A stretch of DNA of 64,000 nucleotides. Source: Limnothrix sp. BL-A-16 (GTDB taxonomy: Bacteria > Cyanobacteriota > Cyanobacteriia > CACIAM-69d). The translations under genes and the position numbers were made by a program. The DNA lies in contig CP166615.1 of the NCBI GenBank assembly GCA_041937175.2, forward strand, positions 960,001-1,024,000, read 5' to 3'. This document shows positions 1 to 64,000 of the stretch, one piece after another. Numbering within the stretch: position 1 is the stretch's first letter; each line of letters starts with the position of its first letter. Below the pieces are notes generated by a model. The model had not been told where the DNA came from and searched no databases. It worked only from the letters and a program-made list of their open reading frames with translations.

Positions 1-1
1 G

Positions 2-787
2 GCAAAGTTACCCGTGAGCAGTCATCTTTTTCAACACATTGCCCTGGATTGTCCCGATCGGGAATTGGGATTTTATTGCCAGCGAGTTTTGGGCGATCGA
101 CTCTCAGAAAATTATGACTATTACTGCTATTTGGAAGATGATTTAACCATTCGCGATCCCTTATTTTTTCTAAAGCAACAATGGTTTCAGTCATTCCTAG
201 GCGAAAGTGCAATATTACAGCCGCATCGCTTTGAATGGTCGAATCCAGCGCTAAATAACTCCTGCTCAAGCCGTGAAGTCGGTGAAAATCCTGACTCATC
301 CACTTCAGATTGGGTTAACTCACCCAATTTCGACTCAACCAGTAGCCATCATCCAGGAAGCTATCACAAAGTCTATGTCGATCCAGACTTTGAAAGTAAG
401 ACCGGACAAAATCCAGGGTTTGCCCACCATTTCACGGAGCAGCGTGTTTTGGTTGGCCAGTTTCTGGGTCAACCGATCCAATTCGATCGGGCTGGAAATC
501 CCCATGCGGGTTGCTTTTTCCTAACCCGATCACAAATGGCCCTTTGGGCTTCGGCAGTGGATTTTGGGCAACCCAGCAGTCAGTTTATTGGCCCCTTAGA
601 AAGTGCTGCTTCCTTGCATCTCATGCGCTATTTTCGGGTCTATAAACCGGCTCTGCCATGCGCCAACTTTTTGGAAATTGAGCATTGGGGACAATACAAC
701 AGCCAAGACTTACTGAGTAATTTACATTTGGTGCAGTTTCAACCCAAAGTGGTTTCCTATGCGGTCGGCAACTTCCCCAATGGATAA
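2..787 (+). CDS. Hypothetical protein, 5'-partial; possibly GT-A-like nucleotide-sugar enzyme
   Basis: Frame is open from the window edge (gca aag tta ccc gtg...). Contains the YDYYCYLEDDL acidic motif resembling a DxD-type site. Confidence 0.55.
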   Translation, partial: AKLPVSSHLFQHIALDCPDRELGFYCQRVLGDRLSENYDYYCYLEDDLTIRDPLFFLKQQWFQSFLGESAILQPHRFEWSNPALNNSCSSREVGENPDSSTSDWVNSPNFDSTSSHHPGSYHKVYVDPDFESKTGQNPGFAHHFTEQRVLVGQFLGQPIQFDRAGNPHAGCFFLTRSQMALWASAVDFGQPSSQFIGPLESAASLHLMRYFRVYKPALPCANFLEIEHWGQYNSQDLLSNLHLVQFQPKVVSYAVGNFPNG

Positions 788-828
788 TTCGATGGTTTTC
801 TCAAAAAGCTTTGCGCTAAACTCTTCGC

Positions 829-2205
829 TTACTGAGCCTTAAAACCATCCAGTGCCAATAGGATGAACTGGGTTACCTGGGCTTCTCGAAAATTATTATC
901 ACTCACCAAAATGATACTTTGGCGACCGTCCGGCAATCGGGGCCCAAGGGTTAGTCCTTCTAGGTTATCGATCGGGATGCCCAGGGTTTTAAAGTCCAGC
1001 AGTAGCTTTTTATAAGCGGGTTTCACATCAGGCAAAGCCCCCCGCAAGTTGGCATAGCTCGATGTGTCTGTGGCGGTTCCTAGTTCCACCTGAAAGAGTT
1101 TGGCCCCAAAGCCTTCTAAGGGGTCAAAGGTACGCTCCAAACTGAGGAAATGACCGCCTTGGTCGAGGGGTGTTAATTCCACCAGACCGTTACTAATGGC
1201 GGTGCTACTGGCCGGATCCATTTCATACAAATGCTCAGAAATAGGAAATGGTGGCCCATCACCCAAACTGAAATGCAAAATGCGCGATCGAGGCGGAATT
1301 GTGGGGCGATCGCCCTCGGTTTTTTCGGGTTTCGGCTCCAAATCTTGAACTAGGTTTTCTTCGGTGGCCGTGAATGCCCGAAACGGCTCCACAGGGGAGG
1401 GATTCGCCCCCACGGGCACAATGCCCAACGCCTCAAAACCCAAATTATCGCGAATTCCTTGGGGCGAACCGTCCGCCGCGTTGCCGGGTAGATAGCGACT
1501 GGGCAAGGGCAGGGGCGATCGCGTGGCCATGCCCGTTTTGCGATCGAACTCGCGAATCATGGGCAAAATGCCCTGTTTCACATCACCTTCGCTGGAAATT
1601 AAAACCGTATTTCGTGGGGTAATTGCTAACCCTTCAGGATCAATTTCTCCTGCTGCAAAAGGCTCACCTGATTCATCTCGTAAAATGGTGACATTCTCAA
1701 CCGTCACGCGATCAATGGTTTGCCCCACTTTGACCGATGAAGGTGCTGAATTTTGATCAGAAACAGAGGCCTTAGCAGGATTAGGATTGTCGGTCGATCG
1801 CCAGGAAATTTTGAGTGTATAAAACCTTGCGGGAGCCAAGTTGGAGCGATCGTCAGAAAGGGCCAGAAATCGATTAGTTTGGCGATCGTATGCCAAGGCC
1901 GAAAGCCCTCCCACGGGCGTGTCCATGATCTGTTGAGCGGGCAACAAATAGGCCCCCAAAAAATCAACGGACAGCGGTAATAGCAACCGAGACTCTGCAC
2001 TAACTTGGGGCAATCCGCAACCGCCCACCATCAGTCCAAAACAGATCAGTAAGGCCAGGCCTCGATGGGCAAAGCGTCCCTTGCCGATCGCTTGCAGTCC
2101 AGAATGCCAAACGAAACCATCGAGCCTGGCGATTTTGGATAGGGATCGGAACCAAGGTTCCCAGAGGTTGCGATCGGGTGGGCTGCTGTGCATGGCGATC
2201 TCCAA
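829..2205 (-). CDS. Esterase-like activity of phytase family (lipo)protein
   Basis: Motifs GGLSALAYD, ALSDDRS, DPEGLA, DNLGFEAL, DNLEGLTLGP, LVSDNNF; lipobox-like VGGC. True start may be downstream. Confidence 0.85.
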   Translation of the reverse strand: MEIAMHSSPPDRNLWEPWFRSLSKIARLDGFVWHSGLQAIGKGRFAHRGLALLICFGLMVGGCGLPQVSAESRLLLPLSVDFLGAYLLPAQQIMDTPVGGLSALAYDRQTNRFLALSDDRSNLAPARFYTLKISWRSTDNPNPAKASVSDQNSAPSSVKVGQTIDRVTVENVTILRDESGEPFAAGEIDPEGLAITPRNTVLISSEGDVKQGILPMIREFDRKTGMATRSPLPLPSRYLPGNAADGSPQGIRDNLGFEALGIVPVGANPSPVEPFRAFTATEENLVQDLEPKPEKTEGDRPTIPPRSRILHFSLGDGPPFPISEHLYEMDPASSTAISNGLVELTPLDQGGHFLSLERTFDPLEGFGAKLFQVELGTATDTSSYANLRGALPDVKPAYKKLLLDFKTLGIPIDNLEGLTLGPRLPDGRQSIILVSDNNFREAQVTQFILLALDGFKAQ

Positions 2206-2398
2206 CGGTCAAGGAAACGGGCTTACTTGGCGGGTAATTTTGTAACTTTGTTGGTTTGGTTTTGAGTTGGTTTGGTTTTGATTTTTTGGCCTTTGAGGAT
2301 CTCTATTTTTGGGTCTTAACTTGGGGGCTTGGTTGCTCTAATTTTTAGCCTAATCCCTCGTGTGCTGGGTCGCCTTTGATAGTTGTTGGAATGGAGCT

Positions 2399-3238
2399 TT
2401 AACCATTGGAAGCTTCGTGACCCACGCTCACCACATCAGGCAGCGATCGACGAAGTTTATAAAGCCAAAACAATCCCAAACCGCCCAAAACAACCCCGGT
2501 TAAACTCACCATCTGAGCCATGCGCAGGGGGCCAAACATCAAGCTATCGGTTCGTAAACCTTCAATCCAAACGCGACCTAAACTATAGGTCACAGCATAA
2601 ACACAACCGATCGTCCCGGGCCGTAAATTGGGCCACCGCAAAAAGAGGGTCATTAATAACCCAAAAACTCCCAAATTCCAGAGCGATTCATAGAGAAATG
2701 TGGGATGGAAAAACTCAAATCCTTCATAGCCTAAGGGGCGACGATCGGGGGGAATATAGAGTTTCCAGGGCAAATCTGTTGGCCGCCCAAAGGCTTCGGA
2801 GTTAAAGAAATTGCCCCACCGTCCGATCGCCTGGCCCAAAATCAACGAAGGCGTAATGACATCTACCAACTGCCAAAAGGGAATTTTGTTGAGGCGGGAA
2901 AACAGCAACAATGCCGCCAGTCCACCCAAAATCGCACCATGAATTGCAATGCCGCCTTCCCAAATGGCGATAATCCGCTCCGGATGGGCTGCGTAGGCTG
3001 ACCAATTAAACAGCACGTAATAGATCCGAGCGGCTGGTAAGGCAGCTAACACCAACCAAATGGAGACATCGGCAACCAAATCGCGATCGATTCGACGCTT
3101 GGTTGCCAGCCATTGAGATAGACTCACGCCCGTCATCAGGGCGATCGCAATTAAGAGTCCATACCAGCGAATGATGAGGGGGCCAAACTTCAGAAAAACG
3201 GGCCCTGGTGAAGTGAATTGCAAGGCAAGTGGCAGCAC
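2399..3238 (-). CDS. lgt: Prolipoprotein diacylglyceryl transferase
   Basis: Motifs [40 protein letters not shown] start at 3238 chosen; the ORF extends to 3310. Confidence 0.95.
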
Positions 3239-3372
3239 AGTAGCTCTCTCAAACGCAACAGCAACGACAGGATCAAAACTTCTTCCAAACCGCTTCCAAG
3301 ACGCTTCCAATCAAAAGGAAGAATGCAAAAAAATAAGCAAAAATAGCCAAAAAGCTAATGAATCAGCTCTGA

Positions 3373-4401
3373 TTACAACAGCCCTAGAATTTCGCCATTA
3401 CCGGCCACCACTTCACCTAATTGCCAAGCAGCAATTCCCCATTGATTGAACTGCGTCAAGGCCGCCGCAGCTTCAGCAGCAGGCACCAAAACCACGAAGC
3501 CCACGCCCATATTAAAGGTATCGAACATGGCCGCGGTTGGCACCTCACCCGTTTGGGCCAACCACTGGAACAGGGGGGGAATTTGCCAACTGCTGCGATC
3601 GACCGCTACGGATTGGTTCGGGCCCAAGGTGCGCGGCAAGTTCTCCGGCAGCCCGCCACCGGTAATGTGGGCCATGCCATGGATCGATAGGTCAGACTTC
3701 AGCAAATTCAGAATGGGCTGAACATAGATTTGGGTGGGCGTGAGCACCAGCTCGCCTAAGGTGCGATCGCCCGTCAGCCCTGCCACCCGATCGCCCCAAG
3801 TCAGACCTGCCTGTTCAACCACCTTGCGCACCAGGCTAAACCCATTGCTGTGCAGTCCCGAGCTGGGCAGGGCGATCGCCACATCACCCACCTGTACCTG
3901 AGCACCGGTTAGGAGGCGGTTGCGCTCGGCAATCCCCACGCAAAAGCCCGCCAAATCATATTTTCCTTCGCTATAAAATCCCGGCATTTCGGCCGTTTCG
4001 CCGCCCAACAGGGCGCAACCCGCCTGCTCACAGCCGATCGCAATGCCTTCCACCACATCGGCCATAGCCTCCGGGCGCAGCTTGCCCGTGGCGATGTAGT
4101 CCAAGAAAAAGAGGGGTTCGGCTCCAGAGGTCAGCACATCGTTGACGCACATGGCCACCAAATCAATGCCCACGGTGTTGTGTTGGCCGGTTTTTTGGGC
4201 AATTTCCAGCTTCGTACCCACGCCATCGGTTCCGGAAACCAACACCGGCTCCTGGTAGCCCTTGGGCAGCGCAAAACAACCGCCAAAGCCGCCCAGTCCC
4301 CCAAGCACCTCAGGACGGAAGGTGCGTTGCACGCGATCGCGAATGCGATCGACAAAGGCGCGACCCGCTTCAATATCGACCCCTGCTTCCCGATAGTCCA
4401 C
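3373..4401 (-). CDS. purM: Phosphoribosylformylglycinamidine cyclo-ligase
   Basis: Motifs [48 protein letters not shown]. Confidence 0.97.
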
Positions 4402-5435
4402 GGTTGCTGTTCCTCTCGAAGTCGCCCGCCGCTCCTGAGGGAGGATTCCCTTGAGAGGAGAATTCCCTTGGGAAATACATCGTTGGGGGCGGAGCGCTGA
4501 ACGGCATGGATTTTAGCATCCAGGTTGCAGCAAGCACTATGAACCTTCAGCTTCCCAAGCGTTTAGCCCAGCCTTCAGCCAGTTGTGATTCTGTCCTGTG
4601 GGCATTCCCAAAGAAGCGAATTTGGGGTCGAGAAATCTTAAATTTTTATTAAGACGGTAATCGAACCCAAGGGGCTGAGATCCTTTGTTTTCCATGGCAG
4701 TCGAGCAGGGAGCGATCCCCACCGATGCCAGACCCAGAGCGCCGCCACCAGGGATCAGGCAGTCTGCTGCGGTTGGCTGTGGTAACCTACGTCAATCTTG
4801 CGGTCAAAACTTTGCGGTTCTTAATAAAACCCTTGGTGGCGACTGCCGGAGAGTGCGAAGCGGTTGGAACTCTTGCCGATTCAGCTATCCACCCATTGAT
4901 TGCGATCGCCACGGCCAATCGCTTTCTGTCCACTGTGTTCTCGCCCTGTGCAGCGTTGGTTCCCAGCTTTAGTTCCTTGAAACTATTGCTAACTGGGTTC
5001 CGGCATTGGATAGCCTCCGAGTTCACTAAAGCCGCCATCTTCACTGTGTCAAATGTTGCGCGGGAGATGGGACGGGCGCTTGGTTGCTCCGGAACTGCTG
5101 TGTTGATGCTCTGCTAGGGTGCATGACCAACCGACAGACCTCCTAGGTTCCCGGTTTTGCAATATCGAGTTCGATCGCCCCTGACTAACCTCCATGAACT
5201 CCCCCTGAGTTCTCCGGCGATTAACTGATACTCCAAAACCCGTTGATGCTCCGGTGCATTTTGCACCAACGTCTTTAACTTTCCCGATCGCCCCTTGGTG
5301 GTCTCTTGTCAGTTAACTCCAACTAGCTACCCACTTCGTTTCCCTTCGACCATTGCATGTTCGTGAGCATCGGACAGTCAGAGCCTGATCACTGAACCTA
5401 GCTTGAGGCGCGCGTGACGTTTACCCCACCACGCC

Positions 5436-6491
5436 ATGAATTATTCCATTCAAAAACTGACGTTGTTGGCTGCCTCGGTGGCCGCCGTCGCCTTCGGTGC
5501 TGAAGCTCCCGCCCTTGGGGAAGAAATTCAACCCATTTCGGCTCAAGCTCAGTCCACCCCCTCAGTCATCTTGGCAGCGGAGTTAACCGCTCCCACCCTG
5601 GCTCTCCAGCCAGCCGCTGAAATGACTGGCGCGCGCATCAGCGCCGCTGCCGCGATTCCACAGCCCACCGCGATCGGGTCGCAACTGTACGGAATCACCA
5701 AGGTTCATGCCCACCAACTGGGTAACCGACCGGCAGTGACGCTCTATGTTCGAAATATCCCCGTGGTGACTTTCCTGGCCAACGACGAAGCCAGCACCAC
5801 CAACGCCCTGGAACGGGCCACCACCACCGCTCGCGAAATTGACCAACGCCACGCCAACGGTGTGGATGCCCAGGCCATTCGTTACGAGTGGAGCAACCGC
5901 GAAAATCGCTATTGGGTGACGATGGGCGGTCAGCCGCTGGTTGCGATCGACCAAACCACCCTTGCGCCCCAACCCACTGCCAGCTACTCAGCCGATGCAG
6001 TGCAGGTTGTTAACCGCCTCCGCCGCCAGTTGGGCAATGCTCAACCCTTGGCCTACAACGGCCAGTTGCGGATGCGGGCTGCCTCGAACCAGTCGGGCGG
6101 CAATTCCTTGGACACCCCCAACGCCAATAGCTTGCAACATAACGGGGTGCTTTACGCGGTGCGATCGAGCCAAACAGGCCAGGCTTCCTGGTATGGGCCC
6201 GGCTTCCACGGCAACCGCACGGCCAACGGCGAGCGTTTTAACCAGAACGCCCTCACCGCTGCCCACCGAACCCTGCCTTTTGGCACGCTGGTGCGGGTCA
6301 CGAACCTGCGCAATGGTCGATCGGTGATTGTGCGGATTAACGATCGCGGGCCTTTCACCCGTGGCCGCATTGTTGACCTGTCGGTGGCTGCTGCTCGCGA
6401 AATCGACATGTACAGCTCCGGGGTGGCTTCCGTCCGTTTGGAAGTTCTGCAAGCTCTCCCGGGTGATGTGGCATCGGTTCCTAACCGGTAG
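5436..6491 (+). CDS. rlpA: Septal ring lytic transglycosylase RlpA family protein
   Basis: Signal peptide; C-terminal DPBB domain with [40 protein letters not shown]. Confidence 0.92.
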
Positions 6492-6492
6492 A

Positions 6493-6531
6493 ACTTTCCC
6501 GTAAAGCTTTCCCGTAAAGCTTGCTCGTAAA
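6493..6531. repeat. 13-bp tandem repeat, 3 copies (third degenerate)
   Basis: actttcccgtaaa / gctttcccgtaaa / gcttgctcgtaaa directly after the rlpA stop. Confidence 0.75.
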
Positions 6532-6560
6532 ACTTTAATTTTCGGTTTTCCGAATCATAG

Positions 6561-6592
6561 GGGGCTAGTTCTTGAAGGATTAGCCCCTTTTT
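6561..6592 (+). terminator. Intrinsic terminator downstream of rlpA
   Basis: GGGGCTAGTTC-ttgaa-GGATTAGCCCC stem (with G-U pairs) followed by TTTTT, between convergent rlpA and nadA. Confidence 0.7.
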
Positions 6593-6634
6593 GCATGATT
6601 GGTTTCGGTAGAAATCAGTAGAAATCAACAGAAA

Positions 6635-7591
6635 CTAACTCATCGCCAACATTCGTTGAATGGGCTTGAGGGCGGCCGATCGCACTGACTCATCCATCGT
6701 GATTTCAGGCGATCGCGTCTTCATGCAGAAATAGAGCTTTTCTAAAGTATTCAGCCGCATGTGCGGGCATTCATTACAAGCACAATTGCCCTCGGGTGGC
6801 GCGGGAATGAATTGCTTTCGGGGTTCTGCCTTTTGCATTTGGTGCAAAATTCCCGGCTCCGTTGCCACAATAAACGCCGCCCGATCGCTCCGTTGCACAT
6901 AGTTGAGCAAGGCCGTGGTGGAACCGATGAAACTGGCATGACGCAGCAGGGGCGGTTCGCATTCGGGATGGGCAATGACTTCCGCCTCAGGATGTTGAAC
7001 CTGAAGTTGCACCAATTTCTGTTCTGAAAAGGTTTCATGAACAATGCAACTACCATCCCAAAGCACCATCTCTCGACCCGTTTGTTGCATTACGTAACGG
7101 CCCAAGTTGCGATCGGGCGCAAAGATAATCGGTTGCTCCGGGGGAATTTGTTGCACAATTTTGACCGCGTTGGAACTGGTGCAAATAATGTCACTCAGGG
7201 CCTTAATTTCAGCGGTGCAATTGATGTAACTAATCACCAAATGATCGGGATATCGCGCCTTAAAAGCAGCAAATTCACGCGCCGGGCAACTGTCCGCCAA
7301 AGAACAGCCCGCTTCTAAATCCGGTAACAACACTTGCTTGTGGGGGTTCAGAATTTTGGCCGTTTCTGCCATGAAATGAACTCCCGCAAACACGATCACA
7401 TCCGCATCGGTCTGGGCTGCCTGCTGGGAGAGTCCCAAAGAATCGCCAATATAGTCGGCAATATCTTGAATTTCCGATTCTTGGTAATAGTGGGCCAAAA
7501 TGACGGCGTTGAGTTCGCGCTTGAGGTCGCGAATGGCAGCAAAGAGATCGTGAGGAATGGCGGTGGGGCGATCGAGCGCGGCTGCAAACAC
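6635..7591 (-). CDS. nadA: Quinolinate synthase A
   Basis: Motifs [51 protein letters not shown] start at 7591 inferred. Confidence 0.96.
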
Positions 7592-7948
7592 GGCAGTATG
7601 AGGATAAGCGGGTGAAGTATGGCAATTATAGTACTTTTTACCAAAATAAACATCCACACCCGTTGCCCTGCGATTGCGCCTCGAGCGCGCTCGAACTGCA
7701 CCCTGGCCTCGATTCGCCGCTGTCCCCAACGATCAGCACTTCAGCAAGCAACACTTCAGCAAGCAACGATCGCTCCTCAACCCAAACAAAATCGGGAGCC
7801 GGCCAATGCCCACTCCCGATCAAACCATCAGATTGATCTGGCGAACTAAGTTGATTCCATCAATCACCGCTTGGGCGAATGCCTCACCTCAATTCAGCCA
7901 TCTCAATAACCCGGTTAATCCTAATCAGCCGGGTTAAAGGATCATGCT

Positions 7949-9238
7949 TTAAATAACCATACCGTCGGGAATGGTGGCGTTCTTGAGCACCACCACAATT
8001 CCGCTGCGAATCACAAAGCCCAATTCCTCGCGGTTTGCCTCTTGCACATTGTCCTTGTTGACGATCGCCACCTTTTGGCCAATGCGAGCGTTCTTGTCAA
8101 CAATGGCGCGGCGGATTGTGGAATCTGGCCCAATCCCGATCGGTACATAGCCCCGCTCAATGCAGTCCATCCGCTCGGGGAACGGTTGATAGTAATCCGC
8201 TCCCATCAGTAGGGCGTTGTCAATCACAGAGCCAGATTCAACTCGGGAGCGCACCCCCAACACGGAATGTTCGATCGTGCAGTTTTTGAGGATGCAACCC
8301 TCACTCACGATCGAATCGGTGACCTGGGCGTTCAAAATTTTGGTGGGGGGCAAATGGCGCGATCGGGTGTAGATCGGCGCATGTTCATCGTAAAAACTAA
8401 AGGGTGGCTGCGGTTGCTTGGTCAGCGCTAAATTTGCATCAAAGAAGGCTTCGATCGTTCCAATATCTTCCCAATAACCGTCAAATAAATAGGCTTGAAC
8501 GTTGTAATTGGGAGCCGCCTGCGGAATGATTTCTTTCCCAAAATCCGTGCGATCGACGGACTCATTCAACAGGTCAATCAAAACTTCTTTCTTAAAGACG
8601 TAAATGCCCATGGAGGCGATATAAGGCATCTCCTGGGCGCGGTCAGCCGGCAAACCCAAAACGGTGGTATCCACCGCCATGGCCTTGAGGGCATCCCCCT
8701 TCGGTTTTTCGCTAAAGCTTGTTACCCGGCCGTTGCCGTCAATTTTCATCAGGCCAAAATCCGAGGCCCGCTTCTCATCGATGGGGATCACCGATAACGT
8801 GATGTCGGCATTGGTGGCGCGGTGATGCTCCACAAATTTTCGATAATCCATCCGATAGAGATGGTCACCGGACAAGATGACGTATTCATCCACGTCCCAG
8901 TCGGCAAAAATCCACAGATATTTTCGCACCGCATCGGCAGTGCCTTGGAACCAATTGGGACTATCGGGGGTTTGTTGGGCAGCCAAAACCTCCACAAAAC
9001 CATCGGTGAACCCGGACATGGCATAGGCCCGGGACAAGTGACGGTTCAACGAGGCAGAGTTGAACTGGGTGAGGACGTAGATTTTAAGAATTTCGGAATT
9101 GATGCAGTTACTAACCGGAATATCGATCAACCGATATTTGCCCGCCAGGGGGACTGCCGGTTTTGCCCGTAATTTGGTCAGCGGATACAGGCGGGTTCCT
9201 GCTCCGCCGCCTAGGATGATGCCTAAAACTCTTTTCAC
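7949..9238 (-). CDS. glgC: Glucose-1-phosphate adenylyltransferase
   Basis: Motifs [57 protein letters not shown] start at 9238 with AGAGG RBS upstream. Confidence 0.97.
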
Positions 9239-9507
9239 AAGACGACCTCTAGCGCTGCCAATCCACTTCCACGTCCAGTGTCCGTTGCTCGGTGGCAATT
9301 GACAAGGGGTTGACAGTAAAGCCATTTCAGCCCGATCGCTCCCGGGCCGATCGAACGGGAATTCACGATCCCAAGCAGATTCTGAAGTCCAGAAAAACCG
9401 TAGCGAGGGTTACTGTTAAAATTTGTTGCGATATATTGAAATTGTGACAATCGTGTTAACCACGCAACAGTTCTCTTGGGCCAATCCCCCGAGGTGGAGG
9501 CTGAACC

Positions 9508-10389
9508 ATGAGTATCCAGACCGGCAACCCTAGTTCCTTGCGCAGTTCCCCCACACCAGCCCGCCCCCGCCCGATCGCGCCTGGCTCCGGGCGATCGGAA
9601 TTTGATGCGGCCACTTTCCTGAAGGCCCGAGCCGCCACAGATGATCGGGACGTGTATGTGGAATGGACTGGCTCCATCTACGCCATGTTGCCCGACCAAA
9701 CCCAATGCCACCTGTTTGACATCGTGGGCATGAATGTGGCCCGGGGTGTGAACAACGGGGATGGTAGTTGGAGCCTGGTGTCCCGGGAGCTAACTTACTA
9801 CTTAGATCCCAACACCGGGGCCGTGCTCCACAGTTGGGACAATCCCTGGACGGGGGAATCCGTGCCCGTGGTGCATGTGGCCAATGACCCGGTGCAAAGT
9901 CGCCTCACGGGCACGTTCGGAGCAACCCTGGCGGGCGATGCGGTGATTTTTACCTGTGATGTGTTTCCGGCCTATCCCAACCCCCTGGGCAATGACCCGC
10001 GCTTTCAGGACTACAGCCCCAGCCCCCACTACAGCGCCGCTGAGTTTTTCAAGCTGACCGTCCCTCTTTCGGAGCTAACCAATCCGGAGTTGGCGGCCGT
10101 TGACACCATGACCGTTGCTTGGCATCGGATTGGCCCTTGGTTGCCTTGGATGAAAATGGGCGATCGCTCCGGGCAGTTGGTCTATAGCGCCTGTGGTCAG
10201 CGCGTTGCGGGCTTCGATGCCTTGCCGCCTCTGCTGCAAACGGAAATCCGCGATCGCCTCCCGAAATATCGCCACGCTCCTGATCACCACAGCACCCAGA
10301 AAAACATGACCTCTTGGCGCTACTTCAAAGAGCACTTTGAGGCCTATCTGCGGGGTGAAATGTTCCCGCTGCCAGAACTAGCGGTTTAG
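9508..10389 (+). CDS. DUF1838-like protein
   Basis: SRELTYYLDP.TG, WDNPWTGE.VPVVHVANDPV and PWLPWMKMGDR.G motifs, recalled as typical of DUF1838; GGAGG RBS upstream. Confidence 0.75.
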   Translation: MSIQTGNPSSLRSSPTPARPRPIAPGSGRSEFDAATFLKARAATDDRDVYVEWTGSIYAMLPDQTQCHLFDIVGMNVARGVNNGDGSWSLVSRELTYYLDPNTGAVLHSWDNPWTGESVPVVHVANDPVQSRLTGTFGATLAGDAVIFTCDVFPAYPNPLGNDPRFQDYSPSPHYSAAEFFKLTVPLSELTNPELAAVDTMTVAWHRIGPWLPWMKMGDRSGQLVYSACGQRVAGFDALPPLLQTEIRDRLPKYRHAPDHHSTQKNMTSWRYFKEHFEAYLRGEMFPLPELAV

Positions 10390-10469
10390 TCGTCGCCCGT
10401 CTAGCCATCCCCACCGCATCAATTCTGGGTAACCCCAGTTTGGGGCCCCAACTCAGCGGGCTAGCGGGC

Positions 10470-10781
10470 CTAGGGGGCCTTTTTGGTGGCTTTCAGTTGA
10501 CTGATGGCCCGTTGGAACCCAAGCACCAAGGTCAAATTCGCCAAGGTCAAGAAAACCTCCGCGCTGCCATGGAGCCAGTCCACATCGGCGAGACTTTGGT
10601 TGTAATGCACCTGGGCGTAGATACCGGCGGGAATGGTAATCGCCACAAATAAAAGGGTGAGGTAAAACCCAATCAGACCCAGCTTGGGCGCTTGACCCGA
10701 TCGCGTCAAGAACCACAAAAACCCCAAATAGGGGAACAGAGACAGACCAAACAGGGTTTCTTTGGACAAAAAAGACATCAT
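10470..10781 (-). CDS. DUF3593 family membrane protein
   Basis: LF.LSLFPYLGFLWFL, FVAITIPAGIYA, SLADVDWLHGSAE. Confidence 0.85.
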   Translation of the reverse strand: MMSFLSKETLFGLSLFPYLGFLWFLTRSGQAPKLGLIGFYLTLLFVAITIPAGIYAQVHYNQSLADVDWLHGSAEVFLTLANLTLVLGFQRAISQLKATKKAP

Positions 10782-10793
10782 TGATTTCCGTCA

Positions 10794-11249
10794 CTAATCC
10801 TCAGCGGCTTCGGCGGCTTCCTCATCTTCCGGGGAAGACGTTTTGAGGGCCGCTTCCAGGGCCTGGAGCTGATCGCGGCGAATTTCTAACTCTAACGATC
10901 GCCGCGATAGCTCTTGATTTTGCAGGGTCAGAGACTGTTTCCACTGCTCTAGGCGGTTGGCCTCGTGGGCCAACTCCTCGGGCGTGACTCCCAGGCTCAA
11001 GTAGGTTTTAATCAGCTCCAAAATCCAGTCGGTTGCATCTTGGCAGTCGGTCACCAACTGGGCATTGTCCACCTCAATCAATACCAACTGCTGGGGATGA
11101 CATTGGGCCTGTTGCGGCAAGGGCAGGGTCTGGCGTTGGCGCTCTCGGGTAATTTGCCATCCCCGATCGACGGACTGCACCGCCAGCGGCATCAGGGCCA
11201 GGGAGTGATCCGTTTCCTGCTGTTGCACTTGGGCTAAATAAAGCACCAT
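10794..11249 (-). CDS. Conserved cyanobacterial coiled-coil protein resembling the HmpF N-terminal region
   Basis: LYLAQV start, LVLIEV, and EQWKQSLTLQNQELSRRSLELEIRRDQLQ coiled coil. Confidence 0.65.
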   Translation of the reverse strand: MVLYLAQVQQQETDHSLALMPLAVQSVDRGWQITRERQRQTLPLPQQAQCHPQQLVLIEVDNAQLVTDCQDATDWILELIKTYLSLGVTPEELAHEANRLEQWKQSLTLQNQELSRRSLELEIRRDQLQALEAALKTSSPEDEEAAEAAED

Positions 11250-11329
11250 TTCCCCTCCGGCGAGGCCATACGCTGATTTTAAGTTTCTTAAACTCAGGAA
11301 ATTGCCTGAATTCAGGATTCCTGGGGCAA

Positions 11330-14300
11330 TTATTGCAACTGGGCCAGGCGATCGCGCAGTAGTTGAGCTTGGGTTTCCGCTTCGGCCAAGGCGGCGCGGG
11401 CGCTGGCCACCACGTCGGCCGGGGCCTTGTCCACAAAGCCCGGATTGCTGAGGCGACCCGACAGCCCTTTGATTTCCCCTTCGGCCTTGGTCAGGGCCTT
11501 GGTCAGCTTGGCCCGCAGGGCGGCCAAGTCCACCACGCCATCCACCAGGGGCAGCAACACTTGAGTCGTACCGACCACGCCGGCCATGGCCCGCTCGATC
11601 GGGATCGCTGCCGGTTCCGCCTGGCCCAGGTCGATCGGCAGCTTCACCTCGGGGGCTTGGGCGGCCGGCAACTGGCGGGGCTGCGGAGTGGCTGCGGCCG
11701 GAGCGTCCCCAGGATAGGCCCGCACCGCGAAGGGATTGCCCTCGCCGATGTAGGTCAGCTTGGTTTGACGAACGCCGTTAGCAAAGGCCGCTCGATCGCG
11801 TGCAAACAGCAGGGTCTTGGGCAGGTGGTAAACCGTCCAGAAGAAGCCAATCAACTGGAAGATCGAGGGCAGCAACGGAATCTCATCGATCGCATCCAGG
11901 GTGCTGTTGGCCAAATAGAGCGCAAAGACCGCCGTTCCGATCATCGCCAAGGTCAGCAGGGCCACCCGCCGTTTTTCGCTCTGCTCCCAAGCCAGTTGGT
12001 CGGGATCCAGAGCCATCCCGTCGGTGGCGATCGCCTGTAGCAGGGCCGCCGTGTCCGTATCCATCAGGGTCGGTTCCGGTGCTGCCGGTTCCGCCGTTGG
12101 GGTCACCGCAGTTGCACCGCTCTGGATCGTCAGGTCAGACACCTTGGCCAGGTTGCAAATGTAGGCGCGACCCACTTCAAAGGCCGTCCGTTCCCGATCG
12201 GTCTCCGGTTGCAGGACGATCGGCACTTTCTGGCTGGGTTTAATGTCCGCCTCGGCCCGCAGGTTCCGGATCGTGCGGATCGCGTTGATGATCGCCTCAA
12301 ATTGCGCTTCTAGCTCTAGGTCGATCGCCCGGGCGATCGCCACCGGGTAGGCTTGCAGGGCCAGGAATTCCGTCGCCGCCGCCCCCGTCAGAGCGTGCCA
12401 CACCTCTTCGGTAATGTGGGGCATGAAGGGATGCAACAGCTTCAGCGTCCCATCCAAAACCAGGGCCAATACCTGCTGCACCGTTCGCCGGGCCGCCGGA
12501 TCTTCGCCATTCAATCGGGGCTTCACCAGCTCGATATACCAATCGCAGAAGTCGCCCCAAATAAACTCATAGAGACCCTTGGCCGCCTCACCCAAACCGT
12601 AGTGATCAATGTCGTGGCGGGTTTGGCGCACCGTTTGGTTAAAGCGCGACAGAATCCAGCGATCGGCTAGCTCCAGGCGATCGGCCTCCGGCGCACCCAA
12701 ACTAGTCGGCGTTTCCCCGGCCAGATTCATCAACACAAACCGCGACGCATTCCAGAGCTTGTTGGCAAAGTTGCGCGAGGCTTCCACGGACACCGACTCA
12801 TCGGTTTTGCGGTTGTAGTCCAGGCGAATATCTTGACCTGCGCCGGCCACTTCCCGCACCAGGGTGTAGCGCACCGCATCCGTGCCGTATTTGTCGATCA
12901 ACAGCAAGGGATCAATGCCATTGCCCTTGGACTTCGACATTTTCTGGTTATTTTCGTCCCGCACCAGCCCATGGACATAGACCGTCTTGAAGGGCATTTG
13001 GCCGGTGAAATAACCTGCCATCATCGTCATCCGGGCTACCCAGAAAAAGATGATGTCAAAGCCCGTCACCAACATTGTGTTCGGGTAATAGGCTTGGAAA
13101 TCGGGGGCGGCTGCGTCGGGCCAACCCAGGGTCGAGAAGGGCCACAGACCGGACGAGAACCAGGTATCCAGCACGTCCTCATCCCGCTCCAGCACCGCCT
13201 CTTCGCCGTAGCGGGCTTGGGCTTGTTTGAGGGCATCGGCTTCCGTGCGGGCCACGATGAAGGGCGTATGCTCGGTGACTTGGCCGTTGGTTTCGCTGAT
13301 CACGTACCAGGCAGGAATTTGGTGACCCCACCAGAGTTGGCGGGAGATGCACCAATCGCGCAGGTTCAGCAGCCAATCGCGATAGACCTTGGTCCAGCGA
13401 TCAGGCACAAACAGCGGCTCCCGGTTGTTTTCCAAATCCGCCAGGGCTTTTTCGGCCAAGGGGCGAATTTTCAGGAACCATTGGGACGACAACAGCGGCT
13501 CTACGGGCACTTTGCCCCGCTCGCTGTAGGGCACCGAGTGGCGATAGGCTTCCACCTTTTCCAGGTAGCCCAGCTCCTCCATCTTGGCCACGAGGTTTTT
13601 GCGGGCCACGAACCGATCTTGGCCGCAGAACTCTCCGCCGTTTTCGTTCACCGTGCCGTCTTTGTTCAGGATTTCGATTTGGGGCAGGTTGTGGCGTTTG
13701 CCCATCTCGAAATCGTTGGGATCGTGGGCCGGCGTGACTTTCACGCAGCCCGTGCCAAAGGTCGGATCGACGAATTCATCGCCAATGATCGGGATTTCCC
13801 GGCCCACCAGCGGCAGGGTGACGGTTTGGCCAATCAGGACCTTGTAGCGATCGTCCTTGGGGTTCACGGCCACCGCCGTATCGCCCAGCATGGTTTCCGG
13901 GCGAGTCGTCGCGACGATCACTTCACCAGAGCCATCGGTCAGCGGGTAGCGGAAATGCCAGAGGCTGCCGTCCACCTCTTTGTTGTCCACTTCCAAATCG
14001 GACACGGCCGACTGGGAGGCGGGGCACCAGTTGACCATATATTTGCCGCGATAGATCAGCCCGTCTTCGTGGAGCCGCACAAAGGCTTCCAACACGGCGT
14101 TGGAGAGGCCTTCGTCCATGGTGAACCGCTCGCGATCCCAATCGACGGACAGGCCCAGGCGGCGCATTTGCCCGACGATCGTGCCGCCGGATTCTTCCTT
14201 CCAAGTCCAGGCGCGATCGAGAAAGGCCTCACGGCCCAGGGCAAAGCGATCCGTACCTGCATCCTTCAGTTGCTTGTCAAGGATGGCCTGTACCGCGATG

Positions 14301-14569
14301 CTGGCGTGGTCGGTGCCCGGCAGCCACAGGGTGTTGCGCCCGGTCATCCGGTGGTAGCGCACAAAGGCATCGATCAAGGAATGCTCAAAGGCATGGCCCA
14401 TGTGCAGACTGCCGGTGACGTTCGGCGGCGGAATCACCACACAAAACGGCTCGCCAGCGGCATTCACATCGGCCGCAAAGGCAGCGGAGTCCTCCCAGGT
14501 GGTCTGCCATTTGGCTTCGGCAGCTTTGGGATCGTATTGGGTGGGAAGCGCGTCTACCGAGGCAGTCAT
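11330..14569 (-). CDS. valS: Valine-tRNA ligase with CAAD membrane-anchor insertion
   Basis: [12 protein letters not shown] (HIGH), [27 protein letters not shown]-terminal coiled coil; ~170-aa insert with two hydrophobic helices. Confidence 0.97.
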
Positions 14570-14772
14570 GGCGACGAGGGCTGAAACGGTGAATGGGATA
14601 ACGGGCGATCGGGGCCTTGAAGGGGCTACCCATCTTACAGGCTGCTATCTTACCCGGTTGCGCACCCTGTTCGCGCTGGGCAACAGAACCGGTTCACCGG
14701 GCGCGATCGGCGCGATCGAGAGATTGTTGGGGATCCCGTGCGATCCTCAGATCCCGAAGCCAGACTCCTGGG

Positions 14773-17700
14773 TCAAGAAATGGCCGCGAGGAATTCTTGA
14801 ATCATGGCTGCCAACTGCTTGAGTCGCACCGGCTTGCTGAGATAATCACTGGCCCCCGCCGCCAAACATCGTTCCCGATCGCCCGCCATCGCCAAAGCCG
14901 TCAGGGCAATGATCGGCACATTGGCCAGGGTCGGATCTTGGCGAATTTGGCGAGTGGCTTCCAAACCATCCATCACCGGCATCTGAATATCCATCAGGAT
15001 CAGATCCGGTGGTGCGGCCTTGGCGAAAGCAACGGCCTCCTCGCCGTTTTTGGCCAGGGTCAGGCGATAGCCCTTCGCTTGCAGATACGCCACGATCGTG
15101 CTGACATTGGCTTCGTTATCCTCCGCCAACAGAATCAACGGCGACTCCAAAGGCACTGCCGGACTGGGTTCCGTCGCCTCGATCGCCCCCGTTGCCGGTT
15201 GATCTGGCCCAGACAGCGTATTTGCACAGGGCAAATCGACTGTAAATCGACTGCCAACACCTAATTCACTCACGAGGGATACTTCTCCACCATGCAATTC
15301 AACAATTCGCTTCACCAGTGCTAACCCCAACCCTGTGCCGGTATACTGCCGATTCAAAGCACTGTCCACCTGCATAAAGGGCTGAAAGAGTTTGCGGACA
15401 TCTTCTGGTGCAATCCCAATTCCGGTATCCACAACCGAAATTTCCAAAAACTGGTGAACTTCTGTTTCCCCCAAACTACTGTTTAGTTTAGGGACTCGCC
15501 GTGACGTTCCCAAACAAACTTCCAAAGCAACAGATCCGTGGTCGGGGGTAAATTTAACCGCATTGTTTAACAGATTAATCAGTACCTGACGCACCCGACG
15601 TTCATCCACCAACAGGTCCGGCAACTTGGGGGAGAGCTGAATCGCCAGTTGAATTCCTTTTTTGAAAGCCTGTTGCTTAACAAACGCCAAGCTTGATTGA
15701 CATAGGGGCGCAACAGGAACCGCTGCAATGTCTAACTCTAGCTGTCCGGCTTCAATTTTGGCCACATCGAGGATGTCATTAATCAATGATAAAAGATGGG
15801 AGCCACTGCGTTCAATGGTTTGAAGCACTCGCTCCTGTTGCTCAGTGATGGGACCAAAAATCGACTCCTGAAGCCCTTCAGTAATTCCCAAAATGGCATT
15901 CAACGGCGTTCGTAACTCATGACTCATGTTCGCTAAGAATTCATCTTTTAACCGAGTGGCTCGTGCCAACTCTTGATTGGAAACGGCCAATTCTTGGTTG
16001 CGATCGGTCAATTGCTGTTGAGCCTGCTGGCGCTCTTGAAGTTCCCGTTGCAATTGTTCAAATAAATTAGCCTGTTGAATTGCCGTGGCCAACTGGTTCG
16101 CAATTTGTTGCAAAAGCTTGGCCTCGGCCCCCTGCCACACCCGCTGTTCCTGGCAAGCATGGATTACTAACACTCCCCACAGGCGGTTATTGTGCCCCAC
16201 GGAAACCCAGCGATCTTCGCTGTGAATATGCACCTCCTGCAAAATAGGAGCCACCACTTTGGACTGAATTTGTCCTGCTTGGGAATATTCCCGCAGGCAA
16301 TCTGTCCACCGATCGTTCATCACATCCGGCACAATTCGCGGCTTTCCCTGCCAATAATGCTCCAAAATTTCTATGGACCAATGCTCATCATCCCACTGGC
16401 GGTTTTTGAGAACCGGAAAACCTGGCGCAACAGATTCTTCAAAAATTTGGCTGTGGCCATTTGGGAACACCTGGAGTATGATTGCACGATCGCACTGAAA
16501 GACCTGCCGCACCTGATCAGTGACCACTTGCAAAATTTCGGCCACATCCAACGATTCTCGAATTCGTTGAGAAATAATGCCTAATAATTCCTGTTGATGG
16601 AGTTGAAGGGCGATTCGCTTTTCCGCTCGCTTGCGAACTAATAACTCGGCCTGCATTCGGTCATACAGGCTGGCTTGTTGGATTGCAATTTCTAATTGAT
16701 TGGCGATTTGCTTAATTAATTCAATTTCTGAAAGCTCCCAATGTCGAATTTTCATGCATTGATGCACACAAAGCAGGCCCCACAAGGCTCCATTACAAAG
16801 CAAAGGCATCACCAAATTAGCCCGCACCGCAAACCGCTTCAAAACATCCGTGTGGCAGGCGTTCAGGCTGCCATCATAGATATCGTCGGTTGCACAATAT
16901 TGTCCTTGGGCATAGCGTTGGAAATAGCTTTCGCCAAAACAGCGATCATCCATCGAAACGGCAATTACCGATGGATATTTGTCATCAACGGATTCCGCAA
17001 CAAACTTGCCATCTTGACATTGAGAATCAGGATTAAATTGAAAGATGCCAACGCGATCGGACTCCATGAGTTTCCGAATTTCCTGACAAGCTGTTTCAAA
17101 CACGATCGAGAGATCCAAAGACTGACGAATTCGTTGAGTAATTTCTAACAGCAGGGTCTCGCGCTTGGCCTGCTGAACCACGATCGCTTCCGTTTGCTTG
17201 AGATCGCTGATGTCCGCAAAATAGCCCACAATTTCTAGGGGCTGATTATACTCATCGCGCACCAAGTAAATTTCATCCCGCACCCACAAGTAGTAGCCAT
17301 CCGCATGAAGTAATCGGTACTCATACTTGTAGCGATCCTCTTCAAATGAACCACTTAGATCATTGAGCACCCTGTCCACATCTTGGGGATGAATTCGGCT
17401 AATCCAGAAGTTTGCATCCTGAATAAACTCCTGGGGCGTGTAACCGAGGATGGATTCTACATTGGGGCTAACAAAGGTTGTGGTGTAGCGTCGATCGAGC
17501 TTGCGACTGTAAATAACAGCGGGGCTGGAAGCCAACAGAAACTCCAACCGTTCCTTGAGCAGTCGATTTTCCTGCTCTGTGCGCTTGCGATCGGTAATGT
17601 CTTGGACAATGCCCAAAAATCCAATGATTTGATCATTGCGATCCTTCAGACAGCTACGAGACAGGACAGCGGGAAACCGAGAACCATCCTTGCGAACGTG

Positions 17701-20700
17701 AATCCACTCATCTTCGTCCACAACACCCTGGCGGGCCCGGGCCACGAGCACTTCAAACCCTTGGTCGATCGGTTCGCCCAACTCTGCCGATCGCTGGGCG
17801 GCCCGGGTGGCCACCTCCTGGAGGTCGTGGAAAATTTCCGGCGTAAGCTGGCGGATCACTTCGGCAGCCCGATATCCCAACATGCGCTCGGCGGCCGGGT
17901 TGAAGGTGGTAATTAGCCCCTGGATGTCGGTGGCGATCACCGCATAGGGGGCACAGTTCAGAATGGCCTTATGCAGATTGTGAACGCGCCAAAGCTCTTG
18001 GGTTCGCCGTTGAATCGTAATTTCTAGATCCTGGTTGAGCTGCTCAAGGGCGTTGGTGGCTTGCTGGCGTTCGAGTTCGGCTCCAGCCCGAGCCGCAAAG
18101 ATGCGCAAGACGGTTTCGGCCCGGCGGGGCGCTTGAATGGGCCCTTGGTTCAAGATGCAGAGGTGACCAATTTCCAGACCGTGGGAATCCTGGAGGGGAA
18201 CGCTCAGATAGTTGTTGTCGGTGATTTGTGTCAGGCCAGGCACTTGGGGAAACAGGGACTGAAGCAACTGCGGGTGGCAGTCCCCGTGCCAGGGGTAAGG
18301 TAGTTCCCGATCGAAGTGGTTGAGGGCACAGGTGGCGATCGTTTCTACGGTGCCCGCATTCCAAAAGGCCAACACTTGGATTCGATTGCCCATGCGCTCA
18401 GCCACAAAGGCGTGGGAAACATTGAGGGCGGTGGCCAGGTGTTTGACCAGGGCAGGGAAGAAATCGAGGCCGGTGGCGGCGGTTCCTTCGATCAGGTTTT
18501 GGAGGGCAAAGTCAGCCTGTTTGCGATCGGTGATGTTGGTGATGGCTCCCACATGGCCCAGGATATCGCCGTTGAAATTGCGCTCCACCACCGACTGGCC
18601 ATAGACCCACAGCACTTCCCCATCGGGACGTGCCAGGCGATATTCGGCCTTCCAGGGGCGATTGATCTGGATGGCTTGCATCCAGCCGTTGATGACTAAG
18701 GCGCGATCGTCCGGGTGCAGGGTGAGCTGCCAACCATGGCCCAGGGCGGCCCGATGGTCGAGGCCGGTCATTTCACACCAATGATCGTTGACGTATAGGC
18801 AATGGCCGGCAGTATCGGTGCGAAAAATCCCGACGGGGGCCACGGCCAACAGGCTGGCGTATCGCTGGCGACTTTCGCGGAGTTCGAGGGCCGATCGCTT
18901 CCGATCGCTGATGTCCGTGAGGGTTCCCACATAGCCGATCGGTTGCCCCGTGGCATCCCGCTCCACCACCACCCGCATATCCACCCAAGTGACAGCCCGA
19001 TCGGGGTCGGGGCCGTGGCGATGATCGCGAGATTGGAACCGGCATTCTAACTGACAGGAGGACTGTTCCCGCAGATTTTGCTCCCGCAGGGCCAACACCC
19101 AATCCCGATCGTCCGGGTGCAGGGTTTGTTCCCAATCCCAATCAAGGCCCTCTTCAACGGAGCAGCCCAAAATTTGGCAGTAGCGTTCGTTGACGTAGGT
19201 GGGCCGTCCCTGCAAATCCATGCGAAAGATGCCCACGGGCACAACGGCCGCGAGATTGGCATAGCGCTGCTCGCTTTCACGCAGGAAGGCTTCCGCTTGC
19301 GTGCGGGTTTCCAATTCCTGTTGCAATTGCTGGTGAGTGATGGCCTGCTTGAGGGCCACTTCCAATTGCACCGACAGGCCCTTGAGCAATTTCACCTCGT
19401 CGGGTAACCAGTTTCGGGTGGTTTTGCTTTCGGAAGCGCTCAACAATCCCCACAGTTCCTCTTGATAAAGCAAGGGAACCAGGATTTTGGCGCGGGGCCG
19501 CAGCTCGATCGGTAACTTGAGGTGACACCCACCCATGTCACTGGCGGCCACGTCGGGTTCAACCCGGATGTAGCCCTGCCGATAGACCGGTTCTTGGTCA
19601 TGCTGAAACCAGGTACCCTCCAGTTCCGTGCCGATCATGGAAATGGGCAAGTCCGTTGATTCCGCCACCACCCTGGCCCTGGCCTTGTCGGCGGTTTGAA
19701 ATTGCCAAATATTCACCCGATCGCACTGCAAGACCCGTCGCACCTCCTGCACCGTGGTATCCAAAATGCTCTGTAAGCTCAGGGACGATCGAATCTGAGT
19801 GGCCAACGCCACTAACAGCAGTTCCCGTTCTGCCTTGGCCCGCAGGGCCGCCGTGCGGGTTTCCACCTGCTGCTCCAGTTCCTGGTGATGCAGCGTTTTC
19901 AGGGCCTGTTTCTCCGCTTCGAGCTGGTTCACCTTGTGCTCTAGCAGTTCCGCCAGTTTGTATAGCTCCAAGGGGTTCAGAACCCGCAGCAAACTGGTTT
20001 GGGTGACAATGCCCACCAACTCGCCCCGATCGCCCATGACCAAAACGCGCTGGATGTTGCGCTTGGCCATCAACTCATGAACCAACCACAGGGAACTATC
20101 GGCGGCCACGGTGAAGACTGGTGTGCTCATCACCTCTCGTACCGTGAACTGCTGAAAGTCCAAACCTAGGGATTGAAACTGCACCAAGTCCCGTTCCGTC
20201 ACAATTCCCACGGGCTGCTGTTCCGAATCTGTTGCACCCGACTCCACAATCACCACGGATCCCACCTGGCGCTCAGCCATCAGCCGAGCCACATCGAGCA
20301 TGGAACTGGTGACCGCGATCGCCACCACATGGTGGGTCATCACCTCCGAGGCCAACCGCATCCGCAACAGATCGATCGGGCGGGTGGTTTGGCAGAGGCT
20401 TTCGTGGGTCATCAAGCCCACCAAACGGCGATCCGCATCCAGCACGGGCAAATGGCGAATGCCGTGTTTGTGCAACAGCGTGATGGCCGCCATCACGTCC
20501 AGGTCTTCGCAAGTTTTGGTCTGCAAGGTCACCAGGGGCTGGATCATGATCTGGGAGACCGTGAGTTGATCCAAGCAGGTTTGTTGGGCCAACAGTCGCA
20601 CCACATCTCGCTCGGTCACAATCCCGATCGGGCGGTCTTGATCCACCACCAGCACACAGCTCCCCCGAGCCTCTCGCAGCGCCTGCTGGTTGTTGTTTTC

Positions 20701-20862
20701 AGGATCGGTGGATTCCGCAATTCCACAGCTCGATCGCACCTGACTCATCCGATGGAGCGCCGCTACCACGGGTGTGTCTGGTGAAACAATCAGCGGGTTC
20801 TGAATCAAGGCAGCCTGCGGATCCAAAGGAGTCAGGGTGACAGACAAGGCAGCCATAAGCAT
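14773..20862 (-). CDS. Hybrid sensor histidine kinase: 4xCBS, GAF, PAS, PAS, GAF-like, PAS, PAS, GAF, GAF, HisKA, HATPase, REC (cyanobacteriochrome)
   Basis: CBS motifs GIVTERD and IRHLPV; PAS/PAC repeats (HPDDR, DISDRK); FLANMSHELRTPLN; NLLNNAVKFT, DTGIGI, GTGLGL; REC with LAEDNE, LMDIQMPVMDG, SKP. Confidence 0.93.
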   Translation of the reverse strand: MLMAALSVTLTPLDPQAALIQNPLIVSPDTPVVAALHRMSQVRSSCGIAESTDPENNNQQALREARGSCVLVVDQDRPIGIVTERDVVRLLAQQTCLDQLTVSQIMIQPLVTLQTKTCEDLDVMAAITLLHKHGIRHLPVLDADRRLVGLMTHESLCQTTRPIDLLRMRLASEVMTHHVVAIAVTSSMLDVARLMAERQVGSVVIVESGATDSEQQPVGIVTERDLVQFQSLGLDFQQFTVREVMSTPVFTVAADSSLWLVHELMAKRNIQRVLVMGDRGELVGIVTQTSLLRVLNPLELYKLAELLEHKVNQLEAEKQALKTLHHQELEQQVETRTAALRAKAERELLLVALATQIRSSLSLQSILDTTVQEVRRVLQCDRVNIWQFQTADKARARVVAESTDLPISMIGTELEGTWFQHDQEPVYRQGYIRVEPDVAASDMGGCHLKLPIELRPRAKILVPLLYQEELWGLLSASESKTTRNWLPDEVKLLKGLSVQLEVALKQAITHQQLQQELETRTQAEAFLRESEQRYANLAAVVPVGIFRMDLQGRPTYVNERYCQILGCSVEEGLDWDWEQTLHPDDRDWVLALREQNLREQSSCQLECRFQSRDHRHGPDPDRAVTWVDMRVVVERDATGQPIGYVGTLTDISDRKRSALELRESRQRYASLLAVAPVGIFRTDTAGHCLYVNDHWCEMTGLDHRAALGHGWQLTLHPDDRALVINGWMQAIQINRPWKAEYRLARPDGEVLWVYGQSVVERNFNGDILGHVGAITNITDRKQADFALQNLIEGTAATGLDFFPALVKHLATALNVSHAFVAERMGNRIQVLAFWNAGTVETIATCALNHFDRELPYPWHGDCHPQLLQSLFPQVPGLTQITDNNYLSVPLQDSHGLEIGHLCILNQGPIQAPRRAETVLRIFAARAGAELERQQATNALEQLNQDLEITIQRRTQELWRVHNLHKAILNCAPYAVIATDIQGLITTFNPAAERMLGYRAAEVIRQLTPEIFHDLQEVATRAAQRSAELGEPIDQGFEVLVARARQGVVDEDEWIHVRKDGSRFPAVLSRSCLKDRNDQIIGFLGIVQDITDRKRTEQENRLLKERLEFLLASSPAVIYSRKLDRRYTTTFVSPNVESILGYTPQEFIQDANFWISRIHPQDVDRVLNDLSGSFEEDRYKYEYRLLHADGYYLWVRDEIYLVRDEYNQPLEIVGYFADISDLKQTEAIVVQQAKRETLLLEITQRIRQSLDLSIVFETACQEIRKLMESDRVGIFQFNPDSQCQDGKFVAESVDDKYPSVIAVSMDDRCFGESYFQRYAQGQYCATDDIYDGSLNACHTDVLKRFAVRANLVMPLLCNGALWGLLCVHQCMKIRHWELSEIELIKQIANQLEIAIQQASLYDRMQAELLVRKRAEKRIALQLHQQELLGIISQRIRESLDVAEILQVVTDQVRQVFQCDRAIILQVFPNGHSQIFEESVAPGFPVLKNRQWDDEHWSIEILEHYWQGKPRIVPDVMNDRWTDCLREYSQAGQIQSKVVAPILQEVHIHSEDRWVSVGHNNRLWGVLVIHACQEQRVWQGAEAKLLQQIANQLATAIQQANLFEQLQRELQERQQAQQQLTDRNQELAVSNQELARATRLKDEFLANMSHELRTPLNAILGITEGLQESIFGPITEQQERVLQTIERSGSHLLSLINDILDVAKIEAGQLELDIAAVPVAPLCQSSLAFVKQQAFKKGIQLAIQLSPKLPDLLVDERRVRQVLINLLNNAVKFTPDHGSVALEVCLGTSRRVPKLNSSLGETEVHQFLEISVVDTGIGIAPEDVRKLFQPFMQVDSALNRQYTGTGLGLALVKRIVELHGGEVSLVSELGVGSRFTVDLPCANTLSGPDQPATGAIEATEPSPAVPLESPLILLAEDNEANVSTIVAYLQAKGYRLTLAKNGEEAVAFAKAAPPDLILMDIQMPVMDGLEATRQIRQDPTLANVPIIALTALAMAGDRERCLAAGASDYLSKPVRLKQLAAMIQEFLAAIS

Positions 20863-21294
20863 TGCAGAAGGGAAGTTCTTCTATTATTTACTACCCAAGG
20901 GAAAAGCGCTGGATTACTCATTTCATCCATTGATTTTCTCAAGACCATCCAATCATTTCGCCAGTTGTCAGCCAAGAGCGTTGTAAACGGATATGAATTA
21001 ACGAAAGGACTATTGAAAAAAAAGACAATCACAGGATATGTATCAAATCAAACTAAGTAATCAAGATCGGAATAATGATTATCAATAATATCTTTTGCAT
21101 GTTTTTTGATCTTTTTCAAGAATTAATTCTATTGAGTTCCTTTTAAAGTTCATTGCATTTTCAGGAAAGCTTGGTGGTTCAATTTATTTGTACTGATTAA
21201 TTTGCATCAATCGGGAAACGAACCCGTTGTCACAGGTCACAGGTCTGAGTGATTTCAAACGCAACCCATCTTCAAAAACACTTCACAAAGACAG

Positions 21295-21326
21295 AGGGCT
21301 GTCACCCAGTTACTGATGACAGCCCT
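21295..21326. terminator. Stem-loop between aspS and the hybrid kinase (possible terminator)
   Basis: Perfect 10-bp inverted repeat AGGGCTGTCA / TGACAGCCCT with a 12-nt loop; no clear U-tract. Confidence 0.45.
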
Positions 21327-21428
21327 TGAAATTGAAGCGACGAAATTTCGAGAGTCTTGGAGAGGATGCCTGGATTGTTAAAACTGCTACCTAGTGGGTC
21401 TCATCGATCGACAAGAGCAGGGGGCTGA

Positions 21429-21559
21429 GAGGATGTTTGAAAAGTATCTTTTGGCCTTTGCCAAACACCAATAGTTGTGGGGGCAAGATGCTCAAGCCCC
21501 TTGTCTACGTCGATCACTGGAGTGGACAGAGTAGCAATTTTGGCTTTTCAGACATCCTC
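21429..21559 (-). mobile_element. 131-bp MITE, copy 1 (IS5/IS1031-like ends)
   Basis: TIRs GAGGATGTTTGAAAAG ... CTTTTCAGACATCCTC, flanked by TGA on both sides (21426-28, 21560-62). Reverse complement aligns end-to-end with 37493-37622. Confidence 0.85.
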
Positions 21560-21716
21560 TGAGGGGCGATCTCCATTTCCTGGGTACAGAAACTGGAACG
21601 GTCGATGTTCCAAGCCCTAATCGTTGTAACCGGGAGCTTCAGCCCCTGGTTACAGCAATCGGTCTCGTCACAATGGAATCAGGGGATGAAAAGAGCTAAC
21701 AGCCTGGCAATGTCCC

Positions 21717-23522
21717 CTAGGCTGAAGCTTCGGCTTCCGGCTTTTTGGGTTTGTAGGTCGAAGCAACCTGCAATTCCTTCAGTTGCTTGGCTTCCACGGA
21801 CGATGGCGCATCGGTCAGCAAGCAGCGGGCCTGCTGGGTCTTGGGGAAGGCGATCGCGTCGCGGATCGAGTCTTCGCCGGTCAGGATCGAAACTAGGCGA
21901 TCGAGACCGTAGGCAATCCCCCCGTGGGGCGGCGTGCCGTATTCAAAGGCATCGAGCAGGAAGCCGAACTTGGCGCGGGCTTCTTCGTCGGTCAGGCCGA
22001 TCGCCGCGAATACTTGCTCCTGCACATCCCGTTGATAGATCCGCAGGCTGCCGCCGCCGATTTCCGTGCCGTTGAGCACGATGTCGTAGGCCAGGGCGCG
22101 GGCGGTTTTCAGATCCGCCAAATCTTCCGGGTTCGGCGCGGTGAAGGGATGGTGCAGGGCTTCCAATCGCTGTTCGTCGGCGTTGTACTCGAACATCGGG
22201 AAATCGACGACCCACAACAGATTGATCGCGTCGGGATCAATTTGGTTCAGCTCTTTGCCCAGGGCCAGGCGCAGGCGATCGAGGGTTTTGTTCACGATCT
22301 CCGCCGGCCCAGCGCCAAACAGCAGCAGGTCACCCGATTGGGCCCCGGTACGCTTCAGCAGTTCGGTGGTGATTTCTGGGGTCAGGCTGTCCTTGAGCGC
22401 TCCGATCGTGTCCACTTCGCCGTTGTCGCGGACGCGGATGAAGGCCAGACCCTTGGCTCCGGCTTCCGAGGCGATTGCGAACAGATCCCCACCGGGCTTG
22501 ATCCGCACGTTGGAAACGGCATCATTACCACCGGGTACGGGCAGGGTTTTGACGATCCCGCCCGCCGCGATCGAGCCGGAAAACACCTTGAACCCGCAAT
22601 CCTTAAACAGATCCGAGCAGTCCGCCAGCTCCATGCCAAAGCGGGTGTCGGGGCGATCGCTGCCGTAGCGATCCATGGCTGCGGCGTAGGTCAGACGCGG
22701 GAAGGGTCGCGGCAGGTCAATGCCCTTGACGGTTTTGAAGATGTGGCAAACCAGTTGCTCGTTCAAATTCAGGATTTCTTCCATGGACATGAAGCTCATT
22801 TCCATGTCGAGCTGGGTGAACTCGGGCTGGCGATCGGCCCGCAAGTCCTCATCGCGGAAGCAGCGGGCGATTTGGTAGTAGCGATCGAACCCGGACACCA
22901 TCAGCAATTGCTTAAACAACTGGGGCGACTGGGGCAGGGCAAACCACTCGCCCGGATTCACCCGCGAAGGAACCAGGTAATCACGCGCCCCTTCCGGTGT
23001 GGATTTGGTGAGGACGGGCGTTTCGATTTCCATGAAGCCCTGGGCATCTTCCAGGAACCGGCGCATGGCCTTCACCACCGCATGGCGTAGTTGCAGGTTT
23101 TGCTGCATCCGGGGGCGACGCAAATCCAAATAGCGATATTTCAGCCGCAGCTCTTCGCGGACGGTTTCGTTTTCGGAGGTGGAAACCTGGAACGGCAGTT
23201 GCTTGCTGACGGCGCTGAGGATTTCGATTTGATCCGCCAACACTTCCACTTCCCCGGTGGCCAGCTTGGGGTTCACGGATTCGGGCGGCCGCTGGGTGAC
23301 CGTGCCCGTAATCCGCACCACATATTCATTGCGGAGGGAATCGGCAATTTGAAACGATTCGGGCAAGTCCGGGTTCGAGGCCACCTGAACGATCCCCGAG
23401 CGATCGCGCAAGTCCACAAACACGACTCCCCCGTGGTCGCGGCGGCGATCGACCCAACCGCAAAGGGTGACGGTTTTACCAACCTGTTCGGCGCGCAGTT
23501 GACCGCAATAGTGGGTACGCAT
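21717..23522 (-). CDS. aspS: Aspartate-tRNA ligase
   Basis: [70 protein letters not shown]. Confidence 0.98.
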
Positions 23523-23604
23523 GGTGACTCAAAATGGGACTGGAACTTAACTGGACGAAATCGGAACTGACGCGGTTGCTGCGAAGGGGCTGTTACTTCG
23601 TAGA

Positions 23605-23844
23605 CAAGGGGCTTAAGCCCCTTGCTCCCGACGATTTCGCACGGGCGGATCAGGGTTACAGATGATCGATTGCCCCTTGCTCCCGACGATTTCGCACGGG
23701 CGGATCAGGGTTACAGATGATCGATTGCCCCTTGCTCCCGACGATTTCGCGTGGGCGGATCAGGGTTACAGATGATCGATCGCCCCTTGCTCCCCACGAT
23801 TTCGCGTTGGCCAATCGAGGTTTCAGGCAATTAACGGCCCCTTG
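23605..23844. repeat. REP-like 20-bp palindrome followed by a 55-bp tandem array (3 near-identical units, 1 diverged, start of a fifth)
   Basis: CAAGGGGCTTAAGCCCCTTG at 23605-24. Unit gccccttgctcccgacgatttcgcacgggcggatcagggttacagatgatcgatt starts at 23617, 23672, 23727, 23782; gccccttg recurs at 23837. Confidence 0.9.
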
Positions 23845-24085
23845 CCCCAAGCCTCTCGTAACGGTTGCGTCAGTCCGCAAAAATCTTGACGAAACGCAAA
23901 TGCGCTGGGGTGCAAGTCCAATATCCTACCCCGATCGCGCGGCTTGGCCCGCTGAGAAATGCCGCGATTTTCCGACAACCGGCAAGGCCAGAACCGAGCC
24001 TGAGCGCCCAGCTCGATTGTAAAGGATTGTTGCGATCGCCCCGTTCCACTGGCGGGCATTCACGTTTAGCTTGCGATTCAGCCAG

Positions 24086-25597
24086 TTAAGCCAGTCGATC
24101 GAGCAGGTGATCGCCCACACGCAGCGCATTCGCAATAATCGTCAGGGCGGGGCTAACACTGGCATTGGAGGGGAAAAAGCTGCCATCCACCACATACAAA
24201 TTATCCACATCGTGGGCGCGGCAGTGGCGATCGAGCACCGAAGTCGCTGGATCGTCCCCGAACCGACAAGTCCCGCATTGATTGGCCATCACCTGCACCG
24301 GAATTTCACCTCGGGGATGCATCGTTCCCACCGGAAAACCATCAAGTTGTCTTTCTAGGGATTTCAACACATTCATCCAGCGGTGAGCGAGGCGATCGTG
24401 CGCTTCGGTATTGTTGGGTTGATAGTCAATACAAAGCTTGTGTTGATCCCAGTAGACTCGGTTATCGGGATTGGGTAAATCTTCCGTTTGAATCCACCAG
24501 CCGATCGAGCGAGTTGCCAGTTGTTGCAACCCAAATCCCGGCATGAATTTCGCCAGCACCGAAAACATCGGCGGCGCTTCCGCAAAAATCACATCGGTTA
24601 GCAAACCACCCGTATTGTAAATATGCCCCATGGGGTAGGGAAAATCCGCATCACCCCAATAGAAATCATTCACACAAACGGTTTTTTGAAATGCACCTGA
24701 ATTAGCTTTGCTGCTGACCTGCACGATCGCGGTCATCAGGTTTTTCATGAGGTTGCGGCCGACCAAACTGGAGCTATTGGCTAGTCCTTGCGGGTGACAA
24801 TCATTAGCCGATCGCAACAACAAAGCCGCCGAATTCACTGCCCCGCAGGCCAGCACTACCAAATCTCCCAAAAAGAGGTAGGGTTTGCCGTTAATCTCGG
24901 CTTCGACGGCGCGAACCACTCGCCCCGAAGAATTGGTATGCAACCCCACCACTTTTGCCTTGGTTTTGAGGGTGACATTGGGGTATTCCACCGCTGGCAA
25001 AACACCGCTCACTTCGGAATCATTGGTGGGGTCATCCTCCTGGCGAGTTAACCCCAAGGGCAAGGCGGAGGGGTGCAATCCTTGCTGGGCGATCGCCTCG
25101 GAAATAGCGGCAATTTGCGGATCCGATTCGATCGCTGGAAAAGGATAGTCGCCACTCCGAAATGGCTCGGTTGGGTCTTGGTCAGCCTGACCATGTACTT
25201 TATAAAGCGCTTCGGCAGCAGTGTAATAAGGCTCGAATTCTTCATAGCCCACAGACCAAGCCGGTGAAACTCCCTCACGATGGGTGACGGCCGCAAAATC
25301 CTGTTCTCGCCGCCGCATCAGCACGGCTCCATAGATTTTGGTGTTGCCCCCGATCGCGTAGTTCATTTGGGGTGAAAAGGGTTCGCCCGTGTTGTCGTAC
25401 CATTGCTCCGGCGCGTGATATCGCTCACGTTTAAAAACATCCACATTGCTGCGGTTTTGTTCTTCGAGGGGCATAAAATCCCCCCGTTCCAAGATCAAAA
25501 TACGCTTACCAGTGGGGGCTAATTTATAAGCCAGCGTCCCGCCGCCTGCACCAGTACCAATAATAATCACGTCGTAATGGCAATCATCAATAATCAT
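24086..25597 (-). CDS. GMC family FAD oxidoreductase with atypical active-site residues
   Basis: YDVIIIGTGAGGG Rossmann motif, GGNTKIYG, LACGAVNSAALLL, GTCRFG, DNLYVVDGSFFP. ATG at 25597. Confidence 0.9.
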   Translation of the reverse strand: MIIDDCHYDVIIIGTGAGGGTLAYKLAPTGKRILILERGDFMPLEEQNRSNVDVFKRERYHAPEQWYDNTGEPFSPQMNYAIGGNTKIYGAVLMRRREQDFAAVTHREGVSPAWSVGYEEFEPYYTAAEALYKVHGQADQDPTEPFRSGDYPFPAIESDPQIAAISEAIAQQGLHPSALPLGLTRQEDDPTNDSEVSGVLPAVEYPNVTLKTKAKVVGLHTNSSGRVVRAVEAEINGKPYLFLGDLVVLACGAVNSAALLLRSANDCHPQGLANSSSLVGRNLMKNLMTAIVQVSSKANSGAFQKTVCVNDFYWGDADFPYPMGHIYNTGGLLTDVIFAEAPPMFSVLAKFMPGFGLQQLATRSIGWWIQTEDLPNPDNRVYWDQHKLCIDYQPNNTEAHDRLAHRWMNVLKSLERQLDGFPVGTMHPRGEIPVQVMANQCGTCRFGDDPATSVLDRHCRAHDVDNLYVVDGSFFPSNASVSPALTIIANALRVGDHLLDRLA

Positions 25598-25729
25598 ACT
25601 TAGATCGTCCTGACTACTCAACGATTGAAACTATTGCTTGCTGATTCACTGACATTGCGAGGGGCTTGGTAGGCGAGAGATCGCCTTATTCCAAATCGCC
25701 TATCACCCTCATCCTGATCGGTGTTTTGG

Positions 25730-26365
25730 TTACTGCCAGATGTAAATCAACAGGAACAAAATAATCCAAATCACATCCACAAAGTGCCAAAACAACGAGG
25801 TCGAAGCCACACCAAATTCGCCGCGATCGTAGTTACCCGGAATGAACGATCGCACCAGCATAATCAGTTGCAGCAGCACACCGGCAAAAACGTGCAGACC
25901 ATGAAACCCCGTGAGCAAATAAAACGTGCCACCAAATACGCCATCGGTGAACCCAAAAGCTAAGTGGCTCCACTCGATCGCCTGGCCATACAAGAAATAG
26001 CTACCCATGGCGATCGTCAGCAGCCAGAATGCCCGAAAGCCCCAAAGCTGCTTGACATGTAAATAGCGCTCAGCCAGATAAATCGTGAGGCTGCTGGACA
26101 CCAAAATGACCGTATTGATGGCCGGCTCCCGCACCTCCAATCCCAAAACACCTTCCGGCAACCAAGTTTGGGCCGTGGTTTTGTAGACAATGTAGCCCGC
26201 AAAGAAGCTGAAGAAAATGACACTTTCGGACAGCAAAAAAACCACGAAACCAAACATTTGATCGCCAGGGGATCCATGCCCATGGGCCGCATGGTGTGCG
26301 TCGTCATGGGCTTCGGCAATCCCCAGCAATGCATCATCTCGCAAGTCCGTTTCAGTTGGGTTCAT
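25730..26365 (-). CDS. ctaE: Heme-copper oxidase subunit III (ARTO type)
   Basis: FLLSE, INTVILVSSS, FYLLTGFHGLHV, FWHFVDVIW; overlaps the ctaD stop. Confidence 0.93.
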   Translation of the reverse strand: MNPTETDLRDDALLGIAEAHDDAHHAAHGHGSPGDQMFGFVVFLLSESVIFFSFFAGYIVYKTTAQTWLPEGVLGLEVREPAINTVILVSSSLTIYLAERYLHVKQLWGFRAFWLLTIAMGSYFLYGQAIEWSHLAFGFTDGVFGGTFYLLTGFHGLHVFAGVLLQLIMLVRSFIPGNYDRGEFGVASTSLFWHFVDVIWIILFLLIYIWQ

Positions 26366-28034
26366 GGGCCACCTCTAGTTCGTCGGGATTAGACACCAAG
26401 GGATCAGATTTGCCATAGCCATAAGGCTCAGAAACCACGATCGGGAGTTCCTCAAAGTTCTCAACCGTTGGCGGGGAAGATAACAACCATTCCAGCCCGA
26501 TCGCCCGCCAAGGGTTTTTGGGCGCTTTTTCACCCTGTACCCAAGAACCAATCATGTTCAAAATGAAAGGCAGGGTAGACATGCCCAACAGAAAGGCTCC
26601 CAGGCTCGCGACCACGTTCCAGAAGGTAAATTCAGGATCATAAGATGCGACTCGGCGCGGCATTCCTTGCAACCCCAAAGGATGCATCGGGAAAAAGTTC
26701 AAATTAGTGCCAATAAAGGTGAGGGCAAAGTGCAATTTCCCTAGCCCTTCGGAATACATGCGCCCGGTCATTTTGGGGAACCAGTGATAGATCGCTGCAT
26801 AAATTCCCATCACCACCGCGCCGTAAATCACATAGTGAAAATGTCCCACCACGAAATAGGTGTTGTTCACATGGATATCAACCGGAACTGCCGCCAACAT
26901 AATTCCGGTGATCCCTGAAAACACAAACATCACCAGTCCACCCAGGGCAAACAGCATGGCTGTGTTGAGGCGCAACTTGCCGCCCCAAATGGTGGCAACC
27001 CAGGCAAAAACTTTAATTCCCGTGGGCACTGAGATCAGCATGGTTGTGGCCATAAAAATCATCCGCATCCAGCCCGGTGTGCCACTGGCAAACATGTGAT
27101 GCACCCAAACGATGGCACTCAAACCGGTAATGATTAGGGATGAAATGGCAACTACTTTGTAGCCAAAAAGTGGCTTACGGGCATAGACCGGCAAGATTTC
27201 TGAAAAGATGCCAAAAATCGGCAAGATAATGACATAAACAGCCGGGTGAGAATAGAACCAGAAAAAGTGCTGAAACAGCACCGGATCGCCACCTTTGGCT
27301 GGGTCAAAAAACGTCGTACCCACGGTCAGATCCAGCAACAGCATCACCGCGCCAGCCGTCAAAGCAGGCAGACCAAACAGTTGAATAATCTGGGCCGCCA
27401 ACACTGTCCACACAAAAACCGGCATCCGAAACCAAGTCATTCCAGGAGCACGCATTCGGGCGATCGTGGTGACAAAATTCACCGCACCCATAATCGATGC
27501 AACGCCAGAAATCGCCACTGCCAACAGCCACAACACCTGACCATTGATCAGGTTGCCCGTGGGGTTTTGGAGGCTCACGGGTGGATAGGCCCACCAACCG
27601 GCTTGAGCCGGGCCGCCCGGCACCAAAAAACTCGCCATCAGAATTGCGCCAAAGATTGGCACCATCCAAAAGGCGACTGCATTCAGCCGAGGAAATGCCA
27701 TATCCCTTGCGCCAATCATCAGGGGCACGAGATAGTTTCCTAGGCCCAACAAACAGGGAAAAGTCCACAAAAACAACATCACCGTGCCATGCATGGTGAA
27801 CATGGCGTTATATACGGTGCGATCGACCAAATCTGCTTCCGGGGTGATCAATTCGCCCCGAATAATCATGGCAAAAATGCCCCCCACCAAAAAGAAAAAG
27901 AAAGACGTTACTAGGTACTGAATCCCAATGACTTTGTGATCGGTGCTGAAGCTAAAAAAGCGCTTCCAGTCATTGGGTGCGCCGGGCATGGGTGGCTGAG
28001 AAGCGGCGATCGATTCGGTAACAAGATTGGTCAT
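26352..28034 (-). CDS. ctaD: Heme-copper oxidase subunit I (A2 type, ARTO)
   Basis: TDHKVIG, MHGTVM, FWFYSHPAVY (YS motif), WVHHM, VGHFHYV, GMPRR. Confidence 0.96.
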   Translation of the reverse strand: MTNLVTESIAASQPPMPGAPNDWKRFFSFSTDHKVIGIQYLVTSFFFFLVGGIFAMIIRGELITPEADLVDRTVYNAMFTMHGTVMLFLWTFPCLLGLGNYLVPLMIGARDMAFPRLNAVAFWMVPIFGAILMASFLVPGGPAQAGWWAYPPVSLQNPTGNLINGQVLWLLAVAISGVASIMGAVNFVTTIARMRAPGMTWFRMPVFVWTVLAAQIIQLFGLPALTAGAVMLLLDLTVGTTFFDPAKGGDPVLFQHFFWFYSHPAVYVIILPIFGIFSEILPVYARKPLFGYKVVAISSLIITGLSAIVWVHHMFASGTPGWMRMIFMATTMLISVPTGIKVFAWVATIWGGKLRLNTAMLFALGGLVMFVFSGITGIMLAAVPVDIHVNNTYFVVGHFHYVIYGAVVMGIYAAIYHWFPKMTGRMYSEGLGKLHFALTFIGTNLNFFPMHPLGLQGMPRRVASYDPEFTFWNVVASLGAFLLGMSTLPFILNMIGSWVQGEKAPKNPWRAIGLEWLLSSPPTVENFEELPIVVSEPYGYGKSDPLVSNPDELEVAHEPN

Positions 28035-28148
28035 AAATCGGTTGGAGGAGATTGTTCTGGAATGCTGAGATCAGCGCCGAAAGTTCAGCAATTGTTTTCG
28101 ACTAAGACTGAACCAAACTAGACTGGGTTGATCGAAAACAGCTAATTG

Positions 28149-29102
28149 CTAACTGGTTCCTTTGCCGGGATAGTTCACCAAAGGTGGCGGCGCTGGTTGA
28201 ACTGTTTGCCAGCCAATCCGTCCGCCGGGGGAACGCTGGAATTCATCAAAGGCTTGGTTATAGGCGGCGGTGGGCTTCTGGTTCGCCGCATCCGTCAGCC
28301 ATTGCTGATAGGAATCGGATGATTCAACCACCACATCGGCTTGCATGGCCGCGAAGTAAGTGCCGCTGTACTGGGAGTCACGCAGGCGATATCGGCCTTC
28401 GCGAATGGGCGTAAATTTCAGGGTAATCGCACGCCCTGGAATGATATCTTGTTTCACGCGAAAGGCTGGAATATAAAACCCATGGATGACATCTTCAGAA
28501 GTTAGTTGAAGACTGATCCGTTGATCGGCTGGCAGATGTAATTCAGCCGTGGTGACTTGTCGATCAGGGTAATAGAATTCCCAAGCCCATTGTCGAGACT
28601 TCACGGCAATCACGACCTCTGGTTTTACGATCGCATTGCTATCTTTTGATTCAGCAACAGTCGGGGCGATCGCTGGAGCCTCTGATGCCATATTATGTGC
28701 CATTGAATTATGTGCCATCGATTCATGCACATGCTCCATTGGCCCCAGGATAGAAATGCGATCGTAAATGTGGTAGCTGTAGGCGGCAATTCCAACGACG
28801 AGGATGAAAGGAATCGCTGTCCAAACCACTTCTAAGGTGACGTTTCCTTCAATGTGTGGGCCGTCGCTGGTGTCGTATTTACCGGCTTGTTGAAACAGCA
28901 CCACATATCCGATCGTCCCGACTACCCCTAGGAAAATAAACGTCCCGATCGCCACTAAAAAGCTAAAGAGCCGATCGATCAGTTGGGATTCTGCTGAGGC
29001 TTGGGGAGGAAACCAGGTATAGGACTGCTCCCCCATCCACCAACTGATGAGGGCCAGTGCGATCGCTAGGGTTCCTAAGGTGAAAATGGTGCGAATCTTC
29101 AT
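28149..29102 (-). CDS. ctaC: Heme-copper oxidase subunit II lacking the CuA site (ARTO type)
   Basis: LEVVWTAIP, QWAWEFYYP, DVIHGF; the CuA motif CxxxCGxxHxxM is replaced by DSQYSGTYFAAM. Confidence 0.92.
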   Translation of the reverse strand: MKIRTIFTLGTLAIALALISWWMGEQSYTWFPPQASAESQLIDRLFSFLVAIGTFIFLGVVGTIGYVVLFQQAGKYDTSDGPHIEGNVTLEVVWTAIPFILVVGIAAYSYHIYDRISILGPMEHVHESMAHNSMAHNMASEAPAIAPTVAESKDSNAIVKPEVVIAVKSRQWAWEFYYPDRQVTTAELHLPADQRISLQLTSEDVIHGFYIPAFRVKQDIIPGRAITLKFTPIREGRYRLRDSQYSGTYFAAMQADVVVESSDSYQQWLTDAANQKPTAAYNQAFDEFQRSPGGRIGWQTVQPAPPPLVNYPGKGTS

Positions 29103-29716
29103 GGATTGAAGGATTTCAAAACGAGGTTGGGATTTTCACCCAAATCCAATAGGCGATCGGCGGTGATATGCACACCAAATTCAGCGGCCAACTGTGCTCC
29201 CAAGGTTCCATGGACAAACATCAAACCAAAGATGATCAGCCCCACAAAAAGATAGCTCCATTGCACTTGGCGCGATCGGTCTTTCAGCCAAACAAATCGC
29301 TGAAATCCTCGCCAAACGGTCATGCCTACAATTAATAACAACAGGGCAACACCACCCACACCATGCCACAACATGGTTTCCATGGCCTGCAAGCCCCAGG
29401 CACTTTTCACATCTGCCGGTGGCCGAGCCAATAACATTTCATAAAAGCCCGCAGCCACCGTCAAAAAGGTGACGATCGCCCCGGCCAACATGTTGTACCA
29501 ACCCACATCGAAGAAATTGGAGCGCGTGGCAGGAATGGCCAAAAACTTAAAAACCGGCTTTTCTAGGGGAAACAAAACGCCAACAATATCAAAGGCGATC
29601 GCGACAATAAACAGGCCCAACGTCAAATGCACCAAGTTGGGATGAATCGGAATGGTATAGGGTAATCCATTGATCCCCAACTGGTTTTGTAATTGCTCAA
29701 TCAAATCATTGTTCAT
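29099..29716 (-). CDS. DUF2231 family membrane protein
   Basis: IHPNLVH motif, ~4 TM helices with His residues; ATGA overlap with ctaC. Confidence 0.82.
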   Translation of the reverse strand: MNNDLIEQLQNQLGINGLPYTIPIHPNLVHLTLGLFIVAIAFDIVGVLFPLEKPVFKFLAIPATRSNFFDVGWYNMLAGAIVTFLTVAAGFYEMLLARPPADVKSAWGLQAMETMLWHGVGGVALLLLIVGMTVWRGFQRFVWLKDRSRQVQWSYLFVGLIIFGLMFVHGTLGAQLAAEFGVHITADRLLDLGENPNLVLKSFNP

Positions 29717-30213
29717 TACAACAGTCCCTCCCGCACTGCCTCAACCACGGGCACCGTATGGAGTCCATAGACCCACACTAAAACATCACCGAGATAAATC
29801 TGGAAACACACGATTACGGTCATCAAAACTCCCACCCCTAAAAAGGCGTTGGGCAATGTTTTTGGATCGCGCGATCGCAACACATAGCGCCAAGCTGTCA
29901 TTGCTGCGATAATTCCCGACAAAGACCAACCCAGAAGCGTGTGCAGATTCAAAGTGGCTTCGGCGGCGTTGTAGGGTTCAGCCAATCCTGCTTCGATTTG
30001 ACCAAAAATAATGGCAACGAAGATAGAAATGGTTGCAAAAAACAAATTCCACCAGCTCACTTCATAGAGTCGTGAATTGCGAGTGAAGTAGGCAATGCCA
30101 TCGCATAAAACCGAAAACAACACCATCGCAATGACAAAATGCACCACAATTGGGTGCATCGTGTCTGGATAAGGCAAATTATGATCGTTGAGCGGGGGGA
30201 GATACTCCAGCAT
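29716..30213 (-). CDS. DUF2231 family membrane protein
   Basis: MHPIVVHF motif, ~4 TM helices; its stop overlaps the next start (TAATG). Confidence 0.82.
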   Translation of the reverse strand: MLEYLPPLNDHNLPYPDTMHPIVVHFVIAMVLFSVLCDGIAYFTRNSRLYEVSWWNLFFATISIFVAIIFGQIEAGLAEPYNAAEATLNLHTLLGWSLSGIIAAMTAWRYVLRSRDPKTLPNAFLGVGVLMTVIVCFQIYLGDVLVWVYGLHTVPVVEAVREGLL

Positions 30214-30941
30214 ATTGGTCAAAAGTCTGTCGATTGATTGAATATACCTATCTATCGGTCAATAATTATCATAAATTTTGCGAATTGTCCGTCATTTAAT
30301 GATGGTCGCCAATGACAGTTATATTTCATGAATGGGCAACCGTTTACGAGCCACTTTTTCAAAGCCCTATTGCTTGACAAATTTCATTGCTTGACAAAAC
30401 ACAATCCATCAGTCTGACAGCCAGTGATTATGAGTTCATCAAAAACTAGCCGCCAAACGTGGACAAAAAAATTCAACGTGGAAAGATATTTTGTAAGCTA
30501 GGCTACTGTCTAATTGAAATGGATGTTTGCTATCTCGCCTACTAGTTTAGTGGAGACATAGGAAATGTCAGTAAGTTGTACCGGTTTTTTTAAGATTTTT
30601 ATCAAGATTATTACCAATTATTTCAGATTTTTTGGAAAACCTTTTGAAAGTCAAAATGCAGTCCGCTCACTTTTTATAAATCTTTTTTCTATCAATCTGT
30701 GCAATCAAGTCTCAATATCAGAGTCATTGAACAGTGATTCAATAGTGTCATCATACTGGAGATCAAGGTTTTTGTATGTTGAACAACATTTTGATCAATT
30801 TAAAATTAATTATTTAGTTCAAGTTGGAACTGATTTTTAAGTCTTCTTAACTTAAATTTTGCTTGGCCCAAGATGCTGGCTTAATCATTCACTAGTCTCT
30901 CAAAGCTTCCAATTTTGAAACTAACTGCCAGAAGGAGGATC

Positions 30942-31541
30942 TTAAAATTCTTGATCTTCGATTGGTTTCGGGGGAATCTGGTCAAAAATCACATCTTCAT
31001 AAAGGCGATCGAACCCGGCTCGGTAATTTACGGTTTCCAAGACCAATTCCGCATCGATGCCTTCATCACTTTCCAATACCCATTGGCCCGCTGCGGAGCG
31101 CCGAAAAATATCCACTTGGGGCTGTTGAGTAGAAATTAAAACGTATTCTCGCAAGCTGTCGAGGTGACGATAGGCGGCGAACTTGCGCCCCCGATCGAAC
31201 GCTTCCGTGGAATCCGATAACACTTCCACAATCAAACAGGGTGCGGATTTATAAAGTTGGCGCTCTCGATCGCCCGGGTCGCAAGTCACCATCACATCGG
31301 GATAAAAAAACTTCGCGCCCTGATTAATTTGCACCTTCATATCCGACATAAAGACACGGCAACCAGTTCCTCTCAGGTGCGATCGCAGTTCGCTTGCCAA
31401 ATTTAGCGCGATCGTCGTGTGCGCATCTGTGCCACCGGCCATGGCATAGGCTTGCCCATCGAGGTATTCATGCCGAATATCGCTTTGGGCTTCAAGAGCC
31501 AAATACTCTTCGGGGCTAAGGAATTGGGGAGCAGCAATCAT
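30942..31541 (-). CDS. Uma2 family (PD-(D/E)xK) endonuclease-like protein
   Basis: RHEYLDG..YAMAGG, FYPDVMVTC, PCLIVEVLSDSTEAFDRGRKF, SLREYVLI. Confidence 0.92.
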   Translation of the reverse strand: MIAAPQFLSPEEYLALEAQSDIRHEYLDGQAYAMAGGTDAHTTIALNLASELRSHLRGTGCRVFMSDMKVQINQGAKFFYPDVMVTCDPGDRERQLYKSAPCLIVEVLSDSTEAFDRGRKFAAYRHLDSLREYVLISTQQPQVDIFRRSAAGQWVLESDEGIDAELVLETVNYRAGFDRLYEDVIFDQIPPKPIEDQEF

Positions 31542-31637
31542 AATGGCGGGGCGATCGCGCAGTTTTTCCCAGCATATCGCAACTATCTGGGGAAGGTAAT
31601 TAAGATCAGTTGATGAACCACCATGGACAATTTTTAA

Positions 31638-32279
31638 TCACTGAATGTAGCCTGTTTTGGCTTGTTGAGCGTAGCTGCGAATCACCGAATTTTGCGTGCT
31701 GGGATGCTTCAGCCACTTTTCCAAAATAGCCACTGCTTGTTTGTTATTCAGTGACCAATGCCCTAATCCGTGAATAGCAGAAACGATCGCATTGCCGTTT
31801 TTGCTATATAGGGCTTCGCTCATAACTTCTAACCCTGCTTGGATGACAGATGGGGCAGTATAACCAGGATGCAGCACAAAAAGATCCCAGAACATGTAGC
31901 ACAAATAAGATAGCCGATCACCCTCGGGGGTAGAACCAATCACCTGGATTGATTTATCTGAAACAAAGCAGTATCGATCGAAGTAATGGCGGTAAAGATA
32001 CTTGAGATTTTTAACCCCTTGAACAATTCTCGGCTCCGGTGATTCCAAGTAGCAGAGGGGAAAGTCACTACAACTATTTGAAAAAATGTAGTTCAGTCCA
32101 AAGCCAATTTGAGCCGGGGAAGCTTTTTGGTGAATTTCTGAATCGAGTAGCAATCGGTCAATGAAATCAAAGGCTTGATGGCGCGGCATTGTATATATTT
32201 CAGGACTCAGCTCTGTAAAAATTGGATTGGCCCTTGCGGGTTGTCCAAAGAGTTGATCGCGCCATTGTTGATAGTTCAT
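31638..32279 (-). CDS. Hypothetical protein (helical, HEAT-like C-terminus)
   Basis: 213-aa ORF from ATG 32279 in relatively AT-rich sequence; YMFWD and SAIHGLGH segments. Confidence 0.65.
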   Translation of the reverse strand: MNYQQWRDQLFGQPARANPIFTELSPEIYTMPRHQAFDFIDRLLLDSEIHQKASPAQIGFGLNYIFSNSCSDFPLCYLESPEPRIVQGVKNLKYLYRHYFDRYCFVSDKSIQVIGSTPEGDRLSYLCYMFWDLFVLHPGYTAPSVIQAGLEVMSEALYSKNGNAIVSAIHGLGHWSLNNKQAVAILEKWLKHPSTQNSVIRSYAQQAKTGYIQ

Positions 32280-32394
32280 CGGCTGAATTGGTCTTGAGCG
32301 ATGGGGTGGCGGCTTGATCGATTCTAGCCATTGCCCCCTGCGGACGGGCCGGGCGGTGGTAGGCTGTTGGCGATTTGTGCCGCAGGAACCCAAG

Positions 32395-33894
32395 ATGCGA
32401 TCGCCCATCTGGACATCTATTGCAAATTCGATTGCAAGCTGGTTTCGATCGATTCCCCGATCGCTCTGGTGGTCCGTGGGGATTTGGGCGATCGTCCTGT
32501 TGATTTGCAGCGTGGTGCGCCACGAGCTATTTCAATCGACGGCCTTTGACTTAGCGATTTATGACCAAGTGGCCTACCTGATGGGGCGCGGCGAAGTGCC
32601 GTTTTCCACCGTGTCGGATATGCACCACATGGGTAACCATGCGGCCTACAGTTTCTTTGCGGTGGGGCTGCTCTACGCGATTTTTCCCAGCATTTATTGG
32701 TTGTTTTTGGTGCAGGCGATCGGGCTGGCGGCGGGGGCGATCCCGGCCTGGGCCTTGGCGAAACAGGCGGGGCTGAATCCGGGTCAATCCCTGGCGATCG
32801 CCTGGGCCTATTTGCTCTATCCCGTGGTGTTTAACGTCAATTTGTTTGACTTTCACCCGGAGGTGATGGGGATCGCGGGGCTGCTGGGGGCGATTTGGCT
32901 GGGGCGCGCGAACCGGCCGATCGCCCTGGCCCTAGTGCTGGTGTGGGTGATGGGCTGCAAGGCGGTGCTGTCGATTACGGTGGCGGCCATGGGCGCTTGG
33001 TTGTTGCTGCTCGATCGCAAACGCTGGCCCGGACTGGTGGCGCTGGGGATGGGGATCGGGTGGTTTGTGGTGGTGAACCAAGCGGTGATCCCCGCCTTTA
33101 ACCACGGCCTCAGCCACGATGCGATCGGGCGCTATGCCTATTTGGGTTCCAGTGTTTCAGAAGCAGCGTTGAATCTGTTCCTGAAGCCGCAATTGGTTCT
33201 GGGGAAACTGTTCTCGGGCGACACGCTGATCTATTTATTGTTGATCTTGGGGCCGTTGTTGCCTTGGTTTGGAGGTGGGCGGCTGCGGGCCTGGGCGGCT
33301 GCGGCTCCGGCGATCGGGTTAAATGCCCTGTCCACGGTGGCCGAGCAGCGGGATTTGGTGCATCAATATTCCCTGCCGATTTTGCCGTTTTTGCTGGTGG
33401 CGGCGATCGACAGTTTGGCGCGGGGCCGCTGGGATTGGCTCGATCGCTTGGGATCCATGGGCGATCGGCTTCGGGGCTGGATCGCCAGCGGGCGGGCCAT
33501 TTGGGTTTGGTCGCTGATTGGCTTTTTGGCCTTGGCCAAATTTGGCTATTTTGGCTCCATCTATTTGGCGGAGTTGGATACCTGGGCCGACAGTCGCGCC
33601 GCGATCGCCTTGATCCAAACTCAGGAGCGATCGATCCCCGCCAACCAACGGGGCGGCATCCTCACCACCGCTGATTTGGGCCCCCACCTCAGCCACCGCA
33701 CCATGCTGCGCCAAACGATCGCCACCGCGCCACCGCCCAACTGGGCCGAATACGATTGGGTGTTGCTGAACCTGAAACATCCGGGCTGGGGCAGCACCCA
33801 TGAGTTTGCTAAATCATTAGATCAACAATTGCGATCGAATCCGGCCTACAAAATCGCTTTCGATCGCGGTGGGATCGTCCTCTTTCAGCGCTAG
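32395..33894 (+). CDS. DUF2079 family membrane protein (GT-C-like)
   Basis: STAFDLAIYDQ, HHMGNH, NVNLFDFHPE, GRYAYLG, HQYSLP; many TM helices. Confidence 0.85.
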   Translation: MRSPIWTSIANSIASWFRSIPRSLWWSVGIWAIVLLICSVVRHELFQSTAFDLAIYDQVAYLMGRGEVPFSTVSDMHHMGNHAAYSFFAVGLLYAIFPSIYWLFLVQAIGLAAGAIPAWALAKQAGLNPGQSLAIAWAYLLYPVVFNVNLFDFHPEVMGIAGLLGAIWLGRANRPIALALVLVWVMGCKAVLSITVAAMGAWLLLLDRKRWPGLVALGMGIGWFVVVNQAVIPAFNHGLSHDAIGRYAYLGSSVSEAALNLFLKPQLVLGKLFSGDTLIYLLLILGPLLPWFGGGRLRAWAAAAPAIGLNALSTVAEQRDLVHQYSLPILPFLLVAAIDSLARGRWDWLDRLGSMGDRLRGWIASGRAIWVWSLIGFLALAKFGYFGSIYLAELDTWADSRAAIALIQTQERSIPANQRGGILTTADLGPHLSHRTMLRQTIATAPPPNWAEYDWVLLNLKHPGWGSTHEFAKSLDQQLRSNPAYKIAFDRGGIVLFQR

Positions 33895-34002
33895 CCTAGT
33901 ACGAGCGCATCGCAAGTCAGCATTCATTTCTGTGATTTTCGCGGGCGATCGCACCCTTTTCCATCCCCCTCGCCTTTTGGCAACCAAGGATAAGACGGCA
34001 AC

Positions 34003-35967
34003 ATGCAGCGACTGATTGGGTTGTGGCAACGGTTTGGACAGGTGACTTTGGGGCTGGGGGTTGTTGTGGCGGGCGCAACCCTGGCCGCGTTCGATCGCCC
34101 CGATGCCATCAACTCGCAGTTGCCGCCGCCGGACGATCTTCAGCCCCTCAATGTCACCCCTGGGCCCGCCAAGGACTTGGCCAACGAACTGCGAATCACG
34201 GCTTCCTTTGGCAGCAATGGCCGGCCCGTGTTGTCACCCCTGCCCCAGGCTCAGGAGGTTTGGCAATGCGAAGTGGTGGTGGTGGGCGGATCCTTAGGGG
34301 GTGTGGGGGCCGCCGTTCATGCCATGCAATCGGGCGCACGAACCTGTGTGATTGAGGTGTCGCCCTGGATTGGGGGGCAAATTAGCACCCAAGGCGTGTC
34401 CGCGATCGATGAATCGGCGGACATGATTTTGGCCGGGAACCTCTCGGAAAGCTGGAAAGCCTTTAAATCGCGCATCTATCGCCAACCGGTGAAGATTCCA
34501 CGCTGGGCCGATCGCAACCAACCGATCAAAACCGTGCGCGAGGTGGATAGCTGCTGGGTTGGTTCCCTATGCTTTCCCGCTGCGGCCGGCGATGTAGCCG
34601 CGCGGGAAGCGTTGGCCGCGGCTGCCCAATTGGCTCCCGGCAGCCGCTGGAGCAGTGCCACGGCCTTCAAGGGCGCAGCTTTTGATGCAACAGGCCACAA
34701 CATTACGGCGATCTACGCAGTGCGGCGAACGCCTCGGGCGGACTATGTGCCCTCGGGTCGCTTGTCTCAGGAATTGCCGGCCTGGTATTCCTGGAACAGT
34801 GACGACACCTTTCGGAAAACACCCATTCGCCTAGAACCAGTGCCGGGCAAGCGATTCACGGTGATTGATGCCACGGATACCGGTGAGCTGGTGGCCTGGG
34901 CCCGTGTGCCACATCGGTTGGGATCCGAGTCGCGCCGCACCTTGGGTGAGCCGAATGCGGCCAATTGGGACAACCCCCAATGCACCCAGGCCTTTACCTT
35001 TCCCTTTGTGGTGGCGATCGCCAATGATGAGGGTCGCAGCCTCAAGCAACTGGGCCAACTGCAACCCACTTTCCCCAAGCACGAACACCAGCGCACCTTT
35101 TCCCTCTGGGGCTTTCCAGCGTTTCTCGATCGCAGCTTTTTCAAGTATCGGCGGATCGTGAGTATGCGGCTGGATAACCGAATCACCGGCAAGCCCAGCC
35201 CCGGGGACATGGCCATGATCAATTGGGGCTATGGCAACAACTGGAACCTGATGAACCCGCCTTTGATCCTGACGGGCGATCGGCTAATGGATACGGATCA
35301 GTACCGCAACTGGATGGGCGGCGTTTCCACGGAAGCCTTACATCACGGTGAGGAGCGGGCGCTCATTTTTTCAGAATGGGTGCTGAAAACCCTGGCCACC
35401 AAAGAATTTCCATTGATGCACTTGGCGGGGCCCAATACGCCCATGGGGACGCGATCGGGCTTGAGCCTGATGCCCTATATCCGCGAAGGGCGACGCATTT
35501 TGGGCCGCAGTGCCTATCGCCAAAATGCCTTCATGATTCGGGAAAACGACGTGCATCGGGGCATTGAGAATATGCGCGACTTTTCCGCCACCTCGATCTC
35601 CATGGTCCATTACGACATCGATATCCAGGGCTGTGCCTATCGCAACTGGGAAGACCCCGGCGAGGCCACCAACGCCAGCGCGGACATTGCCCATGTGCGC
35701 CCGGTGGCTGTCCCGATCGAGGCGCTCATTCCTCGGGGTGTGGATAATTTGTTGATTGGTGGCAAGGCGATCGCCGTTTCCCACATCGTGAACGGAGTCA
35801 CCCGCATTCACTACAGCGAATGGAGTTCAGGGGCTGCTGCTGGTTCGATCGCCGGTTGGTTGCAACGACAACCCAAGAATTTAATTGCGGCCGAAATTGT
35901 GCCCCAAAATCGGTTTTCCTTGGTGCGCGAACATATGAAAGCCCAAGGATTGCGCTGGTGGTGGTAA
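34003..35967 (+). CDS. FAD-dependent oxidoreductase (exported or membrane-anchored)
   Basis: N-terminal hydrophobic segment; EVVVVGGSLGG, IGGQISTQGVSAIDE, IDATDTGEL, PYIREGRR, NLLIGGK. Confidence 0.82.
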   Translation: MQRLIGLWQRFGQVTLGLGVVVAGATLAAFDRPDAINSQLPPPDDLQPLNVTPGPAKDLANELRITASFGSNGRPVLSPLPQAQEVWQCEVVVVGGSLGGVGAAVHAMQSGARTCVIEVSPWIGGQISTQGVSAIDESADMILAGNLSESWKAFKSRIYRQPVKIPRWADRNQPIKTVREVDSCWVGSLCFPAAAGDVAAREALAAAAQLAPGSRWSSATAFKGAAFDATGHNITAIYAVRRTPRADYVPSGRLSQELPAWYSWNSDDTFRKTPIRLEPVPGKRFTVIDATDTGELVAWARVPHRLGSESRRTLGEPNAANWDNPQCTQAFTFPFVVAIANDEGRSLKQLGQLQPTFPKHEHQRTFSLWGFPAFLDRSFFKYRRIVSMRLDNRITGKPSPGDMAMINWGYGNNWNLMNPPLILTGDRLMDTDQYRNWMGGVSTEALHHGEERALIFSEWVLKTLATKEFPLMHLAGPNTPMGTRSGLSLMPYIREGRRILGRSAYRQNAFMIRENDVHRGIENMRDFSATSISMVHYDIDIQGCAYRNWEDPGEATNASADIAHVRPVAVPIEALIPRGVDNLLIGGKAIAVSHIVNGVTRIHYSEWSSGAAAGSIAGWLQRQPKNLIAAEIVPQNRFSLVREHMKAQGLRWWW

Positions 35968-35982
35968 GCACAAAACAGCGCC

Positions 35983-37410
35983 TTAGGACGTGAATGAGCC
36001 TTGGGGTGGTGTCACGGGAATACGAATCAGAAAAGTAGTGCCCTCACCGGGTTCAGAGGTACAAATCAGCTCGCCCTGATGGCGATCGACAATGATTTGA
36101 TAGCTGACGGAAAGGCCTAAACCCGTGCCTTTCCCGATCGGTTTGGTGGTGAAAAAGGGGTCAAAAATATGCTCCATCGTTTTGGAATTCATGCCCAAAC
36201 CACTGTCCGTAATTTGCACTTCGACCCAATCTTGATCACTTAGGCATGTGCTGATCTGAATACTGTAGGGAATTGCATCGCTAGAACGAGGATGCATCAA
36301 TCCCTGCTTGAGCTGCTGGTGATAGTCCTCGATCGCATCAACCGCATTCACCAAAATATTCATAAACACCTGGTTCATATTGCCCGAATAGCACATCACG
36401 CTGGGCAGCGAACCATATTGCCGCAAGACCTGAATTTCAGGGCGATCGCCGTGGGCTTTCAAACGATGACCCAAAATAGTCAGCGCACTGTCTAAGCCAT
36501 CATGCAGGTTTGCCAATTTCAGCTCTGCTTCATCCAATCGTGAAAACGTGCGCAATGACTTCACGATTCCACAAATCCGGTGAGTACCCAACTTCATGGA
36601 ATTCAAAATATCTAAGAGGTCGGATTCCATGAAATCCAAGTCAATTTCTGCAATTTTGGCAGCAATTTCTGGCGTTGGCTGGGGATAGCTTCTGCGATAT
36701 AGCTCCACCAATTGCACCAGTTCTTTCGTGTAGGTTTGGGCAGGACTGATATTCGCCGCAATGAAATTCAAGGGGTTATTAATTTCATGGGCAACGCCGG
36801 CCACCATTTGTCCCAAGCTCGACATTTTTTCCTGTTGCACGATTTGTGCTTGGGCTGCCTTCAAATCCGCCAGGGCTTTTTGCAATTCCTCGTTCCGTTG
36901 CCGCAGGGCCAATTCTGACGCTTGCAGGGCTTCTTCAATGCGCTTGCGATCGGTAATATCCGTGCGCACTGACAAATAGCGCACGGGTTTTCCTCGCTGG
37001 CTCACGATTGGCACAATAATCGTATACACCCAATATTCAGAGCCATCTTTAGCGCGATTTTTAATTTCGCCGCGCCAAATCTTTCCCCGTGAAATGGTTT
37101 GCCACAGCTCCGCGAAAAATTCCGCAGAGTGATGACCCGAGTTCAGAATTCGATGATTCTGCCCCATCAACTCCGAGAGTTCATATTTTGAGAGCTTGCA
37201 AAAATAGTCATTAGCATAGATGATTTGACCCTTGTGATCGGTAATGGCCACGATCGCCGTTCGATCGATCGCATATTCCCAATCGCCCAACCAAGCGTCA
37301 AAGGTTTTATCATCCCCTTCTGTTTTTCCACCCAGGTTGTTGGCATTTTGGAGATCATGAAATGCATTTGCATTGATATTAAACGCAGCAGCATTATTAT
37401 TAGTAACCAT
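35983..37410 (-). CDS. PAS-domain sensor histidine kinase (orphan)
   Basis: Aer/NifL-like PAS (YANDYFC...NHRIL.SG.H...W...WRGEIKNRAKDGSEYWV); EKMSSLGQMVAGVAHEINNP; NILVNAVDA; FFTTKPIGKGTGLGL. ATG at 37410; the longer ORF only runs into the MITE. Confidence 0.9.
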   Translation of the reverse strand: MVTNNNAAAFNINANAFHDLQNANNLGGKTEGDDKTFDAWLGDWEYAIDRTAIVAITDHKGQIIYANDYFCKLSKYELSELMGQNHRILNSGHHSAEFFAELWQTISRGKIWRGEIKNRAKDGSEYWVYTIIVPIVSQRGKPVRYLSVRTDITDRKRIEEALQASELALRQRNEELQKALADLKAAQAQIVQQEKMSSLGQMVAGVAHEINNPLNFIAANISPAQTYTKELVQLVELYRRSYPQPTPEIAAKIAEIDLDFMESDLLDILNSMKLGTHRICGIVKSLRTFSRLDEAELKLANLHDGLDSALTILGHRLKAHGDRPEIQVLRQYGSLPSVMCYSGNMNQVFMNILVNAVDAIEDYHQQLKQGLMHPRSSDAIPYSIQISTCLSDQDWVEVQITDSGLGMNSKTMEHIFDPFFTTKPIGKGTGLGLSVSYQIIVDRHQGELICTSEPGEGTTFLIRIPVTPPQGSFTS

Positions 37411-37492
37411 GACTGGTTCCTGAGAGCAGGGAGAATGAATATCCAATGACTGAGCCTCGTTTTTAGGAAAGAGAGTGCAGAATAGGTGATGA

Positions 37493-37622
37493 GAGGATGT
37501 CTGAAAAGCCAAAATTGCTACTCTGTACGCCCCAGTTATCGACTTAGACAAGGGGCTTAAGCCCCTTGTCCCCACGACTATTGGTGCTTGCCCGTACTAA
37601 AGAATACTTTTTAAACATCCTC
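37493..37622 (+). mobile_element. 130-bp MITE, copy 2
   Basis: TIRs GAGGATGTCTGAAAAG ... CTTTTTAAACATCCTC, TGA duplication at 37490-92 and 37623-25; internal 24-bp palindrome at 37547-70. Confidence 0.85.
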
Positions 37623-37629
37623 TGAGCAG

Positions 37630-37691
37630 TGTAATTAATGCTACAAGGCAGGTCTTGATAGTGTTCGCACGATGTAATTAATGCTACAAGG
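37630..37691. promoter_or_regulatory. Two identical NtcA-type boxes (TGTA-N8-TACA), 43 bp apart
   Basis: tGTAattaatgcTACaagg at 37630-48 and 37673-91, upstream of the PAS kinase. Confidence 0.6.
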
Positions 37692-37964
37692 TAAATATTG
37701 ATAGAATTGGATAGATGTGCTGAAAGGGCTTGAACTGACTGTATTGGATGAAAACGATGAATGCTGATTATTTTAATGAACAATTAATAGAAAATCATAC
37801 TGACTTTTTCTATGAATATTTCTTGTCCTATTTGAACTTTGTTTAAACCTTTGGTTTCAAATTTGGATTCTATTTCCATAGACATAAACCGACAAAACAC
37901 CGCCAAACCTTGCGATCGGGCGGTGTTCGGATTGGGAAGATCTTCAAGAGATCATTGGAATCAG

Positions 37965-40553
37965 CTAGGTATTGTTGCTGACTTTCAGCCCGGCGTTGGA
38001 TTGGGAATAGGTTTCCAGGGACACGGGCACGGGCGACACATGCCAAATGTCGCGGCAATATTCCCGAATGGTGCGATCGCTGGAGAAGCGACCCATCCGC
38101 ACGGAATTGAGAATTGAGGATTTTGTCCACCATTCCCGATCGCGATAGGCCCGATCGACCTTGCTTTGGGCTTCAGCATAAGCACGGTAGTCCGCCAAGA
38201 CCATGTACTCATCCCGATAGAGCAGGGCATCAAGCAGGGGGCGGAACAACTCCCGATCGCCCCGGCTGAACTGTCCCTCAGCGATCGCATTCAAGACCCC
38301 TTGAATTTCCGGATCACCGTAGTAGTAGCCCATGGGATCGTAGCCTTCGACCTTGAGGGCCACCACTTCCGCTTCCGTTAGCCCAAACAGGAAGAAATTG
38401 TCGGGTCCCACGGCTTCGCGAATCTCGATGTTTGCCCCATCCAACGTCCCGATCGTCAGGGCCCCGTTGAGCGCAAACTTCATATTTCCCGTGCCGGAGG
38501 CTTCCTTGCCCGCCGTAGAAATTTGCTCCGACAGATCCGCCGCCGGATAGATGCGCTGGCCCAAGGATACGGAATAGTTGGCCACGAAGGCCACTTGCAG
38601 CCGCCGGGCGATCGCGGTGTCGTTGTTCACCACCTCCGCCACACCGTTGATCAACCGGATGATCAGCTTGGCCAGGTAATAGCCAGGGGCTGCCTTGCCC
38701 GCAAAGATAAACACCCGAGGATGTAGATCTAGGTTGGGATTTTCCTTGAGCTGTTGATAGAGCGAGATCACGTACAAAATGTCCAGCAGTTGCCGTTTGT
38801 ACTCGTGAATCCGCTTCACCTGGATATCGAAAATGGCTCGGGGATCCACTTCCAAATCGTTGTACAGCATCAGGTAGTCCGCTAGTTCCCGCTTGTTGGC
38901 CTGTTTGATTTCAGCCCAGCGGTGTCGGAATTCGGGATCATTCGCCAACGGCTCCAGAGATTGCAACAACTCCAGATCCTTGACCCAGCGATCGTCCCCA
39001 ATTTTTTCCGTAAACAGCTTGGATAGCCGAGGATTGGCCAACAGCAGCCAACGGCGGGGCGTTACGCCATTGGTTTTGTTCTGGAACTTTTCGGGCCAGA
39101 AGGTGTAGAAGTCGTTGAGGACGTGCTTTTGCAGCAAGTCCGTGTGCAAGGCCGCAACCCCATTGATCGCATGGCTGCCAACGCAGGCCAGATGGGCCAT
39201 CCGCACCATCCGCTCTGGATTTTCTTGAATCAAAGACATCCGACCGGCGCGGGCTTCGTCGTGGGGATATTGCAGCCGCACTTCGTCCAAAAAGCGCTGG
39301 TTGATTTCGTAGATGATTTCCAAGTGGCGGGGCAAGAGCCGCTCAAACAGGTTGACGGGCCAGCGTTCCAGGGCTTCCATCAACAGGGTGTGATTGGTGT
39401 AGGCCAAACATTGGCGGGTGACGTGCCAAGCGCGGTTCCAGCCCAAATCGTAGCGATCGATCAGCAACCGCATCAGTTCGGCTACGGCGATCGCGGGGTG
39501 GGTGTCGTTGAGCTGAATGGCGATGCTTTCGTGCAGGTATTCCAACCCCCGCCGCCGATCTCGCCGGTAGCGGTTGATTGCGTCTTGCAGGGAGCAGCTC
39601 ACGAAGAAGTATTGCTGCTCAAAGCGCAGTTGCTTCCCTTGGGCCGTGTTGTCGTTGGGGTAAAGCACCTTGGAGATGTTTTCCGACAAGATTTGGTCGG
39701 CCACGGCTCCGGTGTAGTCACCCCGATCGAACACTTGGAAATTAAACTCTTCACTGGCGCTGGCTTTCCACAGGCGCAGGGTGCTGACGGTGTTGTTGTT
39801 GTACCCCGCGATCGGCACATCGTGGGGTGTACCCAAAATGCGTCGGGCCGGAACCCAGCGACAACGACCATGGCCATGCTCGTCCACGTACTGTTCCGTG
39901 TGCCCCCCAAAGCCCACTTCCACGGTCAATTCCGGGTGACGAATTTCCCAGGGATTGCCGAACCGCAGCCATTTATCGGGCCGCTCCACTTGGGCCCCAT
40001 CTTCGATCCGCTGATCAAAGATGCCAAATTCGTAGCGGATGCCGTAGCCGATCGCCGGAATCTCTAAGGTGGCTAGCGAGTCCAAAAAGCAAGCCGCCAG
40101 CCGACCCAAACCGCCGTTGCCAAGCCCCGGTTCTGGCTCCAATTCCAACAGGTGATTGAAGTCTAAGCCAGCTTCCGTCACCACCTGCTTGGCTTTTTCA
40201 TACATCCCCAGGTTGAGCATGGTCTTGCCCAACTGTCGCCCCAGCAAAAATTCCGCTGACAGGTAACAGACCGTTTTCACGTCCTGTTGCATGTAGGTGG
40301 TGTTGCTGGCGATCCAGCGGTGTAACAGGCGATCGCGCACCGTGTAGGCCAGCGCCATGTAGTAGTCAAAGGGCGTGGCGGTGAGTTCGTTTTTGCCTTG
40401 GATGTAGTACAGGTTGTCGGCAAAGGCGCGCCGCAACGTGTCAGGGGCCATCCCGGTGCGATCGTCCTCCACGTGAACGGTAATCGGGCAGTAGTTTCCC
40501 TGAATGTCAAATGATTCCGTGTAATTCGAGAGCGGTTGTCCGGTAGAGGTCAT
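37965..40553 (-). CDS. glgP: Glycogen phosphorylase
   Basis: GLGNGGLGRLAACFLDS, QLNDTHP, YTNHTL, KTNGVTPRRW, KRIHEYKRQ, EASGTGNMKF (PLP Lys), TLDGAN. ATG at 40553 inferred. Confidence 0.97.
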   Translation of the reverse strand: MTSTGQPLSNYTESFDIQGNYCPITVHVEDDRTGMAPDTLRRAFADNLYYIQGKNELTATPFDYYMALAYTVRDRLLHRWIASNTTYMQQDVKTVCYLSAEFLLGRQLGKTMLNLGMYEKAKQVVTEAGLDFNHLLELEPEPGLGNGGLGRLAACFLDSLATLEIPAIGYGIRYEFGIFDQRIEDGAQVERPDKWLRFGNPWEIRHPELTVEVGFGGHTEQYVDEHGHGRCRWVPARRILGTPHDVPIAGYNNNTVSTLRLWKASASEEFNFQVFDRGDYTGAVADQILSENISKVLYPNDNTAQGKQLRFEQQYFFVSCSLQDAINRYRRDRRRGLEYLHESIAIQLNDTHPAIAVAELMRLLIDRYDLGWNRAWHVTRQCLAYTNHTLLMEALERWPVNLFERLLPRHLEIIYEINQRFLDEVRLQYPHDEARAGRMSLIQENPERMVRMAHLACVGSHAINGVAALHTDLLQKHVLNDFYTFWPEKFQNKTNGVTPRRWLLLANPRLSKLFTEKIGDDRWVKDLELLQSLEPLANDPEFRHRWAEIKQANKRELADYLMLYNDLEVDPRAIFDIQVKRIHEYKRQLLDILYVISLYQQLKENPNLDLHPRVFIFAGKAAPGYYLAKLIIRLINGVAEVVNNDTAIARRLQVAFVANYSVSLGQRIYPAADLSEQISTAGKEASGTGNMKFALNGALTIGTLDGANIEIREAVGPDNFFLFGLTEAEVVALKVEGYDPMGYYYGDPEIQGVLNAIAEGQFSRGDRELFRPLLDALLYRDEYMVLADYRAYAEAQSKVDRAYRDREWWTKSSILNSVRMGRFSSDRTIREYCRDIWHVSPVPVSLETYSQSNAGLKVSNNT

Positions 40554-41261
40554 AGGGGCGGCGGTGGGTAAAGAAATCAGGTGAGAGGCCGAACGGCCGT
40601 GGGGGCCAAGGGGACGATCGGGCGTGGACAGGGAGCCGGAACCGGCCCTGGCGCTGCCCAAGGTTCAAGGGAAAATACACTTGATCCCGATCGTAGCGAT
40701 CCCCACCGGATATCCAAACTGCCTATCAACTCAATCAACCAGTGCAGTGAATCAAACCTTTGGGGTATCAACCTTCGGAAATCTCAATCTGCGGAAATCT
40801 CAATCGTGGTGATCGGGTGTGGCGATCGGGGTTCCCAATCGAGGCCCGGATTAACCAGGGCGATCGAACAGGGCGATCGGGTTGGAGGAGTCACTGGCGC
40901 TGGCTGACTGTTTTCTAACTGGATTGATGTTGTCTAATTGAGTTAGTTGATTGTGGCCAGTGGAACCCATCACCCCAAACCGGGTCTAGGGGAAAGTAAC
41001 ACCCAAAAGCCGGGTCTGGGAAACTCAATGGTGCGTGGGGAGCAGTTGATAACTGAAGTTATTGGCTTGGGTTATGACCCCACTCCTCAAACAAGTGATG
41101 CGGATCAGGCCTTGGGATGCACTCTAACCTCGTCTTGCTTGGAAAACTAGAGCTGTGGTCAGCTCTGGCAGTCCGCAGGGAGTCAGCGGTGGATCATCCT
41201 CAGGTTGAGTCCTAGTCTAGCCGAGTCATTTTCGTCGCTTCCGTCGTGTCTAGAAGTTTTA

Positions 41262-41939
41262 ATGGTGTCTGGAAATTTTGACTTTGAAGAGGCGATCGCC
41301 TTCGCAGAAAACCCAGAGCCGCGCTGCCCTTGCGTGCTGCTGCTGGATGTCTCAACCTCCATGCAGGGCGCGCCTTTAACCGCTCTGGAAACTGGCTTGC
41401 AAGCTTTCCAGGCTGATCTCAACGGCGACTCCCTAGCAGCCAAACGGGTGGAAGTGGCGATCGCAACCTTTGCCGATCGGGTGGAAGTGCTTCAAGACTT
41501 TGTGACGGCCGATAGTTTTGAAGCGCCTCGGCTCCGAGCCGGCGGCATGACCTACATGGGAGCTGCAATCCACGCGGCCTTAGACTTGCTGCGCGATCGT
41601 AAAGCCCAGTATCGCAGCAATGGCGTGGCTTACTACCGTCCTTGGATTTTCTTAATTACTGACGGTGCGCCCAGTGATGATGCGGAAGTGCTCGGAGCCG
41701 CTGCCACCCGAATTCGCGACGAAGAAGCCCGTAAATCACTCGCCTTTTTTGCCGTGGGTGTCGAAGGTGCAGATATGGAGCGACTGGGATCCCTCACGGT
41801 GCGATCGCCCCTGAAGCTCAAAGGTCTCAGTTTCCAAGAACTGTTCCTCTGGCTTTCGGCCAGTATGCAGCAAGTGTCTCGATCGCGCCCCGGCGAACAA
41901 GTTCCCCTCCCTTCCCCCACGGGTTGGAGCGAAGTGTAG
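41262..41939 (+). CDS. TerY/YegL-like vWA domain protein
   Basis: CPCVLLLDVSTSM (MIDAS DxSxS), GGMTYMG, YYRPWIFLITDGAP, LFLWLSASM. Confidence 0.88.
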   Translation: MVSGNFDFEEAIAFAENPEPRCPCVLLLDVSTSMQGAPLTALETGLQAFQADLNGDSLAAKRVEVAIATFADRVEVLQDFVTADSFEAPRLRAGGMTYMGAAIHAALDLLRDRKAQYRSNGVAYYRPWIFLITDGAPSDDAEVLGAAATRIRDEEARKSLAFFAVGVEGADMERLGSLTVRSPLKLKGLSFQELFLWLSASMQQVSRSRPGEQVPLPSPTGWSEV

Positions 41940-41963
41940 CGATCCCAAATTGGGCAGATCAGT

Positions 41964-42059
41964 ACTGTTCAATCCTGGTCAATCCTGACTGTTCAATCCT
42001 GTTTAGCTGATCAATGCTGTTCAATCCTGACTGCTCAATCCTATTTAGCTGATCAATCC
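41964..42059. repeat. Degenerate short tandem repeat tract
   Basis: Repeated ctgttcaatcctg and tttagctgatcaat modules. Confidence 0.7.
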
Positions 42060-42172
42060 GGGTTGTTGAATCTGGCTGCTCAATTCAGATTGCCAACTGC
42101 AAAATCAGTGATCGGGTCTGGGATCGCTGATCCCAGAGCATCAAAACCAGACTCCAACCAAGTCTCAAAGCG

Positions 42173-42214
42173 AATGGGGGGCGATGCCAAGTTCATGGCA
42201 TCACCCCCCATTTT
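42173..42214. terminator. Probable terminator between convergent vWA and PEP-CTERM genes
   Basis: AATGGGGGGCGATGCCA / TGGCATCACCCCCCATT inverted repeat with one mismatch, followed by TT. Confidence 0.7.
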
Positions 42215-42250
42215 CCAGCTCAATTTTCAAGAGCGCCTTTCTGAGGCAAA

Positions 42251-43171
42251 TTAGGCGCGGCTCTGGCGACGCTTCAGCGCCACCCAGCTACCCACCGCAG
42301 CCAAACCAACCATCAAGGACGGCTCCGGCGTGGCGGCCGGCGGCTCCGGCAACTTGCCTTGGAACTGCACCAAATAGGTTCCGTTGTGGGACTTGCCATC
42401 ACCCGCTTCCACCTGTCCAGAAGCGATCCCCTGACCACCATAACGGACAGTTTCTTGCCCATCGTAAAGCACCTTCACCAGCTCGCTGGCTTGCAGCTTC
42501 ACCCCTTGGGTTCCCAGGGCCTTGATGGCGTTGCCATACTGAACTTTTTGGATGTTCGTTAGGGTTTTGCTGGTGGCAATCAGCCCCGACACAATATTGG
42601 TCACGTCCATGTGACCCGCCAGACCCACCGAAATCATCCCGCTCACCAAGTCTTGGTTCACGAAGGCAATGTTCGGGTCACTCAGTCTGGCCAAAGCGGC
42701 ATTGGCTTCCGTCGTGTTGGAGGTGAAGTAACCAACTGCTTCTGACAGCAAACCACCGGTCAAAATGCTGCTAATGCCATTTTGGGTAGCCACATCCGTC
42801 AGCCAAGCTTGGGTAAATTGAGCAGTCCAGTCGGACTTCACCAGGCTGCGGAATTGAATGGCTTGACCGTTCAGAGTGCCGCTGAGGGTGCTGTAAGTGC
42901 CGCTCAGGAACTTGGCCAGTCCAGGCGCGGTTTCGCTGTCTGCGAATAGTTCAACGTTGCCACCGGGCGCGGTCAGATCCCCTTGCAGGGCAGTGCCGAG
43001 GTTGCTGTTATCGCACAGAAAGGTGTTGGTGCCGTTTGAGCAATACACCAGGATATCGCCGGTGGTGCTGGCACCTTGGAGGCTGGCGGCTAGGGCTGGT
43101 GCTCCGGCAAACAACCCCACGCCAGCGGCCATTGAGGCGCTTACGACCAGTTTGGGGAAAAGTCCAACCAT
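42251..43171 (-). CDS. PEP-CTERM sorting-domain surface protein
   Basis: Signal peptide (APALA); GGNVELF, RLSDPNI.FVN, GLAGH; C-terminal TPEPS + TM + KRRQSR. Confidence 0.88.
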   Translation of the reverse strand: MVGLFPKLVVSASMAAGVGLFAGAPALAASLQGASTTGDILVYCSNGTNTFLCDNSNLGTALQGDLTAPGGNVELFADSETAPGLAKFLSGTYSTLSGTLNGQAIQFRSLVKSDWTAQFTQAWLTDVATQNGISSILTGGLLSEAVGYFTSNTTEANAALARLSDPNIAFVNQDLVSGMISVGLAGHMDVTNIVSGLIATSKTLTNIQKVQYGNAIKALGTQGVKLQASELVKVLYDGQETVRYGGQGIASGQVEAGDGKSHNGTYLVQFQGKLPEPPAATPEPSLMVGLAAVGSWVALKRRQSRA

Positions 43172-43788
43172 GTTTTCGACTCCAACAGTCTTGAGCTAAC
43201 TTGGGCTAAAAATTTTGGGCTTGTTTTCAAGGAGCACCCAGCTAAGACGCGCTTGGCTTGGCGTTGGTCAGCCATCAGGGTTTTAAGCGCACTGGGCTGA
43301 CTTAACCTGCTACTCCTGCAATCCTACGGGAAGGGCCAGGGCGATTAGGTAAAGACTGGATAAAGTTGCGCAGATGGTTCTTAAGGAGTTGATGAAGTTC
43401 TGCTGAAGGCTTCGATGATTGATCTGGATCCCGCCTTGGGATGGGTCTCTGAGACTGATCTCTATAAATCGTTGATCTCGATCACACATCAAATGATCAA
43501 ATCGATCGGGCAGAATGAGTTTGCGGAAAAAGCAGCCCCAAATGAATCGTTCCAAGGCAAATTGCGAAAACAAGGCTGCTAATACGCATCTTGATCGAGT
43601 CCCCAAGAATCATCACGCGTCCCCAAGAGTCGCCCGGTGGACTGAGCCTTGATCGGCCAAACCCAATCCATATCTTTAGATCAACGAAAGATCAACGAAG
43701 GATCAACGAACCGATCACCAACTCAACCAACCATCGCTGATTAAATAGCTAGTCAACGGGGCGATCGAAAAGCGGTTCAGCGAGTTGA

Positions 43789-44325
43789 TCAATAAACCAG
43801 CACCGATCGAACCGGCACATCCGGCAGGCGATCGCGCCCCTTGAGGTCTTGCAGCTCAATCAAAAAGCCATAGCCCACCAGGGTTGCTTCAATTTGCTGG
43901 ATCAGTTGCCCAGCGGCGGCAGCCGTGCCCCCGGTGGCAATTACGTCATCCACCACCAACACCCGAGAGCCGGGGCTGATCGCATCCTGGTGAATTTCCA
44001 GGCGATCGCGCCCATATTCCAAGTCATATTCCACGCCATGGGTGGCGGCGGGGAGTTTGCCCGGTTTGCGCAGGGGCACAAAGCCCACACCCAAGGCCAA
44101 CGCCAAGGCCGGGCCAAACAGAAACCCGCGCGCTTCGATGCCGGCCACAAAATCCGGGCGCAGGTCATGGCAGCGATCGTGTAGGTGATCCACGGCCTGT
44201 TGCAAACCATCCCGATCGCGCAGCAGGGTTGTAATATCGCGGAAAACAATTCCGGGCTGTGGAAAATCAGGAATAGCACGAACCAGACGATGCAAATCCG
44301 TCGGCTGGGGCTGGGGCTGGGTCAT
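43789..44325 (-). CDS. apt: Adenine phosphoribosyltransferase
   Basis: [49 protein letters not shown]. Confidence 0.97.
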
Positions 44326-44688
44326 CGGGGTTTTCTCCAGGAAATTACTTAAAACTGCTTAAACTGGTGGGGATCATTCGGTGGCATCAGTGCGGAATCA
44401 GTATCGCTGAATCGCGGGGCTGAATTTTGCAGCCGATCGTCCGGTGGGAGGTGGTTACGGAATGATTTTGGGATGATTGCAGGATGTTGGATGATTGCAG
44501 GATGTTTCAATGGGTGCGATCGCCCAAGTGGCACAGGCTTCCCGATCTTCCCCGATCGACCCAATGCCCTGGAATCTTCGCTTGGGTGGGATTGCCCCCT
44601 ATCCCCCTCGCGGACAATCGGACTGATTGACCGATGGATCGAAATGATTTTCTAATCAATGGTTTCATTGAATTGCTGATGTGATTCT

Positions 44689-45330
44689 GTGCCGATGACT
44701 TCTTCGAGTGCAATGTTTGCCGATCGATCGCCTATTCCCGCAGATTCACCGGAGATCCCGCCGATTTTGGAGCGGCTGCCCAATCCGCTCGTAAAAGATG
44801 GCGAATGTCCCCGACGGGCCCGCCAACAACTGGACTTGATGCTCCTGGCGATCGAAGCCCTCGATCTCAGCGGGGCTGAGGCCATTCTTTACTGTGCCCA
44901 AGAGCTGGGGATCACGAGCGTGGTTGGCACAAAGGTTAACCTGTGGCGACTGCGAGCCACAAATCCTTTGCGGCGGGCGGTGCAACGGCGGCCCCTCAGC
45001 TTGAATGAGGCCAAAGCCCTGACCACAATTGTGGTTTATTTGGCCAAGCGGCTGACGGTGCTGATTCGGCAATTACTTCTGGCTTGCGAGCGGCTGGAGG
45101 AGCAGGATCTATCCTTCGAGCACCATTTTCGGCTGGCGGATTATCTGGAGCGGTTCCGGGCCCACTTCCGGGCCCGGATGAATCCGCGCCGATCGGCCGT
45201 GACGGTTTACAACACCGACGAAGCCCTGAATACCCTGGCCCTGCGCTTGCTGGAACAGTTACTGTACTGCTCGTCAACGGCGGGGCTGGAACGCTTTTGG
45301 ATTAGTTTGTTTGACGGAGAAGTGGCGTGA
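44689..45330 (+). CDS. DUF3038 family protein
   Basis: QLDLMLLAIEALD, LWRLR..NPLR, LL.CS...GL.R.W..L.D pattern; GTGA overlap with the next gene. Confidence 0.8.
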   Translation: MPMTSSSAMFADRSPIPADSPEIPPILERLPNPLVKDGECPRRARQQLDLMLLAIEALDLSGAEAILYCAQELGITSVVGTKVNLWRLRATNPLRRAVQRRPLSLNEAKALTTIVVYLAKRLTVLIRQLLLACERLEEQDLSFEHHFRLADYLERFRAHFRARMNPRRSAVTVYNTDEALNTLALRLLEQLLYCSSTAGLERFWISLFDGEVA

Positions 45331-46805
45331 CAATTCAACGACAGTACAGCTTGCCCAATTGTGTCCTGACCCTGGAGGGTATGGATTCATTGGCAGAGGT
45401 GGGAGAAGCAAGACCGACTTTATCGGTGCTGTTGACGGTGAATTGTCAGTTTCCTGCCCATGGCCGGGGATTTTTGTGCGATCGCAGCTTTTTTGAGCGG
45501 TTTGCCCAGGTGGTGAGTCAATACGCCCAGGGTTGCTTCAGCGGCATTCAATCGCCCCAGTTGCCCACGGAGATCGATCCCAGTCAGCCCAATGTGGCGG
45601 TTGTGCCGGCCGATGGGGGCAAACATCGATTGTTGGTGATGCCGCCGCCGAATCCGGAGGGGCCCGGTGATGGCCCGCCGCAGCCGATCGAGCTATTGCT
45701 GACCCCGCTGCAACTGTTTGACTTGGTGGAAACGATCGACCAGTTCTATGGCGATCCCAAAACCTTGCCCGACATCCAGCAGGTGTTCTCACCGGTGTCT
45801 CGCCATGACTTGGTGCAGGCGGAACCGCTGGTGCAACGGGCGGCTCCCGTGGCCTTGGGCGCGTCCGGGTTGGCCGTGGCGGCGGGGTTGTTGTTCATGC
45901 TGCCCGTGCCCAAGGTGCAGCAACCCAAGGATTTGTTGCGACCCACGCCCACACCCACGCCTCAAAATCAGTCGGCCTTGCCCTCGCCCTCACCGGCCAC
46001 CGCACCCAGCCCCACGAAACCTCAGCCCCAAACCCGATCGCTCCCGGCGGCATCCCCAGCCAGCACGAGCGCAGCCATTCCCCCCTCATCGGTGCCAGTG
46101 CCCTCGCCCCTGGCCGGAGAGGGAGCCGATACGCTGTTGACTCCCGCCAAGCCGGTGACGGATCCCAAACAGTTGGCGGCCTTGGAGCGGTATCTCCTGG
46201 GCCAGTTAGATCAGGCTTGGACCGATCGCCAGAATTTGGCCGTGACCTTGAGCTACCGGGTGAGCGTGGGCGAGGATGGCTCGATCGTGGGCTATTTGCC
46301 AGAAAACGCCATGGCCCAAGAGGCGATCGCCCGCACCCCGTTGCCCAAATTGCTCTTTAAACCCCTCGATCGGGCCAACACCGGAGAACCCCTAGCCACT
46401 TTCCAGGTCTCCTTCAGCGCTGCCCAGGGGGTGCAAGTGATCCCCATGAGATCCGTCAACGCCAGCAATGCCGCTGTCAACCGAATTCAGAACCCCAGCC
46501 TCAGCGACGCGATCGCCCGTGAAAGTGCCCGCGCCCAGCTTGAAAAGAGCCTGCGAACCGCCTGGCAGGGTCAATCTGCGCCCAGTATGCCCCTGATGTA
46601 TGACGTGCGCACCAATGCCGCTGGCCTCGCAGTGGAGGCGGATCCTGCCAATCGCAACGCGGCCCAAAAACCCTTCCCCCTGGGCCCATTGCTGAACCCG
46701 GCCGCCAGCGCCATCAAAGGCGACAACGGCAAGGTGCAACTGGCTCCCTTGGCTCAGTTTCGAGTGATCTTTTGGCCCGACGGGTCGATCGATGTGCGTT
46801 CCTAA
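45327..46805 (+). CDS. DUF4335 family protein
   Basis: MTIQRQYSLPNCVLTLEG start, QLFDLVETIDQF..D..TLP, TM segment, Pro-rich linker, duplicated C-terminal domain. Confidence 0.8.
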   Translation: MTIQRQYSLPNCVLTLEGMDSLAEVGEARPTLSVLLTVNCQFPAHGRGFLCDRSFFERFAQVVSQYAQGCFSGIQSPQLPTEIDPSQPNVAVVPADGGKHRLLVMPPPNPEGPGDGPPQPIELLLTPLQLFDLVETIDQFYGDPKTLPDIQQVFSPVSRHDLVQAEPLVQRAAPVALGASGLAVAAGLLFMLPVPKVQQPKDLLRPTPTPTPQNQSALPSPSPATAPSPTKPQPQTRSLPAASPASTSAAIPPSSVPVPSPLAGEGADTLLTPAKPVTDPKQLAALERYLLGQLDQAWTDRQNLAVTLSYRVSVGEDGSIVGYLPENAMAQEAIARTPLPKLLFKPLDRANTGEPLATFQVSFSAAQGVQVIPMRSVNASNAAVNRIQNPSLSDAIARESARAQLEKSLRTAWQGQSAPSMPLMYDVRTNAAGLAVEADPANRNAAQKPFPLGPLLNPAASAIKGDNGKVQLAPLAQFRVIFWPDGSIDVRS

Positions 46806-46948
46806 CCTGATTCTTGGGGATTTCTTGGGTATGTTGGCCTTGGGGTTAGCTCGATCGCTGGGTTGATGGCTGGGTTGATTTCGCCCAAGCGTCCTCACCC
46901 AATCGATCGCCCCAATCCCAATCCTCCATCTCCCTGGTGTTCCTAGCT

Positions 46949-48208
46949 ATGGCTGGTCTATCTCCCGAAGGATTCTTTGATCTGAGTGCCGGTAACGATA
47001 CCTACACCGTTCCGGCCAACCTGCTCGCCACCGCCCCCCAAGGCCTACGGGCCCTGGAAGGTGCAGACAGCGTTCAAGGGTCTGAAGGGGGTGATTTTAT
47101 CTATGGCAACACGGGCAACGATCGGCTGCAGGGCAACGGTGGAAACGACAGCTTGCTAGGGGGCCGCGACCAAGACGACCTCGATGGCGGACTGGGGGAT
47201 GACCTCGTGGCTGGGAACTTGGGTAACGATTGGGTGGTGGGTGGCGATGGCAACGATACCCTAGTGGGAGGGCGTGATGCTGATCTACTCCTGGGCGGTG
47301 CGGGCAATGATTTCCTGAGCGGCGATTTGGGCAGCGATGTGCTGATCGGTAGTGCAGGAACCGATACCTTCAGCCTGCGGGGCGATGCCACCGGTCTCAG
47401 CAATGTGGACGTGGTGTTGGATTTTGATCCCACGGTCGATCGCCTGCAACTAAACAATCTGAGTGCCAGCGATATGCGCTTCCAAACCACCAGCTATTCC
47501 CTCAGCCTCCTGGTCACCCTCCTGCAAGGCAGCAGCGGCAGCCTGCCTCCGGGGCTAACCCTGCCTGCCAATGCCACCGCCGCCACCATTCGCCAAACGA
47601 TCCAGAGCACCGTGGGCGTGGACATTGATCCCGACGGCGACGGCTCCATCACCGGCACCTTGGTGACCAATGCGGCTGGCCAAGAAATTGCCTTCTTTTT
47701 GGGGGCTGCCCCCGATGCTGTGGCCCGCGCGGCCGGTGGCAGTACCACCAACGGCGGCGGAACCAGCGGCGGCGGAACCAGCACCTTCACGAGCGACATC
47801 CTCACCACCCACAACAGCTATCGATCGGCCGTGGGTGTTGCCCCTCTCACTTGGTCAGACTCCTTGGCCAGGGATGCCCAGGCCTGGGCAAACCAATTGG
47901 CATCCACCGGAGCCTTTAACCATGCCCAAAACACCGGTCAGGGCGAAAACTTAGCCCGAGGAACCAGTGGAGCCTATTCCGCTAAAGCGTTGGTTGACCT
48001 ATGGGGAGCCGAAAAGCGGTTCTTTAAGCAGGGAATTTTCCCCAACGTCAGCACCACCGGCAATTGGGCCGATGTGGGACACTACACCCAAATCGTTTGG
48101 CGCAACACGACGCAAGTGGGCTGCGGCCTGGCCTCGGGCGGTGGTAACGATACCTTGGTTTGTCGCTATTCACCGCCGGGGAATTTCACCGGCCAAGCCC
48201 CGTTCTAG
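46949..48208 (+). CDS. RTX Ca2+-binding repeat protein with C-terminal CAP/SCP domain
   Basis: GGxGxDxL nonapeptides; HN.YR..VG..PL.W, GENLA, GHYTQIVW, CRYSPPGN. Confidence 0.88.
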   Translation: MAGLSPEGFFDLSAGNDTYTVPANLLATAPQGLRALEGADSVQGSEGGDFIYGNTGNDRLQGNGGNDSLLGGRDQDDLDGGLGDDLVAGNLGNDWVVGGDGNDTLVGGRDADLLLGGAGNDFLSGDLGSDVLIGSAGTDTFSLRGDATGLSNVDVVLDFDPTVDRLQLNNLSASDMRFQTTSYSLSLLVTLLQGSSGSLPPGLTLPANATAATIRQTIQSTVGVDIDPDGDGSITGTLVTNAAGQEIAFFLGAAPDAVARAAGGSTTNGGGTSGGGTSTFTSDILTTHNSYRSAVGVAPLTWSDSLARDAQAWANQLASTGAFNHAQNTGQGENLARGTSGAYSAKALVDLWGAEKRFFKQGIFPNVSTTGNWADVGHYTQIVWRNTTQVGCGLASGGGNDTLVCRYSPPGNFTGQAPF

Positions 48209-48275
48209 TGGCACGACGAGCTGATTTTGAGCTGATTTTGATAGGCTGATCCTAGTGACTGTTTCCATTGCTCGA

Positions 48276-48525
48276 TCGTTAGGCAGCAAGGGAATAACAG
48301 TTGCCATCGCCAAACTGTTAGGCAGCAAGGGGCTTAGGGGGTGTCGTCGTTGAGCACGAAATCCCAGATTTGCCGTTAGCGGATCGTTAGGCAGCAAGGA
48401 GCTTAAGCCCCCGTTCGCGGATCATGGGGGGCAAGGGGCTTAAGCCCCCGTTCGCGGATCGTGGGGGACAAGGGGCTTAAGCCCCCGTTCGCGGATCGTG
48501 GGGGACAAGGGGCTTAAGCCCCTTG
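48276..48525. repeat. REP-derived 37-bp tandem array (4 units) plus two partial upstream copies
   Basis: Unit gcggatcgtgggggacaaggggcttaagcccccgttc at about 48379, 48417, 48454, 48491; ends in the full palindrome at 48506-25; gttaggcagcaagg partial copies near 48278 and 48317. Confidence 0.88.
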
Positions 48526-48612
48526 TTATGACGATTCACCCCGCAATCTTGACCCCATGAATTAGGACAGCCCCGTTCTAGGATTTGCCATTCATTCAGG
48601 ATTCAGAACCTC

Positions 48613-49488
48613 ATGTTTCAAATTGAAGAATTAGCTGAACAGTGGCCGGTCTTTCGATTAACCGATGGGGCTGCCCAGTCCGTTTTAGAAGTGGTTCCCG
48701 ATCGCGGCGGCATCATCACCCGCTGGGCAGTTCAGGGCCAAGAGCTGCTCTATCTCGATCGTGATCGCTATCAAGATTCCAACCTCAGCGTTCGCGGCGG
48801 CATCCCCATTTTGTTCCCCATTTGCGGGAACTTACCGGACAATTACTATCAGCTACCCAGCGGAGAAACGGGCATTCTCAAGCAGCATGGCTTTGCACGA
48901 GATTTGCCTTGGATGGTCACGGGATCCGACTTGCGCGACGCAGCGAGCATTACCCTCACCCTCGATGCCACACCCGCAACCCTAGCCGTTTATCCCTTCC
49001 AGTTTCGATTGGATTTCACCTATCGGTTGCAGGGAAATCAGTTAGAAATAATCCAAAATCATCACAACTTGGGCGATCGCCCCATGCCCTTTTCCTCAGG
49101 GCTACATCCCTACTTCAACGTGGCTGATAAATCAGCCTTGGCGATCGATCTGCCTGCCACTGAATATTTCGATCAAAAGCGCCAATTGAGCGGGGCCTTT
49201 GATGGCAATTTGGACTTTGAACAAGATGAATTAGATCTGCGATTTCCTGTGGTCGATCGCCTATCGGCCACGGTCACAGATCGCCAGCAACAGCAAACCC
49301 TCAGCCTGGAGTTTGATGCTAGTTACCGCACCTTGGTGTTTTGGACATTGAAGGGTAAGCCTTTCTATTGCCTGGAACCCTGGACAGGGCCGCGCAATGC
49401 CTTAAACACGGGTGAACAATTGCTGTGGCTAGATCCCGGTTCGACTCACACCAATCAGGTGCGATTGCAACTGCAACATAACCGCTAA
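48613..49488 (+). CDS. Aldose 1-epimerase family protein
   Basis: RGGIPILFPICG, QHGFAR, GLHPYF, FYCLEPW. Confidence 0.9.
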   Translation: MFQIEELAEQWPVFRLTDGAAQSVLEVVPDRGGIITRWAVQGQELLYLDRDRYQDSNLSVRGGIPILFPICGNLPDNYYQLPSGETGILKQHGFARDLPWMVTGSDLRDAASITLTLDATPATLAVYPFQFRLDFTYRLQGNQLEIIQNHHNLGDRPMPFSSGLHPYFNVADKSALAIDLPATEYFDQKRQLSGAFDGNLDFEQDELDLRFPVVDRLSATVTDRQQQQTLSLEFDASYRTLVFWTLKGKPFYCLEPWTGPRNALNTGEQLLWLDPGSTHTNQVRLQLQHNR

Positions 49489-49547
49489 AGCACAGCCCCT
49501 TAAGGGCGTTCCATTGATGTAGTTCGTTCACAATGGGTTCTTGATCG

Positions 49548-51011
49548 ATGATGCTCACGCCCGAGGAGTTTCAGCAACAATGGACAGCCCTGCTCGATCG
49601 GGTGGAAACCTGCACCACGGAAAAAGCCCTAGAAGATCGAGTTTTGACCCCATTGCTGATGCTGCTAGGCTATGACAGAGCCGATGTGGCCCAACAGGTT
49701 CCTTTTGGGCGTAAACGGGTTGATTTTTTAGTGAGGGCCCAACAAGCAGCTCCCTGTAGCCACTATTTGGTCATTGAGGCAAAAGCACCCCGCAAATCGA
49801 TCGCCCACAATAGCTGGCAACTGCGGGAATATCTCCGGGAATCGGGCAGTTTGTTGGGCCTATTAACCAATGGCAATCAGTTCAAGTTGCTCTATAACGA
49901 TGGTAGAGCAATTCACATTCTGTGGGAGTTTGAGCGAGCCGATCTTTACGGTAACTATCGGTTGCTGGGATCGTTGCTGTGGGAGCGCAATTGCGATCGG
50001 GTCATGGCCGCCTTTGCCGATAGCCATCGAAAGGTTCATCATCAATTTATTCGGGCGATCGCGCGGCTTTCTCACGATCCCAAAATGATGAGCCTGTTGG
50101 CGATTCACGATCGCCAAACCTCAGACCCAGAACCTCAACGGCGAGAGTCTATGATCATCACGGTTTTTAACAACAAGGGTGGGGTTGGTAAAACAACACT
50201 CACCATCAACTTAGCCGCTGCCTTAAGCCAAATGGGCAAGCGAGTTTTGCTGATTGATATTGATGCTCAGGCCAATTTAACCACCGGACTCGGAATTGAT
50301 CCCCTTGAAGATATTGAAAAAGCGGGACGCAAGGATATTACCCATCTGCTGACGGAACCCAAAACCACGGCCGCTTCTGTCACCATCAGCAAGCGCTGGG
50401 GCAATGTGACCTTGGATGTGATTCCTTCCCATATTCGGCTCAGCAATATGGAGAATCAGCTCATTCAGTTAGTGGATAGCGATCGAATCCTGGCCAAAAA
50501 ACTCAAAAACCATGACTATGATTTTGTATTCGTTGACCCACCGCCCTCCTTTGGGAAAGTGAACCGAATTTCCCTGATGGCTTCGGCGGGAGTTCTGGTG
50601 CCCACACAGCTTTCCCCCTATCCCATTCGTGCCTTGGAATATGTGCTTAGTCAAGTGGAAGAGGTGGGACAATTCCGAGAAACACCCCTGCCGATTGTGG
50701 GCATTGCTGTCAGTATGTATGATCGCCAGTCCAAGACTTTTAATCAAGCCATGGTGGATGATTTGAACGCCAAGCTTGATCGGCTCCCGGGGGGCGATCG
50801 CACGGCGCTTTTCCGCGAGGAAACTTGGGTTCCTCGGTTAAATGTTTTGTCCAAATCTCAATCGAAAGGCTATCCGCTTTGCGCGGCTGATTTTGATGAG
50901 GATCTGGGATCTCAGGATCGCAATTCCGTTGAAAATGCCCTGGCGGCCTTTGAGAATTTGGCCAAAGAATTGATTCAAAAAGTTAGTGTTGACGCTGAAC
51001 CTAACCCATGA
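49548..51011 (+). CDS. HsdR-N-like PD-(D/E)xK nuclease domain fused to a ParA/Soj ATPase
   Basis: N-terminus E..L.....PLL.LLGY...RVD..IEAK...QLREY...LLTNG; C-terminus NNKGGVGKTT, LLIDIDAQANLT, FVDPPP. Confidence 0.88.
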   Translation: MMLTPEEFQQQWTALLDRVETCTTEKALEDRVLTPLLMLLGYDRADVAQQVPFGRKRVDFLVRAQQAAPCSHYLVIEAKAPRKSIAHNSWQLREYLRESGSLLGLLTNGNQFKLLYNDGRAIHILWEFERADLYGNYRLLGSLLWERNCDRVMAAFADSHRKVHHQFIRAIARLSHDPKMMSLLAIHDRQTSDPEPQRRESMIITVFNNKGGVGKTTLTINLAAALSQMGKRVLLIDIDAQANLTTGLGIDPLEDIEKAGRKDITHLLTEPKTTAASVTISKRWGNVTLDVIPSHIRLSNMENQLIQLVDSDRILAKKLKNHDYDFVFVDPPPSFGKVNRISLMASAGVLVPTQLSPYPIRALEYVLSQVEEVGQFRETPLPIVGIAVSMYDRQSKTFNQAMVDDLNAKLDRLPGGDRTALFREETWVPRLNVLSKSQSKGYPLCAADFDEDLGSQDRNSVENALAAFENLAKELIQKVSVDAEPNP

Positions 51012-51979
51012 GCGATTATCAAGAACGTCGCCGCCTGATTCGCGAAAATCTGAAGATTCAACCCGTTAACCATGGTCAGGTTCATACCTGTTTGGTGGGG
51101 ATGCGATCGCAACCGAAAATTTCACCCGATCGCTATGAGGAACTGCGGTGGAGTTTGCAGAATCACAACAGCAATTTGATCCCGATTTTAGTTCGCCGCA
51201 CCGATCAGCTTGGGGATGAAGTGGAATATGAGGTGATCCATGGGGCCGATTGGGTGGTGGTGGCCAATGATTTAGACATTGGAATGCTTTGGGCTTGGGT
51301 TTTTGACCTAAGTGATGCGGAAGCGGAATTAGCCCAAGAAGAGCTGGCGGTTTTGTTAGAGAGCGATCCCCCTTCGGCCTCGATTGCCAACCCCGATTCA
51401 AGCCCTCAGCCAGTTGTGGAAACAGGCATCGATTCAACTTTTGGCCAGCGTCTGGAAGAACAATTAACCCAACGGTTGGAGCAACTTCTCGATCAAAAAC
51501 TCACCCAGTCTCTTGCGGGAGTGACCATTGCCGATCGCCATGCTTTGGGGGATGCCAACTCAGCGCAAACATTGGCCAAGCTCGAAAGCCAAATGACAGC
51601 TCTCAGCCAACAGGTGGCGAACCTTAGCCAACCGGGAAATGCGATCGCGCAGCCACAGCCGCCCAGCCCTACGGGCGAAACCAACTCCAGCAGCGCCGCC
51701 CAGGAAATGGTTGCTTCTTTGGAGCGATCGATCCATCGCCTTTGCGAAGTGGTGACCGAAGGATCAAAAATTACCCTGACGATCGAGCCGCCGGCCCAGT
51801 CGCCAGCCAAAATTGTTGATCCCCAAGAAGCCGAACTGCGGGCCATTTACGGCGCGATCGCGTTGACCAAGCTCAAAACCCTCGCCAAAGAAAAGGGAAT
51901 CGCGGTCAGCAGCAAGGCGAAGGCTGAGGAAATTATTGAGGCCCTGATTGAATCCCATCGTCCATCGGTTGCGTCCTAG
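51008..51979 (+). CDS. Degenerate ParB-N-like protein with coiled coil and C-terminal Rho-N/HeH-like helical motif
   Basis: L..SL......IPILVRR...YEVIHG; LEEQLTQRLEQLL coiled coil; LTKLKTLAKEKGI....KAEEIIEAL. ATGA overlap with the ParA gene. Confidence 0.7.
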   Translation: MSDYQERRRLIRENLKIQPVNHGQVHTCLVGMRSQPKISPDRYEELRWSLQNHNSNLIPILVRRTDQLGDEVEYEVIHGADWVVVANDLDIGMLWAWVFDLSDAEAELAQEELAVLLESDPPSASIANPDSSPQPVVETGIDSTFGQRLEEQLTQRLEQLLDQKLTQSLAGVTIADRHALGDANSAQTLAKLESQMTALSQQVANLSQPGNAIAQPQPPSPTGETNSSSAAQEMVASLERSIHRLCEVVTEGSKITLTIEPPAQSPAKIVDPQEAELRAIYGAIALTKLKTLAKEKGIAVSSKAKAEEIIEALIESHRPSVAS

Positions 51980-52023
51980 TAGCATGACAGGCTTAATACA
52001 TTGGGTCAAAGTTGCGGAGCCAG

Positions 52024-52064
52024 TCGTAGTAACAAGGGGCTTGAGCATCTTGCTGCCTAACGAT
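52024..52064. repeat. REP-family palindrome variant
   Basis: CAAGGGGCTTGAGCATCTTG at 52033-52 is the exact reverse complement of 21484-503; flanks resemble the 48383-48530 array in inverted orientation. Confidence 0.75.
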
Positions 52065-52229
52065 TTGGTGGTGATAACAGCCATGTAATTTAACCCAGTG
52101 AATTAAGGCAGCCACGCTACTAGGCTCAATTACATCTAGCCTGGGGCTAGTGCTGAGCGAGGACGGACAACATTTGGCGAGATTGATCGGGGCAGTTTCC
52201 GCAAACTTCATCAAACTTCATTGCCACCC

Positions 52230-52258
52230 TTGAAGCGCGATCGGTTGTGGGTTAAAGT
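52230..52258 (+). promoter_or_regulatory. Putative sigma70-type promoter of tRNA-Thr
   Basis: TTGAAG-N17-TAAAGT, ending 29 nt before the tRNA. Confidence 0.55.
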
Positions 52259-52287
52259 ATCAAACGTCATCCCCAGGATGGCTAATT

Positions 52288-52360
<73 letters not shown>

Positions 52361-52401
52361 TCCGAATCGCGTTAATCAGGCAGCCCCATGATCGGGCCGG
52401 C

Positions 52402-54078
52402 CTAGGAGTCTTTGGCGGCTTCTAGCAGTTGTCCCCGCTCAACGGTGGGGGTAATTTGCCAACCCCGGTTTTGTAAAGATTCCAGGATTTCGCGGGAGGG
52501 GCGATAGAGCCAAACCCGATCGCCCAAGGGCTGGCCCGCCAAATCAGCGGGCGATCGCACGAACAGAAACTGCACGGCGGGATCGGTGCGATAGCCCAGC
52601 CCGATCGCCCGGCCCACCTTTTCCGGCCCCGTCAGCACCCATTGCTTAGGACGATTGGCCAGGGCGGCAGCCACTTCGCCATCATAAAAACTGCTGTATT
52701 TGTTCCACCAAGTATCCGCCTGCACCATGGTGATGCTGGAAGCGAGGCTAACCGACACCAACAGCACGGTGACGACCTGGCCCAATCGTCGGCCATATTG
52801 CCCAGCCAGGGAATGGGAAGAGCGCGGGGTTACCCAAAATTCCGCCAGGCTGTAGGCCACTGCTAAGATCACCCCGATCGAGGGGCCCAACAAGAAACGG
52901 GGCACGGTCGATCGCTGTCCCCCATCAATCAAGTCGGGAATGGCCAGGGCCAAAAAGGGCACAGCCAACCCACAAAGCACCAAACATTTCGCCGCTTCAT
53001 TGGCAAATTGGCAGAGAATTCGGAAACTCCAAACCACCAAGCCCGCCACTGGCAACAGCACGCCCCACCAAACCCAGCTTGCCAATTGGGCTTCGTCCTG
53101 GCCCGTTTCCACATTCACCAGCCGATCGCTTGTCAGGCCCTGCACATCCGCAAACAAACCCACCAGGCCAATCAACCAGCGCCGGCCGATCGTCAGCCAA
53201 CCCACATCGCGCCCCACCCAAGCCATGCCGTCAAAGTGGATCAAATAAACCACCAACCAAGGCAAAAAGGCCGCACTACCCAGCGCCGCCGCGATCGCCC
53301 AAGCGCGCATTTGACGGTTCCAACGAAACCGTTCCAGCCAAGTCATCCATAGCCCATGGCCAAAAATCGTGAGCGCAAAGGTGGGGTGAGCATACAAACC
53401 CAGGGCGATCGCCCCGCCATAGGCCAGCCATCCCCGTTGCACCCGTTGCAGTCGGCCCGCCGGGTCAAAGGCCCGGGATTCATGCCAAGCCCGCTGCACC
53501 CGCACCAACAGGGATCCGGATACCAGCACCAACAACACCACTAGGCTATATTCCCGGGCCTCCTGAGCATAGACCAAGTGCAGCGGCGACAGGCTCAACA
53601 GCAAAACCGACAGCAACGCCACGGTCCAAGAGCGGAAAAGTTCCCAAGCCAACCAAACCATGGCCGGAAAGGTGAGCCAACTGATCAAGGCTGAGGTCAA
53701 CCGAATTTGATCGATCGCCCGGCCACCAAACCCGGCCAACACCCTGGCAAATCCATAGAACAGGGGTGGATGTTGGGGATTGTCCGTGGCCAGGGCGATG
53801 GTGGTGGCTCGCAAGCCCTCGATCAGGTTTTGATCGGCGGGCAGGGTTTGGAACTGCATTAGGTCGGCCATGGTCACCGGTTGGCGATCGCTGGCGGCCC
53901 GGGTGGCCCAAGCCACGGCGGTTTCTTTGCCCACGCCGGCCACCCGCATGGCGCTATGAATTTCATCAATCCAGTGGAATTTCTGGGGCAAGTTGGTGAC
54001 CCGCAACCCCAGGCCCAGCCCAATCGCCAGAACCAAAACCAGGGACAGCAGCCAGCTCGATCGTCTTAGGGCGTACAT
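52402..54078 (-). CDS. GT-C (GT39/GT83, PMT-like) membrane glycosyltransferase
   Basis: WIDE motif, HPPLFY, LSP...YAQEAREYSL; many TM helices. Confidence 0.85.
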   Translation of the reverse strand: MYALRRSSWLLSLVLVLAIGLGLGLRVTNLPQKFHWIDEIHSAMRVAGVGKETAVAWATRAASDRQPVTMADLMQFQTLPADQNLIEGLRATTIALATDNPQHPPLFYGFARVLAGFGGRAIDQIRLTSALISWLTFPAMVWLAWELFRSWTVALLSVLLLSLSPLHLVYAQEAREYSLVVLLVLVSGSLLVRVQRAWHESRAFDPAGRLQRVQRGWLAYGGAIALGLYAHPTFALTIFGHGLWMTWLERFRWNRQMRAWAIAAALGSAAFLPWLVVYLIHFDGMAWVGRDVGWLTIGRRWLIGLVGLFADVQGLTSDRLVNVETGQDEAQLASWVWWGVLLPVAGLVVWSFRILCQFANEAAKCLVLCGLAVPFLALAIPDLIDGGQRSTVPRFLLGPSIGVILAVAYSLAEFWVTPRSSHSLAGQYGRRLGQVVTVLLVSVSLASSITMVQADTWWNKYSSFYDGEVAAALANRPKQWVLTGPEKVGRAIGLGYRTDPAVQFLFVRSPADLAGQPLGDRVWLYRPSREILESLQNRGWQITPTVERGQLLEAAKDS

Positions 54079-54140
54079 GGCAAGGTTAAGGGCAACGGCA
54101 AAGGGGCAAGAGAGCTAAGTTCTGGCGGTGTTCGGCAACA

Positions 54141-56084
54141 TCAGGCCGGTGGCGGCGGGGTGATCTCGGTAGCCACCTTGGCTAGGCACTTCGCATCGAG
54201 AACCACCAAATCCGGTTGTTGATAGGTCTGGCAGGGGTGATTGGGGGTTAAAAAGGTTCTGAGGGCGGGCTTTTCACCGCGATTGAGCCGATCGAGCGCC
54301 TGTTGTTGCACCGGTTGAAATTGGCGTAACCAGCGGTTGGCTCGCCGCTCCTTGGCACTCAGGTAATCGATCGTGAAGGTGTCGCGATCGAGCAGCCAAA
54401 AATCAATGCCGTATTGCTGATTGAAGGCCAACACCGCCGCCAGATCTGGGCTATAGAGCGCTTGCAGCAAATCCATCATCCGCTGCCGAAATACACGGTA
54501 ATAGCCCCAATGGTAAGGAATGGCATATTCACGGGCCACCAAAACCGATCGCCCGGCAAAGGTGGGCAGATTATCGGCCTCCTTGGCCAAGGACGCAACC
54601 CGCAAATCCACCGGCTGGGTCGCAAAAAATTGGTACAGGCCCGGCGATTCTCCGGCGACGTAGTTGGCCTTGGGGAAGCGTTTCAGGCTGAGGGGATAGA
54701 GCACTGCACCGCTAAATAGCCCGATCGCCAAGAGTGCCGCCAACAAGCGCTGAAGACCCCGGCCGGAGCCTGAGGCTGGGGCAATGGTTCGGCTGGAGTC
54801 TGGGCTAGTTCGTTGAGAGTTGGCTTCGGTGTCGGTGAATTTGGTGCTCATCACTGGATCGGTTAAGCCAGACCGCGATCGACCAGTGCCCAAGAGCTGA
54901 TCCAGCAGCAGCGTTAACACCAAGGCCGCCGCGATCGGCAACATCATCCGAATGCTGTGTTGGGTGTAGCGACCGGGCAAATGGAGCCGAAACAGCAGCA
55001 AATGGGCCAAGGTATAGCAACCGATGCCGGAGGCAAGCCAAATGGGCAACAGGGCCAGGCGATCGCTCAGTTGCTTGCCCAAATGCCAGCGATCGCGCTG
55101 CCACCAGGCCACCGGTAACAACAACCCCAAGGCCAGGGTGGCCGGCGTGAATGGATCCTTGGGCAACAGGCTGCTGCGTTGCCCCAAAATCCAAAAGTCA
55201 AACCAGTTGTCATCAAAAAAGTTGGCCCGGCCGCTGGAGAAAAACTCCGGGAGCGATCGCGCTTGGCTGACGGTCACCACCGGGCCATAGTCCGAAGCTT
55301 GCAGGGCATAGAGACCCAGGACAGTGATCCCCGCGATCCCACCGCCTAGGGCCAAGCGATCACGCCGCTGAGTTAGGGTGGCGGCGGGGCCCCAACGGCT
55401 GGCAATCAGCGCCCGCAATCCGGCCGGCCACTGCCAGCGCCATCGCCAACACCAATCAATCGCCAAGATGCCCAAGGCCACCAGGACGTATTGGGGATAG
55501 AACAGGCCCAGCAGCCCGATCGTGCCCAAAACCCAACCCAGGCTGGAGCGTACCCACCCCCAAGCAAAGGCCAAAAAGAGCGGGTAAAGGAACGATCGGG
55601 GGGTAGCGGAAGCCAAGTCATCGGTCATGGCCAACACTTGACTGGTGAGCACCGATCCCAAAAATCCGGCCACTGGAATCGGCAATAGGGCTGTGGTTAG
55701 GCCAAAGGCTAATCCTGCGACCAACAACCCCAGCCCGATCGGCAGAATTTTGCTCACCCCCAGCGGATGAAACCCTGCCCAAGCCAACAGCCGATAGAGG
55801 GTGCGATAGCCTTCCGGGGCCACGGATTGAAAATAATCCGCAATCCAATCCTCAGGAAAAAGGGTGGGATCTAGCCAGCGCTGCATCCAAAACACATGCT
55901 GGCGAGCATCGTCTTGGACAATGTAGGGGCCGCCTGTGGCCTGGCGATAGCCGGCCCAGCCAATGGCCAGGGCGATCGCCCCGCTGGCCAACAGCCAGCC
56001 CCACCAATCGCGCCGCTGGGGCTGGGCCGGAAACAGCCAGCACCGGAGCCGATCGCTCCAAGGGATGAACCGTGGGGCCGTCAT
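54141..56084 (-). CDS. Polytopic membrane protein, possibly GT-C fold
   Basis: VQDDARQH after TM1, many TM segments, LHLPGRY, C-terminal soluble domain; ATGA overlap with murG. Confidence 0.7.
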   Translation of the reverse strand: MTAPRFIPWSDRLRCWLFPAQPQRRDWWGWLLASGAIALAIGWAGYRQATGGPYIVQDDARQHVFWMQRWLDPTLFPEDWIADYFQSVAPEGYRTLYRLLAWAGFHPLGVSKILPIGLGLLVAGLAFGLTTALLPIPVAGFLGSVLTSQVLAMTDDLASATPRSFLYPLFLAFAWGWVRSSLGWVLGTIGLLGLFYPQYVLVALGILAIDWCWRWRWQWPAGLRALIASRWGPAATLTQRRDRLALGGGIAGITVLGLYALQASDYGPVVTVSQARSLPEFFSSGRANFFDDNWFDFWILGQRSSLLPKDPFTPATLALGLLLPVAWWQRDRWHLGKQLSDRLALLPIWLASGIGCYTLAHLLLFRLHLPGRYTQHSIRMMLPIAAALVLTLLLDQLLGTGRSRSGLTDPVMSTKFTDTEANSQRTSPDSSRTIAPASGSGRGLQRLLAALLAIGLFSGAVLYPLSLKRFPKANYVAGESPGLYQFFATQPVDLRVASLAKEADNLPTFAGRSVLVAREYAIPYHWGYYRVFRQRMMDLLQALYSPDLAAVLAFNQQYGIDFWLLDRDTFTIDYLSAKERRANRWLRQFQPVQQQALDRLNRGEKPALRTFLTPNHPCQTYQQPDLVVLDAKCLAKVATEITPPPPA

Positions 56085-57190
56085 GGGCGGCGGGCTGCGC
56101 GGTCGATCGCCGCCGTCATTAATTGGGCCAACTGGGCGGCACTGTCGGGCACAGCCAGGGCGCGGGCCCGCTGGGCCATGGTGTCCAGGCGCGATCGATC
56201 CGCCAACAGTTCCAAAACTAAATCTCGCAGGCGATCGGGAGACAGTTGCCCCTGAGGAAACACCTGTGCGGCCCCCGCTTCCACAAAAACTTGCGCATTA
56301 AACGTTTGGTGATCATCGGCCGCGAAGGGATAGGGCACCAAAATCGAGGGGGTGGCGGTGGCGGCCAGCTCCGTTAACGTGCCTGCACCCGATCGACTCA
56401 CGGCCAAATCGGCCCGCCCCAGCAGGCTAGCCATATCGTCATAGAACGGGAGCGCAATGTATTGGGGATGTTCAAAGCTGGCCGCATCCGGATCCCGATC
56501 GCCCGTTAAATGCACCACCCAAGCCCCCATCGCAAACCAAGCCGCCGCCACTTCCCGCACCAACCGATTCAGGGCCACGGCCCCTTGGCTGCCGCCGGCC
56601 ACCACAATCAACGGTGCATCCTCCGGCACGGGCAAGGCCAGCGGTTCCGGCTTCCAGAATCGATCGCGGGCGGGCGTGCCGGTGCAAAGGGCCGCAATCT
56701 TCCGTTGGCGCAACCGCTGGCCCGCCACCTCAAAGCCCACGGCCACCGTGTCGCACCAGGGACCAAACCAGCGCGTGACCCGGCCAGGAATGGCGTTGGA
56801 CTCGTGCAACACCACGGGCAACCCAAGCGATCGAGCGGCCACAATGGCCGGCCCGGCAATATAACCCCCGGTGGTCAGCACGCCGGCAAACTGTCCCCGC
56901 TGCAACAGCCGACGTACCGCAAAGACAGACTTCACCAAGCCATAGGCCGTGGACAGGGTTTTCCAGCCCAATCGCTCCTGAAAACCGGTCACCGGAATGG
57001 TGTGCAATGGAAAGCAATCGGGTACAAGCTTTGTTTCCAGGCGATCGGGCACACCAAGCCACTCGATCGTCCATCGATCGGTCAACTCTTGGGCCGCCGC
57101 CAGCGCCGGGAACAAATGCCCTCCCGTGCCACTGGCGGCCACTAACAATCGCTGCGGGGCGGTTGCTGCCAAACCGTTTCTCTCTTTCAA
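56081..57190 (-). CDS. murG: Undecaprenyl-PP-MurNAc-pentapeptide GlcNAc transferase
   Basis: SGTGGHLFPA, TGGYIAGP, HESNAIPG, GGSQGA, SRSGAGTLTEL, DDHQTFNA. Confidence 0.96.
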   Translation of the reverse strand: MKERNGLAATAPQRLLVAASGTGGHLFPALAAAQELTDRWTIEWLGVPDRLETKLVPDCFPLHTIPVTGFQERLGWKTLSTAYGLVKSVFAVRRLLQRGQFAGVLTTGGYIAGPAIVAARSLGLPVVLHESNAIPGRVTRWFGPWCDTVAVGFEVAGQRLRQRKIAALCTGTPARDRFWKPEPLALPVPEDAPLIVVAGGSQGAVALNRLVREVAAAWFAMGAWVVHLTGDRDPDAASFEHPQYIALPFYDDMASLLGRADLAVSRSGAGTLTELAATATPSILVPYPFAADDHQTFNAQVFVEAGAAQVFPQGQLSPDRLRDLVLELLADRSRLDTMAQRARALAVPDSAAQLAQLMTAAIDRAARRP

Positions 57191-57304
57191 CCGCTACAAT
57201 CGGACAGGCAAGGCGGGAACTGATTTCAGAGCGGCGCAATCCGAGCGATCGCCCCCTTTGAGTCATCAATCCGGCCGATTCCCGACTTCTTAAATTATCA
57301 TTCC

Positions 57305-58111
57305 ATGCTTCTTCGTGCTTGTTACGTCTTGGGAAATCCGCAACCGATCCAGCGGGCTAGCCGGTGGGGACTCGCCCTCGGAGCCAGTCTGCTGATGGCC
57401 ATGGGCACTGCCGTCAACCCTGCCGCCGCCGTAACGATCGATCCCAACGTGCAAGCCCTGTTGAGCGACATCGATCGCGCCGCCAGCGCCAAAGATACCG
57501 GTTTGCTGCAACGGTTCGCCCCCAATTTCCGCAGCGCCGACGGTCTCAGCCGCGACGAGTTGGGCCGCTCCCTCAGCCAGTTTTGGCAATCCTTTGATCA
57601 GGTGACCTACAGCACCACCGTTGAAAAGGCTGATCGCGATCGGGATACTTGGATTCTCGAAACCCGCACCGACATTACCGCCACCAAAGCCAACACCACC
57701 CTCGGGCCCGTCAAACTGGTTACGGAAGTCCGCGCCCGCCAGACCATTCAAAACGGCCTGGTAATCCGTCAAGAACTGCTTGATGAGCGCACCACCACCC
57801 AATGGGGCAGCAAACCACCTCGCGTGAGGGTGCGGCTGCCGGAGCGAGTGCGCCCGGGAGATACCTACACCTTCGATGCGATCGTGCAAGATCCGTTGGG
57901 CGACACCCTCTTGGCTGGCAGCGCGATCGATATGCCCGTGCGCCCGGAGGTGTATGCCATTCCCCAAAATGCAGCCCTAGAACCCATTTCTGCTGGGGGG
58001 TTGTTCAAGGTGGGGCGCGCGCCCAATAGCCCAGGATCTCGCTGGATTTCCGCTGTTTTGGTGGGGCCCGAAGGCATGACTTGGATTACCGAACGCTTGG
58101 AAGTGCGCTAG
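57305..58111 (+). CDS. Exported NTF2-like (SnoaL-fold) protein
   Basis: Signal peptide; F...DGL.R..L...L..FW; C-terminal GGLFKVGRAP..PG..WISA. Confidence 0.7.
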   Translation: MLLRACYVLGNPQPIQRASRWGLALGASLLMAMGTAVNPAAAVTIDPNVQALLSDIDRAASAKDTGLLQRFAPNFRSADGLSRDELGRSLSQFWQSFDQVTYSTTVEKADRDRDTWILETRTDITATKANTTLGPVKLVTEVRARQTIQNGLVIRQELLDERTTTQWGSKPPRVRVRLPERVRPGDTYTFDAIVQDPLGDTLLAGSAIDMPVRPEVYAIPQNAALEPISAGGLFKVGRAPNSPGSRWISAVLVGPEGMTWITERLEVR

Positions 58112-58142
58112 GTCTTTTACGACGAGCCTAGATTGGGCTGGA

Positions 58143-61010
58143 TTAATTGGACTGGCGGAATTGGCGACAATTCAACGGGAAACCCAACTGGGGAGTCGCT
58201 TGCTTGGCCACAAGGGCGATCGAACCGTTGGCCCGAGTCACCCAACCTTGAGCTTCAACAATTGGCTCAGAAATAACTGGCTCAGATGGCCCGGCGGAAA
58301 CCGTGCGATCGGGCAAATTCGGGGCGATCGCCCGATCAGGAGCATCCGTCGCCTCCCCCGTCAGGTTGCCACCCAGCCACCGCACATCATCCCAATAGGC
58401 CCCCGCACTGCTGGCTGGCTGATCGGGTTCCGCCGGTAAGCCACCCCGTCCTGTCACCACAAATCGGTTACCCTCATCCGCTGCGCAACCGATAATAATC
58501 GCCGCTGTTGGATCCAAAGTGTCTTCCGGTAAGTCAATCAACCCCGACTCATCATTGAAGTTTTGGGTGTTGATTTGCACCGCGCCGCTGAAATTCGCCC
58601 CCAGCCCCGAAGTGGCCGTGATGTCGCTTTGGGGGGTGAGCTGCTGTCGAAAGGCCGTTCCCAAAACCGTATCCGCTTGAATGTCAACGCGCCCGCCCCG
58701 CCCCGCCTGGGCATTCGCCGTAATGTCGCTATTTTGTAGGGCGGCCAGGGAAGAAAGCTGAAACCGGATGTTGCCGCCGTCACTGCGCACGGCGTTGGTG
58801 GCGATCGAACTGCCGGCCAACATTTGCAGCGTGTTCACCTGCACATCAATGTTGCCCCCACGGCCGGAGGCGGTGTTGGCGGTGATGTTACTGTTTTCCA
58901 AACGGAGGCGATCGCCCGTGATGCTGAGGCTGCCCGCATCCCCCGTCAGGCTGCTGTTGACGGCAATTTCCCCTTGGTTGCGAATCACCAAATCGCCCAC
59001 TTGCAGGTTTAAACTGCCGCTGTTGCCCGTGGCGGTGATTTGGGGCAAATCTGCTCGCCCGGAAACCGCCAACAGCCCGCTGCGGAAACCATCGGCCGAT
59101 CGCCCACTGATTTCCATGCGATCGGCCTTGATGGTGATGTCTCCCCCTTGACCCAACCCCAGCGAGGAGCTAGAGAGGGTTGCGCCGTCCAAAACCCGCA
59201 GGAATGGCGTTTCAATCAACACGTTGCCGGCCGGATATTCCGTGAAGGTATCGGTGGCAATCCCACTGGAGAACAAGCGATCACCGGAACTTCCAATCAG
59301 GTCAATTTGGCGGGCGGCCCGAATCGTAATTTCGCCGGGTACCCCTCCCACCGGAAACAACCCAATCCGAATGTTGGCCCCGCTCTGCCCCCCAATAAAT
59401 GCCCCATCACGCACCGTGAGGGTATTGGTTTCAATGAGCATGGCTCCGCCCCGACCATTGCCAGCGATGGTGTTCGTGAAAATCCCACTGGCCACGGAAG
59501 CAAGGGGCACTGCATCTTTAATTTCAATGCCGTCCCGAACTTGCACCGTCAAAGCGCCGCCGGGGCCGTTGCCTAAATTCACCGTCACCAGTAGCGCTCC
59601 CCCTTGCACCAACAAGGATCCAGCGCGAATCGTGAGGGATCCGCCTTCGCCCGTGGACTCGCGAGCATTGCCCGTACCAATCAGGGAGCTAGCCGCATTC
59701 GTTTGCTCGGCATTGATGATGATGTCGCCGCCTCGGGCTGCGCCAAAGGTGGGCGCAAACACAACGGCCCCATCGGCAACTGTCAGGTTGCGCGCATTCA
59801 GCCGAATGGAACCCCCATTCCCCAGTCCAGCGGTGTTGATGTATAAGCCAGCGATGCGAACTTCAGGGGTAATTTGCCCCACCAAGCTGCCGCCAACAAT
59901 CACCTCGTTCACAAACTGCAATCCCAGGCCACTGAGGGTGATGGCATCGGTGGCACGAATATCAATGTCGCCGCCCTGGCCGGAGGCAAAGGTGCTGGCG
60001 GAAAGGAGGGCGGGCCCTTGGGTGTTGAAGCGGTTGGCTTCAATGACGATCGAGCCACCTCGGCCGGAGCCGCTGGTGTCGGTCACGATCGCGCTGGGCT
60101 GTTGGCCGGTGGGATCAATGCCCGCCACCACCACTTGATCAGCCCCGATCGCGATTCCCCGGCCGTTCACTGCCCCTTGCGTCAGGGCGGTGACCGTGGA
60201 GCCGTTGAGGATGGCCACTTGGCCCGCCTGCAGATTCAGCAGGCCACCGCCGGGCCCGCTGGCATCGATCGCGGCTTGCTGATCCAAATTAATCACGCCG
60301 CTGCGTTGGGCCGTGCCCAGGCCGATCGGCCCGTTGGTTTGCCAGCGCACCGTACCACCGGCCGCGCTGATCAGATCAATTTGCCCCTGAGGAGCCACGG
60401 CCCGCCCGCCCGCCAGGTCGATCGCCCCGCCCACCAACGACAGCCGCTGGGTCGGAGCCACCACCAAACTCCCCAACAGCCGAATCGGAGCCGGTTGTGA
60501 ACCTAACTGCAACCCTAAAGGAACCTGGGAGGACAACAGTGGGGCCCCACCCGATCGCCCCGCATCAAAGGTCACCCCATCGCCAAACACCAACCCTTCG
60601 GCCGTGCTGGCCCAAAATGCGCCCCCCAGTTGCAACTGGGCATTGGGCCCAAACAAAATTCCGTTGGGATTCAGCAGAAAAAGATTGGTTGAACCATTGG
60701 CCCGAAGCGTGCCCAAAATCTCCGATCCTTGGCTACCGGTCACCCGGGTGATGGCGTTTTGAACCTCTGCGCCCGTGTTGAACCAAGCGGTTATGCCCTC
60801 AGGAACCGAAAAGCGCTCAAAGCTGTGGAATAAATTCCCTCCCGATCGGGTGCCCCCGTCGATCTGGATCGTGTCGCCCGTGGTTTGGATGCGCGACGGT
60901 TCCGGCAATGTGCCATCGGGGGCGATCGGCCCCACTTGGGCCCCGGCAGCGCCTCCCCAAAGCCAAACACAACAGCCCGCCGCCAGCCATCTTCGCCGCA
61001 AATTTCCCAT
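58143..61010 (-). CDS. Filamentous haemagglutinin N-terminal (TPS) domain exoprotein
   Basis: NLFHSFERFSV, NLFLLNPNGILFG; Gly-rich beta-helix repeats; C-terminal FVVTGRGGLP and EAQGW. Start uncertain (61010, 61136 or 61172). Confidence 0.88.
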   Translation of the reverse strand: MGNLRRRWLAAGCCVWLWGGAAGAQVGPIAPDGTLPEPSRIQTTGDTIQIDGGTRSGGNLFHSFERFSVPEGITAWFNTGAEVQNAITRVTGSQGSEILGTLRANGSTNLFLLNPNGILFGPNAQLQLGGAFWASTAEGLVFGDGVTFDAGRSGGAPLLSSQVPLGLQLGSQPAPIRLLGSLVVAPTQRLSLVGGAIDLAGGRAVAPQGQIDLISAAGGTVRWQTNGPIGLGTAQRSGVINLDQQAAIDASGPGGGLLNLQAGQVAILNGSTVTALTQGAVNGRGIAIGADQVVVAGIDPTGQQPSAIVTDTSGSGRGGSIVIEANRFNTQGPALLSASTFASGQGGDIDIRATDAITLSGLGLQFVNEVIVGGSLVGQITPEVRIAGLYINTAGLGNGGSIRLNARNLTVADGAVVFAPTFGAARGGDIIINAEQTNAASSLIGTGNARESTGEGGSLTIRAGSLLVQGGALLVTVNLGNGPGGALTVQVRDGIEIKDAVPLASVASGIFTNTIAGNGRGGAMLIETNTLTVRDGAFIGGQSGANIRIGLFPVGGVPGEITIRAARQIDLIGSSGDRLFSSGIATDTFTEYPAGNVLIETPFLRVLDGATLSSSSLGLGQGGDITIKADRMEISGRSADGFRSGLLAVSGRADLPQITATGNSGSLNLQVGDLVIRNQGEIAVNSSLTGDAGSLSITGDRLRLENSNITANTASGRGGNIDVQVNTLQMLAGSSIATNAVRSDGGNIRFQLSSLAALQNSDITANAQAGRGGRVDIQADTVLGTAFRQQLTPQSDITATSGLGANFSGAVQINTQNFNDESGLIDLPEDTLDPTAAIIIGCAADEGNRFVVTGRGGLPAEPDQPASSAGAYWDDVRWLGGNLTGEATDAPDRAIAPNLPDRTVSAGPSEPVISEPIVEAQGWVTRANGSIALVAKQATPQLGFPLNCRQFRQSN

Positions 61011-61254
61011 CGTCCTTTGGATCGGTGTTTGGCCCGTTTGACCCGTTTGGCCAAGGCCCCCTCCCAGGAAGATAACAAACGGCCAGCGAGTGCTGAGGCT
61101 CCCCGCGTTTGCTGTATTTACCCGATCGCCAGTCATGAAACAACGCATCCAAAACGCCTCATGGGCGGCCAAGCAAGGAGTCCGCCTTGCTGTGTTATAC
61201 CAACGACCCGAGACGCACCCGTAAAAGCAATCGATCTCAAACCATCAAATCATC

Positions 61255-61296
61255 AAGATTCATGATCAAAGATTCATGATCAAAGATTTCTGATCG
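61255..61296. repeat. 14-bp tandem repeat x3
   Basis: aagattcatgatca x2 plus aagatttctgatcg. Confidence 0.75.
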
Positions 61297-61348
61297 CAAT
61301 TCCTGATCCAAGTCAATCATCTAATTTTCAATCCTCAAACTGACCGAG

Positions 61349-61813
61349 CTACCGCTTGAGGGCCCGTTCCATATCGCGCTGATCTTGCTTGCGCTTGAGA
61401 TCTTCGCGCTTGTCGTGCAGTTTCTTGCCTCGGGCCAGCCCGATCGCCACCTTGACCCATCCCCCCTTTAAATACATGCGCAAGGGAACCAGGGTCAGTC
61501 CCTTTTGATCCACCTGTCCCACCAGTTTGCGGATTTCTTCCTTGTGTAGCAGCAGCTTGCGCGTGCGGCGAGGGTCGTGGTTAAAGTAGCTGCCCGTGGT
61601 GTCGTGGGGCGAAATATGCACATTCAGCAGCAACGCTTCGCCATTGCGAATGAGGGCGAAACCATCCCGCAGGTTCACCTTGCCAGCCCGAATGGACTTC
61701 ACCTCAGTGCCCTTCAGTTCAACCCCCGCCTCGTAGGTTGCCAAAATTTCGTACTCGTAGCGGGCTTGGCGGTTGTCAGCGACAATTTTGTACCCACTTT
61801 GCTTGTCGGCCAC
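61349..61813 (-). CDS. smpB: SsrA-binding protein
   Basis: [41 protein letters not shown]. Confidence 0.97.
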
Positions 61814-62283
61814 GCTGTTGATTAACCCTCCGTCGCGCTCTGACCCCGATTGGGAATCTTCATGTTGGTTCTGAGACCCAGGCCTGACCGGGATCGATAG
61901 GAGGTCTATTCTAACCGCTGATTCATCTCAAGCGGCGCAGTACCGGGATTTTGCAAGATTTGCGAGCCGATGGCGGTGGTGATTAGGGGCGATCGGGGGC
62001 AATCGGTGATGATCCGGGGTGGTGAGGAGTGGGATTGCAAAGCAAATGGCAAAAACATCGGCAAGGCCGGCAGCGATTAATCCTTCAGCAACCCTTCAGC
62101 AAGCTTTTCGCCAGATCATCGCGATCGAATCCTCAACTTGCGATCGATCCATGATGCAGTTTCCAAGGCTCTCGATCGCCCTCAGCAGTTTCCATGCAAG
62201 GGTTTTGGGCGAGGGCCAACGGTTCGATCGCCACCCATTCATCAGCCCCAGCGATCTTTGCTTCACAAAATATTAAGTGCCCC

Positions 62284-62319
62284 TTGACTATTTTGGGCTT
62301 AAATCGTATCTTTAGATAC
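62284..62319 (+). promoter_or_regulatory. gifB promoter with NtcA box overlapping the -10 element (repressor position)
   Basis: TTGACT (62284-89)-N17-TATCTT (62307-12); GTAtctttagaTAC at 62306-19. Confidence 0.8.
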
Positions 62320-62327
62320 AGAAACCA

Positions 62328-62480
62328 ATCGTTCATCTTTCCCCGCTAACACCACAGCTTGCAGGTCACCCTAGCAGCCGTTAGTTAGAAAGAAAGACGG
62401 AAGTAGGGATTCTAGGTCAATGTCGATTTTGGGTTAAGTCCTAACCACCGATCCACAGCCCGCAAATCCCGAAGGAACGC
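62328..62480 (+). ncRNA. Glutamine riboswitch (glnA RNA motif) with extended P2 and P3
   Basis: P1 CGTTC (62330-34)/GAACG (62475-79); P2 TCTTTC/GAAAGA; junction CGGAAGTA; P3 GGGATT/AATCCC followed by GAAGGAACGC; lies in the 5'UTR of gifB. Confidence 0.85.
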
Positions 62481-62522
62481 GCCTCAGTCAGATCCTGAAC
62501 GCATCTCCTGGAGGCGATCCTC

Positions 62523-62990
62523 ATGAAACTCATTTATCGCGGTGTCCGGTACGACAGCACAGAAACCCCTCTGCCCACGGTAGAAACGGGCCACACTGGT
62601 CGATATCGCGGATTGGAAGTGCATTTCCGCCATGCCGAAAGCATTCCGCCGCAGCCAGTCAATGATCTGACCTATCGGGGTGTCGCCTATCGCACGGGCG
62701 CTGAGGCCTTCGCGCCCAGCAGCGTCCCCGCTAGCCGCCCCGTCACTTCGCCGATCAGCCAACCCCTTACCGCAGGTTCTGTTATGTCTACCCAATCGAT
62801 CTCCGCTCGTGCTCGCGTCCAAATGATGTCCCGTCATCATCAAGCCGCTGCTCGTGAACAATTGGCACTCGATCGCGCAGCAGCCGAATTGGGTCTGGGC
62901 CACCTGTCGTCTACTTTCAGCCGCATCCAAGGCAAAATGCAACACGACATCGCCATTTCCTGCGAACCCAGCTCCGTCGCGATGAGCTAA
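62523..62990 (+). CDS. gifB: Glutamine synthetase inactivating factor IF17 (DUF4278 N-terminus + IF7-like C-terminus)
   Basis: Three YRG repeats (LIYRGV, RYRGL, LTYRGV); C-terminal ARVQMMSRHHQAAAREQLALDRAAAELG...IQGK...AMS matches IF7 as recalled; GGAGG RBS. Confidence 0.85.
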   Translation: MKLIYRGVRYDSTETPLPTVETGHTGRYRGLEVHFRHAESIPPQPVNDLTYRGVAYRTGAEAFAPSSVPASRPVTSPISQPLTAGSVMSTQSISARARVQMMSRHHQAAAREQLALDRAAAELGLGHLSSTFSRIQGKMQHDIAISCEPSSVAMS

Positions 62991-63252
62991 GCAACCCTTG
63001 CTGGGTTTTGGGCCACCCGAAAGCCATTGGGGTTTCGTTAAGTGGTTCCTAAGCTGAATTGTCTTGAACTTGTCTCAAACCTTTTTGTTGTGAACTCTTT
63101 CTCGAATGCTGCTCGGTAGAGCAGGGTATCGGTTGAATGAAAGGTTCTGATCCAAGGTAGTTGGCTTGCGGGCTGGCTACCTTGGACTCTTTCCTGAATT
63201 CGTGCTGGCTGATATTTTGCAAAACCCGACTATTTCAGTGAGCGTTAGCCCC

Positions 63253-63293
63253 ATACCCCCAGCCTGCTCAAGGAGCGCTGGGGGTATTTTTTT
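63253..63293 (+). terminator. Intrinsic terminator
   Basis: ATACCCCCAGC / GCTGGGGGTAT 11-bp stem followed by a T-run. Confidence 0.8.
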
Positions 63294-63370
63294 GGTTTTT
63301 TCGGTGGGACAAGACCCTTGCTAAGATGCGGGTGGGAATGGGGCGATCGCCCGTTGGGGCTTTTGCTGTC

Positions 63371-63490
63371 TCTATTTTTCGGGATCTATTTCGGGATCTA
63401 TTTCGGGATCTATTTTTGCAGGTCTATTTTTAGAACATTTTTGAAGATCTATTTTTAGAAATTTATCGATCCTTTTGGAACCTATTTTTC
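63371..63490. repeat. 12-bp tandem repeat x3 plus degenerate ctattttt copies
   Basis: tttcgggatcta at 63377, 63389, 63401; further ctattttt copies to about 63489. Confidence 0.75.
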
Positions 63491-63501
63491 TGGGTCTCTC
63501 T

Positions 63502-64000
63502 ATGTTGAAATTCAAGCGATCGGGTCAAGTTCGCACACCCAAAGAACCCCATGGTCAAGTGACTTCCGATCGCAAACGGCTACGCATCGTGCGTATGGGA
63601 CACCGTTTCCATCCCTGGGAAGATGCTTACCATTTATTACTAACCTTGAGCTGGCCGAAATTTTGGTTGACGATTATTGTGGGCTATGGGTTAGCCAATT
63701 TCCTGTTTGCTGGGTTATATCTTTTGGAACCCGAAGGAATCGCCAATGCCAAACCGCAATCTTTCATGGATGCGTTCTTTTTTAGTGTGCAAACCATGGC
63801 AACGATCGGCTATGGCGCAATGTATCCGGCCAAGCCTTGGACACAGATGCTCACGGCCATTGAAGCTTTGGTGGGTCTGATGGGATTTTCGGGAGCAACG
63901 GGGCTAATGTTTGCCCGATTTTCGCGGCCCACGGCTCAAGTGCGCTTTAGTCAGGCGCTCCTGAAAACAACCCATGAAGGTCAACCCACGCTGCTGTTTC
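63502..64000 (+). CDS. KirBac-type inward-rectifier potassium channel, 3'-partial (not in ORF track)
   Basis: Manual translation from ATG 63502: ...DAYHLLLTLSWPKF...FMDAFFFSVQTMATIGYGAMYP...GLMFARFSRP; contains the TIGYG selectivity filter. Confidence 0.92.
   Translation, partial: MLKFKRSGQVRTPKEPHGQVTSDRKRLRIVRMGHRFHPWEDAYHLLLTLSWPKFWLTIIVGYGLANFLFAGLYLLEPEGIANAKPQSFMDAFFFSVQTMATIGYGAMYPAKPWTQMLTAIEALVGLMGFSGATGLMFARFSRPTAQVRFSQALLKTTHEGQPTLLF

Follow-up and report, generated by a model that had tools for sequence, protein, structure and literature searches.

The window, a 64,000-nucleotide stretch of the Limnothrix sp. BL-A-16 genome, contains a pair of genes, A and B, that we interpret as an REase-type effector-ParAB module acting against invading DNA, and we place the probability of this defence role at about 0.6. 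It is favoured over a housekeeping role because the pair comes in cognate types, is replaced in place, carries swappable tails on B and occurs as broken copies, while type-1 A was never found without B (17/17 genomes). The general idea of the sequence-only reading, that partition components were combined with a nuclease for a role in genetic conflict, is borne out by invariant residues, a patchy distribution, in-place replacement and decay, but the defence-island enrichment that it expected was not seen.

Gene A (49548..51011, + strand; 487 aa) is predicted to encode a PD-(D/E)xK nuclease of the HsdR-N type fused to a Soj-like ParA ATPase. Its nuclease head (~aa 20-130; 49605..49937, +), assigned from residue invariance and a DrdV/HsdR fold, has E25, D59, E77, K79, Q91 and Y95 as its key residues, within the motifs R57-V58-D59, I76-E77-A78-K79 and Q91-L-R-E-Y95, and the ParA domain (aa 202-480; 50151..50987, +) holds Walker A K210/K215, D237-x-D239-x-Q241 and Walker B D330. 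Pfam AAA_31 matched aa 203-375 (E 9e-44) and HSDR_N_2 matched aa 40-115 with a sub-threshold E of 2e-4, the latter profile also matching 33 of 34 A family members in a set covering three types. Across 76 distinct full-length type-1 homologues from the fetched loci, E77, K79, Q91 and Y95 are kept in all 76, and E25 and D59 in all 75 that cover them; in a wider alignment E25, D59, E77, K79 and Y95 are invariant in 34/34 A proteins of the three types. Likewise, K210-G-G-V-G-K215-T, D237-x-D239-x-Q241 and D330 are invariant (76/76), which upholds the claim of an intact deviant Walker A (KGGVGKT). In the AlphaFold model of gene A (pLDDT 86) the first 165 residues matched two nuclease domains, that of DrdV (Z 11.9, rmsd 3.0, 129 aligned) and that of HsdR 3h1t (Z 11.6, rmsd 3.9, 129 aligned), and the model matched ParA 8ray with a Z of 33.3, while Foldseek with the whole model returned ParA-like chains only. 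The dN/dS of the nuclease part was 0.08-0.19 in 5/5 pairs, with 0.03-0.09 for the ParA part of the same five pairs. Given the invariant nuclease residues and these dN/dS values, the nuclease is a maintained, predicted enzyme site and not a relic, and the proposed fusion of an HsdR-N-like domain with an intact catalytic set to ParA stands. This fold, with D, ExK and QxxxY, is shared with type I HsdR and type IIL/IIG enzymes (3h1t, DrdV, BpuSI), but gene A has no methyltransferase, specificity subunit or helicase motor, and its ATPase is a ParA. Neither gene A nor the recurrent neighbours of the pair include HsdM, HsdS or an SF2 motor.

Gene B (51008..51979, +; 323 aa) encodes a ParB-like partner without the arginine patch, and its start overlaps the end of gene A by ATGA at 51008-51011, as had been read from the sequence. 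It is composed of a ParB/Srx-fold domain (aa 1-120; 51008..51367, +) with a type-specific first helix, an HGQ motif and G79-A-D81-W82 where G-E-R-R stands, a variable helical/coiled-coil linker (~aa 144-248; 51437..51751, +) and a Rho-N-type HeH tail (~aa 272-321; 51821..51970, +), in place of which relatives carry HhH or another small module. By itself gene B gave no notable match in Pfam, NCBIfam or PADLOC. Its modelled N-domain (pLDDT ~97) had PadC as best structural match (Z 11.7, rmsd 2.7, 96 aligned), alongside KorB (Z 11.3) and sulfiredoxin (Z 10.4), with Noc and ParB matched too. PadC of Myxococcus xanthus is a ParB-like adaptor that uses the ParB fold to hold ParA, retains CTP binding and links to bactofilin; gene B shares the fold but differs in having a DNA-binding-type tail and a nuclease-bearing ParA as partner.

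The GADWVVVA of gene B aligns on GERRYRAA of the canonical ParB of the same genome (profile alignment, probability 60%), and among 115 homologues position 81 is occupied by D/E in 108 and position 82 by W in 97, with N56 (115), G79 (114), E75 (109) and R63 (105) also kept. Pfam gave no HTH_ParB match, and the model shows long helices followed by the HeH tail, for which the match to Rho-N 1a62 is weak (Z 5.8, rmsd 2.0, 46 aligned). The earlier description of a ParB-like start with GADWVVVA for the arginine motif, followed by a coiled coil and a Rho-N/HeH tail with no HTH, agrees with these results. Tails matching Rho_N or HHH_3 were found in gene B homologues: the BL-A-16 locus has HeH/Rho-N, other loci have HhH, and there is a third small module; all three are present among Nostoc loci, the third occurring in type-2 partners as well. 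From the models, gene B is a ParB fold without CTP arginines that carries a putative DNA-binding tail of an exchangeable, sequence-independent type. When 1.84 billion representatives were searched with a profile, the 135 matches tailed off into canonical ParBs, and a Limnothrix redekei locus (L045) has a B domain 98% identical to that of gene B.

These features bear on whether the pair could be a standard ParABS system to which a passenger domain has been added. Gene A is Soj-like with all ATP motifs, the gene order is parA-parB, and the ParA fold, deviant Walker A and ParB/Srx fold are all shared with type I ParABS (Soj/Spo0J, KorB, Noc), but A has a nuclease head with invariant residues, and B lacks the GxxRxxA arginines (its positions 81 and 82 being mostly acidic and W), the ENxxR motif and the HTH. 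Furthermore, no parS was found on contig C1 within 2 mismatches of the chromosomal consensus among sites with the central four bases intact, although another site sequence is possible, and a canonical ParB with GERRYRA lies elsewhere in the genome (G000:C1:159629-159898, L011) with no parA within 1.5 kb. This explanation is already largely refuted and we consider it extremely improbable.

The pair sits between an aldose epimerase gene and tRNA-Thr(TGT) (52288..52360, +; Rfam), the tRNA being the only Rfam match at the locus. Scans of the two flanking genes identified the aldose epimerase and a PMT_2 glycosyltransferase, and the ORFs of 40-62 kb showed nothing recognisable as hsdM, hsdS, a motor gene or a rep gene (these two genes scanned, the rest judged by eye), in agreement with the sequence-only reading. 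The locus has a GC content of 0.515 vs 0.552 for the genome, and 5 HIP1 sites in 2.4 kb vs 1.15 per kb genome-wide, and on GC and HIP1 content it is therefore long-resident. Promoter and terminator scans of the locus gave no excess over shuffles. In two metatranscriptome libraries, contigs span A and some of B with approximately the depth of the neighbouring gene, which is not proof of transcription, and neither gene was covered in one metatranscriptome run. A short repeated insertion of ~145 nt with inverted ends and CTAG on each side (51976..52123, no strand assigned) lies on the gene B stop codon, leaving it intact; it is outside the A-B system, has 25 genomic copies of >=130 nt, is absent at the gene B site in L002 and looks like a miniature inverted-repeat transposable element.

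The sequence-only reading called the pair uncharacterised, which holds insofar as a literature search, with most subscription journals outside its reach, found no experimental study of effector-ParAB, and a Synechocystis locus tag queried with ParA led to no paper; the architecture, however, was defined computationally and named effector-ParAB by Li, Burroughs and Aravind in October 2026 (bioRxiv 10.64898/2026.10.19.760177). As the main text of that preprint defines it, the system is an operonic ParA-ParB with an effector, mostly an REase, directly N-terminal to ParA and a ParB predicted to be inactive, in which HhH or Rho-N HeH replaces the HTH, with enrichment in cyanobacteria. Set against this definition, the A-B pair shows no difference in architecture on four points: operonic coupling (the ATGA overlap, and an intact upstream A in most loci), an enzymatic effector N-terminal to ParA, an inactive ParB pattern with conserved polar residues (N56, R63, E75, G79), and an HhH/Rho-N HeH module C-terminal to ParB, the last on the weak Rho-N match given above. 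The ParA motifs that the preprint text names for the ConB1 branch of PriB1 (N208, V213, Q241) are present in 76/76 homologues, though Soj has them too. A difference lies in the patch arginines, which are all gone in gene B with position 81 acidic, whereas the preprint allows that ParB of effector-ParAB may still bind nucleotide. On the preprint's main text, the pair fits the REase subtype of effector-ParAB, a class already predicted in print, and the locus itself is no discovery. Three cognate types, in-place replacement and orphan B genes receive no mention in the preprint's main-text sections, although its supplements may list the type-1 subfamily or the A-B types. Beyond that main text, the present analysis adds the cognate types, cassette replacement, swappable tails, broken copies and the finding that type-1 A did not occur without B in any of 17 genomes.

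We compared the organisation of the pair in 75 named loci fetched with B, a set picked by two short patterns and not a census. In 64 of these, B has an intact A immediately upstream; the A is broken or lacks its head in 4, type-1 A is missing in 3, and the other 4 loci run into a contig edge. With intact A next to B in 64/75, pairing is far beyond chance, which is the outcome of the survey of pair conservation that had been suggested. Of 301 genomes sampled evenly from the cyanobacterial phylum, 17 yielded type-1 A (15 whole, 2 split), always with type-1 B, which it adjoins in 16, while type-1 B lacked type-1 A in 12 of its 29 genomes, 11 of these 12 being of one genus in which B lies behind a type-2 pair. 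In the one genome of the 17 where they do not adjoin (G023; L014 and L138), type-1 A and B are ~1 Mb apart and both intact, and can therefore be kept unlinked. Types 2 and 3 are laid out in the same way but differ in their partner motifs, and their B was found in 54/301 and 41/301 genomes, respectively, a few of each being weak. A quick tree of 137 ParA domains separated the three A types by long, well supported branches, although this tree is unrooted with no topology test, and the meeting of long branches leaves the order of the types uncertain. The pairing was compared in 126 ORF rows, some of them repeating one locus and 2 having no partner; there were 88 A1-B1, 21 A2-B2 and 15 A3-B3 pairs, with no mixed pairs. 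We therefore recognise at least three deeply split A-B types that, on these sequence comparisons, are cognate.

The A-B pair is widespread but patchy in cyanobacteria. Many complete genomes have no match, and the pair is patchy inside genera (1/4 in g3, 2/8 in g43, 1/5 in g37). In a family of 37 genomes (f31), type 1 occurs in 4 and type 2 in 16 with both in none, an exclusion that taken alone is not significant (~1 in 11 by chance, by our own arithmetic). One locus filed as Actinomycetota (L070) has cyanobacterial neighbours and tree position, and is therefore not counted as non-cyanobacterial. BL-A-16 itself also has a type-3 pair (G000:C1:1576881-1578970), and the nearness of this pair to a gene that by eye resembles a type IIG/IIL restriction-modification enzyme is a point in favour of defence.

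Slot comparisons, made for 12 pairs of loci, point to whole cassettes of types 1 and 2 replacing one another in place. L077 (type 1) and L129 (type 2) are 96% identical in both flanks, with only a 103-nt match of 72% inside, and the flanks of L098 (type 1) and L127 (type 2) are 92% and 91% identical; the remaining pairs were more distant or had one flank in common. Such replacement could be mimicked by differential loss from an ancient tandem of both types, and G212 does carry types 1 and 2 only 4 kb apart, but no remnant of the other type lies between the L077 and L129 flanks. Decay was also seen, with A broken or shortened in 4 of the 68 loci that have an upstream A, and B broken in L095 and L082. 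Replacement in place, decay and the absence of type-1 A without B are evidence pointing to conflict and not to housekeeping.

The defence-island enrichment that had been expected was not seen among the neighbours scanned, mostly recurrent ones of 359 neighbour clusters, of which PADLOC was run on 22 proteins and NCBIfam on 17. PADLOC gave no full known defence system for its 22 proteins (recurrent neighbours and a few paralogues), and for A and B themselves, a check that had been suggested, it gave only matches to the Walker A region and a weak match to mad2. Scattered neighbours matched HepT toxin, RNase D/Cas4-like, PDC-S03 and the ZorC C-terminal region. Most neighbours of the pair are instead housekeeping genes, and a number of its sites are conserved between genera, with synteny to ileS, a second ParA, an nblS-like kinase and desA-like genes (labels partly by eye). 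These neighbours, together with strong purifying selection, long residence and the absence of types 1 and 2 from the phage, plasmid and viral collections searched, count against defence. The conserved synteny, the strong purifying selection and the long-resident chromosomal location favour an accessory role in nucleoid housekeeping. Here A would ride polyploid chromosomes like Soj or McdA, B would be a CTP-independent adaptor (cf. PadC, its best fold match), and the nuclease would resolve or clear DNA in repair, segregation or DNA removal during filament differentiation; an orphan canonical ParB in this genome, and the lack of a strong Soj-like match besides gene A, also fit such a role. However, a distribution of 17, 54 and 41 of 301 genomes for type-1 A, type-2 B and type-3 B, with many complete genomes lacking any match, is hard to reconcile with it, decay and in-place swaps to a distant type are unusual in core functions, and caspase, HEPN and TOPRIM effectors occur in the same position according to the preprint's main text (bioRxiv 10.64898/2026.10.19.760177). 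We therefore hold the housekeeping role to be unlikely.

Searches for type 1 found none in INPHARED phages or PLSDB plasmids, and 273 pattern matches in IMG/VR of which 0 were confirmed, which ruled against a phage or plasmid origin of this type. Type 2 was likewise not found on plasmids, and type 3 was found on 4 plasmid records. The last of these results, the translational coupling, the cognate pairing and the fact that type-1 A was never without B would all suit a selfish addiction module, similar to a toxin-antitoxin system, in which an unstable B neutralises the nuclease A and the pair is kept by post-segregational killing and not by host benefit. Against this, the toxin gene would come first, B is large with swappable tails that suggest choice of a DNA target, types 1 and 2 were absent from the plasmids searched, and copies are often lost, so that addiction appears very unlikely.

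As had been proposed, we modelled both folds, which match a nuclease-ParA and ParB/Srx, and the complex of A (1-482) with B (1-122). The complex scored 0.44 vs 0.04 for the best control, with three runs agreeing in >=90% of contacts and a partner pLDDT of 78-79. The pass mark is reached by 116/157 solved complexes and 2/215 mismatches, those passing at a score of 0.60 or under being 18/157 solved complexes and both passing mismatches. The prediction, which used the A monomer without ATP, lends weak support to A-B binding, and the score may reflect likeness to solved ParA-ParB complexes.

In the defence reading, ATP would cause A to dimerise and bind DNA, much as Soj undergoes ATP-driven dimerisation on DNA. 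By analogy with Soj and with type I/IIL nucleases, the A dimer would bring two nuclease heads together and so cut both strands. B would sit on DNA via its tail and bind its own A through the ParB-fold domain, with no CTP clamp cycle. As A depends one-sidedly on B and the arginines are lost, B is probably a CTP-independent cognate regulator whose function is more likely restraint than clamping. We therefore favour a mechanism in which B holds A back from the host chromosome, and DNA without B, or loss of B during infection, would allow A to cut either the invader or, in abortive infection, the DNA of its own cell. As an alternative within the same defence reading, the preprint's main text gives the ParB part the proposed task of recognising invader DNA and recruiting ParA, with the effector as a second line (bioRxiv 10.64898/2026.10.19.760177).

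A more specific proposal is methylation-independent restriction with self marked by protein, in which B would coat the chromosome and silence its cognate ParA-nuclease, unmarked DNA would be cut, and whole A-B specificity types would be exchanged at fixed slots; we consider this unlikely. If it were true, stand-alone or phage-like copies of the B domain would be invader mimics that disarm the system. More generally, if the defence reading is true, the pair would be a common cyanobacterial barrier to phage and plasmid DNA made from partition parts, and one possible reason why many filamentous strains resist transformation. The pair is also a convenient test case, being compact at two genes and having defined catalytic residues and three cognate types for swaps.

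Copies of the B domain were observed alone (100-120 aa) or within unrelated proteins, mostly on short contigs (P0116, P0121, P0125, P0145, P0148, P0149; P0111, P0140, P0150, P0166). Two of the unrelated proteins carry a cysteine motif that we take to be one found in cyanobacterial phage proteins, and these copies are possible phage mimics; a search for viral context with one short/phage-like relative was empty. In G212, the type-2 ParA (L141:5777-7354) adjoins the split type-1 copy and has lost the nuclease head in favour of another N-terminal region, which by eye looks helicase C-terminal-like. A divergently transcribed solo ParA of ~295 aa often flanks the slot (L051:3354-4310, L122:7043-7942, L136:6835-7794 and others); in the tree these solo ParAs group in a separate clade of 25 rows. 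Recurrent genes were also seen downstream at the slot (L049:9248-11239, L071:6774-8237, L124:16165-19001): a P-loop ATPase accompanied by a partner of 270-300 aa, and a fusion of an RNase D-like exonuclease to a Cas4-like nuclease. Lastly, beside the type-3 pair of BL-A-16 (G000:C1:1572420-1578970; L140:2421-8971) there is a small REase-like gene followed by an 1158-aa gene, which by eye looks like a type IIG/IIL restriction-modification enzyme.
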